Shown: one piece after another, positions 1 through 64,000 of the stretch
How the letters are laid out: each line of letters opens with the position of its first letter
Position numbering within the stretch: the stretch's first letter is position 1
From: an uncultured Gemmatimonadales bacterium
GTDB taxonomy: Bacteria; Gemmatimonadota; Gemmatimonadetes; Gemmatimonadales; Gemmatimonadaceae
Reading direction: 5' to 3'
Assembly: GCA_963701965.1 (NCBI GenBank)
Contig: OY969695.1
Coordinates: forward strand, 3,616,001-3,680,000
DNA: 64,000 bases
Notes under the pieces: model-generated
What the model was told of the DNA's origin: nothing
What the model saw: only the letters and a program-made list of their open reading frames with translations
The model's database searches: none
Position numbers and translations under genes: made by a program

Positions 1-816
1 GTCGGCGAGCACGCGCGCCTGTCCAGTGTGAATGCCGCCGCGGCCGATAGCCTGCGGCGGCTGGCCATCGTGCGCCGCGACGCCGGTGACGCCAGTGAGC
101 TGGACGTCGAACTCGCCACCGTCAACGCCGGCCAGGCGCTCAACGCCTTTGCCGCCGACTCGCTCGCCGCGGTCGCGGCGTTGCTCGATCTCCAATCTCT
201 CATGGGCATGGCGTCGGACCGCGTGCTCATCACGCTCGTTGATACGCTGGCCGTCCCAGCGCTGGCCGAACCGGACACCGGGACCAGCCGAACCTTGCAG
301 GTCGCCGCCGCCGAGGAGGCGTTAGCCTCCGAGCAGGGGGCGCTAAGCGTAGCGAAGCGCAGCGCTTTTGGCGCCCCATCGATCTCATTGGGAGTCGAGG
401 GCGGCGACCCCACGCAGCCCTATCCACTGCCAGCCGCCGGCTTCACGCTCCCACTCCCGCTGTTCAATCGCAACGGCGGCCAGGTCGGCCTCGAGGCCGC
501 GAACGTGTCGCGCGCGCAGGCCGAGCTGGCCCGGGCCCGGCGCGAGAGCGCGGCGGCGATCGCCGCCGCCACCCGCGAGCTGCGCGCCGCCATCGCCCGG
601 GCCCAACGCGACCGCGGCCTCCTGGCCGCGGCCAATCGCGTCGCCGCCATGTCCTTGACCGCATTCGCCGAGGGCGCGCAGGCCCTCCCCAGCGTGCTGG
701 AAGCCCAGCGGAGCGCGCGGGACGCGCTGGTCCAGTACGTGGACGACGAGGGCGCCGCTTCCGCGGCGGCCGCGGCCGTCCGACTGTTCACCGTGAGAGT
801 AGGCGACCACCAATGA
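1..816 (+). CDS. TolC-family outer membrane efflux protein (5' truncated by window edge)
   Basis: Ala-rich helical repeats and 'LPLPLFNRNGG' typical of OEP family; directly upstream of MFP and RND genes. Confidence 0.85.
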   Translation, partial: VGEHARLSSVNAAAADSLRRLAIVRRDAGDASELDVELATVNAGQALNAFAADSLAAVAALLDLQSLMGMASDRVLITLVDTLAVPALAEPDTGTSRTLQVAAAEEALASEQGALSVAKRSAFGAPSISLGVEGGDPTQPYPLPAAGFTLPLPLFNRNGGQVGLEAANVSRAQAELARARRESAAAIAAATRELRAAIARAQRDRGLLAAANRVAAMSLTAFAEGAQALPSVLEAQRSARDALVQYVDDEGAASAAAAAVRLFTVRVGDHQ

Positions 817-1859
817 CATCCCGACTCCTAGTCCCGGTGACGATCCTCGGTCTGATCGCCTGCCGGGGCGGCGACGCGAAACCGGCCGGCAATGACACTC
901 CGGCGGTCGTCGGCGCTCAGACCGCGACGGCCACGCAAGGCCCGTTCACCGAGACGGTCACCGCGATCGGTACGGTCGCGGCCCGCGCGGGCCACTATGC
1001 CGAGCTGAGCGCCCCCGCGCCGACGCGCGTGGCCCGGATCTACGTCTCCGCCGGCGACGCGGTGCGTGCCGGCGATCCGTTGGTCGAGTTCGAGCGCGCC
1101 CCGTTCGACGCCGCCGCGCAGAGCGCGCAGGTAGCTCTCACGAACGCCGAGCACGCGGCCGCGCGAGCCGAACGCCTGGTCTCGGCGGGCATCATGGCCC
1201 GGAAGGACGCGGATCAGGCCCAGGCCGACCTGGCCCAGGCCCGCGCCAACGCCGTGACCACGGAACGCGCCCAGCAGTTGGCGACGCTGCGCTCTCCCAT
1301 CGCGGGCGTGGTCACGCGCATGAGCGCGGTGCTCGGCGCGTCCGCCGACCCGGCGCAGCCGGTGGTGGCCGTCGCCGATCCCGCGCTCCTCGACGTGCTG
1401 TTCAGTCTCGCACCGACCGAAGGCGTGGGCATCAAGCCCGGCGCCGCGATCACGGTCTCGTCCGGCCAGGGAACCCATGGCGAGCCGCTGGGCACCGGCG
1501 CGGTGATCTCGGTCGGCGCGACCGTGGATTCGGCGTCCCGTGGGATCACCGTCCGCGCCCGGGTCACGCATCCGGCGCGGGCGCTGCGCATCGGCGAAAC
1601 GATCTTCGGACAGATCGCCATCGCGACGCACGCGCATGCGGTCATGATTCCGGTGCAGGCGCTCGTTCCCGACGGCGATGGCCTCAAGGTCTTCGTCGTC
1701 GACAGCGGCCGCGCCCATGCCCGCACGGTCACCGTGGGCGGCCGCACGGAGTCGGCGGCCGAAATCACCAATGGGCTCAAGGCCGGCGAGACCGTCGTCA
1801 CCGTCGGCGCCTATGGCGTCGAGGACAGCGCCAAAGTGGTGCCGTTGTCAAAGCCATGA
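813..1859 (+). CDS. RND efflux periplasmic adaptor (MFP) lipoprotein
   Basis: Lipobox LIAC; lipoyl-like 'VSAGDAVRAGDPL' and 'LRSPIAGVV'; ATGA overlap with TolC. Confidence 0.9.
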   Translation: MTSRLLVPVTILGLIACRGGDAKPAGNDTPAVVGAQTATATQGPFTETVTAIGTVAARAGHYAELSAPAPTRVARIYVSAGDAVRAGDPLVEFERAPFDAAAQSAQVALTNAEHAAARAERLVSAGIMARKDADQAQADLAQARANAVTTERAQQLATLRSPIAGVVTRMSAVLGASADPAQPVVAVADPALLDVLFSLAPTEGVGIKPGAAITVSSGQGTHGEPLGTGAVISVGATVDSASRGITVRARVTHPARALRIGETIFGQIAIATHAHAVMIPVQALVPDGDGLKVFVVDSGRAHARTVTVGGRTESAAEITNGLKAGETVVTVGAYGVEDSAKVVPLSKP

Positions 1860-4800
1860 AGCTCTTCGATCTCCTCGGATCGCAGCGGCGGTTCATCTAT
1901 CTGGTGATCGCACTGGTGAGCGTGGCCGGGATCTGGGCCGGATTGCGACTGCCGTCCGCGATCTATCCCGAGCTCACGTTCCCCCGCATCACCATCGTGG
2001 CCCAAGGCTCCGCGCTGGGCTCGCGCCAGGTGGTCTTCGCGGTCACGCGGCCCATCGAGGAGGCCGTCAGCGTCGTGCCGGGAGTGCAGCGGGTCCAGTC
2101 GAAGTCGATCCGTGGCTCGGCCGAGATCAACATCTCGTTCACGCCCAACACCGACATGGTCTACGCCCTGCAGCTCGTGCAGACCCGCGTCAACCAGGTC
2201 CGATCCGAGCTGCCGCCGGAGCTGGAGATCGAGGTCGAGCGGCTGACGCCCTCGATCTTCCCCATCCTGACGTACAATCTGGAAGGCGGCGACGCGGCGA
2301 CCCTGTACGACATCGCGCGCTACCAGATCCGCCCCGTCTTCGCGCGCGTCCCGGGCGTCGGCCGCGTCAATGTCCAGGGGACCGACGTGCGGGAGATCGA
2401 GGTCGTGGTCGACCCGGCGCGGCTCGCCGCCCAGGGGATCTCCTACGACGACGTGGCCACGGCCATCCGGCAGGCCACGTCCGTGGAAGCTGTGGGGCGC
2501 GTGGCCGAGGACTACCAGCAGTTCTTGATCGTGACTGATCAGGAGGCCCACGGCGTCGACGACGTCGCCAACGTGGTCGTTCCCACGCCATCGGGAAACG
2601 GCGTCCGCGTGCGCGACCTGGGCACGGTCGCCATTGGCACCGAAGACCATACGCGCATCATCGCGGGGGACGGCCGCCCGGCGGCATCGCTCAACGTCAC
2701 GCGCCAGATCGGCGGCAATTCGGTGGCGATCGCCGACAGCATCTCCGGCCTGGTGCGCACGATCGCCCGCACGCTGCCGCCCGGCGTGCACCTCCAGCCG
2801 GTCTACGACCAGGCCTCGTTGGTGCGGGACGCGGTGACATCGGTCCGCGACGCCATGCTCATCGGGGCCGTGCTGGCGGTCGTGATCCTGCTCCTCTTCC
2901 TCCGCCACGGGACGATCACGGCCATCAGCGCGACGTCGATCCCGCTGACGTTGGCGATCACGGTGTTCGTGCTGTCGCTCGCGGGGCAGACGTTCAACCT
3001 CATGACGCTCGGCGCCATGGCGATCGCGATCGGCCTCGTCATCGACGACGCCGTCGTGGTCACCGAGAACATCGCGCGGCACCTGGCGCTCACGCCCGAC
3101 GACCGGCGGCGCGCCGTGCGGGACGCGGTGCAAGAGTTGATCTGGCCGGTGACGACGTCGACGATCACCACCGTCGTCGTGTTCCTGCCGCTGGGACTCC
3201 TGCAGGGGGTCGTGGGGCAGTTCTTCATCGCGCTCTCGATCACGCTCACCATCGCGGTCCTCGTCTCGCTGGTGCTGGCGCTCACGATCATCCCGCTCCT
3301 GAGCGAGCAGTTCGTCAGCCACCGGGACTCGGGAGCCACAGTCGACCGCCTGTCCGGCCCGTACGTGCGCTGGCTGGGCGTCGCGTTGCGCCATCCGGCC
3401 TGGGTGGTCGGCGCGGCGGCCCTGCTGGTGGTGCTGGGTGCCCTCGCCCAGCGGCGCGTGGCGACGGGCTTCCTGCCGGAGATGGACGAAGGGGCGTTCG
3501 TGTTCGACTACTTCAGCCCCGGGGGCACGGCGCTGGCGGAGACGGACCGCCAGGTACGGATCGCCGAGCACATCATGGCCACGACGCCGGAAATCGTGGC
3601 CACGTCGCGGCGCACGGGCACCGAGCTGGGCCTGTTCGCGACGGAGCAGAACCGGGGCGATCTGGTGGCGCGCCTGTCGCCGCAGCGGGAGCGCGACCGG
3701 AGCGTCGACGAAGTGATCGACGATGTGCGCCAGAAGGTGCAGCGCGCCGCGCCCCGCCTGCACATCGAATTCGTGCAGATCCTGTCCGATGTCATCAACG
3801 ATCTAGCCGGGGCGGCGCGGCCAGTCGAGATCAAGCTCTTCGGCGAACAGCTGGAGGGGCTCGAGGCCTACGCCCGGTCGCTGGCGCCGGATTTCCAGAA
3901 AGTCGAGGGCCTCGAGGATTTCTACGACGGGGTCAGTGAGCCGTCGCCGGAGCTGCTGCTGCACATCGACGGCTCCGAGGCCAACCGCATTGGCATGACA
4001 CCCCAGCAAGTGGGGGCCGACGTCAGTGGGTCGATCCTGGGCGTCCTCGGGGGCGAGATTCGGACGGAGGACCGCGCCATCGGCATTCGCGTGCGGGCGC
4101 CGGATACGGTGCGCTACGACCCGTTGCGTCTCGGCTCTCTGCCGATCATCGGACCAGGCCGCCGGCCAACGCCGCTGGCGGCGCTGGCGACCATCACATC
4201 GGTGACGACGCGCGCCGAGTTGAACCGCGAGAACCAGCAACAGATGATCGCCATGACGGCGGATATCGCGGACCGGTCGCTCGGCGCGGTCACGGCCGAT
4301 GTCAAACGCGTCCTAGCGGCGCACCCGCCGCCAAACGGGATCCGGGTCGAGATCGGCGGTCAGTACGCCGGACAGCAGGCGGCGTTTCGGGCGCTGCTCA
4401 TCGTCCTCGGCCTCGCGGCCGTCAGTGTCATCGCCGTCATGGTGATCCAATTCCAGTCGTTCATCGAGCCGCTGGTCATCGTCTCGGCCGCCCCGATCTC
4501 GTTCGTGGGCGCGCTCGTGCTCTTGTTGATCACGGGAACCCCGCTCAACGTCTCGTCTTTTATGGGTCTGATCTTGCTCGTCGGATTGATCGTGAAGAAC
4601 GGGATCATTCTTCTCGATTTCACCAAGCTGCGCATGGAGTCCGAGGGGGTCACGCTGGAAGTCGCCATCCGCGAGGCGGCCGCCACCCGCTTGCGGCCGA
4701 TTCTCATGACCACCCTGTGCACCCTGTTCGGTCTCCTCCCGCTGGCGCTGGGCCTCGGCGCCGGCAGCGAGCTGCAGCGCCCCTTGGCGCTGGCCGTGAT

Positions 4801-4903
4801 CGGCGGCCTGGCCCTGTCGACGCCCATCACCTTGTTCGTCGTCCCGACCGTGCTGGTTGCGGTGCGGGGAAAAGACTTCAGGACACTCGGAGCCAGCGAA
4901 TAA
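1856..4903 (+). CDS. RND efflux permease (CusA/CzcA/AcrB superfamily)
   Basis: 1015 aa; 'GLVIDDAVVVTENI', 'IVKNGIIL', 'RLRPILMT' motifs. Confidence 0.93.
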   Translation: MKLFDLLGSQRRFIYLVIALVSVAGIWAGLRLPSAIYPELTFPRITIVAQGSALGSRQVVFAVTRPIEEAVSVVPGVQRVQSKSIRGSAEINISFTPNTDMVYALQLVQTRVNQVRSELPPELEIEVERLTPSIFPILTYNLEGGDAATLYDIARYQIRPVFARVPGVGRVNVQGTDVREIEVVVDPARLAAQGISYDDVATAIRQATSVEAVGRVAEDYQQFLIVTDQEAHGVDDVANVVVPTPSGNGVRVRDLGTVAIGTEDHTRIIAGDGRPAASLNVTRQIGGNSVAIADSISGLVRTIARTLPPGVHLQPVYDQASLVRDAVTSVRDAMLIGAVLAVVILLLFLRHGTITAISATSIPLTLAITVFVLSLAGQTFNLMTLGAMAIAIGLVIDDAVVVTENIARHLALTPDDRRRAVRDAVQELIWPVTTSTITTVVVFLPLGLLQGVVGQFFIALSITLTIAVLVSLVLALTIIPLLSEQFVSHRDSGATVDRLSGPYVRWLGVALRHPAWVVGAAALLVVLGALAQRRVATGFLPEMDEGAFVFDYFSPGGTALAETDRQVRIAEHIMATTPEIVATSRRTGTELGLFATEQNRGDLVARLSPQRERDRSVDEVIDDVRQKVQRAAPRLHIEFVQILSDVINDLAGAARPVEIKLFGEQLEGLEAYARSLAPDFQKVEGLEDFYDGVSEPSPELLLHIDGSEANRIGMTPQQVGADVSGSILGVLGGEIRTEDRAIGIRVRAPDTVRYDPLRLGSLPIIGPGRRPTPLAALATITSVTTRAELNRENQQQMIAMTADIADRSLGAVTADVKRVLAAHPPPNGIRVEIGGQYAGQQAAFRALLIVLGLAAVSVIAVMVIQFQSFIEPLVIVSAAPISFVGALVLLLITGTPLNVSSFMGLILLVGLIVKNGIILLDFTKLRMESEGVTLEVAIREAAATRLRPILMTTLCTLFGLLPLALGLGAGSELQRPLALAVIGGLALSTPITLFVVPTVLVAVRGKDFRTLGASE

Positions 4904-6161
4904 TCTCGCGCAGCGACCGGCGCTTGCCGTACATGAGAATACCGGTACGGTAGATGCGCGCGGCGATCCGAATGGCGATCACGTTGGACACGAAGAGCGC
5001 CGCGATCGTCCCGGCGATCTCAATGGGCGGCACCTGAATGACGCTCAAACGCAACGGCATGATGATGGGCGCGCTGAACGGAATCCACGAGACGACGCGC
5101 GCCATCAGGCTGGCCGGGCTCAAGAATACCGGTCCGACGAACATCACGCTCAACACCAGCAGCATGGTCACGGGCAGCGTCGCCTGCTGCGCGTCATCCT
5201 GGTTTTCGACGGTGGCGCCGACGGCCGCGAACAACGTGGCGTAAAAGAAGAATCCCAGCAAGAAGATCAGGACCAGCACCACCGCGGCGCCCGCGGTCAC
5301 TGAGGGTAACGGCAGGGGCACGTCCGAGGCGCCAAAATAGGTGAGAATGGGCCCGCGAAAGACCACGATCGCCGCTGATGCCGCGACCCAGATCAACTGT
5401 TGGGTGATCGCGACCCCGCCCACGCCGACGATCTTGCCCGCGAGCAGCGTGTCGGGCGGCGCGCTGGCCACGACGACTTCCGACACCCGCGTGGCCTTCT
5501 CGTCGGCGACGCCGCGGACGATGCTCTGCCCGTAGAGGATGATCGTCACGTACAGCAGGAACGCGACCATGTAGCCGAAGATCGCGCCCGACATCCCGGA
5601 GCCGCCGAGCCCCCGGTCGGTGACACGCTCCGTGTGGAGCTCCAGCGGCACCGTGGTGAGCGCGGCGATTTTCCGAGGGTCCAGTCCAGCGCCCACGAGG
5701 CGTTGGGTGAGGACCGCCTGCTTCACGACCTCCTTCACGTGCTCAATGTCGGCGACCGCCGAGGCGTTGCGGCCATTGTAGCGGGCGCCTTTGCCGGCGA
5801 GCGTGCTGTCGGTCAACACCAGATATCCGATAAACCGATTGTGCATCACGTCGGTCAGCGCCGTCGCCTCCGCCGTAACCCGTGTGTCCGGCGTCACCAC
5901 GCGCAGCTCGGCCGTCGACGTGTCGCCCGCCACACCCCCGCCCAGGTTCCCCACGATCCGTTTCCCAATGTCCGTACCGGTGGCATCGAGCACGATCATG
6001 TGCGTGGCGTCGGCCGATACCTGCGCGTGCGTGGACAGGATCGCCCCGCCCAGCGTGATGCCGCCGAACACCACCGGCCCCACCAGCGTCGCGAACAGAA
6101 ACCAGCGGGAGCGCACGCGCTCCAAGTACTCGCGGCGGGCGACGACCCAGAACTTACCCAT
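4878..6161 (-). CDS. ABC-2 type transporter permease (NatB/YhaP-like)
   Basis: 'VARREYLERVRS', 'DEKATRVSEVV', 'LAGKIVG', 'IYRTGILMYGK'; start set at ATG 6161 (MGKFWV). Confidence 0.88.
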   Translation of the reverse strand: MGKFWVVARREYLERVRSRWFLFATLVGPVVFGGITLGGAILSTHAQVSADATHMIVLDATGTDIGKRIVGNLGGGVAGDTSTAELRVVTPDTRVTAEATALTDVMHNRFIGYLVLTDSTLAGKGARYNGRNASAVADIEHVKEVVKQAVLTQRLVGAGLDPRKIAALTTVPLELHTERVTDRGLGGSGMSGAIFGYMVAFLLYVTIILYGQSIVRGVADEKATRVSEVVVASAPPDTLLAGKIVGVGGVAITQQLIWVAASAAIVVFRGPILTYFGASDVPLPLPSVTAGAAVVLVLIFLLGFFFYATLFAAVGATVENQDDAQQATLPVTMLLVLSVMFVGPVFLSPASLMARVVSWIPFSAPIIMPLRLSVIQVPPIEIAGTIAALFVSNVIAIRIAARIYRTGILMYGKRRSLREIIRWLRVS

Positions 6162-7101
6162 GGCCGGACATGCCTGCGGCGACACCCGAGGCGCCGACCG
6201 TCTCCAGGAAAATGCGGTGGAGCGACGGCTGCGTCAGCTCGAACCGCGTGATATCGGCTCCGGCTTGCACCAGTCTTGTCAGGAGAAGCTGCGGCACCGC
6301 GCCACTGGCCAGCTCGATCTCGAACGTCCGATTCGAGTCATCGAGGCGCGAGACGAGTGCGCGATCGGCGAGGACACTGGCGACGGCGCCAGAGGCGCCG
6401 TTCGCCAGCGCCAGCGCAATGGTGCGCCCCGCGTGCGCCGCCTTGACCTCCGAGACCGCACCGTCGAGGACTTTCGCACCCGACGCGATGATGCACACGG
6501 AGTCGCAGAGTCGCTCCGCATTGTCCATGAGATGGGTGCTGAAGATGACCGTGCGGCCCCGTTGGCGCAGCGCGACGATCGTGTCGGTGAGCGCTTGCGC
6601 ATTGATGGGGTCGAGCCCGCTGAATGGCTCGTCGAGAATCACCAGCTCGGGATCGTGGAGCAGCGTGCCGATGAACTGGACCTTCTGCTGCATCCCGCGA
6701 GACAGCTCGTCGACTTTCTTCGTGGCCCACTCCGTCAGGCCAAAGCGTTCCAACCACTCCCCGGTCCGCCGGTCGGCGTCGCGGGCCGACATCCCCTTGA
6801 GCTCACCCAGGAACCGGAGCACGCGACGCACTTGCATCTTCTTGTAGAGGCCGCGCTCCTCGGGTAGGTACCCGACGCGGTCGACGATCCCCGGCGTTTG
6901 ATTCGACTGGCCGAACAAGCGAATGGCGCCCCGATCCGGCGCCATGACGTTCAAGATCATCCGGATCGTGGTCGTCTTGCCGGCGCCGTTCGGGCCCAAT
7001 AATCCGTAGACCGTCCCGGTCGGCACCGCCAGCGACAACGATCGAACGGCGACGTGCCCGTCGTAGGCCTTCTCAATGCCGTCAATCTCAATGGCGAGCA
7101 T
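6154..7101 (-). CDS. ABC transporter ATP-binding protein (NatA/YhaQ-like)
   Basis: Walker A GPNGAGKT, signature LSRGMQQK, Walker B VILDEPFSGLDP; start at ATG 7101. Confidence 0.92.
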   Translation of the reverse strand: MLAIEIDGIEKAYDGHVAVRSLSLAVPTGTVYGLLGPNGAGKTTTIRMILNVMAPDRGAIRLFGQSNQTPGIVDRVGYLPEERGLYKKMQVRRVLRFLGELKGMSARDADRRTGEWLERFGLTEWATKKVDELSRGMQQKVQFIGTLLHDPELVILDEPFSGLDPINAQALTDTIVALRQRGRTVIFSTHLMDNAERLCDSVCIIASGAKVLDGAVSEVKAAHAGRTIALALANGASGAVASVLADRALVSRLDDSNRTFEIELASGAVPQLLLTRLVQAGADITRFELTQPSLHRIFLETVGASGVAAGMSGHG

Positions 7102-7181
7102 GCCGCAATATACGGTCAACGGCCGCGGTCGGTTTCTGTCGAGCCCTCGAATCCGGACCCCGGCGCCCCTAATTTGCCGCG

Positions 7182-7964
7182 GTGACGACGGGCGCTTATC
7201 GCGTGGCCAGCGTGCTCTCCGGGCTCGCGGCGTCGTTGCTGCTGCTCTTTCTCGCGTTGCCGCTGGCCGCCCTGGTCACGTCCGCGGGGCGCGATGGCTT
7301 GGCCGCGCTCGGGACCGACGCCGAGCTCCGGGGCGCGCTCCTCCTCACTGCCGGGACGGCGACGGCCGCCACGATCCTGGGCCTTCTGGGCGGCACGCCG
7401 TTGGCCTATCTCATGGCCCGCCGCGCCTTTCCGGGCCGCGCCGCGATCGCCGCGTTGTTCGACTTGCCCGTGCTGATCCCGCACCCGGTCGCCGGCATTG
7501 CGCTCCTGCTCGCGCTCGGCCGGCAGACGCCGGCCGGCGCGGTGCTGCTCGCGGCCGGGCTCCGCCTCACGGGGTCGGCAACGGGGATTGTCTGCGCCAT
7601 GCTCTTCGTGTCGGCGCCGCTCTACCTGAGCGCGGCGCGCGAGACGTTCGCCCGCGTCGACGCGCGATTCGAGGGCGTCGCCCGCACGCTGGGCGACCCG
7701 CCGTGGCGGGCGTTCCGCCGGGTCACACTCCCGCTGGCGCTGCGCGGGCTGATCGCGGCGGCCGTCGTCGCCTGGGCGCGCGCCGTCAGCGAGTTCGGCG
7801 CCGTGGTCATTCTCACGTACAACCCAAAGGTCGCGAGCGTCCTGAGCTACGACCGGTTCACCACCAGCGGTCTCCCCGGCGCGCTCCCCGTAGCCGCCGT
7901 GCTCGTGCTCCTGGCGCTCATCCCGCTCGTCATCCTGCGCGGATTGCGCGCCCACGCCGAATGA
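7182..7964 (+). CDS. Molybdate/tungstate-type ABC transporter permease (ModB/WtpB-like)
   Basis: 'DLPVLIPHPVAGIALL', EAA-like loop 'FEGVARTLG', 'WARAVSEFGA'. Confidence 0.85.
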   Translation: MTTGAYRVASVLSGLAASLLLLFLALPLAALVTSAGRDGLAALGTDAELRGALLLTAGTATAATILGLLGGTPLAYLMARRAFPGRAAIAALFDLPVLIPHPVAGIALLLALGRQTPAGAVLLAAGLRLTGSATGIVCAMLFVSAPLYLSAARETFARVDARFEGVARTLGDPPWRAFRRVTLPLALRGLIAAAVVAWARAVSEFGAVVILTYNPKVASVLSYDRFTTSGLPGALPVAAVLVLLALIPLVILRGLRAHAE

Positions 7965-7971
7965 TCGGCGC

Positions 7972-8997
7972 ATGATCGAGGTCGCCGGCGTCCACGCGCG
8001 CGTGGGAGCGTTCGCGCTCAACGACGTGACGTTCCGCGTGCCGGACGGCGCCTACGGCGTCGTCATCGGACCGGCGGGCGCCGGCAAGACGACGCTGCTC
8101 GAAGTCCTGGCCGGCGTCATCCCGCTGGGCGCGGGCACGGTGCGACTGAACGGGCGCGACGTCCGCCGCGTGCCGCCGGAGGCCCGCGACATCGGGCTCG
8201 TATACCAACACGCGTATCTCTTCCCCCACCTGTCGGTGGAAGCCAACGTCGCCTACGGCGCCATCACTGCCGCATTCGCCCGCGACGTCGCGGTCCGCGT
8301 CGGCGCCGATACGCTACTCTCGCGCCCCGTGCGCTCGTTGAGCGGCGGCGAGCGCCAGTTGGTGGCACTCGCCCGGGCGCTGGCGCGACGGCCCAAGATT
8401 GTCCTCCTGGACGAGCCGTTCGCGGCGCTCGATCCGCGGCGCCGCGCGACGGTCCGCCGCGCCGTCCGGACGCTCGTCCGGGAGATCGGCGCCACGGTCC
8501 TGCAAGTGACGCACGATTTCACCGAGGCGGGACTGCTCGGCGACGTTGCGGTGCTGCTCGAGTCCGGCCGCGTCCTGCAAGCGGGCCCGCCGGACGAGGT
8601 GTTTCGGAAGCCGGCCTCGCCCTATGTCGCCGAGTTTCTCGGCGCCGAGAACATCTATCCGGGCACGGCCGACCGGCTGGCCGACGGCGCGGTGGCGTTT
8701 CACGGGCCTCTCACACTGTACGCGGTCGGGGACATCGCCCCTGGGGCCGGCTATGCGATCGTGCGCGCCGAGGAAGTGATCCTCTCCGCCGGGCCGCCGG
8801 GCTCCTCGGCGCGCAATGTCTTTGCCGGCCACGTGCAAGCGATCGAAGGCGTGGGTCCGCTCACCCGCGTCACGGTGGACATTCATGGCACGCCGCTCGT
8901 GGCCGCGCTCACGACGCGGTCGGCGGAGGAACTGGCCTTGGGTATCGGTAGTCCGGTCGTCGCCTCGTTCAAGGCGATGGCCGTGCACCTGTGCTAG
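7972..8997 (+). CDS. Molybdate/tungstate-type ABC ATPase with C-terminal TOBE domain (ModC/WtpC-like)
   Basis: GPAGAGKT, LSGGERQ, LLDEPF; TOBE 'SSARNVFAG...ALTTRSAEELAL...FKA'. Confidence 0.87.
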   Translation: MIEVAGVHARVGAFALNDVTFRVPDGAYGVVIGPAGAGKTTLLEVLAGVIPLGAGTVRLNGRDVRRVPPEARDIGLVYQHAYLFPHLSVEANVAYGAITAAFARDVAVRVGADTLLSRPVRSLSGGERQLVALARALARRPKIVLLDEPFAALDPRRRATVRRAVRTLVREIGATVLQVTHDFTEAGLLGDVAVLLESGRVLQAGPPDEVFRKPASPYVAEFLGAENIYPGTADRLADGAVAFHGPLTLYAVGDIAPGAGYAIVRAEEVILSAGPPGSSARNVFAGHVQAIEGVGPLTRVTVDIHGTPLVAALTTRSAEELALGIGSPVVASFKAMAVHLC

Positions 8998-9155
8998 ATG
9001 TAGTCCCGCACGACGCGGCGGCCAATGTACAGGCCAACCCCGGTGCCGACGCAACTCACCAGGAACGCGGTCATGAAGCCCCCCACGAGGGCTCCCGCGT
9101 ACCAGCCGACCGCGCTCCCCAGGGTCATCCCCACGAACCCGGCGATCTTTTCCAT
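8994..9155 (-). CDS. Small Gly-rich membrane protein, 53 aa (MEKIAGFVGMTLGSAVGWYAGALVGGFMTAFLVSCVGTGVGLYIGRRVVRDYI)
   Basis: Translated by hand (below the track's length cutoff); ATG 9155, TAG 8994; two hydrophobic GxxxG-rich segments; fills the gap downstream of the RidA gene. Confidence 0.75.
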   Translation of the reverse strand: MEKIAGFVGMTLGSAVGWYAGALVGGFMTAFLVSCVGTGVGLYIGRRVVRDYI

Positions 9156-9168
9156 GTAGATGGGACGA

Positions 9169-9555
9169 TCAACCCACGTACGCGTCAGCCTCGATCTCGA
9201 CCAGGATATCGGGACTGATCAGGGCGCGGATCTCGATCATCGACGTCGCCGGCCGGATATCGCGGAACACCTCGCCGTGGACCTCGCCGATCGCGCGCCA
9301 TTGGGTGATGTCGGTGACGTAGATGCGGGTGCGGACGACATCGCGAAGGCTGGCGCCCGCGTGCTCCAGCGCCGCGCCGATATTCTGTAGGATCTGCCGC
9401 GTCTGGGCCGCCGGATCACCGACGCCCACGATCGCGCCGCCCACGTCGGTCGCAGTCGTGCCCGAAACGTGGACGTAAGGTCCCACCCGCACGGCGCGCG
9501 AATACCCGACAATGGGCTCCCAGGGCGTCCCCGTCGCGATATTCGTGCGGGTCAT
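9169..9555 (-). CDS. RidA/YjgF family protein
   Basis: '[14 protein letters not shown]', 'VSGTT', 'DVVRTRIYV', 'RPATSM', 'LVEIEADA'. Confidence 0.92.
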
Positions 9556-9558
9556 GCG

Positions 9559-11139
9559 CTACCCGCGATGGATCGGTGCCGCGCCGGCCGCCGCGAAGAG
9601 ATCGGCTTGCGTATGGGCTTTGCGCAGCAAGTCGATGGACCGCGCCAGCTGCAGATCGTCCGCCGCGCGCCGGCGGAAGGCGATCGAGTCGGGGAAAGCC
9701 ATCTCGCTGATCCGCTCGGCGAGCAGCCGGTCGACGAGCCGTTGCGCGGCGTCGAACTGCGCCCGCGCGATCGGCACTTTCGCATCCTGGAACCGGTGGA
9801 ACAGGCTGTCGCGCCACGCCGGCTGTATCGTGAAGCCGGGCTGCACGCCGGTCTGCTCGATCTCGCGGGCCAAGGTGTAGGTCGCCAAGTATGCGCCATT
9901 CGACGCCGGTCCGATCGCGGTCACGAACGCGCGCTCGGCGTCGTCGAGGGTGTCGGCCATGACAGTGAGATCCGGGGTGATCGCCCCGCCCCCGTATTCC
10001 GTGCGGCCGGCATCGGAGTGGAACACGGGCCGCTGCCGGCGCACCGAGTCCGGCTCGGCCGAGTCGGGCTTCACTTCCACGAGCTGGCCGTTGGGCAGGA
10101 GCTTGCGGGGTTTCTGTATCGAGCGGCCGCTCGGCGTGTACCAGCGCCCCGTCGTGAGCTTGAGGGAGTATCCGCCATCGAGCGAGAACACGCTCTGGAC
10201 CAAACCCTTACCAAACGATGTCGTCCCCACGATCAAGGCCCGATCGTGATCCTGCAGCGCGCCGGCGACGATCTCGGTGGCCGAGGCCGAGCCGCCGTCG
10301 ATGAGGACGGCGACGGGGATCGTGGTGGTGAGCGGCTGCCGGACGGCGTGGTAGATCTCGGGCGGCCCGACGCGCTCGCGCACGCTGGCCAGCTCCGTCC
10401 CCTCCGGCAGGAAGAAGTTGGTCACGGCGAGCGCCTGGTCGACCGCGCCGCCGCCGTTGCCGCGCACATCGAGCACAATGCCCCGCGCGCCCGCGTGAAT
10501 GAGGCGGCTGAGCGCCAGATTCACTTCCTGCGCCGCCGACTCGCTGAAGATCTGCAGCTCCACGTAGCCGATCTGGCCATCGAGCATCATGGCATACGGC
10601 ACCGACGGCACGTGCACGCTCTCGCGAATGAACCGGCCGCGGATCGGGGTCTCGAGCCCGAGCCGGCCGACGCTCAACTGTATCGGCGTGCCGGGCGCGC
10701 CGAGGAGGGCGCGCGAGACTTTGTCGAGTGACCATCCGCGCACGACCGCGCTATCCACGGAGAGGATCTCGTCGCCGGGGCGCAGACCGCCCGCGGCCGC
10801 CGGCGAATGCGGGAAGACCCGAACGATCGTGGGGTGCCCGGTATGGTCCTCGATCTGGAGGCCCAGCCCACCGTAGGCGCCGCCCAGCGACTCCCGATTG
10901 AACGAGGCCAACTCCTCGCGCGAGTACAGCTCGGCGTACGGGTCGCCCAGGGAGTGCACGAGCCCTCGCGCCGCCTTCTCGTAGAGCGCGTCGTTGCCGA
11001 GGGAATCGACGCTCCGCTCGCGGACGAGGGAGAAGACCTGCTCGAAGAGATCGGCGCGGCGAACGACGGGTCGCGCCAGGACACCGGCGGCGACGAGCGG
11101 CACGACCGCCGCGAGAGCGAGCGTGGGACGAAATCGCAT
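9559..11139 (-). CDS. S41 family C-terminal processing peptidase (CtpA/Prc-like)
   Basis: Signal peptide, PDZ domain, 'LDVRGNGGG', 'SASATEIVAGALQDH', 'SFGKGLVQ'. Confidence 0.93.
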   Translation of the reverse strand: MRFRPTLALAAVVPLVAAGVLARPVVRRADLFEQVFSLVRERSVDSLGNDALYEKAARGLVHSLGDPYAELYSREELASFNRESLGGAYGGLGLQIEDHTGHPTIVRVFPHSPAAAGGLRPGDEILSVDSAVVRGWSLDKVSRALLGAPGTPIQLSVGRLGLETPIRGRFIRESVHVPSVPYAMMLDGQIGYVELQIFSESAAQEVNLALSRLIHAGARGIVLDVRGNGGGAVDQALAVTNFFLPEGTELASVRERVGPPEIYHAVRQPLTTTIPVAVLIDGGSASATEIVAGALQDHDRALIVGTTSFGKGLVQSVFSLDGGYSLKLTTGRWYTPSGRSIQKPRKLLPNGQLVEVKPDSAEPDSVRRQRPVFHSDAGRTEYGGGAITPDLTVMADTLDDAERAFVTAIGPASNGAYLATYTLAREIEQTGVQPGFTIQPAWRDSLFHRFQDAKVPIARAQFDAAQRLVDRLLAERISEMAFPDSIAFRRRAADDLQLARSIDLLRKAHTQADLFAAAGAAPIHRG

Positions 11140-11171
11140 GACTGAGCAACCCCGCGAGAGTACCGCTTAGG

Positions 11172-11609
11172 TTACTGGTCGGACACGACGTCCGCCAGCG
11201 CCTCGTCCAGCGCTTCCCACGCTAGCAGCGCGCACGGGATGCGCCCCGGCGTGCGCGAGACGATGCCGAGCGCGACCAGCGGCCCGAGTGTCTCGTTTGT
11301 CTCCGTCGTCCGTTGGCCCCGGACGACTTGACGCAATCCCGCGGCCAGCGCGGAGATCTCGGCCCGGGATCGGCCGCGAACGAGCTCCGTCATCATCGAG
11401 GCCGAGGCCCGGGAGATCGAGCACCCGTTGCCCTCGCACCGAATGTCTCCCACGCGGTCGCCGTCCAACTCCACGGAAACGTGCATTGACTCACCGCAGA
11501 GCGGATTGGCGCGCGTCGCCTCGCGGTCCGGTGCTTCGAGTGTTCCCCGGTTCCGGGGGCGGCGGTAATGATCCAGAATGAGTTCCTGACATTGCTCAGA
11601 CGTTGGCAC
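11172..11609 (-). CDS. sufU: SufU/NifU-family Fe-S assembly protein, second copy
   Basis: 'ELILDHYRRPRNRG', 'NPLCGE', 'GCSISRASAS', 'RIPCALLAW'; GTG start 11609 overlaps sufS end. Confidence 0.85.
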   Translation of the reverse strand: MPTSEQCQELILDHYRRPRNRGTLEAPDREATRANPLCGESMHVSVELDGDRVGDIRCEGNGCSISRASASMMTELVRGRSRAEISALAAGLRQVVRGQRTTETNETLGPLVALGIVSRTPGRIPCALLAWEALDEALADVVSDQ

Positions 11610-12813
11610 CGAACACCGCCTGGGCCTTTTCGACGCCAGCCACCAGGGCATCGATATCCGACGCGTCGTTGTACACGTAGAACGATGCCCGGGCGGTCGC
11701 GCCGACGCCGAGCCGCCGGATGAGCGGCTGGGCGCAGTGGTGCCCGGCGCGGATCGCCACCTGCTCCTGATCGAGGATCGTCGCCAGATCGTGCGGATGG
11801 ATGTCGCCGACGGTGAAGCTCACGACGCCGCTCCGTTCGTCGGCCGGCGGTCCGAACACGCGCACGCCATCGAGAGCGGCCAGCCGCTGACTGGCCAACG
11901 CGGTCAACGTCCGCTCGTGGCGCCGCACTTCGTCCATCCCAATGGCGTCCAGGTAGTCGACCGCCGCCGCCAGGCCCACCGCGTCGCCCAGGTTCGGCGT
12001 CCCCGCCTCGAACTTGTACGGCAGCCGGTTCCACGTCGTATGGTCGTCGTGCACGAACTCGATCATGTCGCCGCCGGTCTGATACGGCGGCATGGCTTCG
12101 AGGAGCGCTCGCTTCCCAATGAGCCCGCCGATGCCCGTCGGCCCCAACATCTTGTGCCCGCTGAACGCGTAGAAATCCACACCGAGCGCATCGAACTGGA
12201 CGCGGAGATGCGGCGCGCTCTGGGCACCATCGGCGACGATGATCATGTCCCGCGCGCCCGCTTCGCGGGCGGCGCGGGCGACCTCCGCCAACGGCGTGAT
12301 CGTGCCAATGGCGTTGGACACGTGGGTGAGGGCCAGCACTTTGGTGCGCGGGGTGACGAGACGGGCAAGATCATCGAGATCCAGCCTGCCGTCGTCCGTG
12401 ATCTCGGCGATCCGGAACACGGCGCCCGTTTCCTTGGCCAACTGCTGCCATGGGACGAAGTTGGCGTGGTGCTCGAGGCGAGTCACGACGATCTCGTCGC
12501 CCCGCCGCACGTTGGCCCGACCCCACGCCGCGGCGACGAGATTGAGCGACTCCGTTGTGCCGCGCGTGAAGATCAGGCACGGCGCGTCGGCCACGCCGAA
12601 GAACCGGGCGACGCGCTCGCGCGCGGCGTGATAGCGCTCTGTCGCCGCGACCGACAAGGCGTACGCGCCACGGTGCGGGTTGGCGTAGGCCGTCTCATAG
12701 ACATCGCGAATGGCGTCCAGCACCACGCGGGGCTTTTGTGCGGAAGCCGCCGAGTCGAGGTAGTGCAGCCCGGGATGCCGCGCCAGGAGGGGAAAATCGT
12801 CGCGGCGCGTCAC
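11596..12813 (-). CDS. sufS: Cysteine desulfurase SufS
   Basis: 'YLDSAASAQKP', PLP Lys 'FSGHKM', 'RAGHHCAQP'; GTG start 12813. Confidence 0.95.
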   Translation of the reverse strand: MTRRDDFPLLARHPGLHYLDSAASAQKPRVVLDAIRDVYETAYANPHRGAYALSVAATERYHAARERVARFFGVADAPCLIFTRGTTESLNLVAAAWGRANVRRGDEIVVTRLEHHANFVPWQQLAKETGAVFRIAEITDDGRLDLDDLARLVTPRTKVLALTHVSNAIGTITPLAEVARAAREAGARDMIIVADGAQSAPHLRVQFDALGVDFYAFSGHKMLGPTGIGGLIGKRALLEAMPPYQTGGDMIEFVHDDHTTWNRLPYKFEAGTPNLGDAVGLAAAVDYLDAIGMDEVRRHERTLTALASQRLAALDGVRVFGPPADERSGVVSFTVGDIHPHDLATILDQEQVAIRAGHHCAQPLIRRLGVGATARASFYVYNDASDIDALVAGVEKAQAVFGANV

Positions 12814-13136
12814 CGGCGGGGGCCCACCAGGACCATGCCGCGTTCGACGCGAACGGGATACGTCACCACGCCGTCCGTGGCCGGTCCTTCGCACACGGCG
12901 CCGGTACGCGGGTCAAATCGCGCGCCGTGCAGCGGACACTCAATGGTGCCGTCGGCCATCAATGCACCGGCCGAGAGCGGGAACTCCTGGTGCGAGCAGC
13001 TGTCGCGCACCGCGTGAATGATGCCGCCCACGTTGGCGAGGCACACCGGCTCGCCGTTGGGGCCCTCCACCGACACGATCTCCCCCTCGGCGATCTCCGA
13101 GAGCTCGGCCACCGGGACAAATCCGTCGGTGATCAC
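12810..13136 (-). CDS. Rieske [2Fe-2S] ferredoxin
   Basis: 'CSH' and 'CPLHGARFD' Rieske ligands; GTGA overlap with upstream sufU. Confidence 0.9.
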   Translation of the reverse strand: MITDGFVPVAELSEIAEGEIVSVEGPNGEPVCLANVGGIIHAVRDSCSHQEFPLSAGALMADGTIECPLHGARFDPRTGAVCEGPATDGVVTYPVRVERGMVLVGPRR

Positions 13137-13567
13137 ACGACCTGCTGCATCGCCGAGCGCAGCGCGTGCCAGGCCAACGTCGCGCACTTCACGCGCACGG
13201 GAAACGCCGCGACGCCGCCAAAGGCGGCGAGACGTCCCAGGCCCGTGGCGTCGGTCGCCTGGCCGGTCACCAGGGCGTGAAACGCATCGAACAGCGCCGT
13301 GGCCTCGGCGCGGGTCTTTCCCGCCACGGCGGTAGTCATCATCGAGGCCGACGCTTTGGAGATGGCGCAACCGGTGCCTGGCGGCGTCGCGAAGCGCACT
13401 TCGGCCAGCCGGTCGCCGTCCATGCGCACCCACACCGTGACGGCGTCACCGCACAGGGGATTGTTGCCGCACCCCTCGGCGTCCGCCCTTTCCATCGCGC
13501 CGAAATTCCGCGGGTTCCGGCTGTGATCCAGGATCACGCTCTGATACAGCTCCCGCAGGTCGGCCAT
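13133..13567 (-). CDS. sufU: SufU/NifU-family Fe-S assembly protein
   Basis: 'LYQSVILDHSRNPRNFG', 'NPLCGD', 'GCAISKASAS', 'RVKCATLAW'. Confidence 0.93.
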   Translation of the reverse strand: MADLRELYQSVILDHSRNPRNFGAMERADAEGCGNNPLCGDAVTVWVRMDGDRLAEVRFATPPGTGCAISKASASMMTTAVAGKTRAEATALFDAFHALVTGQATDATGLGRLAAFGGVAAFPVRVKCATLAWHALRSAMQQVV

Positions 13568-13569
13568 GG

Positions 13570-14865
13570 TTACACCGCGGCGACCAACTCGGCGCCGACG
13601 AACCGCTCCTGGGTCAGCGCTTCGAGCGCTTGCCGCACTTCCGGCTGATCGATGCGCTCGAGCACGTCGGCGGCGAACGCGTAGGTCAGCAGGGTTCGCG
13701 CCTGCTCGGCGGCGACGCCGCGACTGCGAAGATAAAAGAGCGCGACATCATCGAGGCGTCCGATCGTCGCCCCATGCGTGCACTTGACGTCGTCGGCGAA
13801 AATCTCCAGCTGCGGCTTGGTGTCCGCGTGCGCCTGGTCGGTCAGGAGCACGTTGTTGTTGGTCTGCTTGCCGTCGGTTTTCTGGGCGACGGGGTGCACG
13901 TAGACCTTGCCGTTGAACACGCCGTGCGAGGCGTCATCCATGATGCCTTTGTACACTTCCCGGCTCGCGCAATCGGGGGCGGCGTGCTCGATCCGCGTCT
14001 GGTGATCGACGTGTTGCGTCCCATCGACCATGTACAACCCGTTCATGAGCGTCTCGCCGCCGCGACCGCCCAGGACCGTGTACAAGTTGATGCGCGACAG
14101 CGCGCCGCCCGTGGCGAACGAGAACGAGTGATAGCGGCTGTCCCGGCCCTGCCGCACTTCCGTCGTCCCCACGTGATACGCCCGGTCGCTCTCCCGCTGC
14201 ACGCGATAGTGGTCGAGGCGGGCGCCGTCGGCGACCTGGATCTCGGTCACCGCATTCGTGAAGTAGGTGGCATCGCCGACGGTGACGAAGCTTTCGATGA
14301 CCGTCGCCACGGCGTGCCGCTCGGCGACGATCAGCGTGCGCGGATGGCTCGCCCCTTTCGCGGCGTCGGCGTCGCTCACGTACACGATGTGAATCGGACC
14401 CGCCGCCACCGTGTCGGCCGGGATGTGCACGACCGCCCCGTCGACCATGTACGCCGTATTCAGCGCCGTGAACGCGTCGCGCCCGCCGGGCGCGAACGTC
14501 GTGAGGTGCTGCCGCACCAGGGGGTCATCCCACGACGCCGCCAGCGCGGTCACCCGCACCCGCGGCGACAGGGTAGAGAGCGAGGACAGCGCCGCCGCGT
14601 AGCGACCGTTGACGAAGACGAGACGCGGACCGTCGAGTCCCAGGAGATACGGCGTCAGATCGTCCAGCTGCACCTGCCCACTGGGCTCGCGGAGCGACGC
14701 CCAATCCGCCTCGGCGATGGCCGCCACACTGGTAAAGTGCCAGTCTTCGTCTTTGCGGGTCGGAAAGCCCGACGCCGCGAAGTGATCGATCGCCGCCCGC
14801 CGCGCGGCGCTCAGCCACACGGGTCCGTGCTCCCGATACCCCTCGACAAATGCCCGCACGCTCAC
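13570..14865 (-). CDS. sufD: Fe-S cluster assembly protein SufD
   Basis: '[12 protein letters not shown]', '[18 protein letters not shown]', 'LFYLRSRG'; GTG start 14865. Confidence 0.95.
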
Positions 14866-15617
14866 GCGGGCACTCCCTCGTGTTGGACCCACTCGTACCC
14901 GCGCGCTTCCAGCTCCAGTGCCAACTCTTTCCCGCCCGTCCGCACGATGCGCCCATTGGCCAACACGTGCACGGAGTCCGGCACGATGTAGTTGAGCAGC
15001 CGCTGGTAGTGGGTCACGACGATGGTCGCGTTGTCCGGCCGCCGCAGCTTGTTCACCCCGTCGGCGACGATGCGCAGCGCGTCGATGTCGAGCCCCGAGT
15101 CCGTCTCGTCGAGGACCGCGAGCCGCGGCTCCAGGACGGCCATCTGCAGGATCTCGTTCCGCTTCTTCTCGCCACCCGAAAATCCCGCATTGACGGAACG
15201 GCTCAACATGCTCTCGTCCATGTCGACGAGGCGGAGCCGGTCCTCCATGATGTCGAGAAAATCGAGCGGGTCGACCTCACCCAACCCCTTGGCCTTGCGC
15301 ACGGCGTTGTACGCGGCGCGGAGAAAGTAGGCGTTGGAGACACCGGGGATCTCCACCGGATACTGGAACGCCAGGAAGAGGCCTTTCTGCGCCCGCTCCT
15401 CGGGATCCATGGCCAGCAGATCTTCCCCGTCGTACGTCACCGATCCGCCCGTGACCGTGTAGGCCGGATGTCCGGCCAGCACCTGGGCCAGCGTGCTCTT
15501 GCCGGACCCATTCGGCCCCATGATCGCGTGAATCTCACCGGCGCCGACCGAGAGCGAGATGCCCCGCAGGATCTCGGTGTCGCCGACGGTGGCGTGCAGA
15601 TCGTGAATATCGAGCAC
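14862..15617 (-). CDS. sufC: Fe-S cluster assembly ATPase SufC
   Basis: GPNGSGKST, '[10 protein letters not shown]', '[10 protein letters not shown]', 'LDETDSGLD'. Confidence 0.96.
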
Positions 15618-15619
15618 GA

Positions 15620-17056
15620 TTACCCAACGCTCCCTTCGAGTGTGATGCCGAGCAGCTGCTGCGCTTCCAGCGCGAACTCCATCGGCAACTGTTGAAACAC
15701 GTCCTTACAGAACCCGCTGACGATCATCGAGACGGCATCCTCGGCCGTGAGGCCCCGCTGCTTGCAGTAGAAGATCTGATCTTCGCCGATCTTCGATGTC
15801 GACGCCTCGTGCTCGACGGTCGCGGTGTTGTTCTCGACCTCGATATAGGGAAACGTGTGCGCGCCGCATCGGTTCCCGACCAGCATGGAGTCGCACTGCG
15901 TGTAGTTGCGCGCCCGGTTGGCTTTGGGCAGGACTTTGACTTGTCCGCGATAGCTGTTGTTGCCCTGGCCCGCCGAGATGCCCTTGGACACGATCGTGCT
16001 CTTCGTATCGTTGCCGATGTGCAGCATCTTCGTGCCCGTGTCCGCCTGCTGATGGTTGTTGACGACGGCGACCGAGTAGAACTCGCCGGTCGAACCGTCG
16101 CCCTGCAGGATGACACTCGGATACTTCCAGGTGATGGCGGAGCCCGTCTCCACCTGCGTCCACGAGATCTTGGAGTTGACGCCGGCCGCCTTGCCCCGCT
16201 TCGTCACGAAGTTGAAGATGCCGCCCGTGCCCTCGGCGTCCCCGGCATACCAGTTCTGGACGGTCGAATACTTGATGGTCGCGTGGTCCAGCGCGATCAG
16301 CTCGACGACCGCGGCGTGCAGCTGGTTTTCGTCCCGCTTGGGCGCCGTGCAGCCCTCGAGGTAGCTGACGTAGGCGCCCTCGTCGGCGATGATCAGCGTA
16401 CGCTCGAACTGGCCGGTGCCGGCCGCGTTGATCCGGAAGTACGTCGAAAGCTCCATCGGGCAGCGCACACCCTTTGGCACGTAGCAGAACGAGCCGTCGC
16501 TGAACACCGCCGCGTTCAGCGCGGCGAAGAAGTTGTCGCTGTGCGGCACGACCGAGCCGAGGTACTTCTCGACGAGGTCGGGGTGCTCGCGCACCGCTTC
16601 GCCGAACGAGCAGAAGATGATGCCGAGCTCGGCCAGCTCTTTCCGCATGGTCGTGCCCACCGAGACGCTATCGAAGATCGCGTCGACGGCCACACCGGAC
16701 AGGCGCTTTTGCTCGGTCAGCGAGATGCCGAGGCGCTCGTACGTGCGGCGGAGCTCGGGGTCGACCTCATTGAGACTGCCCAGCGGTTTCGTGGCCTTGG
16801 GGGCCGAGAAGTAGCTGACGTTCTGATAGTCGATCGCCGGATACCGGACGTTTCCCCAATGCGGTTCCTTCATCGTCAGCCAACGGCGGTACGCTTTGAG
16901 GCGCCACTCGAGCAGAAAGGCGGGCTCCTGCTTCTTGGCCGAGATGAGGCGGACGACGTCCTCGTTGAGGCCGCGTGGAATCGTATCTTGTTCGATGTCA
17001 GTGACGAATCCGTACTGGTATTCGCGATTGACGAGAGTCTCGATCGACGCGCTCAT
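15620..17056 (-). CDS. sufB: Fe-S cluster assembly protein SufB
   Basis: '[11 protein letters not shown]', 'GQFERTLI', 'YLEGCTAP', '[12 protein letters not shown]'; ATG 17056 with GGAG upstream. Confidence 0.96.
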
Positions 17057-17091
17057 GACACGACTCCATAAAAGAAAAACGTCCAACCGTG

Positions 17092-17121
17092 AATCCTAAG
17101 TAACTTTGTCGGCATTGTCAA
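17092..17121 (-). promoter_or_regulatory. sigma70 promoter of suf operon overlapped by an IscR/Rrf2-like palindromic box
   Basis: Minus strand TTGACA(17121-17116)-17 nt-TAGGAT(17098-17093); 25-bp imperfect palindrome AATGCCGACAAAGTTACTTAGGATT. Confidence 0.7.
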
Positions 17122-17143
17122 TTGTGCGGTAGTGGGTATCTGC

Positions 17144-17172
17144 TTGATTTGGTTAAAGTTACGCGATAGTGT
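17144..17172 (+). promoter_or_regulatory. Putative sigma70 promoter for the FHA gene
   Basis: TTGATT-17 nt-TAGTGT in AT-rich intergenic DNA. Confidence 0.45.
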
Positions 17173-17205
17173 CCCCTTTGGTTGGCTACGCGTCTTTAGT
17201 ACGGA

Positions 17206-18051
17206 ATGCCCTACCTCGCGTTCGGAACGACCATGCGCCAATTAGGCCCCGGCGTGCTCACCATCGGGAGCGCTCCCGAGGCGGGCTGGCGCGTGCTGGG
17301 GCAGGCCCTGGAGCCCCGCCACGCGATCGTGTCCCAGGAGATCGGCTGGGGCGGCCGGGCCCTGATTGAGCCCGGCTCGCTGACGGCGGTCATTGTGGTC
17401 AATGGCGTCGAAGTGGCCGGCGGGAAGGCGACGCTCGAGTTCGATGACGTCATTCGGCTGGGTATGGCCGAGTTTGTCTACCGGCGGAACGCCCTGGGAG
17501 CGGCCAAGGGCGGACCGTACCTGCGCGACCGACGGCGCGGCCGGGTCTATCTGCTGGGCGACCGTAACACGATCGGCCGTGATCCCATGAGCACCGTGGT
17601 GCTCACCGATCCAGATGTCTCCCGGATGCACGCCGAGATCGTCAAAGAGGGCGACGTCTTCTCCGTGCGCCCGCACGGACCGTCGGTCGTGTCCGTCAAC
17701 GGCGCGCGCGTCACCCGCCAGGCGACGCTCCGCGAGGGGGACGATATCTCCATCAGCGCGAGCGTGTTCCGCTTCACGACCGACCTGGGTTCGGCCACCG
17801 CGGTGTCGGTCGAGCCCCGCCGCCCCGGCGAAGCGGCCCCGCCTCGGCGCTCGAACGCGCAGACGATGTTCGTCGGGACCGTCGAAGCCCGCGACCGCCA
17901 AGCCCGGCGCACGAAGCGCAAGCTGACCCGCGGCGTGGCGACGGCCCTGACCATTGCCGCTGTGACGCTCTCGCTCGTCTGGCTCGCCATCGGCGCCCGT
18001 CAGCCGGCGGCAAGGCGCCACGCGCCATCGCGGCCGGGCGCCACCCGCTAA
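17206..18051 (+). CDS. Tandem-FHA domain membrane protein
   Basis: Degenerate FHA1; canonical FHA2 'IGRD...DPDVSRMHA...VNG'; C-terminal TM helix. Confidence 0.85.
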   Translation: MPYLAFGTTMRQLGPGVLTIGSAPEAGWRVLGQALEPRHAIVSQEIGWGGRALIEPGSLTAVIVVNGVEVAGGKATLEFDDVIRLGMAEFVYRRNALGAAKGGPYLRDRRRGRVYLLGDRNTIGRDPMSTVVLTDPDVSRMHAEIVKEGDVFSVRPHGPSVVSVNGARVTRQATLREGDDISISASVFRFTTDLGSATAVSVEPRRPGEAAPPRRSNAQTMFVGTVEARDRQARRTKRKLTRGVATALTIAAVTLSLVWLAIGARQPAARRHAPSRPGATR

Positions 18052-18067
18052 GGGCGACCGTTAGCCG

Positions 18068-18601
18068 TTAGTGACGGCCGGCGATCCGCAGGATCGCCAG
18101 GGCGCCGATCCCCACCAGCACGAGTCCAGCGCTGATCGTGACGAAGAGCTTTGGCGCGCCGCGTTCCGGCTCTTCCAGCGTGACGGGTTCGACCGACCGC
18201 ACGACCAACGTCTGCTTGAGCGTCGTCTGATCGGCGGGGCCGTCGGAGGCCTGCACGATGGTGAAGCCCTCGGGAAGCGGCTCGTGGACGAACCGGAGGG
18301 TGGTATCGCCGATCGCGATCACCGCGCCGTCGGCCAGCCGCCGCGGCGCCGCGATGCGCGCGCCGTCCACGGTCGACCCGGCGGCGCCCATCGAGTGCAA
18401 CGTGTACTCGATCCGCCGCCCACCGGTCTCGGGCCGGACTTCGGCGTGGAACCGGGAGACGTACGGATCCGCGAACCGGACGTGATTGACCGAGTCCCGA
18501 CCGATCATGAGCGTCGCGGTCCCCAGCGGGTACGCCTGCCGCGTTTTCTCGGAGACGAGAAACGCGCGGGCCGGGGCCGGGGAGCCGGTCGTATTATTCA
18601 C
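18068..18601 (-). CDS. FHA domain membrane protein
   Basis: 'IGRDSVNHVRFADPYVSRFHA', 'LADGAVIAIG'; C-terminal TM helix. Confidence 0.85.
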   Translation of the reverse strand: MNNTTGSPAPARAFLVSEKTRQAYPLGTATLMIGRDSVNHVRFADPYVSRFHAEVRPETGGRRIEYTLHSMGAAGSTVDGARIAAPRRLADGAVIAIGDTTLRFVHEPLPEGFTIVQASDGPADQTTLKQTLVVRSVEPVTLEEPERGAPKLFVTISAGLVLVGIGALAILRIAGRH

Positions 18602-18606
18602 GACTT

Positions 18607-19644
18607 ATGGACGATCGGACCTGCCGCCGCGTCGCACTGCTCTGGGTCGTCGTCGCGGCCGTAGGCGTGACGGGGGCCGCCGGCGCGTGCTCCCACCCGA
18701 AGCCGCCCGCCAAACCCGCCGACACGCTGGCCGCGGTCGACACGGTCGCCGACACGGTGGCCGGTCCCACGGACACGACGGCGGCACGGACGGTCGCGAC
18801 GCCACCGCCTCCGCCGCTGTCCCCCTTGGCCGACTCGATCGCGCAGTACGCGGTGTTCGCGCCGGCGACGCAGACGTGGTTCCTGGTGGCCGAGCGCGGC
18901 AAGCGCATGGTGCTCGATCTGGGACGCGTGGATATGGACGTCAAACGGCCGCGCCGTCACGCCGCCTATCTCGAGGCGGTGCGCCAACTCTCGCCCGTGC
19001 CGCTGGGTGCCCGGCTCCGCCTGCATGGGGTCTGGGGAGCGACCGATGTCGCCATCAAGGGTTTCGACGTGTGGAACGGCCGGATCGTCGCCACGCTGGA
19101 CGCGCCGCGGGAGATCGACTCGCTGGCCCGCGCCATCCCCACGTTCGTAGCGGCCGCCGAACGCGCCGACTCGGCCGATAGCGTCCGCGCCGACAGCTGC
19201 CAGCGCGGCAACGTCCCGGACTCGCTCAAACCCCGCGTCCTCGCGGTCCGCGACTCGCTCGTGTTCTGGCTCGAGTCCCTCCCGCCGCCGCCCTATCAGC
19301 GGCTAGTCAAATCCGAGCGCCCGCAATGGTCGACGGTCGTCGGGTGTTTCGGCGGCGCCCGCCGCATCGCCCTCGCGGTCGATCTCCGCGCCGGCAACAA
19401 CGAATGGATCCGCGAGCGCGTCGTGCTGATCGACACGCTCGGCGCCGTGACGACGCTGCGCGTCAGCGATCTGCGCTTCAAGGGGCACGATCTCTTGTTG
19501 GCGTTCGACGCCGACGGCGACGGGCTCGACGATCTCGCCACGCGCGGATTCGCCGAGGCATCGGGCGGTTTGACCGTACTCAAACTCACCGAGAAAAATC
19601 GACTGCAACGATTGGCGGGCGGGTTCGCGTGGGAGTCCCGCTGA
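18607..19644 (+). CDS. Hypothetical lipoprotein with C-terminal DxDxDG (FG-GAP-like) motif
   Basis: Lipobox AGAC, Pro/Thr linker, 'FDADGDGLDDL'. Confidence 0.7.
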   Translation: MDDRTCRRVALLWVVVAAVGVTGAAGACSHPKPPAKPADTLAAVDTVADTVAGPTDTTAARTVATPPPPPLSPLADSIAQYAVFAPATQTWFLVAERGKRMVLDLGRVDMDVKRPRRHAAYLEAVRQLSPVPLGARLRLHGVWGATDVAIKGFDVWNGRIVATLDAPREIDSLARAIPTFVAAAERADSADSVRADSCQRGNVPDSLKPRVLAVRDSLVFWLESLPPPPYQRLVKSERPQWSTVVGCFGGARRIALAVDLRAGNNEWIRERVVLIDTLGAVTTLRVSDLRFKGHDLLLAFDADGDGLDDLATRGFAEASGGLTVLKLTEKNRLQRLAGGFAWESR

Positions 19645-19654
19645 TTATCATTCA

Positions 19655-19738
19655 TCCACTGACACGGGTGCGGGCGCGGGGTGCGCTCGCTGAGAACACA
19701 CCGTCGAACCTGATCCGGCTCGTACCGGCGTAGGGAGT
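19655..19738 (+). ncRNA. TPP (THI element) riboswitch
   Basis: GGGTGC...GCTGAGA-ACACC...GAACCTGATCCGG-CTCGTA-CCGGCGTAGGGAG conserved core, directly upstream of thiC. Confidence 0.93.
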
Positions 19739-19747
19739 CCTCGCACA

Positions 19748-21100
19748 ATGCAGAGTCGCACACAGATGGCCGCCGCCCGCCGCGGCGAGATCACACCGGC
19801 AATGGCGTTCGTGGCGCGCCGTGAAGCGTTGCCGCCCGAGACCGTTCGCGCCGAGGTGGCCGCGGGCCGCCTCGTCATCCCGGCCAACATCGCCCATCTC
19901 GCCGGCAAGCTGGAGCCAATGGGCATCGGCGCCGTCGCCAAGGTCAAGATCAACGCCAACATCGGGACGTCGGCGGTCACGTCCAGCCTCGACGAGGAGG
20001 TCGGCAAGCTGGAGTTGGCGGTGCGCTACGGCGCGGACACGGTCATGGACTTGTCGACCGGTCACGACATTGATCGCGTGCGTGAGGCCATCGTCGCGGC
20101 GTCGACGGTGCCCATCGGCACCGTGCCGATCTATCAGGCGGTGCTGATGGGGAAAGAGCTGGAAGAGCTCACCGCGGACGACCTGCTCGGCGTCATCGAG
20201 CACCAGGCCCGGCAAGGCGTGGACTATATGACGATCCACGCGGGCATTCTGTTCGAGCATCTGCCGCTCATCCACGGCCGTCTGACCGGCATCGTGAGCC
20301 GGGGCGGGTCGCTGCTCGGCGTCTGGATGATGCACCATCGCCAGCAGAATCCGCTCTATGAACGCTATGACGACGTGCTGGACATTCTCCGCACGTATGA
20401 CGTCACCATCTCGCTCGGGGACTCGCTCCGCCCGGGTTGTCTCCATGATGCGAGCGATCGCGCCCAGTTCGCCGAGCTCGATACGCTAGGCGAGCTCACG
20501 CGGCGCGCCTGGGAACGCGACGTTCAGGTCATGGTCGAGGGCCCGGGGCACGTGCCGATGGATCAGATCGCGATGAACGTCCGGCGGATGAAAGAGGTGT
20601 GTCATGGGGCGCCGTTCTACACGCTGGGACCGCTCGTCGTCGACGTCGCGCCGGGCTATGACCACATTTCGAGCGCCATCGGCGCCGCGATGATCGGCTG
20701 GCACGGGGCGGACATGCTGTGCTATGTGACGCCCAAGGAGCACCTCGGCCTACCCAACGCCGAAGACGTGCGGCAAGGCGTCATCGCCTACAAGATCGCC
20801 GCGCATGCCGCCGACATCGCGCGGGGACGGCCCGGCGCGCGGGATCAGGATGACGCCCTGTCGCGCGCCCGCTATGCGTTTGACTGGAACGAGCAGTTCC
20901 GGTTGAGCCTCGATCCCGACCGGGCCCGGGAGTACCACGACGAGAGCCTGCCGGCCGAGTATTTCAAGAGCGCCGAATTCTGCGCAATGTGTGGGCCGAA
21001 GTTCTGCTCCATGCACCACTCGCGGACGCTCGACGAGGGCATCGCCGAGCTGGCGCGAGAGGCGCGGGAAGCCGCGGAAGGCGTGGTGACGGGCGCCTGA
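19748..21100 (+). CDS. thiC: Phosphomethylpyrimidine synthase ThiC
   Basis: 'KINANIGTS', '[11 protein letters not shown]', 'EGPGHVP', C-terminal CxxCxxxxC 'CAMCGPKFC'. Confidence 0.97.
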
Positions 21101-21113
21101 CGCGGCAGTCGGC

Positions 21114-21710
21114 GTGCGTGTCGTCGCCACGGGTGTGCTGCTCGGGCTGGCCGCCTGCGCCCACGGTAGCGCGCCCGCCACGACGCCGACGCCGGAGCAG
21201 GCGCGCACCGCGCGCGCCGAAGGCGCCGCGACCCGGGCGATGACGACCGACACGGGGTATTTGCGATCCCGGGGATTGATGGTGCCTGTCCTCGGGGTGA
21301 CGGTGGATCACCTGAGTGACACGTTCTATGACCGGCGCGGCGCCGAGCGTGTCCACCGCGCTATCGACATCATGGCGCCGCGCGGCACGCCGGTTCTGGC
21401 AGCCGACGGCGGCGCGATTCTCCGGGTCTCGAGCAACACGCTCGGCGGCCTCACGATCTACGTGATCGATCCGCTCCGGCGACTCGTCTACTACTACGCG
21501 CATCTCGACCACTACGACCCGGTCGCCCGGCAGGGCGCGCCGGTCTCAAAGGGCGAGGTGATCGGCTACGTCGGCACGACGGGAAACGCACGAGGCGGTC
21601 CGTCGCATTTGCACTTCCAGGTCATGCGCTACGAGGATGCGCGCCGCTGGTGGGAGGGCACGCCGCTCGACCCCTACCCCTACTTTGCGACGACGGGGCA
21701 GGATCGCTAA
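21114..21710 (+). CDS. M23 family metallopeptidase lipoprotein
   Basis: Lipobox LAAC; HxxxD 'HRAID', 'YAHL', HxH 'HLHF'. Confidence 0.9.
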   Translation: MRVVATGVLLGLAACAHGSAPATTPTPEQARTARAEGAATRAMTTDTGYLRSRGLMVPVLGVTVDHLSDTFYDRRGAERVHRAIDIMAPRGTPVLAADGGAILRVSSNTLGGLTIYVIDPLRRLVYYYAHLDHYDPVARQGAPVSKGEVIGYVGTTGNARGGPSHLHFQVMRYEDARRWWEGTPLDPYPYFATTGQDR

Positions 21711-21719
21711 CTTGGTCCC

Positions 21720-21983
21720 ATGCCCTACGTAATCACGGAAGCCTGCATAGGCGTGAAAGACAAAGCCTGCGTCAATGTTTGCCCGGTGGACTGCATCTAC
21801 GAGGGGGAGCAACAGCTCTTCATCCACCCGGATGAGTGTATCGACTGTGGGGCATGCGAGCCGGAGTGCCCGGTGACGGCCATCTTCCCCGAAGAGGATG
21901 TGCCGGGGACGTCGAAGCAATACGTGCAGATCAATCGCGACGTCTTTAAAGGTCCGACACCGCCGGGAAAGCCGACGCGTTGA
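21720..21983 (+). CDS. Dicluster (7Fe/8Fe-type) ferredoxin
   Basis: '[17 protein letters not shown]' and '[12 protein letters not shown]'. Confidence 0.95.
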
Positions 21984-22043
21984 TGCGCTCCGCGCATCAC
22001 GCGTCTCGTCTCGTTTGAAGGGAGATTCCTTCGGAATCTCCCT
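21981..22043. repeat. Double hairpin (possible bidirectional terminator / REP-like element)
   Basis: TGATGCGC-TCC-GCGCATCA (21981-21999) and AGGGAGATTCC-TTC-GGAATCTCCCT (22019-22043) between convergent genes. Confidence 0.7.
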
Positions 22044-22066
22044 CTCGCTGATCAGTCCGCGGGCGT

Positions 22067-22669
22067 CTAGCCGGGCAGAAACCGCGCTTTGAGTATCAGC
22101 GCGACGACCAACGCGACGTACTGCAGAAACGTGCTCCGCTCGCTGATCACCGCTTCGCCCCAGTGGTGCGGCCCGCGGAGCGATCGTCCCATTGTCTTGA
22201 GCGGCCACCACCGCGACGTCTTGGCTTTGTAGGCGAGATACTCGGCGCCGAAGATCGACTCCAGCACGCCCTCTTCGTAGGCGACGATGAAGTGGTACTC
22301 GATCGCGAAGAGCAGCAACGCCACCAGCGGAAACCACGCTACGCCGGACATCACGGCGAACCCGACCCAGATCAGGGCGTTGCCCACGTACAGCGGATTG
22401 CGCGTGTAAGCGAACGCGCCCCACGTCACGAGCTCTTTGACGTTGCGCGACCGCCGCCGCGTCACCGTTCCCGCGGCGGCGACTCCGGCGATCCGCGTGA
22501 GCTCGCCCCAGAGGATGAACCACCCGCCGATGACCCACGTGGCCAGCCACTGGCGGCCGGGCACGGCGAGGCCAATGAGCGCGATGGGCACGGGTAGGAA
22601 GCTGCGACAGCGGAACAGCCAAGCGCCGACGCGCGCCGCCCGCGTCTCTTCCGCCGCACTGATGGCCAC
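22067..22669 (-). CDS. Isoprenylcysteine carboxylmethyltransferase/PEMT family membrane protein
   Basis: 'LVTWGAFAYTRNPLYVG', 'EEGVLESIFGAEYLAYK'. Confidence 0.88.
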   Translation of the reverse strand: MAISAAEETRAARVGAWLFRCRSFLPVPIALIGLAVPGRQWLATWVIGGWFILWGELTRIAGVAAAGTVTRRRSRNVKELVTWGAFAYTRNPLYVGNALIWVGFAVMSGVAWFPLVALLLFAIEYHFIVAYEEGVLESIFGAEYLAYKAKTSRWWPLKTMGRSLRGPHHWGEAVISERSTFLQYVALVVALILKARFLPG

Positions 22670-22872
22670 TAGCGCCGGCCTTCGCGGCCGAGCGCGAACC
22701 AGCCAATGGCGCCAAGCAGGGGCACGGCGACCACGATGCCGGTCCAGAGCCCCTTCGCCTTACGCGAATGCACGGGACTCCGCCACACGGACACGAGGGC
22801 CGCGATGTCCACGGCAACCAAGAAGAGGAGCGCCGCGTCCAGAGTTCCCCCGCCCGCTCCTCCGATCACCAC
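22669..22872 (-). CDS. PLDc_N-like small membrane protein
   Basis: 'DIAALVSVWRS...KGLWTGIVVAVPLLGAIGWFALGR' pattern. Confidence 0.75.
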   Translation of the reverse strand: MVIGGAGGGTLDAALLFLVAVDIAALVSVWRSPVHSRKAKGLWTGIVVAVPLLGAIGWFALGREGRR

Positions 22873-22885
22873 GGAAGGTCAGACG

Positions 22886-24358
22886 CTATTTACACCCGGA
22901 CGCTGTGGCCGACGCGAGCACGTTGACCCGCCCGAAGTTATAGGCCGGGTCCGGTCGCTTTCCGGTGACATTGTCCGCGTTGTTGAGCACGCATTTCTTG
23001 AGCGTGGCCGGCGACAGCGGGGCCGCCGCGTTCGCCTTGATGACGGCGATCTCGCCGGTGACGAGCGGCGCCGAGAAGCTGGTGCCGGCGCCGATCAAGA
23101 GCTGGTCTTCCTGGCCCGGGCAGAGCGGGGCCGGGGTGGCCGAGCTGCAGGCGCCAATCACCAACTCCGAGTCGAGGGCCGCCGACGTCGTGTCGAACTC
23201 GTTGCCGCCGGGTGCGAACACACCCACGCCCAGTGAGCCGAAGTTCGAGTACGACGCAATGTCATCAAACGATCCGTGGGTCAACGGACCGGTGGCGCCG
23301 ATCGACAGGATGCCCGCGATCCCGCCAGGATACTCCAGGCTGTCGGCATAGTTGCCGTTGGTGTTGGACGTCGCCGTGTTGAAGTTGACGCCCTCGTTGC
23401 CGGCCGCCGCCACGTATTGGACGCCGCGCGCGGCGCCGTACTGGACAACCCCCTCGATGAGGTCGGCGATCGCCAAATTCGTGGCATCGGTGCGCGACAG
23501 GTAGCCGCCGCTGCTGATGTTGGCGACGTCCGCATTCTGGTCGGCGGCGTACAGCATCCCATTGAGCAAGCCGAAGAGATCGCCAGACCCGGAATCGTCG
23601 AGCTCGCGCACCATCGTGATCATCGCCTGGGGCGCGGTGCCCGCGATCTTGACCGAGTTGGTGGTGATGATCGAAGAGACAAAGGTCCCGTGCCCCACGA
23701 CGTCGTGTCCGAAGGGCAGCGGGTTGAGCATCAGCGTATCCGTCGGCGCGTACGCGAACGATATGCTGTTCTTCGTGTCGATCTTGCCGGTCAACTCTTC
23801 GTTCGCCGTGTCGACGCCCGTGTCCAGCACGTAGACGTGCATCCCCTTGCCCTGGTTCGTGACCTGCCAGGCGCTATCGGCTTTCGTCACGTGCATGTTC
23901 CACTGGACTGCCACGGCCGTTGCGCCCCGCGGATCGCCTTTGACGCCGAATCCGCGATGCGGGAAGGCACTCAAGCGGCGGAGCCCAACCTTGGTCGGGC
24001 GCAGCGTGATGGTGAGGTCCGGCACGACCGCGCGTACGGCGCCCATGGTCCGCAATTCGCCGGCGGCCTTCGCCGACAGGCCTGACACGAGCGCGATACC
24101 GAATCCCGCATGCACGTGCAAGATCCGACCGCCGCCCTTGGCAATGGCGGCCTCGAGTGCAGGCGCCGGCGCTCCCGCACTGCCCATTCGCACAATGTAG
24201 CGGGGCGAAGCGGGAAGGGGCGCGTCGGGGGATTGGCGAGTGGCCGTCGTTGTCATCGGATCAGAGCAGGCGGCGACGACGGCGGCTCCGCCGACTATGA
24301 GGCACAGCGCGAGCTGGCGCACCGGGCGGACGGGGTTTGGGACCATGGGCGCGAACAT
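22886..24358 (-). CDS. S8 (subtilisin) family serine peptidase, lipoprotein
   Basis: Triad 'VLDTG', 'GHGTFV', 'GTSFSAP'; oxyanion 'AAAGN'; lipobox VAAC; start uncertain (24358 or 24346). Confidence 0.9.
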   Translation of the reverse strand: MFAPMVPNPVRPVRQLALCLIVGGAAVVAACSDPMTTTATRQSPDAPLPASPRYIVRMGSAGAPAPALEAAIAKGGGRILHVHAGFGIALVSGLSAKAAGELRTMGAVRAVVPDLTITLRPTKVGLRRLSAFPHRGFGVKGDPRGATAVAVQWNMHVTKADSAWQVTNQGKGMHVYVLDTGVDTANEELTGKIDTKNSISFAYAPTDTLMLNPLPFGHDVVGHGTFVSSIITTNSVKIAGTAPQAMITMVRELDDSGSGDLFGLLNGMLYAADQNADVANISSGGYLSRTDATNLAIADLIEGVVQYGAARGVQYVAAAGNEGVNFNTATSNTNGNYADSLEYPGGIAGILSIGATGPLTHGSFDDIASYSNFGSLGVGVFAPGGNEFDTTSAALDSELVIGACSSATPAPLCPGQEDQLLIGAGTSFSAPLVTGEIAVIKANAAAPLSPATLKKCVLNNADNVTGKRPDPAYNFGRVNVLASATASGCK

Positions 24359-24476
24359 GCCCGCGTGCACGGACGACGTCAACCCCGACGTTGGGCGGCC
24401 CCGAGTTGGCCCGCTCATACTCGACGCGGATACGCACCGCTCGCGCGCGGACGTCCCACGCTACATAATTGCGCGC

Positions 24477-25193
24477 ATGCGCCTTCGTCCCGTTTTCTCC
24501 ATCGCGTCCGTGTCCCTTGCCGCGATGCTCGCGGCCTGCGGATCGTCGTCCACCGGGCCCGCGCCCGCGACCTTTTCGGACGCGCTGCATCTCGATTCGC
24601 TGGCTGTGGCCGCCGCGGTCGCCGGCAACTTGGACCTCAACAACTTGTTGACGTATCCCATCGCGGTGTTGGGCGAGGGCATTCCGGCGGCCAACGGGTC
24701 GCTGAGCGTCAATGGCGCCGCACAGCCGTACCAGGTTGCGGTGCTGGAGGTCGTGGGTACGACCGGCGGGCAGACCCCGGTCCCCAGCGACTCGTTCTTC
24801 GTGATCTCGTCGTGGACCAAGCCGGACGCGTCGACGTTGCTCTTCGTCCAGGTGGATGCGCCGAACACGATCATTCAGCTCGAGGGCATCGAGGGGACGC
24901 GCATCGTGGACACGCTCGCGGCTGCCCCGTCGGCGTCGGTGGGAGCGTTCAAGCAGACCGGCGGCTGCCACACGCTCAAGACGTCGACCACGGCGGCCTA
25001 TCTGCTCCAGGGCACGACGTGCACGGCCGGGAATATTCCGGCGGCATTCTCCGTGTCGTTCGCCAACGGCGCGCACTCGTACATCCTGGCCCAGGCGACC
25101 GTGCCGGCCGCCCGCATCGTGCTTCCCGCGGGCAGCGGCGGGCAACAACGCGTCAGGGCGCTCCTGCACGCGCTGCGCGTCGGTCATACGTAA
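24477..25193 (+). CDS. Hypothetical lipoprotein
   Basis: MRLRPVFSIASVSLAAMLAAC lipoprotein signal; CATAAT 7 nt before ATG. Confidence 0.7.
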   Translation: MRLRPVFSIASVSLAAMLAACGSSSTGPAPATFSDALHLDSLAVAAAVAGNLDLNNLLTYPIAVLGEGIPAANGSLSVNGAAQPYQVAVLEVVGTTGGQTPVPSDSFFVISSWTKPDASTLLFVQVDAPNTIIQLEGIEGTRIVDTLAAAPSASVGAFKQTGGCHTLKTSTTAAYLLQGTTCTAGNIPAAFSVSFANGAHSYILAQATVPAARIVLPAGSGGQQRVRALLHALRVGHT

Positions 25194-26145
25194 GCCAGAA
25201 TAGCGTGGGCCCGCGCTCCGTCGACCGGCGGAGCGCGCTGGCGAGTGCCTTCGCGCTGTAGGTGTCGTCCACGTCGAGGCCGTCGAGTCGCGGTGGGGGG
25301 TCGAGCGGTCGCCCGTAGGCGCCGCCGTACACGGAATGATCGATCTCGATGGGAGCCGCGGGCATCGACTCCCGCGGCGTACCCGACAGTCGCTGCAATA
25401 GCCCCCGGGTCGCGCGAATGAGCCGTCGGAGACGCCATGCGCTGGCCGCCAGACGCGGCACCACCCGCGCGGCGACGACCACGCCGTCGTAGCCCCCGAG
25501 CCCAAGGCCCAGCGCCAAGCCGGCGGCGGTGCCACCGCTGCCCAGGGGAACGACGATGCGGGCTGGTGCGGGGAGCACCCCGGCGGCGATCTGGCTGGCG
25601 AGCTCGAGGCCGGCGTTGACGTGACCGAGCATGCCCAACGGCGACGTGCCGCCGAGCGGCACGCAATGATAGCCACGGCCCCGCGGCAGGGCGTAGCGTG
25701 CCAGGGCCGTCACCGCGAAGGGCGACGGGAGCACCCGCCAGCACCGTTCCTGACACGAGCGCTCGGTCTCGCGCGCCGAGGCGTTCATCTCGTGGGGCCA
25801 GGTGAAAGCGATCGTTCGGGCGCCGAGCAACGCCGCGTGCGTGGCCGTGGCGAGCACATGGGTGGAGCCCTGGCCGCCGAGGGTGACGACGGTGTCCCCT
25901 GGGCCAACGGTGCCCAACAGGTATTCGAGGGCCCGGACTTTGTTGCCTCCGGCAACCAATGCGCTGAGGTCGTCGCGCTTGACCCAGAGCTCGACGCCGC
26001 CGGGGCCGCGATGCCGCTCGACTGGCGTGGGCAACGTCGTGAGCGGGGCCCGGGGAACGCGAGCCAGCGCGGGGAACCGGTTGGTGAGCGCGGACGCGGT
26101 GCTAGATTGCCCACACTGTGTCTCAACCGTCACGCGAGACCTCAC
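25153..26145 (-). CDS. ACC deaminase/D-cysteine desulfhydrase family PLP enzyme
   Basis: 'LPTPV', 'WVKRDDL...GGNKVRALE', 'GSGGTAAGL'; start uncertain. Confidence 0.87.
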   Translation of the reverse strand: MRSRVTVETQCGQSSTASALTNRFPALARVPRAPLTTLPTPVERHRGPGGVELWVKRDDLSALVAGGNKVRALEYLLGTVGPGDTVVTLGGQGSTHVLATATHAALLGARTIAFTWPHEMNASARETERSCQERCWRVLPSPFAVTALARYALPRGRGYHCVPLGGTSPLGMLGHVNAGLELASQIAAGVLPAPARIVVPLGSGGTAAGLALGLGLGGYDGVVVAARVVPRLAASAWRLRRLIRATRGLLQRLSGTPRESMPAAPIEIDHSVYGGAYGRPLDPPPRLDGLDVDDTYSAKALASALRRSTERGPTLFWLTYDRRAARAGAP

Positions 26146-27308
26146 TCGTTTACCTCGACACCGCCGCGGATGTCGACCGTTTCCTCGCGTCCATCGCGGA
26201 GGCGGGAGAATTGGCGCTCGACACCGAGGGGGCCAGCTTCCACCGCTTCGTGGACCGGATCTATCTGCTCCAGCTCTCGACGCGGGAGCGGAGCGCGATC
26301 ATCGATCCGCTGCCCATTGGGACCCCGGCGGGCCTGGGGCGCCTGCTGGAGGACCCGGCCGTCGAGATCGTGTTCCACGACGCGGATTACGATCTGCGCC
26401 TGCTGCACCAGGATTACGGCTGGCGCGCGACGAACATCTTCGACACGCGAATCGCCGCCCAGCTGCTGGGGATGAAGGCGTTTGGTCTCGCCGCACTGTT
26501 GGAGCGCTTCTTCGGCGTCAAACTGGACAAGAAGCACCAGCGGGCCGACTGGTCGCTGCGCCCGCTGACGCCCGGCATGCTCGACTATGCGGCGCAAGAT
26601 ACCCGCTACCTGCTCGATCTGCGCGACCGGCTGAAGGACGCGCTCCGCTCGGCGGGCCGGTGGTCGTGGGCGGCCGAGGAATTCTCGCGTCTCGTGGGCA
26701 TCCGGTGGGAGGACGACGAGGCGGGGCTGGCGTGGATGCGCATCAAAGGCGCCCGCGATCTCACGCGCCGGGAATTGGCGCTGTTTCGGGAGCTGGTCCG
26801 GTGGCGCGACGGCGTGGCCGCGGCCGTGGATCGGGCGACGTTCCGAGTCGTGGGCAACGAGACGCTCCTGGCCATCGCCCGCGAGGCGCCGCGTACGCGG
26901 GAGACGCTGGCAGGCATCCGCGGCATGCCGCGGGGCATGGTCGACACGCGCGCCGCCGAGGTTCTGGCGGCCGTCGAGCGCGGGCTCGCCGAGCCGGATG
27001 CGACGTTGCCGCGTTTTCCGCGGGCGCCGCGCTGGGACCGCGATCCGGAGTTCGACACCCGCGTGGCCCGGCTCAAAGCGGTGCGCAATGCCGCCGCGGC
27101 GCGGCTGGAGCTCGATCCGGGCGTCCTGTGCTCCCGCGAGCGACTCGAGGCCACGGCACGCGCCAACCCGCGATCGCTCAATGACCTGGCGCGGATCCCC
27201 GAGATTCGTGCCTGGCAGATCGAAGTGCTGGGCGCTGATTTTCTGCGAGCCTTGGGCGACGTCCCGGCCGTGGCGGCGCCGGACGACTCGCCCTATCGCG
27301 AAGCTTAG
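26118..27308 (+). CDS. rnd: Ribonuclease D (3'-5' exonuclease + HRDC)
   Basis: 'ALDTE', 'FHDADYD', 'ADWSLRPL...YAAQD', HRDC domains. Confidence 0.92.
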   Translation: MSQPSRETSLVYLDTAADVDRFLASIAEAGELALDTEGASFHRFVDRIYLLQLSTRERSAIIDPLPIGTPAGLGRLLEDPAVEIVFHDADYDLRLLHQDYGWRATNIFDTRIAAQLLGMKAFGLAALLERFFGVKLDKKHQRADWSLRPLTPGMLDYAAQDTRYLLDLRDRLKDALRSAGRWSWAAEEFSRLVGIRWEDDEAGLAWMRIKGARDLTRRELALFRELVRWRDGVAAAVDRATFRVVGNETLLAIAREAPRTRETLAGIRGMPRGMVDTRAAEVLAAVERGLAEPDATLPRFPRAPRWDRDPEFDTRVARLKAVRNAAAARLELDPGVLCSRERLEATARANPRSLNDLARIPEIRAWQIEVLGADFLRALGDVPAVAAPDDSPYREA

Positions 27309-27374
27309 TTGCACCCTGCCGTGGCGGCTCGCCCGCCACGCTTCTCAACCGATGCCTATCTGGACCTAGCGAAG

Positions 27375-27710
27375 CTAGAGTCCGAGATAGGCGCGTACGC
27401 GCGGTTCGATCCGGTCCGGGGACCAGAACGGCGTCCAGACGAGATTGACGGCAGCCTCGCCAACGCCGGGGATGGTACGAACCTGCTGCTCGGCGTCGGT
27501 CATGATCTCAGGTCCCAATGGACACCCAGGCGACGTGAGCGTCATGTCGACCGCGACCTTGTCGCCATCGACCCGGACGTCGTAGACGAGTCCCAGATCG
27601 ACAATGTTGAGATTGAGGTCGGGATCCTTCACCCGGCGCAACACGGCCTTCACGTGGTCGGCCGTGAGGGTCGGGCTCTCCCCCGGTGGGACCGTGCTTC
27701 CATCGCTCAT
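27375..27710 (-). CDS. Metal-sulfur cluster assembly factor (DUF59/SufT-like)
   Basis: 'VKDPDLNLNIVDLGLVY', 'TLTSPGCP', 'VWTPFW'. Confidence 0.92.
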   Translation of the reverse strand: MSDGSTVPPGESPTLTADHVKAVLRRVKDPDLNLNIVDLGLVYDVRVDGDKVAVDMTLTSPGCPLGPEIMTDAEQQVRTIPGVGEAAVNLVWTPFWSPDRIEPRVRAYLGL

Positions 27711-27719
27711 GCAATGAAG

Positions 27720-29009
27720 CTAGTGCGCGTGCTTCGCCCGTGCTTTGCGGTGGGCCCGGTGGGCCGCGCGGCTGCGCCGCGAATGCGACCGCAGAGGACG
27801 GTTCCAGCCTGACTCGCGATCGGCCCGGAAGCTGGCGGGCATGGAGATCACGCCACCCGGCTCATCGGTGCAGGCGACCGCGGCCGCGTCCGCCAGGTCG
27901 GCGCGGATATCGGCGATAACCCGCGCCGGCCGGCGCGCGCGCGCCGCGTGCACGCGATTCGTGAGCAGAATGACGAACATCTTCCGGTCCGGATCGATCC
28001 ATACCGACGTGCCGGTGAACCCGGTGTGGCCGTACGCGTGCGCGCCCATGAAGCGGCCGCACCCGCCCTCGCCATCGCACGTGTCCCAGCCGAGTGCTCG
28101 CGTGCCCGCCGCGCGGCGCGTGAACAACGCGACCGTGGAGTCGCTGACGATCCGCGTGCCGTTGTACACCCCGCCGTTGAGCAGCATCTGGGCGAAGATG
28201 GCGAGATCGGACGCCGTGCTGAACATGCCCGCGTGTCCCGCGACGCCGCCCATGGCGTACGCATTCTCGTCGTGCACTTCGCCCTGCAGCGGATATCCGC
28301 GGGGCGGCGTGATCTCGGTCGGCGCAATGCGTGCTTTGAGCGAGGCGGCCGGCCGGTAGTACGTGTCGTTCATGCCCAGCGGCGTGAACACGCGTTCGGT
28401 CAGAAACTTGTCGAGCGTCTCGCCGGTGACCGACTCGACGACCATGCCGAGCAGGTCGGCGCCGAGGTCGGAGTAAATGTAGCAGTCACCGGGTTTGCAC
28501 TCCAATGGCGTGGCCAGGATGTAGGCCTTGGCTTCTTCCGGATCGTGCGTCAGACGCCAGAGATCGCGGCCGGCGGGCAGCCCGGAGCGGTGCTCCAGCA
28601 GGTGCCGGACGGTCACCGCGTCTTTGTAGCCGCCGGTGAATCCCGGCAGGTAGGAGACGACCGGCGCGTCGAGGCTGATGCGCCCTTCGTCGTACAGGAT
28701 CATGATCGCGGTCGTAGTGCCGACCACTTTCGAGAGTGACGCCAGATCGTAAATGGTGCTGTCGGCGGAGACATGGTCGCTCGATGTCTCCCAGGAGAGC
28801 CGCCCATAGGCACGTTCCCAAACCACGGCGCCCTTGCGCCCCACGACGACCGCGGCGCCAGGATACCCCCCCGCCTTGATGCCCCGGGCTACGACGCGAT
28901 CGATGGCCTCCAGCCGGTGCTCGGACATGCCGACGTCGCTCGGAGCCTTGACGGGCAGGCCCGAGGACAGGACGGCAGCAGCAACGAACGGCAGGATGGG
29001 TGACGCCAC
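27720..29009 (-). CDS. Serine hydrolase, beta-lactamase class C-like family
   Basis: SxxK 'ASLSK', 'YSD', 'GHTGFTG', 'GEVHDENA'. Confidence 0.9.
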   Translation of the reverse strand: MASPILPFVAAAVLSSGLPVKAPSDVGMSEHRLEAIDRVVARGIKAGGYPGAAVVVGRKGAVVWERAYGRLSWETSSDHVSADSTIYDLASLSKVVGTTTAIMILYDEGRISLDAPVVSYLPGFTGGYKDAVTVRHLLEHRSGLPAGRDLWRLTHDPEEAKAYILATPLECKPGDCYIYSDLGADLLGMVVESVTGETLDKFLTERVFTPLGMNDTYYRPAASLKARIAPTEITPPRGYPLQGEVHDENAYAMGGVAGHAGMFSTASDLAIFAQMLLNGGVYNGTRIVSDSTVALFTRRAAGTRALGWDTCDGEGGCGRFMGAHAYGHTGFTGTSVWIDPDRKMFVILLTNRVHAARARRPARVIADIRADLADAAAVACTDEPGGVISMPASFRADRESGWNRPLRSHSRRSRAAHRAHRKARAKHAH

Positions 29010-29213
29010 CTACAGCTCCCGGTCGAGGAACACTTGAGTCTGTTACAATATATCAGGTGCATATGCCGTGCTCGCCACGGCCGAGTCGCCGAAATAAACG
29101 CAAGCCCATAAATACAATACAGTTGCCTGATTTGCCAACCTTATCTGTGTGACGACGCTGTTGGGGGGCGGCAACCATCAACTGTGGCGTCCGTGTCTCA
29201 TGGACAGAGCAGG

Positions 29214-29789
29214 ATGAACCCGGACGACGAGCTGGTACGGCGCGCCATCGACGGCAATGAGCGGGCAATGCGGCTGCTGTGGTCGCGTCACGCGCCGCGC
29301 ATCAATGCGCTCGTACGCCGGCTGATCGTCGATCCGGACCAGGCTGCAGACGTGGCGCAGGAGGTCTGGATCCAGATTTTCAAGGCGCTGCCGGCCTTTC
29401 GCGGCGAGTCGCAGTTCGGGACGTGGGCCCACCGCGTCGCCGTCAACGGTACACTCAACGCGTTGCGGCGCACACGGCGGGTAGCGGTGGCGGAGAGCGG
29501 AGGGCCGGTCGAGGAAGACACGGTGGCCGTCGAGCCGGATGACGACGCGCCGTTCGTGCGGGCCTCGATCGAAGCGGCGGCGCGCCGGCTCGCGCCGGGG
29601 GCGCGAACCGTTTTCGTCTTGCATGATGTCGAAGGGTACACACACGAGGAGATCGCTGCATCGCTGGGGATCACGCCGGGCGGGTCGAAATCACAACTGT
29701 TCAAGGCGCGGGCAAAGCTCAGACGGTGGCTCGCGCATCTCGTCGATGGACCCCAGCGCAATGGACACAATGCTCACACCTCTGTCTAG
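29214..29789 (+). CDS. ECF RNA polymerase sigma factor
   Basis: 'DVAQEVWIQ', 'FRGESQFGTW', region 4 'EGYTHEEIA...SKSQLFKAR'; start 29214 or 29184. Confidence 0.92.
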   Translation: MNPDDELVRRAIDGNERAMRLLWSRHAPRINALVRRLIVDPDQAADVAQEVWIQIFKALPAFRGESQFGTWAHRVAVNGTLNALRRTRRVAVAESGGPVEEDTVAVEPDDDAPFVRASIEAAARRLAPGARTVFVLHDVEGYTHEEIAASLGITPGGSKSQLFKARAKLRRWLAHLVDGPQRNGHNAHTSV

Positions 29790-30486
29790 TCACCTATCTG
29801 CCGATCGGCTGGCGGCGCTGGCCGACAATGAACTGACGACGGCCGAAGCGGCGCACGTCGGTGTCTGCCCCGAGTGCGCCCGCGAGCTGGCGGCGCACCG
29901 GCGGCTCCTGTCGCTGGCGCGGCAGGAAGCCGCCGTGCCCAGTCTGCCGCTCACCCGCTGGGACGATATCGCCGCCCAGCTCCGCGCCACTGGTACGATA
30001 CGCCGGAGCGGTGGCTGGTCGCGTTGGGCAGGCCGCGCCGCGGCCGCCCTGCTGTTCCTGGCCGCCGGAGCTGCCGTTGGCCGGTTCAGCGCGACCATGC
30101 GCCCGACAATGCAGCGCGCGGACACGACGGCGGGGCCTTCCACCAATGTGGCGTTGGCCGATCGCAATGACAGCACGCCGATCTTCCGTTCGTCGGCCGA
30201 GGCGATGGCGACGCTGACGCGGGCCGAGCGGGACTACCGGCACGCGGCGGCGTACCTGGTGGCCGAAGATTCGGGGAGCGAGGCGCCGACGGATCGCCGA
30301 GAGGCGTATCGTACGCGGTTGGCGGCGCTGGACGAAGTGGCGCAGACGACCCGGGCGGCGTTGGAAGAGGCGCCGAACGACCCCGTGCTCAATCAGTACT
30401 ACTTCTCGACCGTGGGGGCGCGCGATGCGACGCTGCGCCAACTGAAAGGGGCGCTGCCGGTCGGCATGAGGCTGGGGCGCTACTAG
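29761..30486 (+). CDS. ZAS-type anti-sigma factor with TM helix
   Basis: HxxxCxxC 'HVGVCPEC', TM 'AAAALLFLAAGAAVG'; overlaps sigma gene. Confidence 0.8.
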   Translation: MDTMLTPLSSHLSADRLAALADNELTTAEAAHVGVCPECARELAAHRRLLSLARQEAAVPSLPLTRWDDIAAQLRATGTIRRSGGWSRWAGRAAAALLFLAAGAAVGRFSATMRPTMQRADTTAGPSTNVALADRNDSTPIFRSSAEAMATLTRAERDYRHAAAYLVAEDSGSEAPTDRREAYRTRLAALDEVAQTTRAALEEAPNDPVLNQYYFSTVGARDATLRQLKGALPVGMRLGRY

Positions 30487-30488
30487 GC

Positions 30489-31262
30489 ATGCGATGCGTG
30501 GTGCTGGCGCTTATCGCGGGGGGGTTGGCGGCGGGGACGGTGCGCGCGCAGGAGCTGGTGCGTTCGCGGTACGGACGGGAGCCCCAAGGGTATCTGGGCA
30601 TCTCGTTTACCTGTCCGCTCAAAGAGCGGTTCGATGCGAATGGGCTGACGGTGGTGCACCTGGCGTATCCGGTCATCGAGTCGGTGGAGCCGGGGTCGCC
30701 GGCGGCGGCGGGCGGGATCAGCGCGGGCGACACGATCGTGGCGTATGACTCGGTCGACGTGGTGAACCACGAGATCTCAATGACGCGGTTGTTGCGTCCG
30801 GGCCGCCTCCTGGTGGTCCGCGTGCGGCGGAATGGCGCGGTCAAGGACGTCGCCGTGCGCGTGCGGGCGCGGCCCGCGTCGTTCGAGGAGTCCCTCGGCG
30901 CCCCGGGGGCCATGTCCGGTGTGGTCCGGCTGCATGCCTTTCCGGGGCCGATGATCATGCTGCCCTCGGCCGAGGCGCTGCGCGCCGCCGGCGCGGCGCT
31001 CGTGCGCACGAACGACGATCTCCGCGCCGCGCTGGGCGCGCCGAAGGGGTCGAGTGGCGTGCTCGTGGTCAATGTGGGCGAGGGAAGCCCGGCCAATGTG
31101 TCCGGCCTGCGCGCCGGGGACGTCGTGATGAGCGCCGGGGGGCGCTCGATCGACGGACCCGAGACGTTGGTCACCGTCGTCGATCAGGCGGGCGGCCGGT
31201 CGGTCTCGCTCCGGGTGCTGCGGGCGCACCAACTACGCACCGTCACCCTGCGTTTGAATTAG
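30489..31262 (+). CDS. Secreted tandem-PDZ domain protein
   Basis: Signal peptide; 'GYLGI', 'VEPGSPAAAGGISAGD', 'GSPANVSGLRAGDVV'. Confidence 0.85.
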   Translation: MRCVVLALIAGGLAAGTVRAQELVRSRYGREPQGYLGISFTCPLKERFDANGLTVVHLAYPVIESVEPGSPAAAGGISAGDTIVAYDSVDVVNHEISMTRLLRPGRLLVVRVRRNGAVKDVAVRVRARPASFEESLGAPGAMSGVVRLHAFPGPMIMLPSAEALRAAGAALVRTNDDLRAALGAPKGSSGVLVVNVGEGSPANVSGLRAGDVVMSAGGRSIDGPETLVTVVDQAGGRSVSLRVLRAHQLRTVTLRLN

Positions 31263-31320
31263 CCGCGCTGCGCGCGGCCAATTCAGCGTCTCATTCGAAG
31301 CAGCACGCTTCGCGTGCTGC
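31262..31320. repeat. Double hairpin (possible terminator / REP-like element)
   Basis: GCCGCGC-TGC-GCGCGGC (31262-31278) and GCAGCACGC-TTC-GCGTGCTGC (31300-31320) between convergent genes. Confidence 0.65.
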
Positions 31321-31340
31321 CATGCCCAGGGGCGATGCTC

Positions 31341-32148
31341 CTACCGTACACTTCCTGGCGGGAGCGAATAGAGCAGCCGCATCGTGGCCCGATCCTCGGG
31401 CGAGAGATCGCGGACGCGCACACGGGCCGTCATGATGTTCGTGGTATCCGCCGAGTGGTCGAGGCCCAGCAGGTGGCCGACCTCGTGCAGCGCGATGGCG
31501 CGTACCGCCGAGGCGTCGAGGGCCTCACCGCGATTGTGGTGCAGGGCGATCGAGAATGTTGGCGTCGACAATCCACCAGTTCTCGTCGCGCGCCCACATG
31601 GTCTTCCCCGAGATCTGCTCGTCGAAATGATCGCGGAACGTGACGTGCACGTCGGCGGTCGCCGAGTCGTGGACGAACACGAACGCGACGGGGACGCCGG
31701 TGTTCTGCCAGGTGACGAACGCATCCCGCGTCTGGTCGACGAATTCGGGCTTCCAATCGGGCAGCGTGTCGGCGGACTGGATCCACACCCGCAGCGGGTC
31801 GACCAACCGCTCCGGCCACCGGGCCAGCGAGGAGTCCCGCTCGGCCAGGATGTCGCCAATGTACGTCCCCGCCTCACCCTCGGTGAGGCGATGCCGGATG
31901 TCCGACACGTCACGAAGCGGAGCCGCCTCGTGGGCGTGCCCCGCGGCGACGGTCCCGCGACTGCCGGCGTCGCGGTCCTCCGCCGCCGGCGCGTGCGCGG
32001 AATGCGCCGCATCCGCGATCGTCGCTGCGCTCTGGGTCGTCGCCGCGCGCGCGGGTGCGATATCCTCTCGCACGGCGTCCGCTTGCGCAGCAATCCACCC
32101 GCCCATCGTCAGAAAGACGGCGATGAGCACCACGTCCGTTCGCTTCAT
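31341..32148 (-). pseudogene. Matrixin/M10-like zinc metalloprotease split by a 1-nt frameshift near 31555
   Basis: N-terminal frame (signal peptide ... WWIVDANI) switches to the frame holding 'HEVGHLLGLDH' and Met-turn 'NIM'; removing one base (AACATTCTCG to AACATCTCG) restores the gene. Confidence 0.8.
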
Positions 32149-32208
32149 CCACTAATCGACGATCAGGCGCACCGGGACGGCACGCCTGAATAAACAAATG
32201 CGTATGTT

Positions 32209-32498
32209 TTGTGCCGCGGGCGCGGCACAGCTACGATAACTCGACCATTACCCTCTCAAACGCAAGCACGTTCCCTGGTTTTCCCGATCTTTTTATGCGC
32301 GGCGGTCGCCGCGTGTTCGAGCGCCACATCCCCCGCCGATCGTGGCCCGGAGGGCGAGGTCTAGACCACATTCCCGCCAAACCGTCTCAGATCACCGTCT
32401 ATCTCTCCCCGGGTAGCTACTCGGTGGCGGCGTGCGACGTGACGAGTAACCACACCGTTTACTGTGGCCAGGCGATGCCCGTTATCGTGACGCCGTAG
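32209..32498 (+). pseudogene. Possible decayed lipoprotein gene
   Basis: One frame gives 'RSLVFPIFLCAAVAAC-SSATSP' then a stop; another frame gives beta-rich 'ITVYLSPGSYSVAACD...VIVTP*'. Confidence 0.3.
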
Positions 32499-32548
32499 CC
32501 GCGACCCGCCGGAGCGCCCACGAGGCGTGGTCGCGGATTCTGACATCG

Positions 32549-33130
32549 CTAACGGCGCACGAAAGCGAGTAGCGGGGTGAAGTCGCCTCTGTCGGCCGCG
32601 CGCAGCGCATCGAGATAAGTCCGTCGCGCGTTGCTTGCCGCAACGAGATCACCGCTGCCCCATGAAAATCGCGGCTGGTCGTCGGCATGTAAAAGCGCAT
32701 CCGCCATGAGTCGAGCCCAGCGACCATTGCCGTTGGGCCAGGGATGCACGATCACCAACTGGTAGTGGAGTCGCGCCGCCGTGTCGTCGAGCGAGTACGC
32801 TTGGTCGACTCGCCATTGCATGGCATCCGCGAGGCGCTCGCGGAGCGCGACGCGTACCTGGCTGGCGGGGACGCCCATGTTCTTGTCCGTACGCCGATAG
32901 TGCCCCGACCACGCCCAGGTCTCATCGAACATCCGACAATGCAGTTGCTCGGCAAACCGGGGAGTGAGGATCGTCGACGCCGAACGGCGCCGGCGCGAAA
33001 TCGCCCATTCATCCGCGCGTGCAATGTTCAGCTGCTCCCACGCGTTCAACTCCGCTTGCGTCGTGATATGGGTTGGCAAGAGCCCCTCGGCCTCATCATG
33101 GTCGAGGGGCGTGGAGCGCGGACCTGCCAT
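32549..33130 (-). CDS. Mobile mystery protein B (Fic/DOC family)
   Basis: 'TPLDHDEAEGLLPTHITTQAELNAWEQLNI', Fic motif 'HPWPNGNGRWAR', 'YLDALRAADRGD'; ATG 33130. Confidence 0.9.
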   Translation of the reverse strand: MAGPRSTPLDHDEAEGLLPTHITTQAELNAWEQLNIARADEWAISRRRRSASTILTPRFAEQLHCRMFDETWAWSGHYRRTDKNMGVPASQVRVALRERLADAMQWRVDQAYSLDDTAARLHYQLVIVHPWPNGNGRWARLMADALLHADDQPRFSWGSGDLVAASNARRTYLDALRAADRGDFTPLLAFVRR

Positions 33131-33131
33131 A

Positions 33132-33647
33132 TCACTTCGGCCGGTATCGGCGACCCGCGGCCTGTCGCTTGGTTGGCGAGGGCTCGATATCCCAGAGGCG
33201 TCGCGGATTCTCGACCAATGCGGCCGCCAAGTCGGCGATCTGCGCGTCGAGATCGACGTCTCGCACGGCCTGGTCTTCGAGTGCCATGCTGTGCGCGACC
33301 CCCTGTAGCTTCTGAACTGCCACCTCGCGGGCACGCCGTTCGAGCACGCCGTCCAATGGGAGGCGAGGCACTATGGCGTACACGAGATCGCTGTCCAACG
33401 CCTCGGCAGCGCGTCGTAGCGCGCCAAGCGTAATGGTGTCCTCCCGCTCCCGTTGCTCGAGGCGGAGGGCATTGGACGGCGTGATGCGGAGACGCGCCGC
33501 GAACTGGCGGACCGTCATATCGAGAGCACCGCGCAGCGCGGCAATCCAGCCGTCACGCGGGCGGGGCGTGGCCGCCGCGGCGTAACGCGTGAGGGTCTCG
33601 GACAGCTGTCGCCTCGCAAGGCGCTGAAATTTGCCGGGGGGAGCCAT
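33132..33647 (-). CDS. Mobile mystery protein A (XRE-family HTH)
   Basis: 'PRDGWIAALRGALDMTVRQFAARL...LEQRE...ITLGALRRAAEAL...LVYAIVP', 'HSMALEDQ'; ATG 33647. Confidence 0.9.
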   Translation of the reverse strand: MAPPGKFQRLARRQLSETLTRYAAAATPRPRDGWIAALRGALDMTVRQFAARLRITPSNALRLEQREREDTITLGALRRAAEALDSDLVYAIVPRLPLDGVLERRAREVAVQKLQGVAHSMALEDQAVRDVDLDAQIADLAAALVENPRRLWDIEPSPTKRQAAGRRYRPK

Positions 33648-33662
33648 GCTTCTCTTTGAAGA

Positions 33663-33717
33663 TGTTGCTATATAGCGCAACAAGAGATATAGCAGAATGT
33701 TGCTATATATAGCAACA
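33663..33717. promoter_or_regulatory. Twin 20-bp palindromic operators upstream of mobile mystery A
   Basis: TGTTGCTATATAGCGCAACA (33663-33682) and perfect palindrome TGTTGCTATATATAGCAACA (33698-33717). Confidence 0.8.
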
Positions 33718-33722
33718 CCGCC

Positions 33723-34748
33723 CTAGGCTAGGGTCTTCCTCAGGGCCCACGCGGCGTGGTCGCGGACCATCGGATCGGGGTCGTGGGTCGCCGCTTTGGC
33801 GAGCGCGACGGCGTCTCCCGCCTGCCCACGGTTCCCGAGCACCACGGCGGCGTTGCGGGCCAGGCCGCGGCGCTTGGCGCGGGCGAGCGGCGTGTCGCGA
33901 TAGCGGGCGCGGAACGCGGCGTCGTCGAGCGACAGGAACTCGACCGGGTCTGGCTTGGCCAGGGAGTCGCGCCCGGCCAAGGCGGTGTCGCGCGGCGCGG
34001 TGGCGAACCGCGCGTTCCACGGGCAGACGTCCTGGCAAATGTCGCAGCCATAGAGATGGTCGCCCATGGACTCACGGAGCGGCTCCGGGATGGGGCCTTT
34101 GAGCTCGATCGTGAGATAGGAGATGCACCGGCGCGCATCCATCACCCGCGCCTCGACAAACGCGCCCGTGGGACACGCATCCAGGCACCGCGTGCAGGTG
34201 CCACAGTGATCGGGCGCGAACGGCGTATCGGACTCCAACGGCAAGTCGACGAAGAGCGCGCCCAGAAAGAAGAACGAGCCAAGGCGCGGATGGATCAACA
34301 TGGTGTTCTTGCCGAACCAGCCGAGTCCCGCCCGTCGGGCCAGGTCCCGCTCCAGGATCGGACCCGTGTCGACGTACGCCTTGCCCGGCACGGCGTGACC
34401 CACATCATGGTCGATCCACCCGTGCAGCTCGGCGAGCCGCTCCAACATGACATCGTGGTAGTCCCGCCCGCGCGCGTAGCGCGCGACGGGACCGGCAGGC
34501 GCCTTGCCGCCGTAGTCGAGCGCCACCACGATCGCGTGCGTGGCGCCGGGCACCGGGAGGCGGGTATCGCGCCGGCGCTCCGCGCCGCGCGCCAGATATC
34601 CCATCTCCCCCGCATACCCATCGGCCAGCCACGCGTCGAATGCGCTAGCGGTGGGAGCTGGACCGAGCGTGGTGATCCCGCAGAGCTGAAATCCCAGGCC
34701 GTAGGCCTGGGATTTGATGCGGGATTCGAGCGTCATCGCGTCGACCAT
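33723..34748 (-). CDS. queG: tRNA epoxyqueuosine(34) reductase QueG
   Basis: 'ARYARGRDYH', 'YVDTGPILER', 'CGTCTRCLDACPT', 'CISYLTIE', 'GCDICQDVCPWN'. Confidence 0.95.
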   Translation of the reverse strand: MVDAMTLESRIKSQAYGLGFQLCGITTLGPAPTASAFDAWLADGYAGEMGYLARGAERRRDTRLPVPGATHAIVVALDYGGKAPAGPVARYARGRDYHDVMLERLAELHGWIDHDVGHAVPGKAYVDTGPILERDLARRAGLGWFGKNTMLIHPRLGSFFFLGALFVDLPLESDTPFAPDHCGTCTRCLDACPTGAFVEARVMDARRCISYLTIELKGPIPEPLRESMGDHLYGCDICQDVCPWNARFATAPRDTALAGRDSLAKPDPVEFLSLDDAAFRARYRDTPLARAKRRGLARNAAVVLGNRGQAGDAVALAKAATHDPDPMVRDHAAWALRKTLA

Positions 34749-34975
34749 CGGGCGTAGCGCTCGACGTCGCGCGGCGGCGGCACCGCATCCGCGTCGCCGT
34801 ATGCCGTGTACATCCGCCAGCGGATGTACGCCCGGTCAGGCAGCGGCAAAAACGGTGGACGCCACGGCCATCCGCGCGAGCGGAAGCGCCAGGCCACGCG
34901 GACGAGGGCGATCGCCAGCGCCGGCCGAAGTGCGGCCCGCCCGGCGAGCGCGGCGGCTAGTCGGAACCATCGCAT
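34733..34975 (-). CDS. Conserved-looking small hypothetical protein
   Basis: MRWFRLAAAL...'PPFLPLPDRAYIRWRMYTAYG'; fills the gap between the M23 gene and queG with short overlaps. Confidence 0.7.
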   Translation of the reverse strand: MRWFRLAAALAGRAALRPALAIALVRVAWRFRSRGWPWRPPFLPLPDRAYIRWRMYTAYGDADAVPPPRDVERYARWSTR

Positions 34976-36168
34976 GCTCCCGCAATCTCGCGCCTGGACG
35001 CGGGACTGGGGAGCCATCCCAATGACAGGACGCCGTACGGGTCGACCACCGTATGATCGTACCGGACCACCCAATGCAGGTGCGGCCCCGTGACCCGCCC
35101 CGAATGACCCACCAGGCCAATGACCTGGCCCCGCTCGACCGTGTCGCCGATGGCGACGCGCGTGGCGCTCAAGTGGAAGTAGCCCGTCACCAGGCCGGCG
35201 CCATGGACGACATAGACCACGGTGCCCGCGAGAAAGAAATCGGCGACGAGCGCCACCACGCCCCGATTCGACGCCACGACCGTGTCGCCCGTCGCCCCGC
35301 GAAAATCGAGGCCGGTGTGCCGCGACGTCAGCGTGCCGTTGAAACGGCGGCCGCTGGCGAATGGGCTGGTGATGCGGCTCGAGCGCGGACGCGCGAAAGG
35401 GGCACGCCACAGCGGCGGCGTCGCCAGGGCAATGGTGCCTACCGTCCGGGCCAGATCGTTCTCGCCATCGATCCGGAGCGTCAGGTCGGACGTCGGCGGC
35501 CGGCTGAACTCCGGCGCCACGCGTAGCGGCTCCGCTTTCGCGGCCCGGGCGGCGACCGCCGGTGGTGGCGCCGAGATGGGGATCAGCGTGTCGTGCGCTA
35601 CTGTCAGACTGTCACCCGTCGTGTACGCAAGCCGCAAGCGCACCGTCGGACCCGAATCGAGCGGCACCGCGGCCAGCGCAATGTATCGGGCGGAGCTGTC
35701 GCGCCGGAAAATGACGGGCTCACCCGCGAACACGCCGCGCACCGGCGCGACGCCCGGTGATTCCGCACGGACCGTCAGCGTGACGAGCGTACCGGGCGTC
35801 GGCGAAGCCGGCGCGACGACGACGCGCGGCGGTGCAGCCGTCGTCGCGCCAGCGCGCGGTGGCTCGGCCGGGTGCCCGCGCGGACAGGGAGCAAAGCGCA
35901 CGGGGACGTCGATCGTGGCCGTTGCCCCGTCCGTCACGTCCGCCAGCGCGAGCCCCAAGCCGAGCGGTGTGCGCGCCGTCACGATCCAACGTCCGGAGGG
36001 AACGGCGTCGAACGCGAATCGGCCGCTGTCGTCGGCGAATGCCCCACGACCAAGTTGCGGAATCGCCACGCGCGCCCGCGCGGCCGTGTGACCGGTGAGT
36101 GGCGCCGGTAGCGGCCACCCACGGAGCGCGGCAATGACGAGCAGTGTCGTGCGAATCAGCGTGCGCAA
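34957..36168 (-). CDS. M23 peptidase with N-terminal carboxypeptidase-regulatory-like domain
   Basis: 'HTGLD', 'YFHL', 'GPHLHW'; N-terminal 'DDSGRFAFDAVPSGRW'. Confidence 0.85.
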   Translation of the reverse strand: MRTLIRTTLLVIAALRGWPLPAPLTGHTAARARVAIPQLGRGAFADDSGRFAFDAVPSGRWIVTARTPLGLGLALADVTDGATATIDVPVRFAPCPRGHPAEPPRAGATTAAPPRVVVAPASPTPGTLVTLTVRAESPGVAPVRGVFAGEPVIFRRDSSARYIALAAVPLDSGPTVRLRLAYTTGDSLTVAHDTLIPISAPPPAVAARAAKAEPLRVAPEFSRPPTSDLTLRIDGENDLARTVGTIALATPPLWRAPFARPRSSRITSPFASGRRFNGTLTSRHTGLDFRGATGDTVVASNRGVVALVADFFLAGTVVYVVHGAGLVTGYFHLSATRVAIGDTVERGQVIGLVGHSGRVTGPHLHWVVRYDHTVVDPYGVLSLGWLPSPASRREIAGACDGSD

Positions 36169-36202
36169 TTGAAGGCGCCGATACCGAGGGGTAGACTACC
36201 GC

Positions 36203-37153
36203 ATGGCGAAGAAGCGCGCCGCACGCCCACGCGTGCCACGCACCGCGACCGGAAAGAAGCTCGATCCCGACGCGCTGGCAACCGTCGAACGCGCGGCGAT
36301 CGCCGGCGTTCGCGCTCGCACGGAGGAAGGCCATATGCTCGCCGGCCGCACGCCTCCGTCGCAGCTCAACGCGTCGGGCCGGCGCTCCGGTTCGGTCAAG
36401 ATCATCGACGAAGCGATCCGCGACCGGCCGCCGATCACCGAGGACGAAAAGCTCCTCCAGCAGATCGGCCCGCACATCGATTTCACGCGGACCGACCCCT
36501 GGCGCGTGCTCAAGATCATGAGCGAGATCATCGAGGGGTTCGACACGCTGGCGTCCGTCGAGAAAGGCGTGTCGATCTTCGGCTCGGCGCGTACGGGCCC
36601 CGACGATCCGCAATACAAGCTCGCCGAGGAGACCGCGCGTCTGCTCGCCCGTGCCGGCTTCTCCATCATCACGGGCGCCGGGCCCGGCATCATGGAAGCG
36701 GGCAACAAGGGATGCCGCGAGGGCGGGGGACATTCGGTCGGCTGCAACATCGAGCTGCCGTTCGAGCAGGGCGCCAACCCGTACGTCGATACGCTCATCA
36801 ACTTCCGCTACTTCTTCGTGCGGAAGACGATGTTCATCAAGTATTCAGTGGCCTTCATCATCTTCCCAGGCGGCTACGGGACGCTGGACGAGTTGTTCGA
36901 GGCGGTCACCCTGATCCAGACGGGGAAGATCTACCAGTTCCCGGTCATACTGTTCGGCCGCCGCTATTGGGCGGGCCTGCTGCGTTGGCTGCAGGCCCGC
37001 GTGCTCACGGAGAAGAAGATCTCCCCGGGCGATCTCGACCTGATGCTACTGACCAATGACCCCGCCGAGGCGGCCGCCGCGGTCACTGCCGCGTACGCCG
37101 CTCAGACTCGTGCTGCTGGGGCGCGCATGTCCAACGGTCGCCGCGGGATGTAA
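36203..37153 (+). CDS. LOG-family (TIGR00730-like) Rossmann-fold protein
   Basis: 'SIFGSAR', 'TGAGPGIMEA', 'PGGYGTLDELFE'. Confidence 0.92.
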   Translation: MAKKRAARPRVPRTATGKKLDPDALATVERAAIAGVRARTEEGHMLAGRTPPSQLNASGRRSGSVKIIDEAIRDRPPITEDEKLLQQIGPHIDFTRTDPWRVLKIMSEIIEGFDTLASVEKGVSIFGSARTGPDDPQYKLAEETARLLARAGFSIITGAGPGIMEAGNKGCREGGGHSVGCNIELPFEQGANPYVDTLINFRYFFVRKTMFIKYSVAFIIFPGGYGTLDELFEAVTLIQTGKIYQFPVILFGRRYWAGLLRWLQARVLTEKKISPGDLDLMLLTNDPAEAAAAVTAAYAAQTRAAGARMSNGRRGM

Positions 37154-37816
37154 CGGCAGCACGCGCTGCTGCAGCGCGGTGCCCCGGCGCTTGTAGGTGA
37201 AGTCCGTCGCCGAGCAAACGTCCAGGGTGCCAACGCTATCGGTGAAGGTGCAGTCGACAGGGCCGTAGAGGGAGTCGGCCAGGAAGTTGAACTGCTGTGT
37301 CGAGACTCGCGAGCCGGCGCCGTACGTGATCAACTCGCCCAGTCCAGTCGTGACCGACCATGCCCCGACGGAGGTATCGACCACCAAGGGGCGAATGTAG
37401 GTGAACTTCGGGCCCAGGAACGCGTTCCGAACGTCGCGGATGTGATAGTAGTCGTACTGTAGGACCGACGAGTCAGTGTTCAGCGAGAGGATCGAGCTGT
37501 CGAGGGCGAAGACCTTGACGTGCGTCGAGTCGTTCGTCGCGATGCTATCGCTGTCGAGGTAGAACGGCAGCGCCGCGCCGTTGGCGGTGATCAACTTGAA
37601 GAGCCCCGGGGCCGCACCATTGCTGGAGCCGCCGCCTCCACCGCCACCACCCGAGCCGTTCAGGCTGTCCTGATTGAGGCAGTTGGAGTAGTTATTGGCG
37701 TTCTGTGACAACTGGATAGCGGTGCACGCCGGCCCCGTGAAGTCCTGGGTCGCCGTGGTGCATGCCGCCGCTGCCCCAACCGCCACAGCAACAGCTACGA
37801 GTGTGATGCGCCTCAC
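37046..37816 (-). CDS. Hypothetical lipoprotein
   Basis: MRRITLVAVAVAVGAAAAC signal, Gly linker, GGAG upstream; about 108-nt convergent overlap with the LOG gene. Confidence 0.65.
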   Translation of the reverse strand: MRRITLVAVAVAVGAAAACTTATQDFTGPACTAIQLSQNANNYSNCLNQDSLNGSGGGGGGGGSSNGAAPGLFKLITANGAALPFYLDSDSIATNDSTHVKVFALDSSILSLNTDSSVLQYDYYHIRDVRNAFLGPKFTYIRPLVVDTSVGAWSVTTGLGELITYGAGSRVSTQQFNFLADSLYGPVDCTFTDSVGTLDVCSATDFTYKRRGTALQQRVLPLHPAATVGHARPSSTSLSGVRGSDRGGRLGGVIGQ

Positions 37817-37985
37817 TGATTTCGCTCCATTTATCCCGTCAACAGACGACGCGAAAGTCGCCCGATAGTCACGGTGCCCTTCCCTCGAAGGCTCCCGGGC
37901 CCTACGATTCGAGAAACGGATGACGCGGTCGCGCCGGAGGCGCGGTTTGCGGGGGGTGCTTGTGGCGCGGTATGTTTTTGGTCGG

Positions 37986-38017
37986 GCCCGGCCCTGTAAC
38001 GGCCGGGCTTTGTCTTT
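37986..38017 (+). terminator. Intrinsic terminator in greA leader
   Basis: GCCCGGCC-CTGTAAC-GGCCGGGC followed by TTTGTCTTT. Confidence 0.65.
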
Positions 38018-38037
38018 CCATATATTCGGCTAGCCTC

Positions 38038-38520
38038 ATGATAGAAGCACTAAAAGCGAAGTTGGGCGAAGAAGTCGGGAAGCTGCAGCATGAGCTCAAC
38101 GTCACTTTGCCGAATGAGATCCGGAAAGCGGTGGAGTTGGGTGACCTCCGCGAGAACAGCGAGTACAAGGCGGCACTCGAACGCCAGCAGTTTGTGCAGG
38201 CGCGCCTTGGGCAGCTGCACGAGCGACTGAGCAAACTGTCCTCCATCGACGTGACCCAGATCCCGGCCGACAAGGTCGGACTCGGCTCCCGGGTCGTGGT
38301 CGAGGATCATTCGACGAAGACCGTCGAAACGTACCACCTGGTGTTCGGCGACTCCGTCGAGCTCGAGGATGGGCACGTCAGCATGTCGTCACCGATCGGC
38401 CGTGCGCTCGTGGGCAAGAGCCTCGGGGACTCGACGGTGCTCAAGCTCCCGTCACTCACCCGGCGCCTCAAGATCATCGAGCTCCGGACGATCCACGATC
38501 TCCCCGGCGAATCGGCCTAA
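38038..38520 (+). CDS. greA: Transcription elongation factor GreA
   Basis: 'GDLRENSEYKAA' acidic finger, 'SPIGRALVGK'; ATG 38038. Confidence 0.92.
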   Translation: MIEALKAKLGEEVGKLQHELNVTLPNEIRKAVELGDLRENSEYKAALERQQFVQARLGQLHERLSKLSSIDVTQIPADKVGLGSRVVVEDHSTKTVETYHLVFGDSVELEDGHVSMSSPIGRALVGKSLGDSTVLKLPSLTRRLKIIELRTIHDLPGESA

Positions 38521-38582
38521 GGCGAATCGGCCTAAGGCGAGTCGGCCTTAGCGCTCGGTTCAGCGCTACTCGGTTCAGCGCT
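38506..38582. repeat. Two sets of 15-nt-period tandem repeats at the greA/glpD convergent junction
   Basis: GGCGAATCGGCCTAA x2 + GGCGAGTCGGCCTTA, then CTCGGTTCAGCGCT x2. Confidence 0.85.
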
Positions 38583-40239
38583 GATCGATCGAGAAAATGC
38601 GTTCGGCGTCCGCGCCGTACGCGTCGACGGCCGCCGCAATGGCGGCGTCATCCCAGCCCCGCGCCGGCGCCAGCAACTGGGCGATCCGTCGGGCGACGGA
38701 GCGTCCGGCGTCGCGCGTCTCGAACGCGATCTGCGTCCGGCGCATGAGCACGTCGGCGACCGTGCACGCCATCTCCCACTCCGCCGCGTAGACCACCTCG
38801 GCCTCCACATAGGGAAGGCCCGGCACGAGGCGCCGGCCGAGCGTGGGCTCGCGCTCGGCGATGGTCCAGACCGCGTTCCACCGGTCCCCATACGCCCTTA
38901 TGAGCCGCTCGGCGACGTCCCGGGCCCGTACGCGCGCGGCGACGGCGTCGAGCGCTCCCTCCGTCGCGCCCAGCGACCCGCCGGGTAACAGTCGCGCGGC
39001 CGTCAGGGCCGGCGTCGGCGTCCGACCCAGCGCGCGCTCGACGGCATCGACCGTCTCGGCCGCCATCGACCGGTACGTCGTCAGCTTCCCGCCGCTGATC
39101 GTGACTACCCCCGCCGAGCTGGTATCGAGCGCGTGCTCGCGCGACGCCGAGCCGGGATCGCCGGGATGCCCACCGGCCGCGATCAGCGGCCGGATGCCGG
39201 CCCACGCGCTCACGACGTCGGCCCGCGTCAACGCCGCCGCGGGGAAGCACGCATTGACCGACTCCAGCAGATACGCGACATCGGCTTCGCTGGCCCGGAC
39301 CACGTCGGGCGCCGATGTCGTCGCGGTCTCCGTCGTCCCGATGATGGTCAGCGCGCCAAACGGCAGCACGAACATGACGCGCCCGTCGACGACGGACAGG
39401 AGCGTGACGGCGCCGCGGTTGCCCACCCGCGCCGCGGGCACGGCAATGTGCACGCCTTTGGACCCCTGGACCGCCGGCGGCACGTTGGGATGATCGAGGC
39501 GGCGGATGCGGTCGCTCCACGGCCCCGCCGCATTCACGATGACGCGCGCCCGGACCGTGACCCGCCCCCGGCCGAGCGTATCGGCGATCACGGCCCCCGT
39601 AGCCCGCGGCGGCCCGCCATTCGACTCGTGCGTCAGCGCGTCGACCACCGCGTGATTCAGGACTACGGCGCCGGCGTCCGCCGCCGCCAGCGCGTTGGCT
39701 AGCGTCAGCCGCGCGTCGTCCGTCGCCGCGTCGTAGTACCGCGCGCCCCCTTCCAAGCCGTCTGAGCGGAGTGCCGGCTCACTCGCCAAAACGTCGGTGA
39801 CCGACAGCCGGCGGTGATGTCCCACGTTGCGGAACAACGCCAGTGCGTCATACAGCAAGAGTCCGGCGCCGAGCTTCCACCGTGGCACGCGCGCGCCGGT
39901 GTACACCGGCCACGTGAAGGCCAGCGGGCGCACCAGGTGCGGCGCGATCGTGAGCAGCGTCCGCCGCTCCCGGCTGGCCTCGAACACGAGATGGAGGTAG
40001 CCGTGCTCGAGATAGCGCACGCCGCCGTGGACCAACCGCGAGGACCGGCTCGACGTGCCGCTGGCAAAGTCATCGCGTTCGACGAGCGCCGTCGACAATC
40101 CGCGCAGCGCCGCATCGCGCGCGATGCCGGCTCCCGTGATGCCGCCGCCGATCACCAGCAGGTCGAAGGGCGATGCCCCCAACGCCGTGAGCGCCGCGGC
40201 TCGCGTGTTCGAAGGTGGCACGGACCCAGTCACGGCCAT
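38575..40239 (-). CDS. glpD: FAD-dependent glycerol-3-phosphate dehydrogenase
   Basis: 'IGGGITGAGIARDAALRG', 'GTSSRSSRLVHGGVRYLE', 'GGKLTTYR'; ATG 40239. Confidence 0.93.
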   Translation of the reverse strand: MAVTGSVPPSNTRAAALTALGASPFDLLVIGGGITGAGIARDAALRGLSTALVERDDFASGTSSRSSRLVHGGVRYLEHGYLHLVFEASRERRTLLTIAPHLVRPLAFTWPVYTGARVPRWKLGAGLLLYDALALFRNVGHHRRLSVTDVLASEPALRSDGLEGGARYYDAATDDARLTLANALAAADAGAVVLNHAVVDALTHESNGGPPRATGAVIADTLGRGRVTVRARVIVNAAGPWSDRIRRLDHPNVPPAVQGSKGVHIAVPAARVGNRGAVTLLSVVDGRVMFVLPFGALTIIGTTETATTSAPDVVRASEADVAYLLESVNACFPAAALTRADVVSAWAGIRPLIAAGGHPGDPGSASREHALDTSSAGVVTISGGKLTTYRSMAAETVDAVERALGRTPTPALTAARLLPGGSLGATEGALDAVAARVRARDVAERLIRAYGDRWNAVWTIAEREPTLGRRLVPGLPYVEAEVVYAAEWEMACTVADVLMRRTQIAFETRDAGRSVARRIAQLLAPARGWDDAAIAAAVDAYGADAERIFSIDQR

Positions 40240-40251
40240 AATTTCCGATAG

Positions 40252-41547
40252 ATGCCGACCTTTGGAAATGGCCGCCGGGTGGCGATCGTCGCCGGCCTGC
40301 GGACGCCGTTCGCCAAAGCGGGGACGGTTTTCAAGACCATGAGCGCGATCGAGCTCGGCCGCCTCTGCGTCACGGAGTTGGTCGAGCGGGCGAATCTCGC
40401 GGGCGAGAAGGTCGATGCCCTCATCTTCGGCACCGTCATTCCGTCGGTCCTGGCGCCCAACATCGCGCGCGAAGTCGCGTTGCTGCCGATCTTTCCAAAG
40501 GGCATCCCGGCGTTTACCGTGGGCCGCGCCTGCGCATCCGCCAACCAGGCGATCACCAATGCGGCCGACCAGATCGCGCTGGGCCAAGCCAACGTCGTCA
40601 TCGCCGGCGGCGCCGAGTCGCTATCGAATGTACCAATCCTGCATTCGCGCGGATTCAGCGACATTCTGGTGACCGCGAACCGCGCCAAGACGTTGCCCGC
40701 GAAGATTCAGGCCCTGGCCCGCACCCGACCGGCCGACCTCGTGCCGATCACGCCGGCGATCGCGGAACCATCGACGGGCGAGACGATGGGTGAGTCCGCC
40801 GAGAAGATGGCTAAGATCAACCACATCCCGCGCGACGAGCAGGACCAGTTCGCGCTGCGCTCCCACCGGCTCGCCGCGGCGGGTACGACCGACGGGCGCC
40901 TGACCGCGGAGATTGCCCCGGTCTATGTGACGCCCAAATACGACACCGTGGCCACGTCCGACAACGGGATTCGCGAGACGACGAGCTTCGAGCAGCTCGC
41001 CGTGCTCAAGCCCGTGTTCGACCGCAAGTACGGCTCGGTGACCGCGGGCAACGCGTCGCCGCTCACCGATGGCGCGGCGGCGGTGGTGCTGATGGGTGAA
41101 GACACGGCCAAAGCGCTGGGCTACGCGCCGCTCGCCTTCATCCGGTCGTATGCCTATGCAGCGCTGGATCCCGGCGAGCAGCTCTTGATGGCGCCGGTGC
41201 TCGCGGCCCCCGATGCGCTGCGGCGCGCCGGGCTCACGCTGGCCGACATGGACCTCATCGAGATGCACGAGGCGTTCGCCGCCCAGGTCCTGTCCAATCT
41301 CTGCGGGTTCGAGTCCCAGTCGTGGGCCGAGCGCGCGGGGCTGAGCCGGCCGCTGGGCGCGGTCGACCGCGCGCGCCTCAATGTCATGGGCGGATCGATC
41401 GCCATCGGCCACCCGTTCGGCGCGACCGGCGCCCGGATCGCGACGACGCTCGCCAACGAACTGCGGCGCCGCGACGGGCAGTTTGGGCTTTTGACCGTCT
41501 GTGCGGCCGGCGGGATGGGACACGCGATGGTACTCGAGCGCGCATGA
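40252..41547 (+). CDS. fadI: Acetyl-CoA C-acyltransferase (thiolase) FadI
   Basis: 'RACASANQA', 'MHEAFAAQ', 'GHPFGATG', 'CAAGG'. Confidence 0.92.
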   Translation: MPTFGNGRRVAIVAGLRTPFAKAGTVFKTMSAIELGRLCVTELVERANLAGEKVDALIFGTVIPSVLAPNIAREVALLPIFPKGIPAFTVGRACASANQAITNAADQIALGQANVVIAGGAESLSNVPILHSRGFSDILVTANRAKTLPAKIQALARTRPADLVPITPAIAEPSTGETMGESAEKMAKINHIPRDEQDQFALRSHRLAAAGTTDGRLTAEIAPVYVTPKYDTVATSDNGIRETTSFEQLAVLKPVFDRKYGSVTAGNASPLTDGAAAVVLMGEDTAKALGYAPLAFIRSYAYAALDPGEQLLMAPVLAAPDALRRAGLTLADMDLIEMHEAFAAQVLSNLCGFESQSWAERAGLSRPLGAVDRARLNVMGGSIAIGHPFGATGARIATTLANELRRRDGQFGLLTVCAAGGMGHAMVLERA

Positions 41548-43721
41548 GTCTCGGCGCCGCGCCCGACTTGACGCCGGGGCTCAGGCCGGCGTTGTCCGTC
41601 GAGGTGCGCGATACGATCGCGCTCATCACGTTCGACCTGCCGCAGTCGCCCGTCAACATCTTCTCGCGCCCCGTGCGCGAGGAGTTCGTGGCGATTCTCG
41701 AGCGGCTGGAGCGCGACGACAACCTGCGGGCCGCGATCCTGTTCAGCGGTAAACCCGACGTCTGGATCGCGGGCGCCGATATCGAGGAGCTGGTCGCGTT
41801 ATCGACGGCGACGGACGCCGAGCGGTTGAGTCGCGAGGGACAGGCGCTGCTGCGGCGTGTCGAGCTCCTCCGGACCCCGCTCATCGCCGCGATTCAAGGC
41901 GCGTGCGTGGGCGGGGGACTCGAGCTGGCGCTGGCCTGCGCCTACCGGATCGCCGCCGACACGCCGAAAACGACGCTCTCGCTGCCCGAGGTCAACCTGG
42001 GCCTCATCCCCGGCACCGGGGGCACGCAGCGGCTGCCGCGCACGGTCGGCATCCGCACGGCGCTGGACATGATCCTACGGGGTGGAAGCGTCCGGCCGCG
42101 CAAAGCGCTGCAGACGGCGCTGATCGATGAGCTCGTGCATCCGGCGATCTTGCGGGATATCGCGCTCGCCCGCGCGCGGGAATTCGCCGGGGGGCGGCCG
42201 CCCGCGCGCCGCCGGCCCAGTGGTTCCGCCGCGCAACGGCTGCTGCTGGAAGCCAATCCGGTGGGACGCGCCGTCGTCTTCCGGCAGGCCCGCCAACAGA
42301 TCCTCGCCAAGACCAAAGGCCACTACCCGGCGCCACTGGCCGCCATCGCGGCGGTCGCCGCGGGCTACACCGGCGGCGATCGCGGGTACCGCGAAGAGGC
42401 CCGGGCGTTCGGCGCCTGTGCCGCGACCGATGTGGCCAAGAACCTGATCTACATCTTCTTCGCGCAAAATGCACTCAAGAAGAGCGACGCCACCGCGCCA
42501 CTGCCGGCCCCTGTGCAGAAAATCGGGGTCCTGGGGACGGGGTTCATGGGCGCCGGGATCGCGTCGGTCGCGGCGCAGCAGGGGATCGCCGTGCGATTCA
42601 AGGACACGGAGCACGGTCGCGTGCTCAAAGGCCTGGCCTCGGTCCGCGGCGTCATTCGCGAGCGCCTGACGCGCAAGCAGATCACGCGATCGCAGTTCGA
42701 CGACATGATGTCGCTCGTCGAAGGCACGATCTCGTACACGGGATTCGCCAACGTCCAAGTCGTCATCGAGGCGGTGTTCGAGAAACTGGACGTCAAGCAG
42801 GGGGTCATCCGCGAGGTGGCGCGCGTGCTGCCGCGCGACGCGATCACGGCGACGAACACGAGCACGATTCCGATCGCCAGTATCGCCCAGGCATCGCGGG
42901 ACGCATCCCGGGTCATCGGCATGCACTTCTTCTCGCCGGTGAACAAGATGCCGTTGCTGGAAGTGATCGTGACGCCGGCGACCGATCCGGGGGTCACCGC
43001 GACGGTCCGCGCGCTCGGCGCCCGCATGGGCAAGACGGTCATCGTCGTGAACGACAGCCCGGGCTTCTACGTCAATCGCATTCTGGCGCCGTACGTGAAT
43101 GAGGCCGGACGCATGCTCGATGAGGGCGTCGCCATCGACGCCATCGACCGGGCACTGGTCGCGTTCGGATTCCCGGTCGGTCCCATCACGCTCATCGACG
43201 AAGTCGGCTTGGACGTGGCCGGCGAATCGGGCAAGACCATGAGCCAGGCGTTCGGCGCACGCTTGACGCCGTCGGCGTCACTCGAACGCGTCATCAGTGC
43301 CGGGCGGTTGGGCCGGAAAAATCGCAAGGGGTTCTATTTGTACGACGAGCAGGGCGAGAAGAAGGGGGTGGACTCGTCGGTCTACACGATCCTGCCCACG
43401 GGCGCGCAGCGCAGCACGATCCCCGAAGAGGACATCCAGCGGCGGGCCGTGCTCGCCATGGTGAACGAAGCGGTGCGGTGTCTGGAAGAGGGGGTCATCC
43501 GCTCGGCGCGCGACGGCGACATCGGCGCGGTCATGGGGATCGGGTTCCCGCCGTTCCGCGGTGGGCCGTTCCGATATCTCGACAGTCTCGGCGCCGAGCA
43601 GGTGGTGCGGCAACTCGAAGAGCTCAATGATCGCTACGCGCCCCGGTTCCAGGCAGCGGAACTGCTGATCGAGATGGCGCGCAAGAAAACTCCCTTCACC
43701 ACAACATCGTCCACTCCGTGA
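41544..43721 (+). CDS. fadJ: Fatty acid oxidation complex alpha subunit FadJ
   Basis: Crotonase 'GGGLELALAC...LPEV' plus HAD 'GTGFMGAG', 'IEAVFE', 'GMHFFSP'; ATGA overlap at 41544. Confidence 0.92.
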   Translation: MSLGAAPDLTPGLRPALSVEVRDTIALITFDLPQSPVNIFSRPVREEFVAILERLERDDNLRAAILFSGKPDVWIAGADIEELVALSTATDAERLSREGQALLRRVELLRTPLIAAIQGACVGGGLELALACAYRIAADTPKTTLSLPEVNLGLIPGTGGTQRLPRTVGIRTALDMILRGGSVRPRKALQTALIDELVHPAILRDIALARAREFAGGRPPARRRPSGSAAQRLLLEANPVGRAVVFRQARQQILAKTKGHYPAPLAAIAAVAAGYTGGDRGYREEARAFGACAATDVAKNLIYIFFAQNALKKSDATAPLPAPVQKIGVLGTGFMGAGIASVAAQQGIAVRFKDTEHGRVLKGLASVRGVIRERLTRKQITRSQFDDMMSLVEGTISYTGFANVQVVIEAVFEKLDVKQGVIREVARVLPRDAITATNTSTIPIASIAQASRDASRVIGMHFFSPVNKMPLLEVIVTPATDPGVTATVRALGARMGKTVIVVNDSPGFYVNRILAPYVNEAGRMLDEGVAIDAIDRALVAFGFPVGPITLIDEVGLDVAGESGKTMSQAFGARLTPSASLERVISAGRLGRKNRKGFYLYDEQGEKKGVDSSVYTILPTGAQRSTIPEEDIQRRAVLAMVNEAVRCLEEGVIRSARDGDIGAVMGIGFPPFRGGPFRYLDSLGAEQVVRQLEELNDRYAPRFQAAELLIEMARKKTPFTTTSSTP

Positions 43722-45277
43722 GAAAACTTTTCGGTGTCGCGACCGCCGTCGTGCTCGTGGGCTGCGGCGACCACCTGACCACGCGGGCCGAACGCTCCGC
43801 GTACGCCGAGACCTCCCACTACACCGACGTCATCGCGTTCTTGGACGCCCTGAGCGGTCACATCGATCCGTCGATCCATACCGAGCGCGGCACGCTGGGC
43901 ATGACGACGGAAGGGCGGGCCATTCCCTACCTGATATTGTCCCGCGCCGCGACATCGCCCGCCGACGCGCACGCGCACGGTGTGCCGGTGATCTACGTCC
44001 AGGCCAACATCCACGCCGGCGAGGTCGAAGGGAAGGAAGCCCTGATGGCCCTGCTGCGCGACATCACGGCGCGCACCAACCCCGGCGCCAGCGTGCTGGA
44101 CTCCGTCCTGCTCATCGCCGTCCCCATCTACAACGCCGACGGGAACGAGAAGTTCGCGCCGCAGGCCGTGAACCGTACGGAGCAGAACGGCCCGGAGATG
44201 GTCGGGCAGCGGCCCAATGCCCAGGGCCTCGACCTCAATCGGGACTACGTCAAGGCCGAGGCGCCGGAGACCCGCGCGTCGCTGGCCGCGTTCGACCGGT
44301 GGGACCCCGACGTCTTCGTCGATCTGCACACCACGGACGGCAGCTTTCACGGATACGCGCTGACGTACGCGCCGTCGCTCTCGCCCGCCGCGTTCGGCGC
44401 CGGCGCCTACACGCGCGACTCGCTGTTGCCCGAGCTGCGCCGCCGCATGCAGGCGCGGCATGGATTCGCGGTGTTCGACTATGGCAACTTCGATACCCTG
44501 CCCGTGCGGGCGTGGAAGACCTACGATCACCGGCCGCGGTTCGGTACGAACTACGTGGGGCTGCGCGGGCGCGTCGCCATCCTGAGCGAAGCGTATTCGC
44601 ACGATCCGTTCGAGCGCCGCGTCCAGAGCACCTACGCGTTCGTCCGCGAGATTCTGTCGTTGGTCGCCGAGCGCCGGACCGGGGTCACCCACCTGAGCGC
44701 CCCGCGGACGGATAGCGTGCCGATCCGCTCCCAGCTGACCCGCACGCCGTTCACCGCCCCCGTCATTGCCGAATCCCTGCGGGCCACGGGCGACACGTCA
44801 TTGACCCAGCCCGGTGTGCCGCGCGGGCGCCGGCGCGCCGGCCATTTCGATACCATTGCCATGCCGGTGTACGACCGGTTCGAGCCCACGTTGACTGTGG
44901 ACATCCCGCCGGGCTACGTCATTCCGGCGGGCGACAGCGCGGCCGTGGGCCTCCTGCGGTTGCACGGGATTACCGTGGACGGCCCCCGCAACATCTGCGG
45001 GACGGCGCGGCGGTTCGTCATCGACAGCGTGACGCACGCGCCGGAGATTTTCCAGGGCCACCACCAGGCGCGGGTGTTCGGTCGTTGGACGCCGGGCGCC
45101 GCGCCCGTCCGGGCGCCGTGTTATCTGGTCAACACGAAACAACGGCTCGGCGCGCTCGCGGTGTATCTTTTGGAGCCCGAGAGCGACGACGGTCTGGTCA
45201 CGTGGAACGTCTTCGACCGGGATGCGATGCATCAGGGTGCGGCGTATCCAGTCCAGCGAGTCGTCGAGCCGAACTGA
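43718..45277 (+). CDS. M14 family zinc carboxypeptidase lipoprotein
   Basis: Lipobox LVGC; HxxE 'HAGE', 'DLNRD', 'DLHTTDG'. Confidence 0.88.
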   Translation: MRKLFGVATAVVLVGCGDHLTTRAERSAYAETSHYTDVIAFLDALSGHIDPSIHTERGTLGMTTEGRAIPYLILSRAATSPADAHAHGVPVIYVQANIHAGEVEGKEALMALLRDITARTNPGASVLDSVLLIAVPIYNADGNEKFAPQAVNRTEQNGPEMVGQRPNAQGLDLNRDYVKAEAPETRASLAAFDRWDPDVFVDLHTTDGSFHGYALTYAPSLSPAAFGAGAYTRDSLLPELRRRMQARHGFAVFDYGNFDTLPVRAWKTYDHRPRFGTNYVGLRGRVAILSEAYSHDPFERRVQSTYAFVREILSLVAERRTGVTHLSAPRTDSVPIRSQLTRTPFTAPVIAESLRATGDTSLTQPGVPRGRRRAGHFDTIAMPVYDRFEPTLTVDIPPGYVIPAGDSAAVGLLRLHGITVDGPRNICGTARRFVIDSVTHAPEIFQGHHQARVFGRWTPGAAPVRAPCYLVNTKQRLGALAVYLLEPESDDGLVTWNVFDRDAMHQGAAYPVQRVVEPN

Positions 45278-45289
45278 TCCCCGAGGCGT

Positions 45290-46225
45290 ATGCTGCGCAG
45301 CGCGCTGCTCTATCTGTCCGATCAACCGCAAGTCTTCAAATTCGTCAGGCACAACAAGCTCGCCCGCAAGTTCGCCGAACGTTTCGTGGCGGGCGAGACG
45401 CTGGAGGAAGTGCTGGATTCGGTCGCCGCGCTCAACGCCAAGGGGATCTCCGCTTCGTTGGATCTCCTGGGCGAGAGCGTGCATGCCGAACAGGAAGCGC
45501 GGGCCGCCGGCCGGGAATACCTCCACATGCTCGACCGGATCCGCGAGCGGAAGCTCAATGCCAATGTCTCCGTGAAGCTCACGGCCATGGGGCTCGACCT
45601 CTCCGAAGAGCTGTGCGTGGAGATCATGCACGACATCCTGGGCCGGGCTCGCGACTATCGCACGTTTGTGCGCCTGGACATGGAGTCGAGCGCCTACACG
45701 GACCGCACGCTGCGATTGTTCTACGACCGCCTCTACCCGGCGTACGATGGGCACGTGGGCATCGTGCTCCAGAGCGCGCTCCGGCGCACCGAAGCGGACG
45801 TCGCCCGCGCGGTCGGGGCCAAGTGCCGGGTGCGGATCTGTAAGGGCGCCTATCGGGAAGCACCCGCGGTCGCCTTTCCCGACAAAAAGGACGTGGACGA
45901 GCACTATGTGCGGTGCATGCAGACGCTGATGCGGGACGGCAATTATCCCGGCATCGCCACCCACGATGAGCGCATCATCGCGCGGGCCAAGCAGTTCGCG
46001 GCCGCCGAGAAGATCGGCACCGACCGGTTCGAGTTTCAGATGCTGTACGGCGTGCGGCGCGACTTGCAGGAGGCCTTGGTGCGGGCGGGCTACCGCGTGC
46101 GCGTGTACGTGCCGTTCGGCACCCAGTGGTATCCGTATCTGATGCGCCGGCTCGCGGAGCGGCCGGCCAACGTCGCGTTCATCACCGGCAACGTGTTGCG
46201 GGAGATGGTGAGCGGACACCGGTGA
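45290..46225 (+). CDS. Monofunctional proline dehydrogenase
   Basis: 'RFVAGE', 'LDLLGE', 'RLDME', 'KGAYRE', 'ATHD', 'EFQMLYG', 'YLMRRLAERPAN'. Confidence 0.95.
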   Translation: MLRSALLYLSDQPQVFKFVRHNKLARKFAERFVAGETLEEVLDSVAALNAKGISASLDLLGESVHAEQEARAAGREYLHMLDRIRERKLNANVSVKLTAMGLDLSEELCVEIMHDILGRARDYRTFVRLDMESSAYTDRTLRLFYDRLYPAYDGHVGIVLQSALRRTEADVARAVGAKCRVRICKGAYREAPAVAFPDKKDVDEHYVRCMQTLMRDGNYPGIATHDERIIARAKQFAAAEKIGTDRFEFQMLYGVRRDLQEALVRAGYRVRVYVPFGTQWYPYLMRRLAERPANVAFITGNVLREMVSGHR

Positions 46226-47424
46226 GAGATGAGTCGACGTTGGGCGGCTATGTCGCCGTCCACGCGCGGCCGCCGGCGTTCACCGGGGTCGATGGGCTCG
46301 CCTACACGGTCGACGTCACCGTCGACGACACCGGGGTCACGGAGGCCCCGGTTGGGGCGTCCCTGCTCTTCATTCGTTGGAGCGGGGAGCCGCCGGTGAT
46401 CAGCGGCCATCTGGAGTCCGATTTTCTCTCGCGCGGCGCGACCGAGGCCGCGGTCCGTGCCGACATTGCCCGGCTTCCGCTGCTCGACGTGAAATCGACG
46501 CTCGACGCGCTCATCGCCGCGCCCGGGTCGCGGCGCGGCGTGGTGTTGAACGGCACGGGCGGGGTGTGGGTCGTGCGCACCAGCACCGGCGAGACGCACG
46601 AGGTGTCGCTCCGCGGCCGTCTCAAGACATTGGCCGACACCAAGCTCGCCGTGGGCGACCACGTCACGCTGGAGCGCGACGAGCGGGGCGGGGCGTGGGC
46701 CATCGCCGAGATCCTGCCGCGGCGCTCGGTGCTGGCCCGGCGATCGCCGGGCGGATACGGCGAACGCGTGGTCGCGGCCAACGTCGACCAAGTGGTCGTC
46801 GTGTTCGCCGTGGCGAACCCGGAGCCGCATTTGCGCATGGTGGACCGGTTTCTGGTCATTGCCGAGGCGAACGAGCTGGCCGCGCGCATCGTGGTCAACA
46901 AGGTGGACCTGGCCGACGAAGCGGACGTGCGGGCGCGGTTCGCGGATTATACGGCCGCGGGATACCCGGTCCATATCACGAGCACGATCACCGGGGCGGG
47001 ACTCGCCGCGCTGGCCGAGGCGCTGCGGGGCCGGACGTCGGCGCTGAGCGGCCCGTCAGGCGTCGGGAAATCGTCGCTGCTCAACGCGCTCTATCCCGGG
47101 CTCGACCTGCGGGTCGGCGCCATCTCGGCGTCGGTCAACAAGGGGCGTCATACCACTGTCGGCGCGCTCTTGCATCCGCTGCCGGACGGGGGATTCGTGG
47201 CCGACACGCCGGGATTGCGGGAGGTGGGCGTCTGGGGGCTGTCGCCGGATTCCCTCGACCAGTGTTTTCCGGAATTCGGACCGTACTTGGGTGAGTGCCG
47301 GTTTGGCGACTGCCATCACATTGTCGAGCCGGGGTGCGCAGTGCGGGCGGCGGTTGAAGCGCGCGAGATCAGTGCGGCGCGATACGACAGCTACAGCCGG
47401 CTGCGCGCCGAGCTGTCGGAGTGA
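46222..47424 (+). CDS. rsgA: Ribosome small subunit-dependent GTPase RsgA with extra ~100-aa N-terminal domain
   Basis: OB fold 'AVGDHV', NKVD, GPSGVGKSS, 'GRHTT', DTPG, Zn finger 'CRFGDCHHIVEPGC'; GTGA overlap with ProDH stop. Confidence 0.92.
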   Translation: MRDESTLGGYVAVHARPPAFTGVDGLAYTVDVTVDDTGVTEAPVGASLLFIRWSGEPPVISGHLESDFLSRGATEAAVRADIARLPLLDVKSTLDALIAAPGSRRGVVLNGTGGVWVVRTSTGETHEVSLRGRLKTLADTKLAVGDHVTLERDERGGAWAIAEILPRRSVLARRSPGGYGERVVAANVDQVVVVFAVANPEPHLRMVDRFLVIAEANELAARIVVNKVDLADEADVRARFADYTAAGYPVHITSTITGAGLAALAEALRGRTSALSGPSGVGKSSLLNALYPGLDLRVGAISASVNKGRHTTVGALLHPLPDGGFVADTPGLREVGVWGLSPDSLDQCFPEFGPYLGECRFGDCHHIVEPGCAVRAAVEAREISAARYDSYSRLRAELSE

Positions 47425-48197
47425 GGGCCGGGCCCGCGTTGGCGATGGCGCTGACGCTGGGCTGTGCCGGGATGTCGCCCTCGCCTCAGCCGGCTCCGAC
47501 CGGCTGGCGGGTCGCCTTCCAGTCGACGTTCGATCGCCTGGACACCGCGGTGTGGCAGGCGAGCACGCATACCTTCGAGGGCAGCGCGTCGCGATTCACG
47601 CCGCGCAACGTCGCCGCGCGCCGTGGCCGCCTCGTGCTCACGCTCGGCACCGACTCCCTCGGCGACCGGGCGTTCACGGGTGCCGAGATCGCCACCTGCT
47701 CGTCCGTGGGCCCGCTGCGCTATGGGCGCTACGAAGTCCGCATGCGCGCGGCCCGCGGCAGCGGCGTCGTCTCCGCGTTCTTCGCCTATCGCCCTGAGCC
47801 CTGGCAGGAGATCGACGTCGAGTTCCTGGGGCGGGCGCGGGACTCCGTACAGGTCAATGTCTACAACTCGCCGACCGGCACGCCCGTGGAGCAGCCGCCG
47901 TTTCCGCTGCGCGCGAGTCTGGGGTTCGATGCCAGCGCCGACTTCCATACCTACGCCTACGAGTGGGACCCGGCGGCGATTCGCTGGTACGTCGACGATC
48001 GCCTCATCGGCCAAACCACAGCTCCCGCGCAGGTGCCCACGCGGCCGCTGCGCATTGCGCTCAACGTGTGGCTCTCGACCACCGAAGCCTGGGCCGGCCC
48101 CATCGACCGCGCCGTGCTCCCCGCGCGCGCCGAGTACACTCTGGATTCGGCTATTGGTGCCCGAGAAAGGGGCTCGCGGTCGCCCTGCTGGGGGTAG
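47421..48197 (+). CDS. Glycoside hydrolase family 16 (beta-glucanase-like) lipoprotein
   Basis: Catalytic 'WQEIDVEFLG', 'YGRYEVRM', 'DFHTYAYEW'; atypical C-terminus. Confidence 0.88.
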   Translation: MRAGPALAMALTLGCAGMSPSPQPAPTGWRVAFQSTFDRLDTAVWQASTHTFEGSASRFTPRNVAARRGRLVLTLGTDSLGDRAFTGAEIATCSSVGPLRYGRYEVRMRAARGSGVVSAFFAYRPEPWQEIDVEFLGRARDSVQVNVYNSPTGTPVEQPPFPLRASLGFDASADFHTYAYEWDPAAIRWYVDDRLIGQTTAPAQVPTRPLRIALNVWLSTTEAWAGPIDRAVLPARAEYTLDSAIGARERGSRSPCWG

Positions 48198-48268
48198 ACA
48201 CTAGCCTGCCTGGCACCTATAATTGTCTGTTGTGGAACTATTATTGTCACAGAACAAACTATCATAGG
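48195..48268 (+). promoter_or_regulatory. sigma70 promoter overlapped by 23-bp imperfect inverted repeats
   Basis: TAGACA(48195-48200)-17 nt-TATAAT(48218-48223); arms 48216-48238 and 48246-48268 match at 17/23, 7-nt spacer. Confidence 0.75.
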
Positions 48269-48269
48269 C

Positions 48270-48857
48270 ATGTCGTTACCAGCACTCTCCGATGCCTCGC
48301 GCATAGCTGATGCCCTGAGTCGTGTCGGCCTCCTGCTGGAGGCCGAGGGCGAGGCGATCGGGATCGTCGTGATCGGCGGGGCCGCGCTCAATCTGCTCGG
48401 GATCGTTTCGCGCCCGACTGTGGACGTCAATGTCGTGGCGTTTGGCGATCCGGATCATCTGACGGAGCCACCTGAGCCGTTGCCCGCCGCGCTGACGCGC
48501 GCCGTGCGTGATGTCGCGGTCCGCTTCTCGATGCCCACTGATTGGCTCAATGCGATGGCTGCGCTTCAGTGGAAGCAAGGCTTTCCTCCCGGCTTCGCGG
48601 CGCGTATCGTGTGGCGCCAGTACGCCGGCCTCGCGGTCGGCCTGGCCAGCAGAGAAGACCTGATATTCTTCAAACTGTACGCGGCGGCGGACCATGCATC
48701 CACCACCAGCAATCACTTCAAGGATCTGCTGGCACTCGAGCCGACCCGCCGAGAACTCAATGTCGCGGCCGACTGGGTTCGCACGCAGGACCCGTCGCCC
48801 GGATTCGCGGATCTCCTGAACGCCGCCTTGCGCCATGCCCGCTCGCGAATCGGCTAG
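48270..48857 (+). CDS. DUF6036/AbiEii-like nucleotidyltransferase-fold protein
   Basis: 'IVVIGGAAL', 'RPTVDVNV', 'WLN', 'EDLIFFKLYAA', 'HFKDLLAL'. Confidence 0.8.
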   Translation: MSLPALSDASRIADALSRVGLLLEAEGEAIGIVVIGGAALNLLGIVSRPTVDVNVVAFGDPDHLTEPPEPLPAALTRAVRDVAVRFSMPTDWLNAMAALQWKQGFPPGFAARIVWRQYAGLAVGLASREDLIFFKLYAAADHASTTSNHFKDLLALEPTRRELNVAADWVRTQDPSPGFADLLNAALRHARSRIG

Positions 48858-49788
48858 CGCTCTGGTCGAGTTGGAGGCTGCGGCTGCCGCCTTGCGCGAG
48901 GCGACCCTCAACGCTCTGTGGCGACAGTGGGCGACGCTCGGGGCATCGGCGGCCGCCGATCGTCCAGCCCGTGCGGCGATAGACCCGGAAGCGCTGATTC
49001 TCGCGTCGCTGAATTTCGTCGACGAGGAGCCGCGCCTCTCCGACATGATCGCCCACTGGGGTATCCTCAACAGCGCCCTGCTGAGCGTGCAGCGAATCAA
49101 GAATCTCGCCGACCGCTTTCCGCGCGAGGCGAGCGCCCGCCTGCCCGCAGTTGCTCGACTCCTGTCCGATGACGGCAAAGACGCGCGCTGGAGTTCGCTT
49201 TTGGAAACGAATACGCCGGCGCTCGAGTACCGCCGTGGACGCGTTCGCAGTGTCGAGACGCCCCTCCGTCGTCTCCCGGCCCTTCTCCTCCGCCTGCGCG
49301 TATTGTTCGGCGTGGGTGCTCGTGCCGACGCGATCGCTTTCCTGCTGTGCGATAAGCGACCGGGGGAGTATGTCGATCCGGATGATGTCGCTGCCGCCAC
49401 GGCGTACAATCGGGCCGCGATGCGTCGGGTATTGGTGGCACTCGGTGGTGCGGGGTGGCTCAACGTCTCGGCTGGCACGCATTCGGGCTATTCGACCAAA
49501 CGCCTACCGATCGCCACTCTTCCCGGCGTGGCGGAGCCGGACATCCCCCGCTGGTGCTACTGCGCCGAGGTCTTTTCGTTCGTGCCGGACCTCCTATCGT
49601 TGGCCGGCGCGTTGGTCGGGCGGCACGCTCAAGAGTTTGTGAGGCAAGTGCAGCTGGAAGATCTGCTGAAGAAACATTGCCGGGCGTTCGTGGAGAATGG
49701 GCTGCTCCGCCCGCACGAGCAGGGAGTTGTCGAGCGCGCGCCGGAGCTCGTTCATGCGCTCACGCAATTGATCCGTGAGTCTATCTAG
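48835..49788 (+). CDS. Uncharacterised protein with central winged-helix; putative partner/antitoxin
   Basis: 317 aa overlapping the NTase stop; 'LWRQWATLG...IDPEALIL...EPRL'; HTH-like 'LFGVGARADAIAFL...DDVAAATAYNRAAMRRVLVAL..AGWL'. Confidence 0.7.
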   Translation: MPARESASALVELEAAAAALREATLNALWRQWATLGASAAADRPARAAIDPEALILASLNFVDEEPRLSDMIAHWGILNSALLSVQRIKNLADRFPREASARLPAVARLLSDDGKDARWSSLLETNTPALEYRRGRVRSVETPLRRLPALLLRLRVLFGVGARADAIAFLLCDKRPGEYVDPDDVAAATAYNRAAMRRVLVALGGAGWLNVSAGTHSGYSTKRLPIATLPGVAEPDIPRWCYCAEVFSFVPDLLSLAGALVGRHAQEFVRQVQLEDLLKKHCRAFVENGLLRPHEQGVVERAPELVHALTQLIRESI

Positions 49789-49855
49789 AAGCTTCCCACA
49801 AGCCGGCGAGAGCGGTCGCCAATGAGAACGACCGCGCGCCGTCGTCGTGATGGCC

Positions 49856-50500
49856 TTAGGGCGAGAGGCGTTCCCGGCGCCACGCCTCGCCGGCACGCGC
49901 ATAGCGAATGCGATCGTGCAGGCGGCTGGCGCGGCCCTGCCAGAATTCGATGGCGACCGGTGCCAGGCGATAGCCACCCCAGTGGGGCGGGAGGGGGACT
50001 AACCCATCACCATACTGCGCCGTCAGCTCTTGGTAGCGCCTTTCCAATATCTCGCGTCCAACGATGGGCTGCGACTGGTGCGACGTCCAGGCGCCGATGC
50101 GGCTCCCGACCGGGCGCGACTGGAAATAGGCATCGGACTCGGCGCGCGTGAGATGGGTGACGGTGCCCTCGACCCGCACCTGCCGCTCCAACTCGGCCCA
50201 ATACAGCACCAGTGCGGCGCGCGGGTTGGCCTCGAGCTCGCGGCCCTTGCGGCTCCGATAGTCCGTGAAGAACACGAACCCGCGCCCATCAACGCCCTTG
50301 AGCAAGACGATGCGCGCCGACGGCGTGCCGTCCGGTGTCGCCGTCGCCAACGTCATCGCATTCGGTTCCGCCGCCAATCGCGCGCCGCGCGCCTCGGCGA
50401 ACCAGCGCTCGAACTGCCGAATCGGATCGGGATCGACATCGTCCTCGTTCAACGCCGCTTGCCCGTACTCCCGGCGGGGATCGGCCGGATAGTCAGACAA
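49856..50500 (-). CDS. pdxH: Pyridoxamine 5'-phosphate oxidase
   Basis: 'EPNAMTLAT', 'SARIVLLKG', 'YFQSRP', '[13 protein letters not shown]', 'RLSP'. Confidence 0.96.
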
Positions 50501-51536
50501 CGGGCATCGGCAGCGGCGCCCGCGGATACGCCACGGCCTCCGGAATCCCGGACAGCGGCTCGCCGTCCGGCGTCTCCAATACGAACCCCGCGTCCTGGAT
50601 CATCGCGTAGTCGGCGCTCGCGGGCTGCCCGCGCGATGTGAGATAGTCCCCCACGAAGATCGAGTTCGCCGGATACAGGCCCAGCGGCTGCAGGGACCGG
50701 AGGTGCGCCTCGCGCCCGCCCGCGATCCGGATCTCCTGCGAGGGCAGCAGCAACCGGTACAACGACAGCACGCGGAGACACCGCCGGGGATCCAGGAGTC
50801 GCCGGTCATCGAACGGCGTACCGGGCAAGGGCAGCAGAAAGTTCACGGGCACGCTGCGGACATCCAACTGGCGCAGGCTGAGCGCGAGATCAATGACATC
50901 ATCGTCCGATTCGCCCATGCCAATGATGCCGCCGGAGCACGTCTTGATCCCGGCCGCTTTGACGTGCTCGACTGTCGCGACGCGGTCATCGAACGTGTGC
51001 GTCGTGCAGACTTCGCCGTGGTACGCGGCCGACGTGTTCAGGTTGTGATTGACCGTCTCGACCCCGGCCTCTTTGAGTCGCACGGCCTGGTCGGCGTTCA
51101 ACAGTCCGAGGCACGCGCACACCTTGAGGTCGTAGGCCGAGCGAATCTCGCGCACCGCATCCAGCACTTTGCCGAAGACCCGTTCCCCGGGCGAACGCCC
51201 CGAGATCACGAGACAGAACGTCCCCGCCTTGAGCGCCGCTGCCCGACCCGCCGCCGCCAGAATCTTGTCGCGGGCCAGCATCGGGTACTTCTCGATCTCC
51301 GCCGTCGACACGCTGGATTGCGTGCAGTAGTGGCAATCCTCCGGGCACAACCCGCTCTGGGCGTTGAGCAGGAAGTGCAGCCGCACGCGGTTGCCCCAGT
51401 ACTGGCGGCGCACGCGATAGGCCGCGGCGAGGACGTCGAGCAGATCCTCGTCGGGGGACGCGAGCACGGCGCGCGCGTCCGCGCGGCTGAGACACGACCC
51501 GGCGAGCGCCTGGTCGGCCAAATGCTGATAGCTCAT
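50493..51536 (-). CDS. bioB: Biotin synthase
   Basis: Radical SAM 'CPEDCHYC', 'NHNLNTS', '[10 protein letters not shown]', 'RIAGGRE', '[11 protein letters not shown]'. Confidence 0.96.
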
Positions 51537-52225
51537 CGTTGCACGAGAGAAGGGACTATGGCGTCGATCAGTGCGCCGAGCGCCCAGGCGCCGGCCCGGT
51601 GATCGCTGCCTGGCGTCACGTAGGGAAAGGGCAACACCATCGCGCTCGGTACCAAGCGACGGATCGTATCGAGGTTCGTATGCTCGGCCGTGGTCGGGGT
51701 GTCCGGCGAGAGCGTATTGACAATGATCGCCCGGAGCGTGAGCCCCGCGTGCTGCGCCGCGCGCACTGTCAGCAGCGTGTGGTTCACCGCACCCAACCGG
51801 TTGCCGGCGACGACGATCAACTCCATGCGCCAGCGCCGGAACAGAGTGTCATAGGCGACGCCATCGGCGATCGGCACCAGCAGCCCGCCCGCGCCTTCCA
51901 CGACCAGCGCGTCGCGTCCCGCCTCCAGTCGCGCCCGCGCCGCCTCCATCGCCGGTAGATCGATGGCCCGGCCGGCCAGCCGCGCCGCGACCCACGGCGC
52001 CAACGGCGCGGCGAACTGTTCCGGGCAGACATCCGACATCGCATCGGTTCCCCCGGCCGCCTCCCACAACTGCCGGCCGTCCAGCGGGTCGCCTTCGACG
52101 CCCGTCTCCACGGGCTTCATGGCGGCGACCGAGAGTCCCCGATCACGGAGCGCCGTCACCAGGGCGCGCGCGACGACCGTCTTGCCGACGTTGGTGTCCG
52201 TGCCGGTGACGCCGAGGCGTATCAC
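51533..52225 (-). CDS. bioD: Dethiobiotin synthase
   Basis: '[11 protein letters not shown]', 'KPVETG', '[10 protein letters not shown]', 'LGAVNH'; GTG 52225. Confidence 0.95.
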
Positions 52226-53481
52226 GAGATGCAGTCCAAGAAGGCGGTGATCACGGCGTAAATCTGTTCGAGCTGCCCCTCGGTCGTGCAGTAGGGGGGG
52301 AGCACATAAACCACGTTGCCGAGTGGGCGCAGCAGCACGCCGCGCTCGAGCGCAAAGGCGGCCAGGTCCCCGCCCACCGGTGCCAGATACCCGGTACGCG
52401 CACCCGGCGCGGCGAGATCGAATGCCGCAACCGTGCCAGTAATCCGGGGCGCGACCACGCGCGGGTGCGACGCGATCCGCGCCAGAAAGGCGCCATGCGC
52501 GCGCTCGATCGCGGTACGACGCGCGGCCAATGCCTCGTCCAGCAACGCCAAGCTGGCCTGCCCGGCGGCACAGGCCAGGGGATTGGCGGTGAAGCTGTGC
52601 CCGTGGAACAGCGTGAAGCGGCGATCGGTACTCAGGAAAGCCTCGAATATCGCCTCGCGCGCCACCGTCGCCCCGAGGGGCATGAACCCGCCGCTCAGGC
52701 CTTTGGAGAGACAGACGATATCCGGTACGATCCCCGCCCGCTCGCAGGCGAACAACGGGCCGGTCCGCCCGAACCCCGTCAGCACCTCGTCGGCGATCAG
52801 GAGGACCCCGTGGGCGGCGGTCATCTCGCGCATGGTGCGCAGTGTCGCTTCGCTCCACATCCGCATGCCGGTAGCGCCCTGCAACAGCGGCTCGACGATG
52901 AGGGCGGCGAGGGGCGTGCGCAGCGCCAGCTCCAGCGCCTCGATCACCTGCTCATCCGGATAGGGCAGCCGGACCACGTCGAACAGTTGGGAATCGTACG
53001 GTTCCGTAAACAGGCCGCGGGCGCTGGCGCTCATCGCCCCGAAGGTGTCGCCGTGATAGGCGCCCTCCAACGCGGCGATGCGCGTGCGCGGCTCGCCGCG
53101 ATTGCGCCAGTACTGCAACGCCATTTTGATGGCGACTTCGACCGCGGTCGAGCCGTTGTCGGAGTAGAACACCCGCGACAGGCCCGGAGGCAGGCGGGCG
53201 ACCAGCGCCGCGGCGAGATCCGCCGCCGGCGCATGGGTGAAACCCGCGAAGATCACCTGTTCCAGCGTGCGCGCCTGCTCGGCGATCGCCGCCGCGATCG
53301 CGGGCTGCGCGTGCCCGTGCAGCGTGACCCACCAGGACGAGATGCCGTCGATGATCTCGCGGCCGTGGGCGTCGAAGAGGAGCGCGCCTTCGGCGCGCTG
53401 GATCTCGATCGGGGCCGCCGCCGTGGCATGTTGCGTATACGGATGCCAGACGTGCCGGAGGTCGCGCTCGCGGACGGTCAT
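52222..53481 (-). CDS. bioA: Adenosylmethionine-8-amino-7-oxononanoate transaminase
   Basis: 'WHPYTQ', 'SSWWV', 'GSTAVEVAIKMA', 'ADEVLTGFGRTG', 'SKGL'. Confidence 0.95.
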   Translation of the reverse strand: MTVRERDLRHVWHPYTQHATAAAPIEIQRAEGALLFDAHGREIIDGISSWWVTLHGHAQPAIAAAIAEQARTLEQVIFAGFTHAPAADLAAALVARLPPGLSRVFYSDNGSTAVEVAIKMALQYWRNRGEPRTRIAALEGAYHGDTFGAMSASARGLFTEPYDSQLFDVVRLPYPDEQVIEALELALRTPLAALIVEPLLQGATGMRMWSEATLRTMREMTAAHGVLLIADEVLTGFGRTGPLFACERAGIVPDIVCLSKGLSGGFMPLGATVAREAIFEAFLSTDRRFTLFHGHSFTANPLACAAGQASLALLDEALAARRTAIERAHGAFLARIASHPRVVAPRITGTVAAFDLAAPGARTGYLAPVGGDLAAFALERGVLLRPLGNVVYVLPPYCTTEGQLEQIYAVITAFLDCIS

Positions 53482-54659
53482 GTCGGGGACGGCAACACGC
53501 CGTCCAGCGCATCGAGCAAGCGGTCAATGTCCCCGTCGGTATGCGCCGCGCTCACGGTAATGCGCAGGCGCGCCGAGCCCATCGGCACCGTCGGCGGCCT
53601 GACGGCGCCGACCAGGATCCCGCGCTGGCGCAGCGCGACGCCGATCCGCGCCGTCGCGTCGCTTTCCCCGATGATGAGCGGGACGATGTGGCCATCGTCG
53701 GGACCCGTCGCGGGGCGACCGCGCGCGCGTAACGCTTCGCGTACGCGCCTCGCGTTGCGCCGAAGGCGTACGCGGCGATCGTCCCCGGTAGCGACCAAGC
53801 GCAGGGCGGTCGACGCGGCGACGGCCAGCACGGACGGCTGGGCCGTCGTGAAGACAAACGAGCGGGCCCGGTGCATCAAGTAGTCGATGAGCACGCGGGA
53901 GCCGGTGACGAACGCCCCGGCCACGCCGAACGCCTTGCCCAGCGTGCCCATGACGACGTCGATCTGGCCTTCCATCTTCCAGTGTTCGACCGAGCCCCGC
54001 CCGGTCGGGCCGATGACGCCCGATCCGTGGGCGTCGTCCACCAGGGTCCAGGCGTCATAGGCCCGCGCGATCGTCACCAGATCGCACAGCGGAAAGAGAT
54101 CGCCGTCCATCGAGAACACCCCGTCGACGACGACGAGCCGGCGCCGAAACGTGCCGCGGTCGGCCTCGAGCAGATCCGCCAGTTGCGCGAGATCGCTGTG
54201 GCCGAAGGTGCGCACGGTGGCGCGGGAGAGGGCGCAGCCATCGATGAGCGACGCGTGGTTCAGGGCATCGGCATAGATGACGTCCCGCCGTCCCACCAGG
54301 GCCGGAATGGTGCCGGCGTTGGCGAGATACCCGCTGCCGAAGAGCAGCGCGGCCTCGGCGCGCTTGAACTCCGCCAGCTCGCGCTCCAGCGCCTCGTGCC
54401 GCGGATGATTGCCGGAGATGAGGCGCGCCGCGCCGGCGCCGATGGCGTCGTCGCGCAGCGCCTGGGCCACCGCCTCGGCGATCCGGGGATCGGACGCCAA
54501 ACCCAGGTAGTCGTTCGACGAGAAATCGATCGCCTCCCGCCCGTCGAGCACGACATGCGCCCCGCGGCGCCCCTGTACCGACCGGAGCACGCGCCTCAAG
54601 CCGGCGCGATCGAGCGTGTCCAGTTCTGCCGCCAAGGCGGCATCGATGCCCGGCGCCAT
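53478..54659 (-). CDS. bioF: 8-amino-7-oxononanoate synthase
   Basis: 'FSSNDYLGL', 'NHASLIDG', 'DDAHG', 'TLGKA'; start 54659 (GAGG upstream) or up to 54701. Confidence 0.95.
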   Translation of the reverse strand: MAPGIDAALAAELDTLDRAGLRRVLRSVQGRRGAHVVLDGREAIDFSSNDYLGLASDPRIAEAVAQALRDDAIGAGAARLISGNHPRHEALERELAEFKRAEAALLFGSGYLANAGTIPALVGRRDVIYADALNHASLIDGCALSRATVRTFGHSDLAQLADLLEADRGTFRRRLVVVDGVFSMDGDLFPLCDLVTIARAYDAWTLVDDAHGSGVIGPTGRGSVEHWKMEGQIDVVMGTLGKAFGVAGAFVTGSRVLIDYLMHRARSFVFTTAQPSVLAVAASTALRLVATGDDRRVRLRRNARRVREALRARGRPATGPDDGHIVPLIIGESDATARIGVALRQRGILVGAVRPPTVPMGSARLRITVSAAHTDGDIDRLLDALDGVLPSPT

Positions 54660-54681
54660 GGTCGCCTCATTGGCGGTCGCC

Positions 54682-56088
54682 TCACTGGACACGATGGCCA
54701 TCCTCCACGGCGCGCCGCAGCGCGTCCAACTCGTACGGCCGGTCGAGCGCGATGTCCGCCGCCGTCGCCTGGCCGTTGGGCAACACGAACCGCGCGCCCT
54801 GGCACGTCGGCAGAGTGCGGAGCCCGCGGACCTGGTCGGCCGCATCGCTCACCACCACATCGATCCGCGTCGTGACCGCGTCGGGCAGCGCGATGATCCG
54901 ATGCCCGCGTCCCGCGAGGAACCTCCGGACCATCTGGGCGACCGACGGCTCGCCGTCGATGACGAGCACGTGCAGCGCCCCGGCGCCCGGCGCTGTCTCG
55001 CCGCTCGCGGGCAGGAGCTCCCCGGCCAACAGCTTGAGGATGAACCGTGTCCCGACGCCCACCTGTGTCTCGACGTCAATGGTGCCGCCATACGTCGTGA
55101 CAATGCCGTGCACGACGGAGAGCCCGAGTCCGGAGCCGTGGCTGTCCGCGCGCGTGGTCCAGAAAGGATCCCAGATGCGCGGGCGATGGTCGGCACGGAT
55201 GCCGGGGCCATTGTCCCAGACTTCGACGACGACGATGCCGGGCTCGCTTCTCGTGCGAATCCCCATGGCGTGGGTCTTCCCGTCGTCCCGCCGCCAGGTC
55301 TCCAGCGCTTGGCGCGCGTTCACCACCAGGTTGAGCACCACCAGCTCCAGCTGCGATGACTGGCCCAAGACCGGCGGTAGCCCGGGCGCCAGATCCAACT
55401 CGCACGCGATGCCCAGCACCGCCAGCTGGCGGCCGAGGGGATCGAGCACGCTGCGGACCACGGTGTTGACGTCGATCGGCACGGCGCGCTCGGTGTCCGG
55501 CTTCCGGGCGAACGCCAGCAGATCCTTGACGATGCGTGCCGCGCGCACGGACTCGTTATGGATCGTCGTCAGCGCTTGGCGGTCATCGCTGGCCAACCCC
55601 TTGGCCTTGAGTACCAGTTGCGAGAATCCGCCGATGGCCGCCAGCGGGTTGTTGAGCTCGTGGGCCACGCCCGCCAGCATCTTGCTCAAGCTGGCCATCC
55701 GCTCATTGCGCCGTTTGACCTCATCCTGCCGCAGACGCTCGGTCAGGTCCTCGACCATCCCGTCGAGCCACTGGATCGCGCCGTTGGCATCGCGGACCGC
55801 ATCGATCGTGAGTCGGACGGTGATGGGCGCGCCGCTCTTCCGGCGCCAGATCAACTCGACCCATCCGTCGAACCGGTTCTTGATGATGTCGTCCATGAGC
55901 GCGACGCGGTGCTCGGCTTCGCGATAGATGTCCTGCGCCAGGTCGGCCGCCAGGAGCGCGTCGGCCGAGTCGTAGCCCAGCATGTCGACCAGGACTCCGT
56001 TGACCTCGAGGAAGCGGCCATCGAGGGTCGAGCGGAACACTCCAAATCCGGTCCGGTCGATGAGTCTCCGGTGCCGGTCGTCAGGCAC
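54682..56088 (-). CDS. Cytoplasmic PAS-domain histidine kinase with degenerate C-terminal receiver
   Basis: PAS, H-box 'AHELNNPL', N-box 'NLVVNA', 'DNGPGI', 'GSGLGL'; shortened REC-like tail. Confidence 0.9.
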   Translation of the reverse strand: MPDDRHRRLIDRTGFGVFRSTLDGRFLEVNGVLVDMLGYDSADALLAADLAQDIYREAEHRVALMDDIIKNRFDGWVELIWRRKSGAPITVRLTIDAVRDANGAIQWLDGMVEDLTERLRQDEVKRRNERMASLSKMLAGVAHELNNPLAAIGGFSQLVLKAKGLASDDRQALTTIHNESVRAARIVKDLLAFARKPDTERAVPIDVNTVVRSVLDPLGRQLAVLGIACELDLAPGLPPVLGQSSQLELVVLNLVVNARQALETWRRDDGKTHAMGIRTRSEPGIVVVEVWDNGPGIRADHRPRIWDPFWTTRADSHGSGLGLSVVHGIVTTYGGTIDVETQVGVGTRFILKLLAGELLPASGETAPGAGALHVLVIDGEPSVAQMVRRFLAGRGHRIIALPDAVTTRIDVVVSDAADQVRGLRTLPTCQGARFVLPNGQATAADIALDRPYELDALRRAVEDGHRVQ

Positions 56089-57175
56089 CGGCGGCCGCGG
56101 GCTCGAATGCGCGGTAGCGAAACGTCGGCACGGGTGCGCCCGCGAGCGCGTCGTCGATGACCTGATGATGCGGACTCAGCGTGCAGACCGGATCGGCATT
56201 GCGGGCGTCGCCCGTCAGCTGGAAGGCCTGGCAGCGGCATCCGCCGTAGTCGATGGTCTTGCGCGCGCAGCTCTTGCACGGCTCGCGCATCCACGCGTCG
56301 CCCCGGAACGCGCGAAACGCGTCCGACTCGTTCCAGATCCAATTCAGCCCATGATCGCGGACGTTCGCGAACGTCAGGGACTCGATCTGCCACGCGGCCT
56401 GGCACGGCAGCACGCGTCCGTCCGGCGCTACCACGATGTACACGCTGCCCCAACCTCCCATGCACGGCTTGGGATATTGCTGGTAATAGTCGGGCAGCAC
56501 GTAGATGATCTGCATCCGCCCGCGATAGCGCGCCACGGCCGCCGCGACGACCGGCTCGGCCGCCGCCAGTTGTTCGCGCGTGGGCATGAGCGCGGCCCGG
56601 TTCTCGAACGCCCACCCGTAGTACTGCGTGTTGGCCAGCTCCAGCCGGTCGGCGCCGAGTGAGGCCGCCAACGCGATGATCTCGCCAATGTGATCGAGGT
56701 TGGCGCGGTGCAGCACGACGTTGACCGTGAACGCGAACCCCAACTCGCGGACCACCGCCGCCGCCGCCCGCTTCTTGTCCACCGACTTGATACCGGCGAT
56801 CCGCTCGGCGACGCCCGGATCCGAGTCTTGAAATGAGATCTGCACGTGCTCGAGGCCCGCGTCCTTGAGGCGTTGCGCCCGCGCCGGCGTCAGGCCGAGG
56901 CCGGACGTCACCAGCGTCTGATACAGGCCCGCATCGTGCGCATGGCCGACGATCTCTTCCAGATCCTTGCGCAACATCGGCTCGCCGCCGGAGAGGCCCA
57001 GCTGCAGGACGCCCAGCGCGCGCGCCTCACTGAACACGCGCTTCCAATCGGCGGTCGTCAGTTCGGCCGCGGCCCGCGCCAGATCGACGGGATTGGAGCA
57101 ATAGGGGCAGTGCAGCGGACAGCGATAGGTGAGCTCCGCCAGCAGTGTCGTAGGGGCTTTCGCTTCATGTGGCAT
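56081..57175 (-). CDS. pqqE: PqqA peptide cyclase PqqE (radical SAM/SPASM)
   Basis: 'LLAELTYRCPLHCPYCSNP', 'ANTQYYGWA', 'PKPCMGGWG', 'GGCRCQA'. Confidence 0.96.
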   Translation of the reverse strand: MPHEAKAPTTLLAELTYRCPLHCPYCSNPVDLARAAAELTTADWKRVFSEARALGVLQLGLSGGEPMLRKDLEEIVGHAHDAGLYQTLVTSGLGLTPARAQRLKDAGLEHVQISFQDSDPGVAERIAGIKSVDKKRAAAAVVRELGFAFTVNVVLHRANLDHIGEIIALAASLGADRLELANTQYYGWAFENRAALMPTREQLAAAEPVVAAAVARYRGRMQIIYVLPDYYQQYPKPCMGGWGSVYIVVAPDGRVLPCQAAWQIESLTFANVRDHGLNWIWNESDAFRAFRGDAWMREPCKSCARKTIDYGGCRCQAFQLTGDARNADPVCTLSPHHQVIDDALAGAPVPTFRYRAFEPAAAGA

Positions 57176-57443
57176 CGGACACCAACTCCCGCTCGACCAA
57201 CGCCGAGAGATACTCGGTGACATCCGCGGTCACGTCGGCGCCGTACTTGGCGGCCAACTGCGCGGCGATCTCGCCGAGCGTCCGCTGGCCGTCGCACAGC
57301 GACAGGATCTCCGCGCCCGTCGGATTGAGCAACATCGCGCCTTCGGGATACAGCAAGACCGGCTTGTTGCGGACCGGATCGAACCCGACCCGCGCCAACC
57401 GCCACAAGGCGGGTTTCGACGACGGACCGAGTGTGGCGTTCAC
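57165..57443 (-). CDS. pqqD: PQQ peptide chaperone PqqD
   Basis: 'VLLYPEGAMLLNPTGAEILSLCDG'; GTGA overlap with pqqC. Confidence 0.93.
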   Translation of the reverse strand: MNATLGPSSKPALWRLARVGFDPVRNKPVLLYPEGAMLLNPTGAEILSLCDGQRTLGEIAAQLAAKYGADVTADVTEYLSALVERELVSDAT

Positions 57444-58198
57444 GCGTACGCGTGGTGAATGGTATCGATCATGACCCACAGCATCTCGATCTTGAACGCG
57501 AGCGCCGCGAAGGCGCGGTACTGCGACTCGACCGTCGTGCAGCGCGTCGTCACGATCGCCAACCCCTGTGCGCTGTCGCGCGGGGCCTGGATGAGGCGGC
57601 CGCGGAAGTACGCGAGTCCCGCGCTGTCGACCCAAGGGTAGTGCTTGGGAAAAGCGGCCAGTCGTTCGTGCATGAGGCTGGGTGCGAACAGCTCGGTCAG
57701 GGAGCTGGCGACCGCTTCCACCCAATGGTGGGTCTTGCAGAACGTGACGTACGACTCGGCGGCCATCCGGACGCCGGGCAGCACGTGGCGCTCGTCTTCC
57801 ATCTCCATGCGGGGAACGCCGAGGGCGACGCCGAGCGTGATCCAAAGCTCAATGCCCCCGGTGCCGGCCTCCGTCCCGTCGTGATCGATGATCCGCTGCA
57901 ACCACTCGCGGCGGACCGCCGGATCCGGGCAATTCGAGAGGATCGCTCCGTCTTTGCGCGGTACGGCTCGTTGGTAGGCCAGGCGATTCGCTACCCAACC
58001 CTGGAGCTGCCTTTTCGACAGCGTCCCGTCGTTCATCATGCGGTGGAACGGGTGGATCGCGTAGTACGAGCTGTGGAATGCCCGCAGGGCATCGGCCAGC
58101 TCGGCCGGTGACAGCGGGCGATCCAGCAGCGGGATCGGCGGTCGTGGCGGGGCCGCGAGTATGGACTGCGCCAGCGAGGGCGGGGCCAGTGTCGCCAT
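57440..58198 (-). CDS. pqqC: Pyrroloquinoline-quinone synthase PqqC
   Basis: 'HPFH', 'WVANR..YQ..VPRKD', 'RIIDHDG', 'SLTELFAP', 'HYPW'. Confidence 0.95.
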   Translation of the reverse strand: MATLAPPSLAQSILAAPPRPPIPLLDRPLSPAELADALRAFHSSYYAIHPFHRMMNDGTLSKRQLQGWVANRLAYQRAVPRKDGAILSNCPDPAVRREWLQRIIDHDGTEAGTGGIELWITLGVALGVPRMEMEDERHVLPGVRMAAESYVTFCKTHHWVEAVASSLTELFAPSLMHERLAAFPKHYPWVDSAGLAYFRGRLIQAPRDSAQGLAIVTTRCTTVESQYRAFAALAFKIEMLWVMIDTIHHAYA

Positions 58199-58229
58199 GC
58201 GATGAAATATACCCCTTTCGCCGCGCTCG

Positions 58230-59150
58230 TCAGACCAAGAACTCGGCGCCGTCGACGCCGACAATGACGCCGGCGTCGGTCACGGCGCGCCGCTCCAGCG
58301 CATCTTCGATCAACATCGGGTTCGAGTTGTTGATATGGGTGTACACGCGCCGGGCGGGGCGAAAGGCGGCGAGGGCCGCCAGGCTGCCATCGGGGCCCGA
58401 GATCGGCACGTGGCCCATGGCCCGCGCCGTGGATGGCGACAGGCCAAGGCGGATCATCTCGTCGTCCGTCCAGAACGTGCCGTCGAACAGAATCAACCCG
58501 GCGTCGCCGAGGCGCTCGACGAGCGCCGCGTCTATCGCGCCACAGCCTGGCACGAACGCCATCGTGCCGCCGGTGGACGCATCGGCCACCATGAGGCCGA
58601 TCGTGTGGCCGACATCGGATGTGGTCGCGAAGCGGGGCGGGTCGCCCGCCACCGGGAATGCCTCAGCAGTGAGGCCTGTGGGCCTCCCGTCGCGGTCCAG
58701 CAGCGGGATCGCCCGGTTGAGTGGGAGGCGGGCGACGCGGACGTCGGCAAAGGCCCGGGTGGTGGGCAGGAGCCGGGAATCGTGCTCGAGGATCCGTTCC
58801 ACGGCTTCTGTCGCGTACAGCGTGAGCGCACGGGCCTCGCGCAGCAGTGGGACACCGAGAGTATGGTCCAGTTCGGCGTCCGTGAGGAGCACCGCTTCGA
58901 TCGGCACGCGACGCATCGCGTTCGACCCCGACGCGATCCCGCGGTCTGTCAGCCAATGCAGTTGCTCGCGGATATCGGGGGATGCGTTGCAGAGGAACCA
59001 GCGCTCCCCGTCGGCGCTCACCGCGAGCGACGACTGCGTGCGGGAGAACGCGCGATTGGGCGTTTCGCGCGCTACGCGGCAGGTGGGACACCAGCAGTTC
59101 CACTGGGGGAACCCGCCGCCCGCGGCCGTCCCGAGGAGAAGAACCCGCAT
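58230..59150 (-). CDS. pqqB: PQQ biosynthesis protein PqqB
   Basis: 'LGTAAGGGFPQWNC', 'RTQSS', 'NASPD', 'DGTFW', 'HINNSNP'. Confidence 0.95.
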   Translation of the reverse strand: MRVLLLGTAAGGGFPQWNCWCPTCRVARETPNRAFSRTQSSLAVSADGERWFLCNASPDIREQLHWLTDRGIASGSNAMRRVPIEAVLLTDAELDHTLGVPLLREARALTLYATEAVERILEHDSRLLPTTRAFADVRVARLPLNRAIPLLDRDGRPTGLTAEAFPVAGDPPRFATTSDVGHTIGLMVADASTGGTMAFVPGCGAIDAALVERLGDAGLILFDGTFWTDDEMIRLGLSPSTARAMGHVPISGPDGSLAALAAFRPARRVYTHINNSNPMLIEDALERRAVTDAGVIVGVDGAEFLV

Positions 59151-59170
59151 CCGTGGTCAGGAAAGCACGA

Positions 59171-59192
59171 GGGGCCCGCTCGCGCGGGCCCC
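59171..59192 (-). terminator. GC-rich hairpin between pqqA and pqqB
   Basis: Minus strand GGGGCCCGC-GCGA-GCGGGCCCC followed by TCGTGCTTT. Confidence 0.65.
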
Positions 59193-59211
59193 CCGATATC
59201 GCGCCCGGCGC

Positions 59212-59286
59212 TTAGCGGCGAGCGACGTAGGCGGTCACTTCCATCGTCACTTCGACGACTTCAAACTCGGGCTTGGTCCACGTCAT
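59212..59286 (-). CDS. pqqA: PQQ precursor peptide PqqA (MTWTKPEFEVVEVTMEVTAYVARR)
   Basis: Translated by hand; WxKP leader and ExxxY core (EVTAY); GGGGGAG Shine-Dalgarno; first gene of pqq operon. Confidence 0.95.
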   Translation of the reverse strand: MTWTKPEFEVVEVTMEVTAYVARR

Positions 59287-59319
59287 TCTGTTACTCCCCC
59301 AAAATGAGGACGTGCAACT

Positions 59320-59348
59320 ATTATCGACAATGTTCGCTATGGGCGCAA
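59320..59348 (-). promoter_or_regulatory. Putative sigma70 promoter of pqq operon
   Basis: TTGCGC-17 nt-GATAAT on minus strand. Confidence 0.5.
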
Positions 59349-59395
59349 GATGGTGCACGGGAACCTTTTTTTGACAAACGCGCTAAGTTGCGGGC

Positions 59396-60010
59396 ATGGC
59401 ATTGACGCCCGAGGAACAACGCGAGTACGACCGGAGCTTCAATGAGGAGGCCCTGCCGTGGCTGGACGACGTGTACCGCTTCGCCCTGTCGTTGACCCGA
59501 AACGAAGCCGATGCCGATGATGTCGTCCAGGAGACCTATTTGCGGGCCTATCGTTCGTGGCACACGTTCGAACGGGGCAGCGATGCCCGCCGTTGGCTCT
59601 TCACCATCTGTCGCAACGCCTTTCTGCGCACGCGCGAACGGGCGCGCCACCAGGTGGAGCTGGAGGACGGCGACGTCGAGGCTGTGGCGCACAACGTCAG
59701 CCAGGCCGACGGCGTGGTCAGCGGCGACGAGCGGTTGCTGACCCGTCTGGATTTGGCGCCCGCGCTGTCCGATGCCCTCGACCGGCTCCAAGAGCCGTTT
59801 CGCTCCGCCGTCATGCTGGTGGACGTCGAAGACCAATCCTACGAAGCCGCGTCGAGCATTCTTCACGTGCCGATCGGCACCGTCCGGTCCCGCCTCTTTC
59901 GCGGGCGGCGACTGTTGCAGAACATGCTCGCGACCTACGCCCGCGATGCCGGGTTCGCGACCGCGAAAACGCGTTCCGAAGAGGACGCAACTCCCGCCAC
60001 TCATGAGTGA
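59396..60010 (+). CDS. ECF sigma factor (SigR/SigH-like)
   Basis: 'ALPWLDDVYRFALSLTRN..DADDVVQETYLRAYR', 'WLFTICRN', 'PIGTVRSRLFRGR'. Confidence 0.92.
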   Translation: MALTPEEQREYDRSFNEEALPWLDDVYRFALSLTRNEADADDVVQETYLRAYRSWHTFERGSDARRWLFTICRNAFLRTRERARHQVELEDGDVEAVAHNVSQADGVVSGDERLLTRLDLAPALSDALDRLQEPFRSAVMLVDVEDQSYEAASSILHVPIGTVRSRLFRGRRLLQNMLATYARDAGFATAKTRSEEDATPATHE

Positions 60011-60302
60011 GCCCATTCCTCCCACCCACAACCACGCCCCCAGCGACGAGTGTGGTCCCCTCGATTGCAAGGCCGTCATCGAGCAGCTCTGGGAATATCT
60101 CGACGGCGAGCTGGGCGACGAGCAGTCGGATCTCATCCGCCAGCACCTCAAGATCTGCGCGCACTGCTATCCGCATTACGATTTCGAGAAGGCGTTTCTC
60201 GAAGCGTTGAGCGATTGCCGCTGCACGCAGTGCGCGCCGAACGAGTTGCGCGGACGGGTGTTGGAAATGCTGCGGTCCGCGGGCTTCTCGGCGACGGCGT
60301 AA
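60003..60302 (+). CDS. Soluble Cys-rich ZAS anti-sigma factor (RsrA/RshA-like)
   Basis: 'C..VIEQLWEYLDGEL', HxxxCxxC 'HLKICAHC', 7 Cys, no TM; overlaps sigma stop. Confidence 0.88.
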   Translation: MSEPIPPTHNHAPSDECGPLDCKAVIEQLWEYLDGELGDEQSDLIRQHLKICAHCYPHYDFEKAFLEALSDCRCTQCAPNELRGRVLEMLRSAGFSATA

Positions 60303-60309
60303 CCGGCGC

Positions 60310-60750
60310 TCAGGCCGTCCGGAACGCTCCCGCCTGACCGTTCAGGGTCAGCGCGTATTCGACGGGTATGGCCGGATCGAGCGAGTCGCGCACCGAGCAG
60401 TACTTCGTGATCGCCAGCTCAATGGCGCGCTCCGCGTTCTCCCGGTCGACATCGGGCCCCTCGATCTGATAGTCGAGCCGGACGCGGGTGACGCGGGCCG
60501 GCACGCCGGCCGCCCGGTCGGCGGCCGCGTCGATCGTCAATGTGGCGGGCGGCGTGCGGCGTTTTTCCAGAATCCCGACCACATCGACCGCGGTGCAGGC
60601 GGCCAGCGCCGAGACCAGCGCATCGACCGGGCTTGGACCGGTCTCTCCCGATCCGTCGATCCGCGCGATCGGCCCTCCCGGCCGCCCCGCGTCAAATCGT
60701 TTGCCGCCGGCCCACGCCACGTGCACTCTCGCAGGAGGTTTATTCGTCAT
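60310..60750 (-). CDS. OsmC/YhfA family protein
   Basis: 'GPSPVDAL..ALAACTAVDVVGILEK', 'KYCSV'; ATG 60750. Confidence 0.9.
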   Translation of the reverse strand: MTNKPPARVHVAWAGGKRFDAGRPGGPIARIDGSGETGPSPVDALVSALAACTAVDVVGILEKRRTPPATLTIDAAADRAAGVPARVTRVRLDYQIEGPDVDRENAERAIELAITKYCSVRDSLDPAIPVEYALTLNGQAGAFRTA

Positions 60751-60778
60751 GTCGAAACGTACCTGGTAGATTCCGGTC

Positions 60779-61114
60779 ATGCCCCGCCTCGATCCCTACA
60801 CGCGACACGTCCTGGTCTGCACCGGCGATTTCTGCTCGCCCGATCGCCGCGGCCGCGCGCTGTACGCCGAGTTGGCGCGGCTGCTGGAGCGCGAGGGCTT
60901 GCTGTTCGGACCGACGCGCGTGAAGCGGGGCGAGACACCGTGCCTCGGCGTCTGCGCCGGTGGACCGATCGTCGTCGTGTATCCCGAGGGCGTGTGGTAC
61001 GCCGGCGTCACGCCGGCGCTGCTGGATCGGATCGTCGTCGAGCATCTGAAGCACGGCCGCGTCGTGGAGGACGCAGTGTTTCACCGCCTCAGCGACGTTC
61101 CATCGCATCTCTGA
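60779..61114 (+). CDS. Thioredoxin-like [2Fe-2S] ferredoxin
   Basis: 'HVLVCTGDFC', 'CLGVC..GPIVVVYPEGVWY', 'IVVEHL'. Confidence 0.9.
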   Translation: MPRLDPYTRHVLVCTGDFCSPDRRGRALYAELARLLEREGLLFGPTRVKRGETPCLGVCAGGPIVVVYPEGVWYAGVTPALLDRIVVEHLKHGRVVEDAVFHRLSDVPSHL

Positions 61115-61400
61115 TGTCGAGCAGGATCTCGAAGTAGAGCTGCTCGCGGCGATAGGCGAAGTCCAGCGTCGTCATCTGGGATTGGTCGCCGGATATCTTC
61201 GCGCGCTCGAACGCTTCGCGGTACATCTCGTCGAGATTGTTCAGAATCCGGTCGCGGGCTCGGGACATGTGAATTGGGGCGAGAGTGAGACGAGGGGGGA
61301 CGAACGGCGCCTCGGGGGCCGGCGTGGCCCGTTCGGCTACATCGAGAACCCGGCGCGCTGCCTCACGGAGAAACCCCCGGGGAGTCAGGGGATCAGACAT
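61089..61400 (-). CDS. Hypothetical protein
   Basis: 103 aa, natural composition, overlaps TerC gene end; 'LDFAYRREQLYFEILLDIR'. Confidence 0.7.
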   Translation of the reverse strand: MSDPLTPRGFLREAARRVLDVAERATPAPEAPFVPPRLTLAPIHMSRARDRILNNLDEMYREAFERAKISGDQSQMTTLDFAYRREQLYFEILLDIRDAMERR

Positions 61401-62220
61401 TCCGTTGGCGGAATTTACGCGCTGAAATGGCGGTCGTCACCACGAGCGTGGCGATGACGAAGAGCAGCGTCGCCCCGGGCGGGACTTCGATGACCGACTC
61501 GAGCGCGATGGTGAGACCGACGAACACCAGGATGACCGCCAGGCCCTTGTCGAGATAGACGACTTTCTGGGTCGCGGACGCGAGGAGGACGTAGAGCGAC
61601 CGCAGACCGATCACGGCCAGGATGTTCGCCGTGTAGATGAGAAACGGGTCCCGCGTGACGGCGAACGCGGCCGGCACCGAATCCACCGCGAAGATGAGAT
61701 CGGCGGTTTCGATCAAGAGCAGCGTCGAGAGAAATGGCGACAGGCCGGGGAAGGCTTTCGCGGGCGCTTTGTGCTGGCGCCCGATGCCCATGCGGATCCC
61801 CGCCCAGATCAGGATCGCCGCGAACACGTAGGAGACCCAGTCGAGCCGGTCCAATAAGAGGGATCCCGTCAGGATGAACGCGCCGCGCATGATGACCGCG
61901 CCCAGCACGCCCCAGAGCAGCATGCGTCGTTGGTCCGGCTCGCTCACGTTCCGCGACGTGAAGATGAACAGCATGACGACGAGGTTGTCGACGCTGAGCG
62001 ACAGCTCCAGCAGGTAGCAGGTGATGAACGAGACCGCGGGCTGGGGGCCCCGGGTTTTCAGGAGCCACACGCCCATGGCCAACGCGAGGGTCACCCAGAC
62101 CGCGGTCCAGATGGCCGCCCGCCGGCGCCCGCCGGCGCCGGCGAAGGCCAAATCGAGTCCCAGCGCCGCGAGCACGACGCCATGAAAAGCGATCCACACC
62201 CACAACGGAACGCCCATCAC
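61393..62220 (-). CDS. TerC/Alx family membrane protein
   Basis: 'ELSLSVDNL', 'QRRMLLWGVLGA..MRG', 'DLIFAVDSVPA', 'GLRSLY'. Confidence 0.92.
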   Translation of the reverse strand: MMGVPLWVWIAFHGVVLAALGLDLAFAGAGGRRRAAIWTAVWVTLALAMGVWLLKTRGPQPAVSFITCYLLELSLSVDNLVVMLFIFTSRNVSEPDQRRMLLWGVLGAVIMRGAFILTGSLLLDRLDWVSYVFAAILIWAGIRMGIGRQHKAPAKAFPGLSPFLSTLLLIETADLIFAVDSVPAAFAVTRDPFLIYTANILAVIGLRSLYVLLASATQKVVYLDKGLAVILVFVGLTIALESVIEVPPGATLLFVIATLVVTTAISARKFRQRNV

Positions 62221-62233
62221 GGCGGTCGCCTCC

Positions 62234-64000
62234 CTAGAACGTATTCAGCTCCTCGTACGCGCGGACGAAATCGCTGACTTGCGGCAGTGTCGCATCCTCG
62301 AGCCGAGGCGCGTATCCCACGAACGCATCGAGCGACGCGACGCGCTTGACCGGCGCGTCGAGCCACGCGAAGCACTCATCGGCGATCGCCGCCGCGATCT
62401 CGGCCCCGTACCCCCACGACACGGAGTCCTCATAAGCCACGATCACGCGCGATGTCTTCTTGACGGAGGCGAAGACCGTCTCCCGATCCCACGGCGACAA
62501 CGTGCGCAGGTCGATGACCTCGACATCGATCGGCCGCTCGGCGCGATCGGCGACGGTGTTGGCCGCCGTCAGCGCCCGCTGAACGGTGGCGCCATAGGTC
62601 ACCACCGTGATGTCCGCGCCCGCCCGAACGGTCCGCGCTTTGCCAAACGGGATCATGAAATTGGCGCCCGGCACGCGCCCCTTGTTGTACGTCTGCCGAT
62701 ACAGATGCTTGTGTTCCAGGAACATGACCGGGTCGTCGCAACGGATCGCCGTCCGGAGAAGGCCGTTGGCGTCGAGCGCCGACGACGGGCACACGACCCG
62801 CAACCCGGGGCAGTGCGTGAACAGCGACGCGCCGGTCTGCGAGTGATAGATGGCGCCGCGGATGTATCCACCGTAGGTCACGCGGACGACGACCGGGGCC
62901 GTGAACGCGTTGTTCGACCGCCACCGCATCGTCGCCAATTCATCGCGGAGCTGCATGTACGCGGGCCAGATGTAGTCGAAGAACTGGATCTCGACCACGG
63001 GCTTGAACCCGCGCCCCGCCAACCCGATCGCGCGGCCGATGATGTTGGCCTCGGCCAGTGGCGAGTTGTACACCCGATCTCCGCCGAACTCCCGCTGGAG
63101 TCCCCAGGTGACCTTGAACACGCCGCCCTTGCCTTTCACGGTCTCGAGGGCGTCCTCCCGGGTGGCATCGGCGACGTCTTCGCCGAAAATCAGAATGCGG
63201 GGATCGCGGCGCATCTCCTCGCGCATGCAGGCGTTCAGGAGATCGACCATCGTCGTTGGCTCGCCGGTCGCCTGCGGATCGTCTTCGGTATCGAACTGCT
63301 CGCCGGTGGGGTCGACGTCCGGCGAATACACGCCAAACAGCGCCGTCCCCGCCTCCGGCTGCGGCTGGGCCAGCGCGTCGTCGGTCGCCGCCTGAACTTC
63401 GGTGTCGGCCGCTTCGCGGACCCCGGCCAGCTCCTCCTCGGTCGCCAGCCCCTCAGCAATGAGCCACCGCGGGAACGTCGTCAGCGGATCGCGCTGCGCA
63501 TCGGCGTCCCGCTCGGCAGCCGGCCGGTACAGCTTCTCGTCATCGGACAGCGAGTGCGAGTAGGGCCGGATCACCGAGGCGTGCACCAGCGCCGGCCCCT
63601 TCCGCGCGCGCGTGTACGCGATGGCGCGTTGCATGGTGGCGTAGCTGGCGAGGAAATCGCAGCCATCGACCTCTTCGATGAAGAGACCGGGGAAGCCGCT
63701 GACCAGCTTGGAGATCGACCCGCCGGGCGTGTTGACCTCGACGGGGACGGAGATGGCGTACCCGTTGTCCTCGACGAGATAGATGACCGGCAGCTTGAGA
63801 TTACAGGCGGTGCTGAGCGACTCCCAGAACTCGCCTTCGCTCGTGGCGCCATCGCCGGTCGAGACGTACACGACTTCGTCGCGCGTGAACCCGTCACTAA
63901 TGTCTAGTCGTGAGGCGCGCAGCCACCCTTCGGCGCAACCGACGGCTTGCAGGAACTGCGTACCGGTCGGTGACGACGAGGAGACGATGTTGAGCGCCTT
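62234..64000 (-). CDS. 2-oxoacid dehydrogenase E1 alpha/beta fusion (5' truncated by window edge)
   Basis: TPP motif 'GDGATSEG...EDN', 'HSLSDD', beta part 'GEDVA', 'EIQFFDY', 'EHKHLY'; frame open to 64000. Confidence 0.93.

What the first reader, a model, noticed from the sequence alone, without database searches (positions are those of the whole stretch)
32482..33766. 'Mobile mystery' A/B cassette integrated in the 3' end of queG with a duplicated gene tail
Seen: 22-bp direct repeats (1 mismatch) at 32516-32537 and 33745-33766 flank only the XRE and Fic genes. On the minus strand the intact queG ends VRDHAAWALRKTLA*, while the distal copy reads IRDHASWALRRVAATASR*, i.e. a second queG C-terminus. 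Established: integrative elements that target protein genes restore the 3' end and displace the original. Inference: this is an attL/attR-like scar for a ~1.2-kb integrase-less element, giving a concrete clue to how this poorly understood gene pair moves and identifying queG as a target site.
Basis: partly seen in the sequence, partly recalled or inferred. Interest (0 to 1): 0.78.

Follow-up and report, generated by a model that had tools for sequence, protein, structure and literature searches.

The report
Gene pair inserted in queG's tail
A two-gene 'mobile mystery' block (likely a toxin-antitoxin pair) sits inserted in the last codons of the tRNA-modification gene queG with the old gene end left behind it, and it likely travelled as a passenger from the cassette stacks that a serine integrase likely builds in queG of related soil bacteria.

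Summary
Confirmed. The 22-bp repeat is real, and the distal copy is the ancestral queG end: same-genus G005 has no insert and ends ...AERVRATASR* (43/56 identical; beyond the repeat 23/34, against 7/34 for the intact end). queG is an integration hotspot in Gemmatimonadota: 176 displaced queG halves begin at one CA dinucleotide 90 codons upstream, a large serine recombinase lies convergent to queG in 10 genomes, and integration likely swaps its C-terminus. The scan noted that integrase system before on other DNA; I found no paper on it. The window's scar is not at that site: no arm, no such integrase, native 3' half. The same short scar recurs at queG in three other genera, and similar scars sit at about eight other genes of this genome. 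The gene pair is a passenger: its closest relatives lie in or near queG arrays, most others elsewhere. MmA carries a Fic-inhibitor-like motif (36/37). Best reading: short-homology capture of a queG-tail-plus-cargo piece (0.5); a second site-specific recombinase is the main rival (0.27).

The parts
33723..34748 (-). queG, intact, 341 aa; native up to about the repeat, last 6 codons new
   Evidence: TIGR00276 above cut-off; 3' half nearest to same-genus QueG, 68-71%; no breakpoint at the CA site, Fisher p 0.18
34033..34034 (-). CA of the Gln codon in GCDICQDVCPWN: the serine-integrase target used in relatives, unused here
   Evidence: 176 displaced halves in relatives begin here; dyad symmetry centred on it, 0.48 against 0.25 background, n=171; no arm in this genome
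33745..33766 (-). repeat copy 1, codons V-R-D-H-A-A-W-A of intact queG; holds the imperfect palindrome CCACG-3-CGTGG
33723..33744 (-). replacement queG end (LRKTLA*), likely from another QueG allele: L and R kept by synonymous changes against the old end
   Evidence: 7/34 identity to the G005 end; sequence; inference
33698..33717 (.). palindromic operator-like site 1 (TTGC-N8-GCAA)
   Evidence: inverted/direct repeat D10, I16; the motif recurs at a 33-35 bp period, 2-5 times, upstream of the three closest mmA relatives and was not found at four other mm loci tested
33663..33682 (.). palindromic operator-like site 2
33132..33647 (-). mmA, mobile mystery protein A: XRE-type HTH plus a helix ending in S-M-A-L-E-D, a likely Fic-inhibitory motif
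   Evidence: TIGR02612; [ST]MxLE in 36 of 37 homologues; M121 and L123 invariant, E124 nearly so; model pLDDT 90.8, helix 98-123
32549..33130 (-). mmB, mobile mystery protein B: Fic domain, HPWPNGNGRWAR
   Evidence: TIGR02613, PF02661 above cut-off; motif residues conserved; PDB relatives FICD, VbhT, NmFic
32538..32548 (-). 11-bp spacer between the mmB stop and repeat copy 2; no conserved arm
   Evidence: sequence; no shared motif or dyad about the boundary in four cases
32516..32537 (-). repeat copy 2 (one change, Ala to Ser codon)
32482..32515 (-). displaced ancestral queG end (LRRVAATASR*)
   Evidence: 23/34 identical to the G005 end; blastn 83% over 53 nt
32211..32498 (+). convergent small ORF ending ...VIVTP*, overlapping the old queG end by 17 bp; likely a remnant of the lipoprotein gene that overlaps queG in G001, G003 and G004
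   Evidence: 35% over the last 31 aa, E 0.007 for the single comparison; arrangement in congeners

Best explanation
A 1229-bp block holding a new queG end, two palindromic sites and the mobile-mystery A/B pair is inserted in the last codons of queG with the original end displaced downstream, and it likely entered as an integrase-less passenger by recombination at the short conserved VR[ED]HAAWAL block, likely as a piece of the cassette arrays that a serine integrase likely builds at queG in related Gemmatimonadota. Steps: (1) shown by sequence comparison: insertion and displaced end. (2) Shown as a pattern, mechanism inferred: a large serine recombinase family lies convergent to queG, and displaced queG halves start at one CA dinucleotide; each element brings a replacement 3' half, so elements stack up and decay into integrase-less units, many carrying toxin-antitoxin pairs. 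(3) Inferred: an mmAB unit of that pool, trimmed to a queG end plus cargo, recombined into this genome through the 22-bp block, the last well-conserved stretch of the gene, leaving queG intact. (4) Inferred: the block persists because MmB is a Fic toxin held in check by MmA, which also represses the operon at the palindromes.
For: Empty allele and tail identity. Insert G+C 0.64 and GC3 about 0.75 against 0.70 and 0.87 for queG. The window's mmAB forms a 100/100 clade with the G024 pair (directly behind a displaced queG half) and the G034 pair (9.7 kb behind queG) plus one short metagenome contig; 34 rows in the tree. The crossover is not at the integrase site: no arm, no queG-type integrase in G000 (best 28-31%, 2.7 Mb away), native 3' half. 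No arm motif or dyad at the short-scar boundary in four cases. Short displaced tails of varied length (26-115 nt matched) around cargo sit at about 8 unrelated genes of this genome among 12 inspected of 36 hits, against 7 control hits; only one has a tyrosine recombinase hit beside it. Only the two proximal operator-like sites are present, 5 bp from the new stop, against 4-5 in two relatives, as expected of a trimmed unit.
Against: The short scars at queG in G000, G026, G171 and G008 all begin within 1-4 bases of the same Arg codon, which a sequence-blind process does not predict; my pattern needed the whole motif, which biases this, and one scar (G024) starts about 25 codons earlier. No donor with exactly this tail-plus-mmAB layout was found. 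Classical homology-facilitated illegitimate recombination deletes recipient DNA and is rare (PMC5361080, passages). For two of the other G000 scars I found no empty allele in 1.5-kb flanks of five congeners. G034's pair has no displaced tail between it and queG. MmA-MmB binding is untested, and the residue after the motif's Glu is seldom the canonical G or N.
Confidence: 0.5

Rival explanations
1. A second site-specific recombinase, not found here, targets the VR[ED]HAAWAL codons; the block is a cis-mobilizable remnant and the repeats are true attL/attR.
For: Four short scars in four genera begin at the same place with 22-27 bp of identity and unrelated cargo of 1.2, 3.6 and 4.1 kb. Among 56 distinct motif occurrences, displaced copies are mostly either full halves from the CA site or short ones from V-R. 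The core holds an imperfect palindrome. Integrase-less tandem elements that keep att sites are well known (PMC5704250, PMC3146451, passages).
Against: No integrase in any of the three complete inserts; no shared arm or symmetric site about the boundary; no match for the site among viral contigs; similar scars of variable length at unrelated genes of the same genome.
Confidence: 0.27
2. The known-site integrase inserted an element at the CA site, replacing the whole 3' half, and later deletions removed the integrase, the arm and all but the last 18 codons of the displaced half.
For: Arrays decay in this way: integrase remnants in G514, G589, G593, G606, G567 and G015; a displaced half in G514 has an internal deletion that rejoins at L-V-R-E; the G008 short scar lies 4.8 kb from an arm on the same strand; the window's 3' half is 65-68% identical to G001, G003, G004 and G005 where they are 86-87% to each other.
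Against: The window's 3' half is nearest to same-genus QueG, not to any of 127 displaced halves; no excess of private changes after the CA site (p 0.18; share 0.48, inside the 0.41-0.62 range of five flanking genes); the antisense frame of the tail has a stop.
Confidence: 0.15
3. MmA/MmB are themselves a mobility system that recognises or creates the repeat.
For: The insert is little more than operators plus the two genes; the pair has a scattered distribution (34 of 301 family genomes over the cut-off).
Against: No recombinase or transposase domain; 28 of 30 fetched loci show no queG within 1.5 kb; the other short queG scars carry unrelated cargo.
Confidence: 0.04
4. The repeat is a chance match.
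For: Its score sits at my threshold, reached 7 times by the control in 4425 genes.
Against: In-frame match to the QueG motif, 23/34 further identity to the G005 end, overlap with the same convergent gene end as in congeners.
Confidence: 0.01

Closest known systems
Dehalococcoides ssrA genomic islands with the serine integrase DsiB (PMC3146451; passages read)
   Same: Tandem islands at one single-copy gene, bounded by repeats of the gene's end; many lack an integration module; the serine integrase gene lies next to attL on the opposite strand and overlaps it, and the authors suggest it may be complete only on the circle.
   Different: Target is a protein gene (queG) cut about 100 codons before its end; the replacement is a coding half-gene read in both directions; the arm shows coding selection, whereas DsiB's overlap region was reported as divergent. 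The window's own scar is not at the integrase site.
CIMEs and tandem accretion of ICEs/IMEs (PMC5704250; passages read)
   Same: Integrase-less elements that keep the target gene's end and stack with other elements.
   Different: The review ties non-disruptive 3'-end integration to tyrosine integrases and says site-specific serine-recombinase IMEs disrupt their targets; here a serine integrase restores the gene. For the window's block no att arms or integrase are shown.
Displacement arrays by homology-facilitated illegitimate recombination (Vibrio T6SS effector-immunity arrays, rhs C-terminal displacement; PMC5361080; passages read)
   Same: New DNA enters behind a conserved anchor without an integrase and pushes the old 3' part outward.
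   Different: The anchor is a housekeeping gene; host sequence is duplicated over 22 bp, not only replaced; the boundary recurs at one motif.
Site-specific large serine recombinases that target genes (Durrant et al., PMC10083194; passages and 8 supplementary files searched; att-site anatomy from PMC3783163, passages)
   Same: PF00239 plus PF07508 domains, zinc-ribbon cysteines, a two-base crossover inside a gene with dyad symmetry on the element side.
   Different: queG and Gemmatimonadota names did not occur in the text or files searched; the integrase frame runs about 140 codons antisense through the replacement half.
Class I Fic toxin-antitoxin modules (VbhTA, FicTA; motif definition from PMC5651007, passages); Xre-Fic/Doc neighbours counted in PMC2701414 (passages)
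   Same: A Fic protein without its own inhibitory helix next to a small upstream partner with an (S/T)xxxE motif on a helix.
   Different: MmA is longer and adds an XRE HTH with an operator array; the motif ends in D/A/Q/E/S more often than G/N; MmB has Asn at the D/E position of the Fic motif.

Membership tests
Mobile mystery A/B (TIGR02612/TIGR02613) | Both proteins above the curated cut-offs, adjacent and co-oriented | tested here: met
   one base between the genes
Gene-end insertion with displaced tail | Empty allele in relatives whose end matches the distal copy | tested here: met
   G005, 43/56
Gene-end insertion with displaced tail | Target gene left intact by a replacement end | tested here: met
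   341-aa QueG above cut-off
queG serine-integrase element (relatives) | Crossover at the CA of GCDICQ with arm and displaced 3' half | tested here: not met
   no arm or displaced half in G000; scar starts 270 bp downstream
queG serine-integrase element (relatives) | Integrase or remnant convergent to the queG tail | tested here: not met
queG serine-integrase element (relatives) | 3' half of intact queG of foreign origin | tested here: not met
   the power of the test is limited (about 100 codons, tree poorly resolved)
CIME (cis-mobilizable element) | No integration or transfer genes | tested here: met
CIME (cis-mobilizable element) | Functional attL/attR of a site-specific recombinase | tested here: inconclusive
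   recurrent boundary but no arm, dyad or enzyme
CIME (cis-mobilizable element) | Excision or mobilisation with an adjacent element | not testable with these tools
   the one run found gave thin contig cover and none across the junctions
Homology-facilitated illegitimate recombination | One homologous anchor and one illegitimate joint | tested here: inconclusive
   right joint has no visible homology beyond the repeat; donor unknown
Class I Fic toxin-antitoxin | Fic catalytic motif | tested here: met
   HPWPNGNGRWAR; G, N, G, R, R invariant and H nearly so in 34 rows; Asn replaces D/E
Class I Fic toxin-antitoxin | (S/T)xxxE(G/N) inhibitory motif on the partner | tested here: inconclusive
   [ST]xxxE in 36 of 37 at a helix end, last position mostly not G/N
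Class I Fic toxin-antitoxin | Toxicity, neutralisation and complex formation | not testable with these tools
   no bench data; the complex predictor was not available
Large serine recombinase (relatives' integrase) | PF00239 and PF07508 above cut-off | tested here: met
   two proteins
Large serine recombinase (relatives' integrase) | Recombination of attP with attB at the central dinucleotide | not testable with these tools
   inferred from fixed boundary and symmetry
Integron | IntI tyrosine recombinase beside the array | tested here: not met
   no PF00589 hit on the array contigs of G015 or G024, nor near queG in G007 or G034

The most novel reading that the evidence does not exclude
queG is a two-door capture platform in Gemmatimonadota. 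A serine integrase whose own last 25 residues exist only on the free circle, reached by reading about 140 codons antisense through a spare queG half, stacks toxin-antitoxin-rich cassettes in integron-like arrays, and a second, undescribed recombinase acting at the VR[ED]HAAWAL codons moves small pieces of those arrays, such as this mobile-mystery pair, which is a Fic toxin-antitoxin system with an inhibitory-helix antitoxin.
Probability: 0.22. Interest if true: 0.82.

Novelty: new variant of a known kind. Interest (0 to 1): 0.58.

Why it matters
The window gives a clean, dated-by-relatives case of a toxin-antitoxin-like pair captured at the end of a housekeeping gene without an integrase. It leads to a phylum-wide hotspot: queG, not reported as a target in the papers searched, collects stacks of more than 20 cassettes, and its integrase likely has its C-terminus rewritten by its own reaction, a testable form of directionality control that was only suggested for Dehalococcoides DsiB. 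A source names one member of the integrase family as a recombinase of Gemmatirosa kalamazoonensis (P0136), so the enzyme can be assayed. The motif in MmA gives the two decades-old 'mobile mystery' families a concrete, testable function.

Tried and rejected
Other mm copies or queG paralogues in G000: none. Recombinases in cis for the G015, G024, G007 and G034 arrays: no PF00589, PF00239 or PF07508 hit on or near them, and none among 174 ORFs scanned with Pfam. The arm as the end of a second target gene: rejected, the profile hits were antisense readings of queG tails and integrase C-termini. Longer homologues of P0043 residues 1-75: none. Viral contigs: no match for either site pattern. Phage and plasmid collections: one weak phage hit at 24.5% and no plasmid hit for the integrase. 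Public runs: no RNA holder listed; one DNA run with a small share gave no cover of the junctions. Promoter/terminator scan, tRNA and Rfam scans: nothing useful. The wider site-2 pattern over the order mostly hit leuD-like motifs (one checked); two further motif hits (G102, G105) were left unassigned. Empty alleles for two other G000 scars: not found in 1.5-kb flanks. MmA model against the PDB: only weak HipB/HigA-type HTH matches, E above 0.1. Literature searches with no paper on queG as an integration site: 0 papers; queG or queuosine terms 0 in all rows listed; on the mm pair only passing mentions. bioRxiv supplements were not visible and long tables may be cut, so a listing of queG in integrase-target tables cannot be excluded.
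Full report
Observation. The window holds, on the minus strand, queG (33723-34748), two 20-bp palindromes (33698-33717, 33663-33682), mmA (33132-33647), mmB (32549-33130), an 11-bp spacer and a second copy of the queG end (32537-32482). All three proteins pass their NCBIfam cut-offs. The 22-bp repeat has one mismatch and occurs nowhere else in the genome at up to 3 mismatches. Alone it is only modestly unusual: 7 of 4425 genes reach the same score in an opposite-strand control.

Empty allele. All 5 same-genus genomes have queG and none has the gene pair there. G005 ends VREHAAWAAERVRATASR* and the M10 peptidase follows 165 bp later; G001, G003 and G004 end ...EAMALR* overlapping a convergent lipoprotein gene; G002 has 4 kb of other genes and no tail repeat. 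The window's distal 56 nt are 43/56 identical to the G005 end, 23/34 beyond the repeat, while the intact gene's new end is 7/34; upstream of the repeat the intact copy is 35/60 and the distal copy 14/60. The distal tail overlaps a small convergent ORF whose last 31 residues resemble the lipoprotein of G004 (35%, E 0.007). The insert has lower G+C (0.64) and GC3 (0.74-0.76) than queG (0.70, 0.87). So the distal copy is the displaced original end. The new end keeps A-L-R through synonymous changes, so it likely came from another queG allele (sequence; inference).

queG is a hotspot in the phylum. The organism is inferred to be a Gemmatimonadaceae member from the titles and names that came. A QueG search of 61 genomes gave extra partial copies in several, 21 matches in G015. 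The displaced halves begin at one point, the Gln codon of GCDICQDVCPWN, behind a conserved arm. A pattern for this junction hit 119 stretches of the species-representative genomes; the 80 listed rows come from 42 assemblies by my count of record prefixes, 37 titled as Gemmatimonadota and 5 as other groups on contigs of 2-18 kb, which may be misbinned. Across the loci then held there are 176 distinct junctions, on one strand within each of 109 loci, 0.6-10.7 kb apart (median 3.2 kb, 67 intervals), 23 of them in the G015 stretches fetched. Dyad symmetry peaks on the CA dinucleotide (0.48 against 0.25; n=171), as expected of a serine-integrase site (PMC3783163, passages). Cargo in 174 ORFs scanned includes MazEF, VapBC, BrnTA, HigBA, Fic/Doc, DUF4160/DUF2442 and XRE-DUF6036 pairs, kinases and metabolic genes, and no recombinase.

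The integrase. The arm is under coding selection on the antisense strand: only that frame has more synonymous than non-synonymous differences (3307 against 2646; 40 sampled arms, all chosen for having the common stop), and 65 of 176 arms stop at the same codon using all three stop codons. A profile of the peptide led to P0043 and then to full-length large serine recombinases (PF00239 and PF07508 above cut-off) lying convergent to intact queG. Of 401 phylum genomes 15 match; in 10 the match lies beside a queG tail: open frames in G068, G090 and G135, broken in G568 and G547, remnants in G514, G589, G593, G606 and G015; the other 5 are 27-30% matches, of which only G000's was placed (2.7 Mb from queG). 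Of 76 homologues, 69 read antisense through the queG half to the crossover: 33 stop exactly there, 32 run on into host sequence, 4 run into an arm or arm-like start; 7 do not reach it. So the circle would encode a conserved 25-residue end that integration removes (inferred). The two complete elements (G090, G068) span 23-27 kb, appear from my reading of the translations to carry restriction-modification genes, and share with G135 a 74-80 aa ORF upstream of the integrase (40-65% identical). I reached this before one search showed two earlier notes of the scan (e1-8427655, e1-7330771) with the same reading on other genomes; they are not independent support.

The window is not a product of that site. 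G000 has no arm and no queG-type integrase. Its QueG 3' half is nearest to congeners (68-71%) among 29 other intact and 127 displaced halves; the tree of 64 rows is poorly resolved. Private changes show no step at the CA site (p 0.18), and the 3' share (0.48) lies inside the range of five flanking genes (0.41-0.62). Against this, the 3' half is less similar to G001, G003, G004 and G005 (65-68%) than they are to each other (86-87%).

Short scars recur. A motif search of 301 family genomes (86 with a match), with 20 follow-up stretches, gave the same short scar in G026 (3.6 kb insert) and G171 (4.1 kb) behind intact queG, and in G008 on another contig 4.8 kb before an arm. All begin 1-4 bases before the Arg codon, share 22-27 bp with the intact gene and then diverge; none of the complete inserts has an integrase. 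Of 56 distinct motif occurrences in my loci, 4 are such scars, 1 is an internal deletion rejoining at L-V-R-E (G514), 1 starts about 25 codons earlier (G024), 1 is leuD, 2 are unassigned, and the rest are intact genes or full halves. The pattern needs the whole motif, which biases the boundary. No arm motif or dyad marks the boundary; the only symmetry is the palindrome inside the coding motif. Within G000, 36 genes have a 3'-end repeat within 12 kb against 7 in the control; of 12 inspected, 8 look like displaced tails around cargo, 1 is an IS remnant and 3 are paralogues or probable paralogues; one of the 8 has a tyrosine recombinase hit at its far end. Tests for empty alleles at two of them were inconclusive.

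The gene pair. 34 of 301 family genomes have MmB over the cut-off. Of 30 loci fetched, only the window's and G024's have queG sequence within 1.5 kb; G034's pair lies 9.7 kb behind queG with no displaced half between. These three and one short metagenome contig form a 100/100 clade among 34 concatenated pairs; near-duplicates and loci without both full frames were left out. Kin share locations, so this may be one old association, not three events. The clade shares TTGC-N8-GCAA sites at a 33-35 bp period; the window keeps two. MmB has a Fic motif with Asn at the D/E position (canonical motif from the abstract of PMC7479194 in the listing). MmA has a HipB/HigA-like HTH (weak matches) and [ST]MxLE in 36 of 37 homologues at the end of a long helix, which fits the (S/T)xxxE part of the Fic inhibitory motif (PMC5651007, passages) but seldom its last position. 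Binding and toxicity are untested.

Mechanism. Shown: insertion, displaced end, hotspot, integrase anatomy. Inferred: integrase action at CA, the C-terminal swap, and the route of the window's block. I favour short-homology capture of a queG-end-plus-cargo piece from the array pool (0.5), because the block has a real queG end, its relatives sit in or near arrays, and this genome has many variable-length scars without integrases. A second site-specific recombinase (0.27) explains the recurring boundary better but has no enzyme or arm. Integration at CA followed by deletion (0.15) fits array decay but not the native 3' half.

Comparison and novelty. Closest known: Dehalococcoides ssrA islands with DsiB overlapping attL (PMC3146451, passages), CIME accretion (PMC5704250, passages), displacement arrays (PMC5361080, passages) and gene-targeting serine recombinases (PMC10083194, passages and 8 supplementary files without queG). 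Searches found no paper on queG as an integration site; some searches found only passing mentions of the mm pair (one table files TIGR02613 under Fic/Doc). The library lacks most subscription papers. Verdict: a real feature, a new variant of a known kind.

Noticed in passing
window 31341-32148 (-): The M10/matrixin peptidase gene is split by a frame change near 31554; congeners have one 260-272 aa frame. Sequencing error or pseudogene.
   Followed up: partly
G000:C1 genes ending near 2114645, 3770433, 1374914, 3786675, 3084724, 3164556, 369798, 2005358: Displaced gene-tail scars (26-115 nt matched) around 0.5-12 kb of cargo at unrelated genes; only the 3084724 block has a tyrosine recombinase hit (3072860).
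   Followed up: partly
L269:12028-12252, L331:2919-3158 and the matching ORF in G068: Conserved 74-80 aa ORF directly upstream of the queG integrase; candidate directionality factor.
   Followed up: partly
L031-L039 (G015): At least 23 arm-plus-queG-half junctions over several contigs, rich in toxin-antitoxin pairs and Ser/Thr kinases; the intact QueG reads CQTCCPWN like the cassette halves, so its 3' half looks element-derived.
   Followed up: partly
L028, L029, L030 (G034, G007, G025): Intact QueG ends about 75 codons after the CA site, as many displaced halves do, so integration can leave QueG without its last HEAT-like repeat.
   Followed up: no
L277 near G514:C1:4953200: A displaced half has an internal deletion, likely between the near-identical L-A-R-E and L-V-R-E codon blocks of the QueG tail.
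   Followed up: partly
L046, L047 (G001, G003): The convergent lipoprotein gene behind queG is present in two tandem copies, one in G004, none in G005.
   Followed up: no
window 33721-33733: A perfect palindrome (CCCTAG-C-CTAGGG) spans the new queG stop codon.
   Followed up: no
window about 34740-34990 (-): A conserved 82-aa ORF without Pfam hit lies directly upstream of queG in most family genomes seen.
   Followed up: no
L321:3448: leuD encodes a REHAAWAL motif that mimics the queG scar in pattern searches.
   Followed up: yes
L352-L356: The DNA behind the DUF58-like gene differs in each of five congeners, a likely further insertion hotspot.
   Followed up: no
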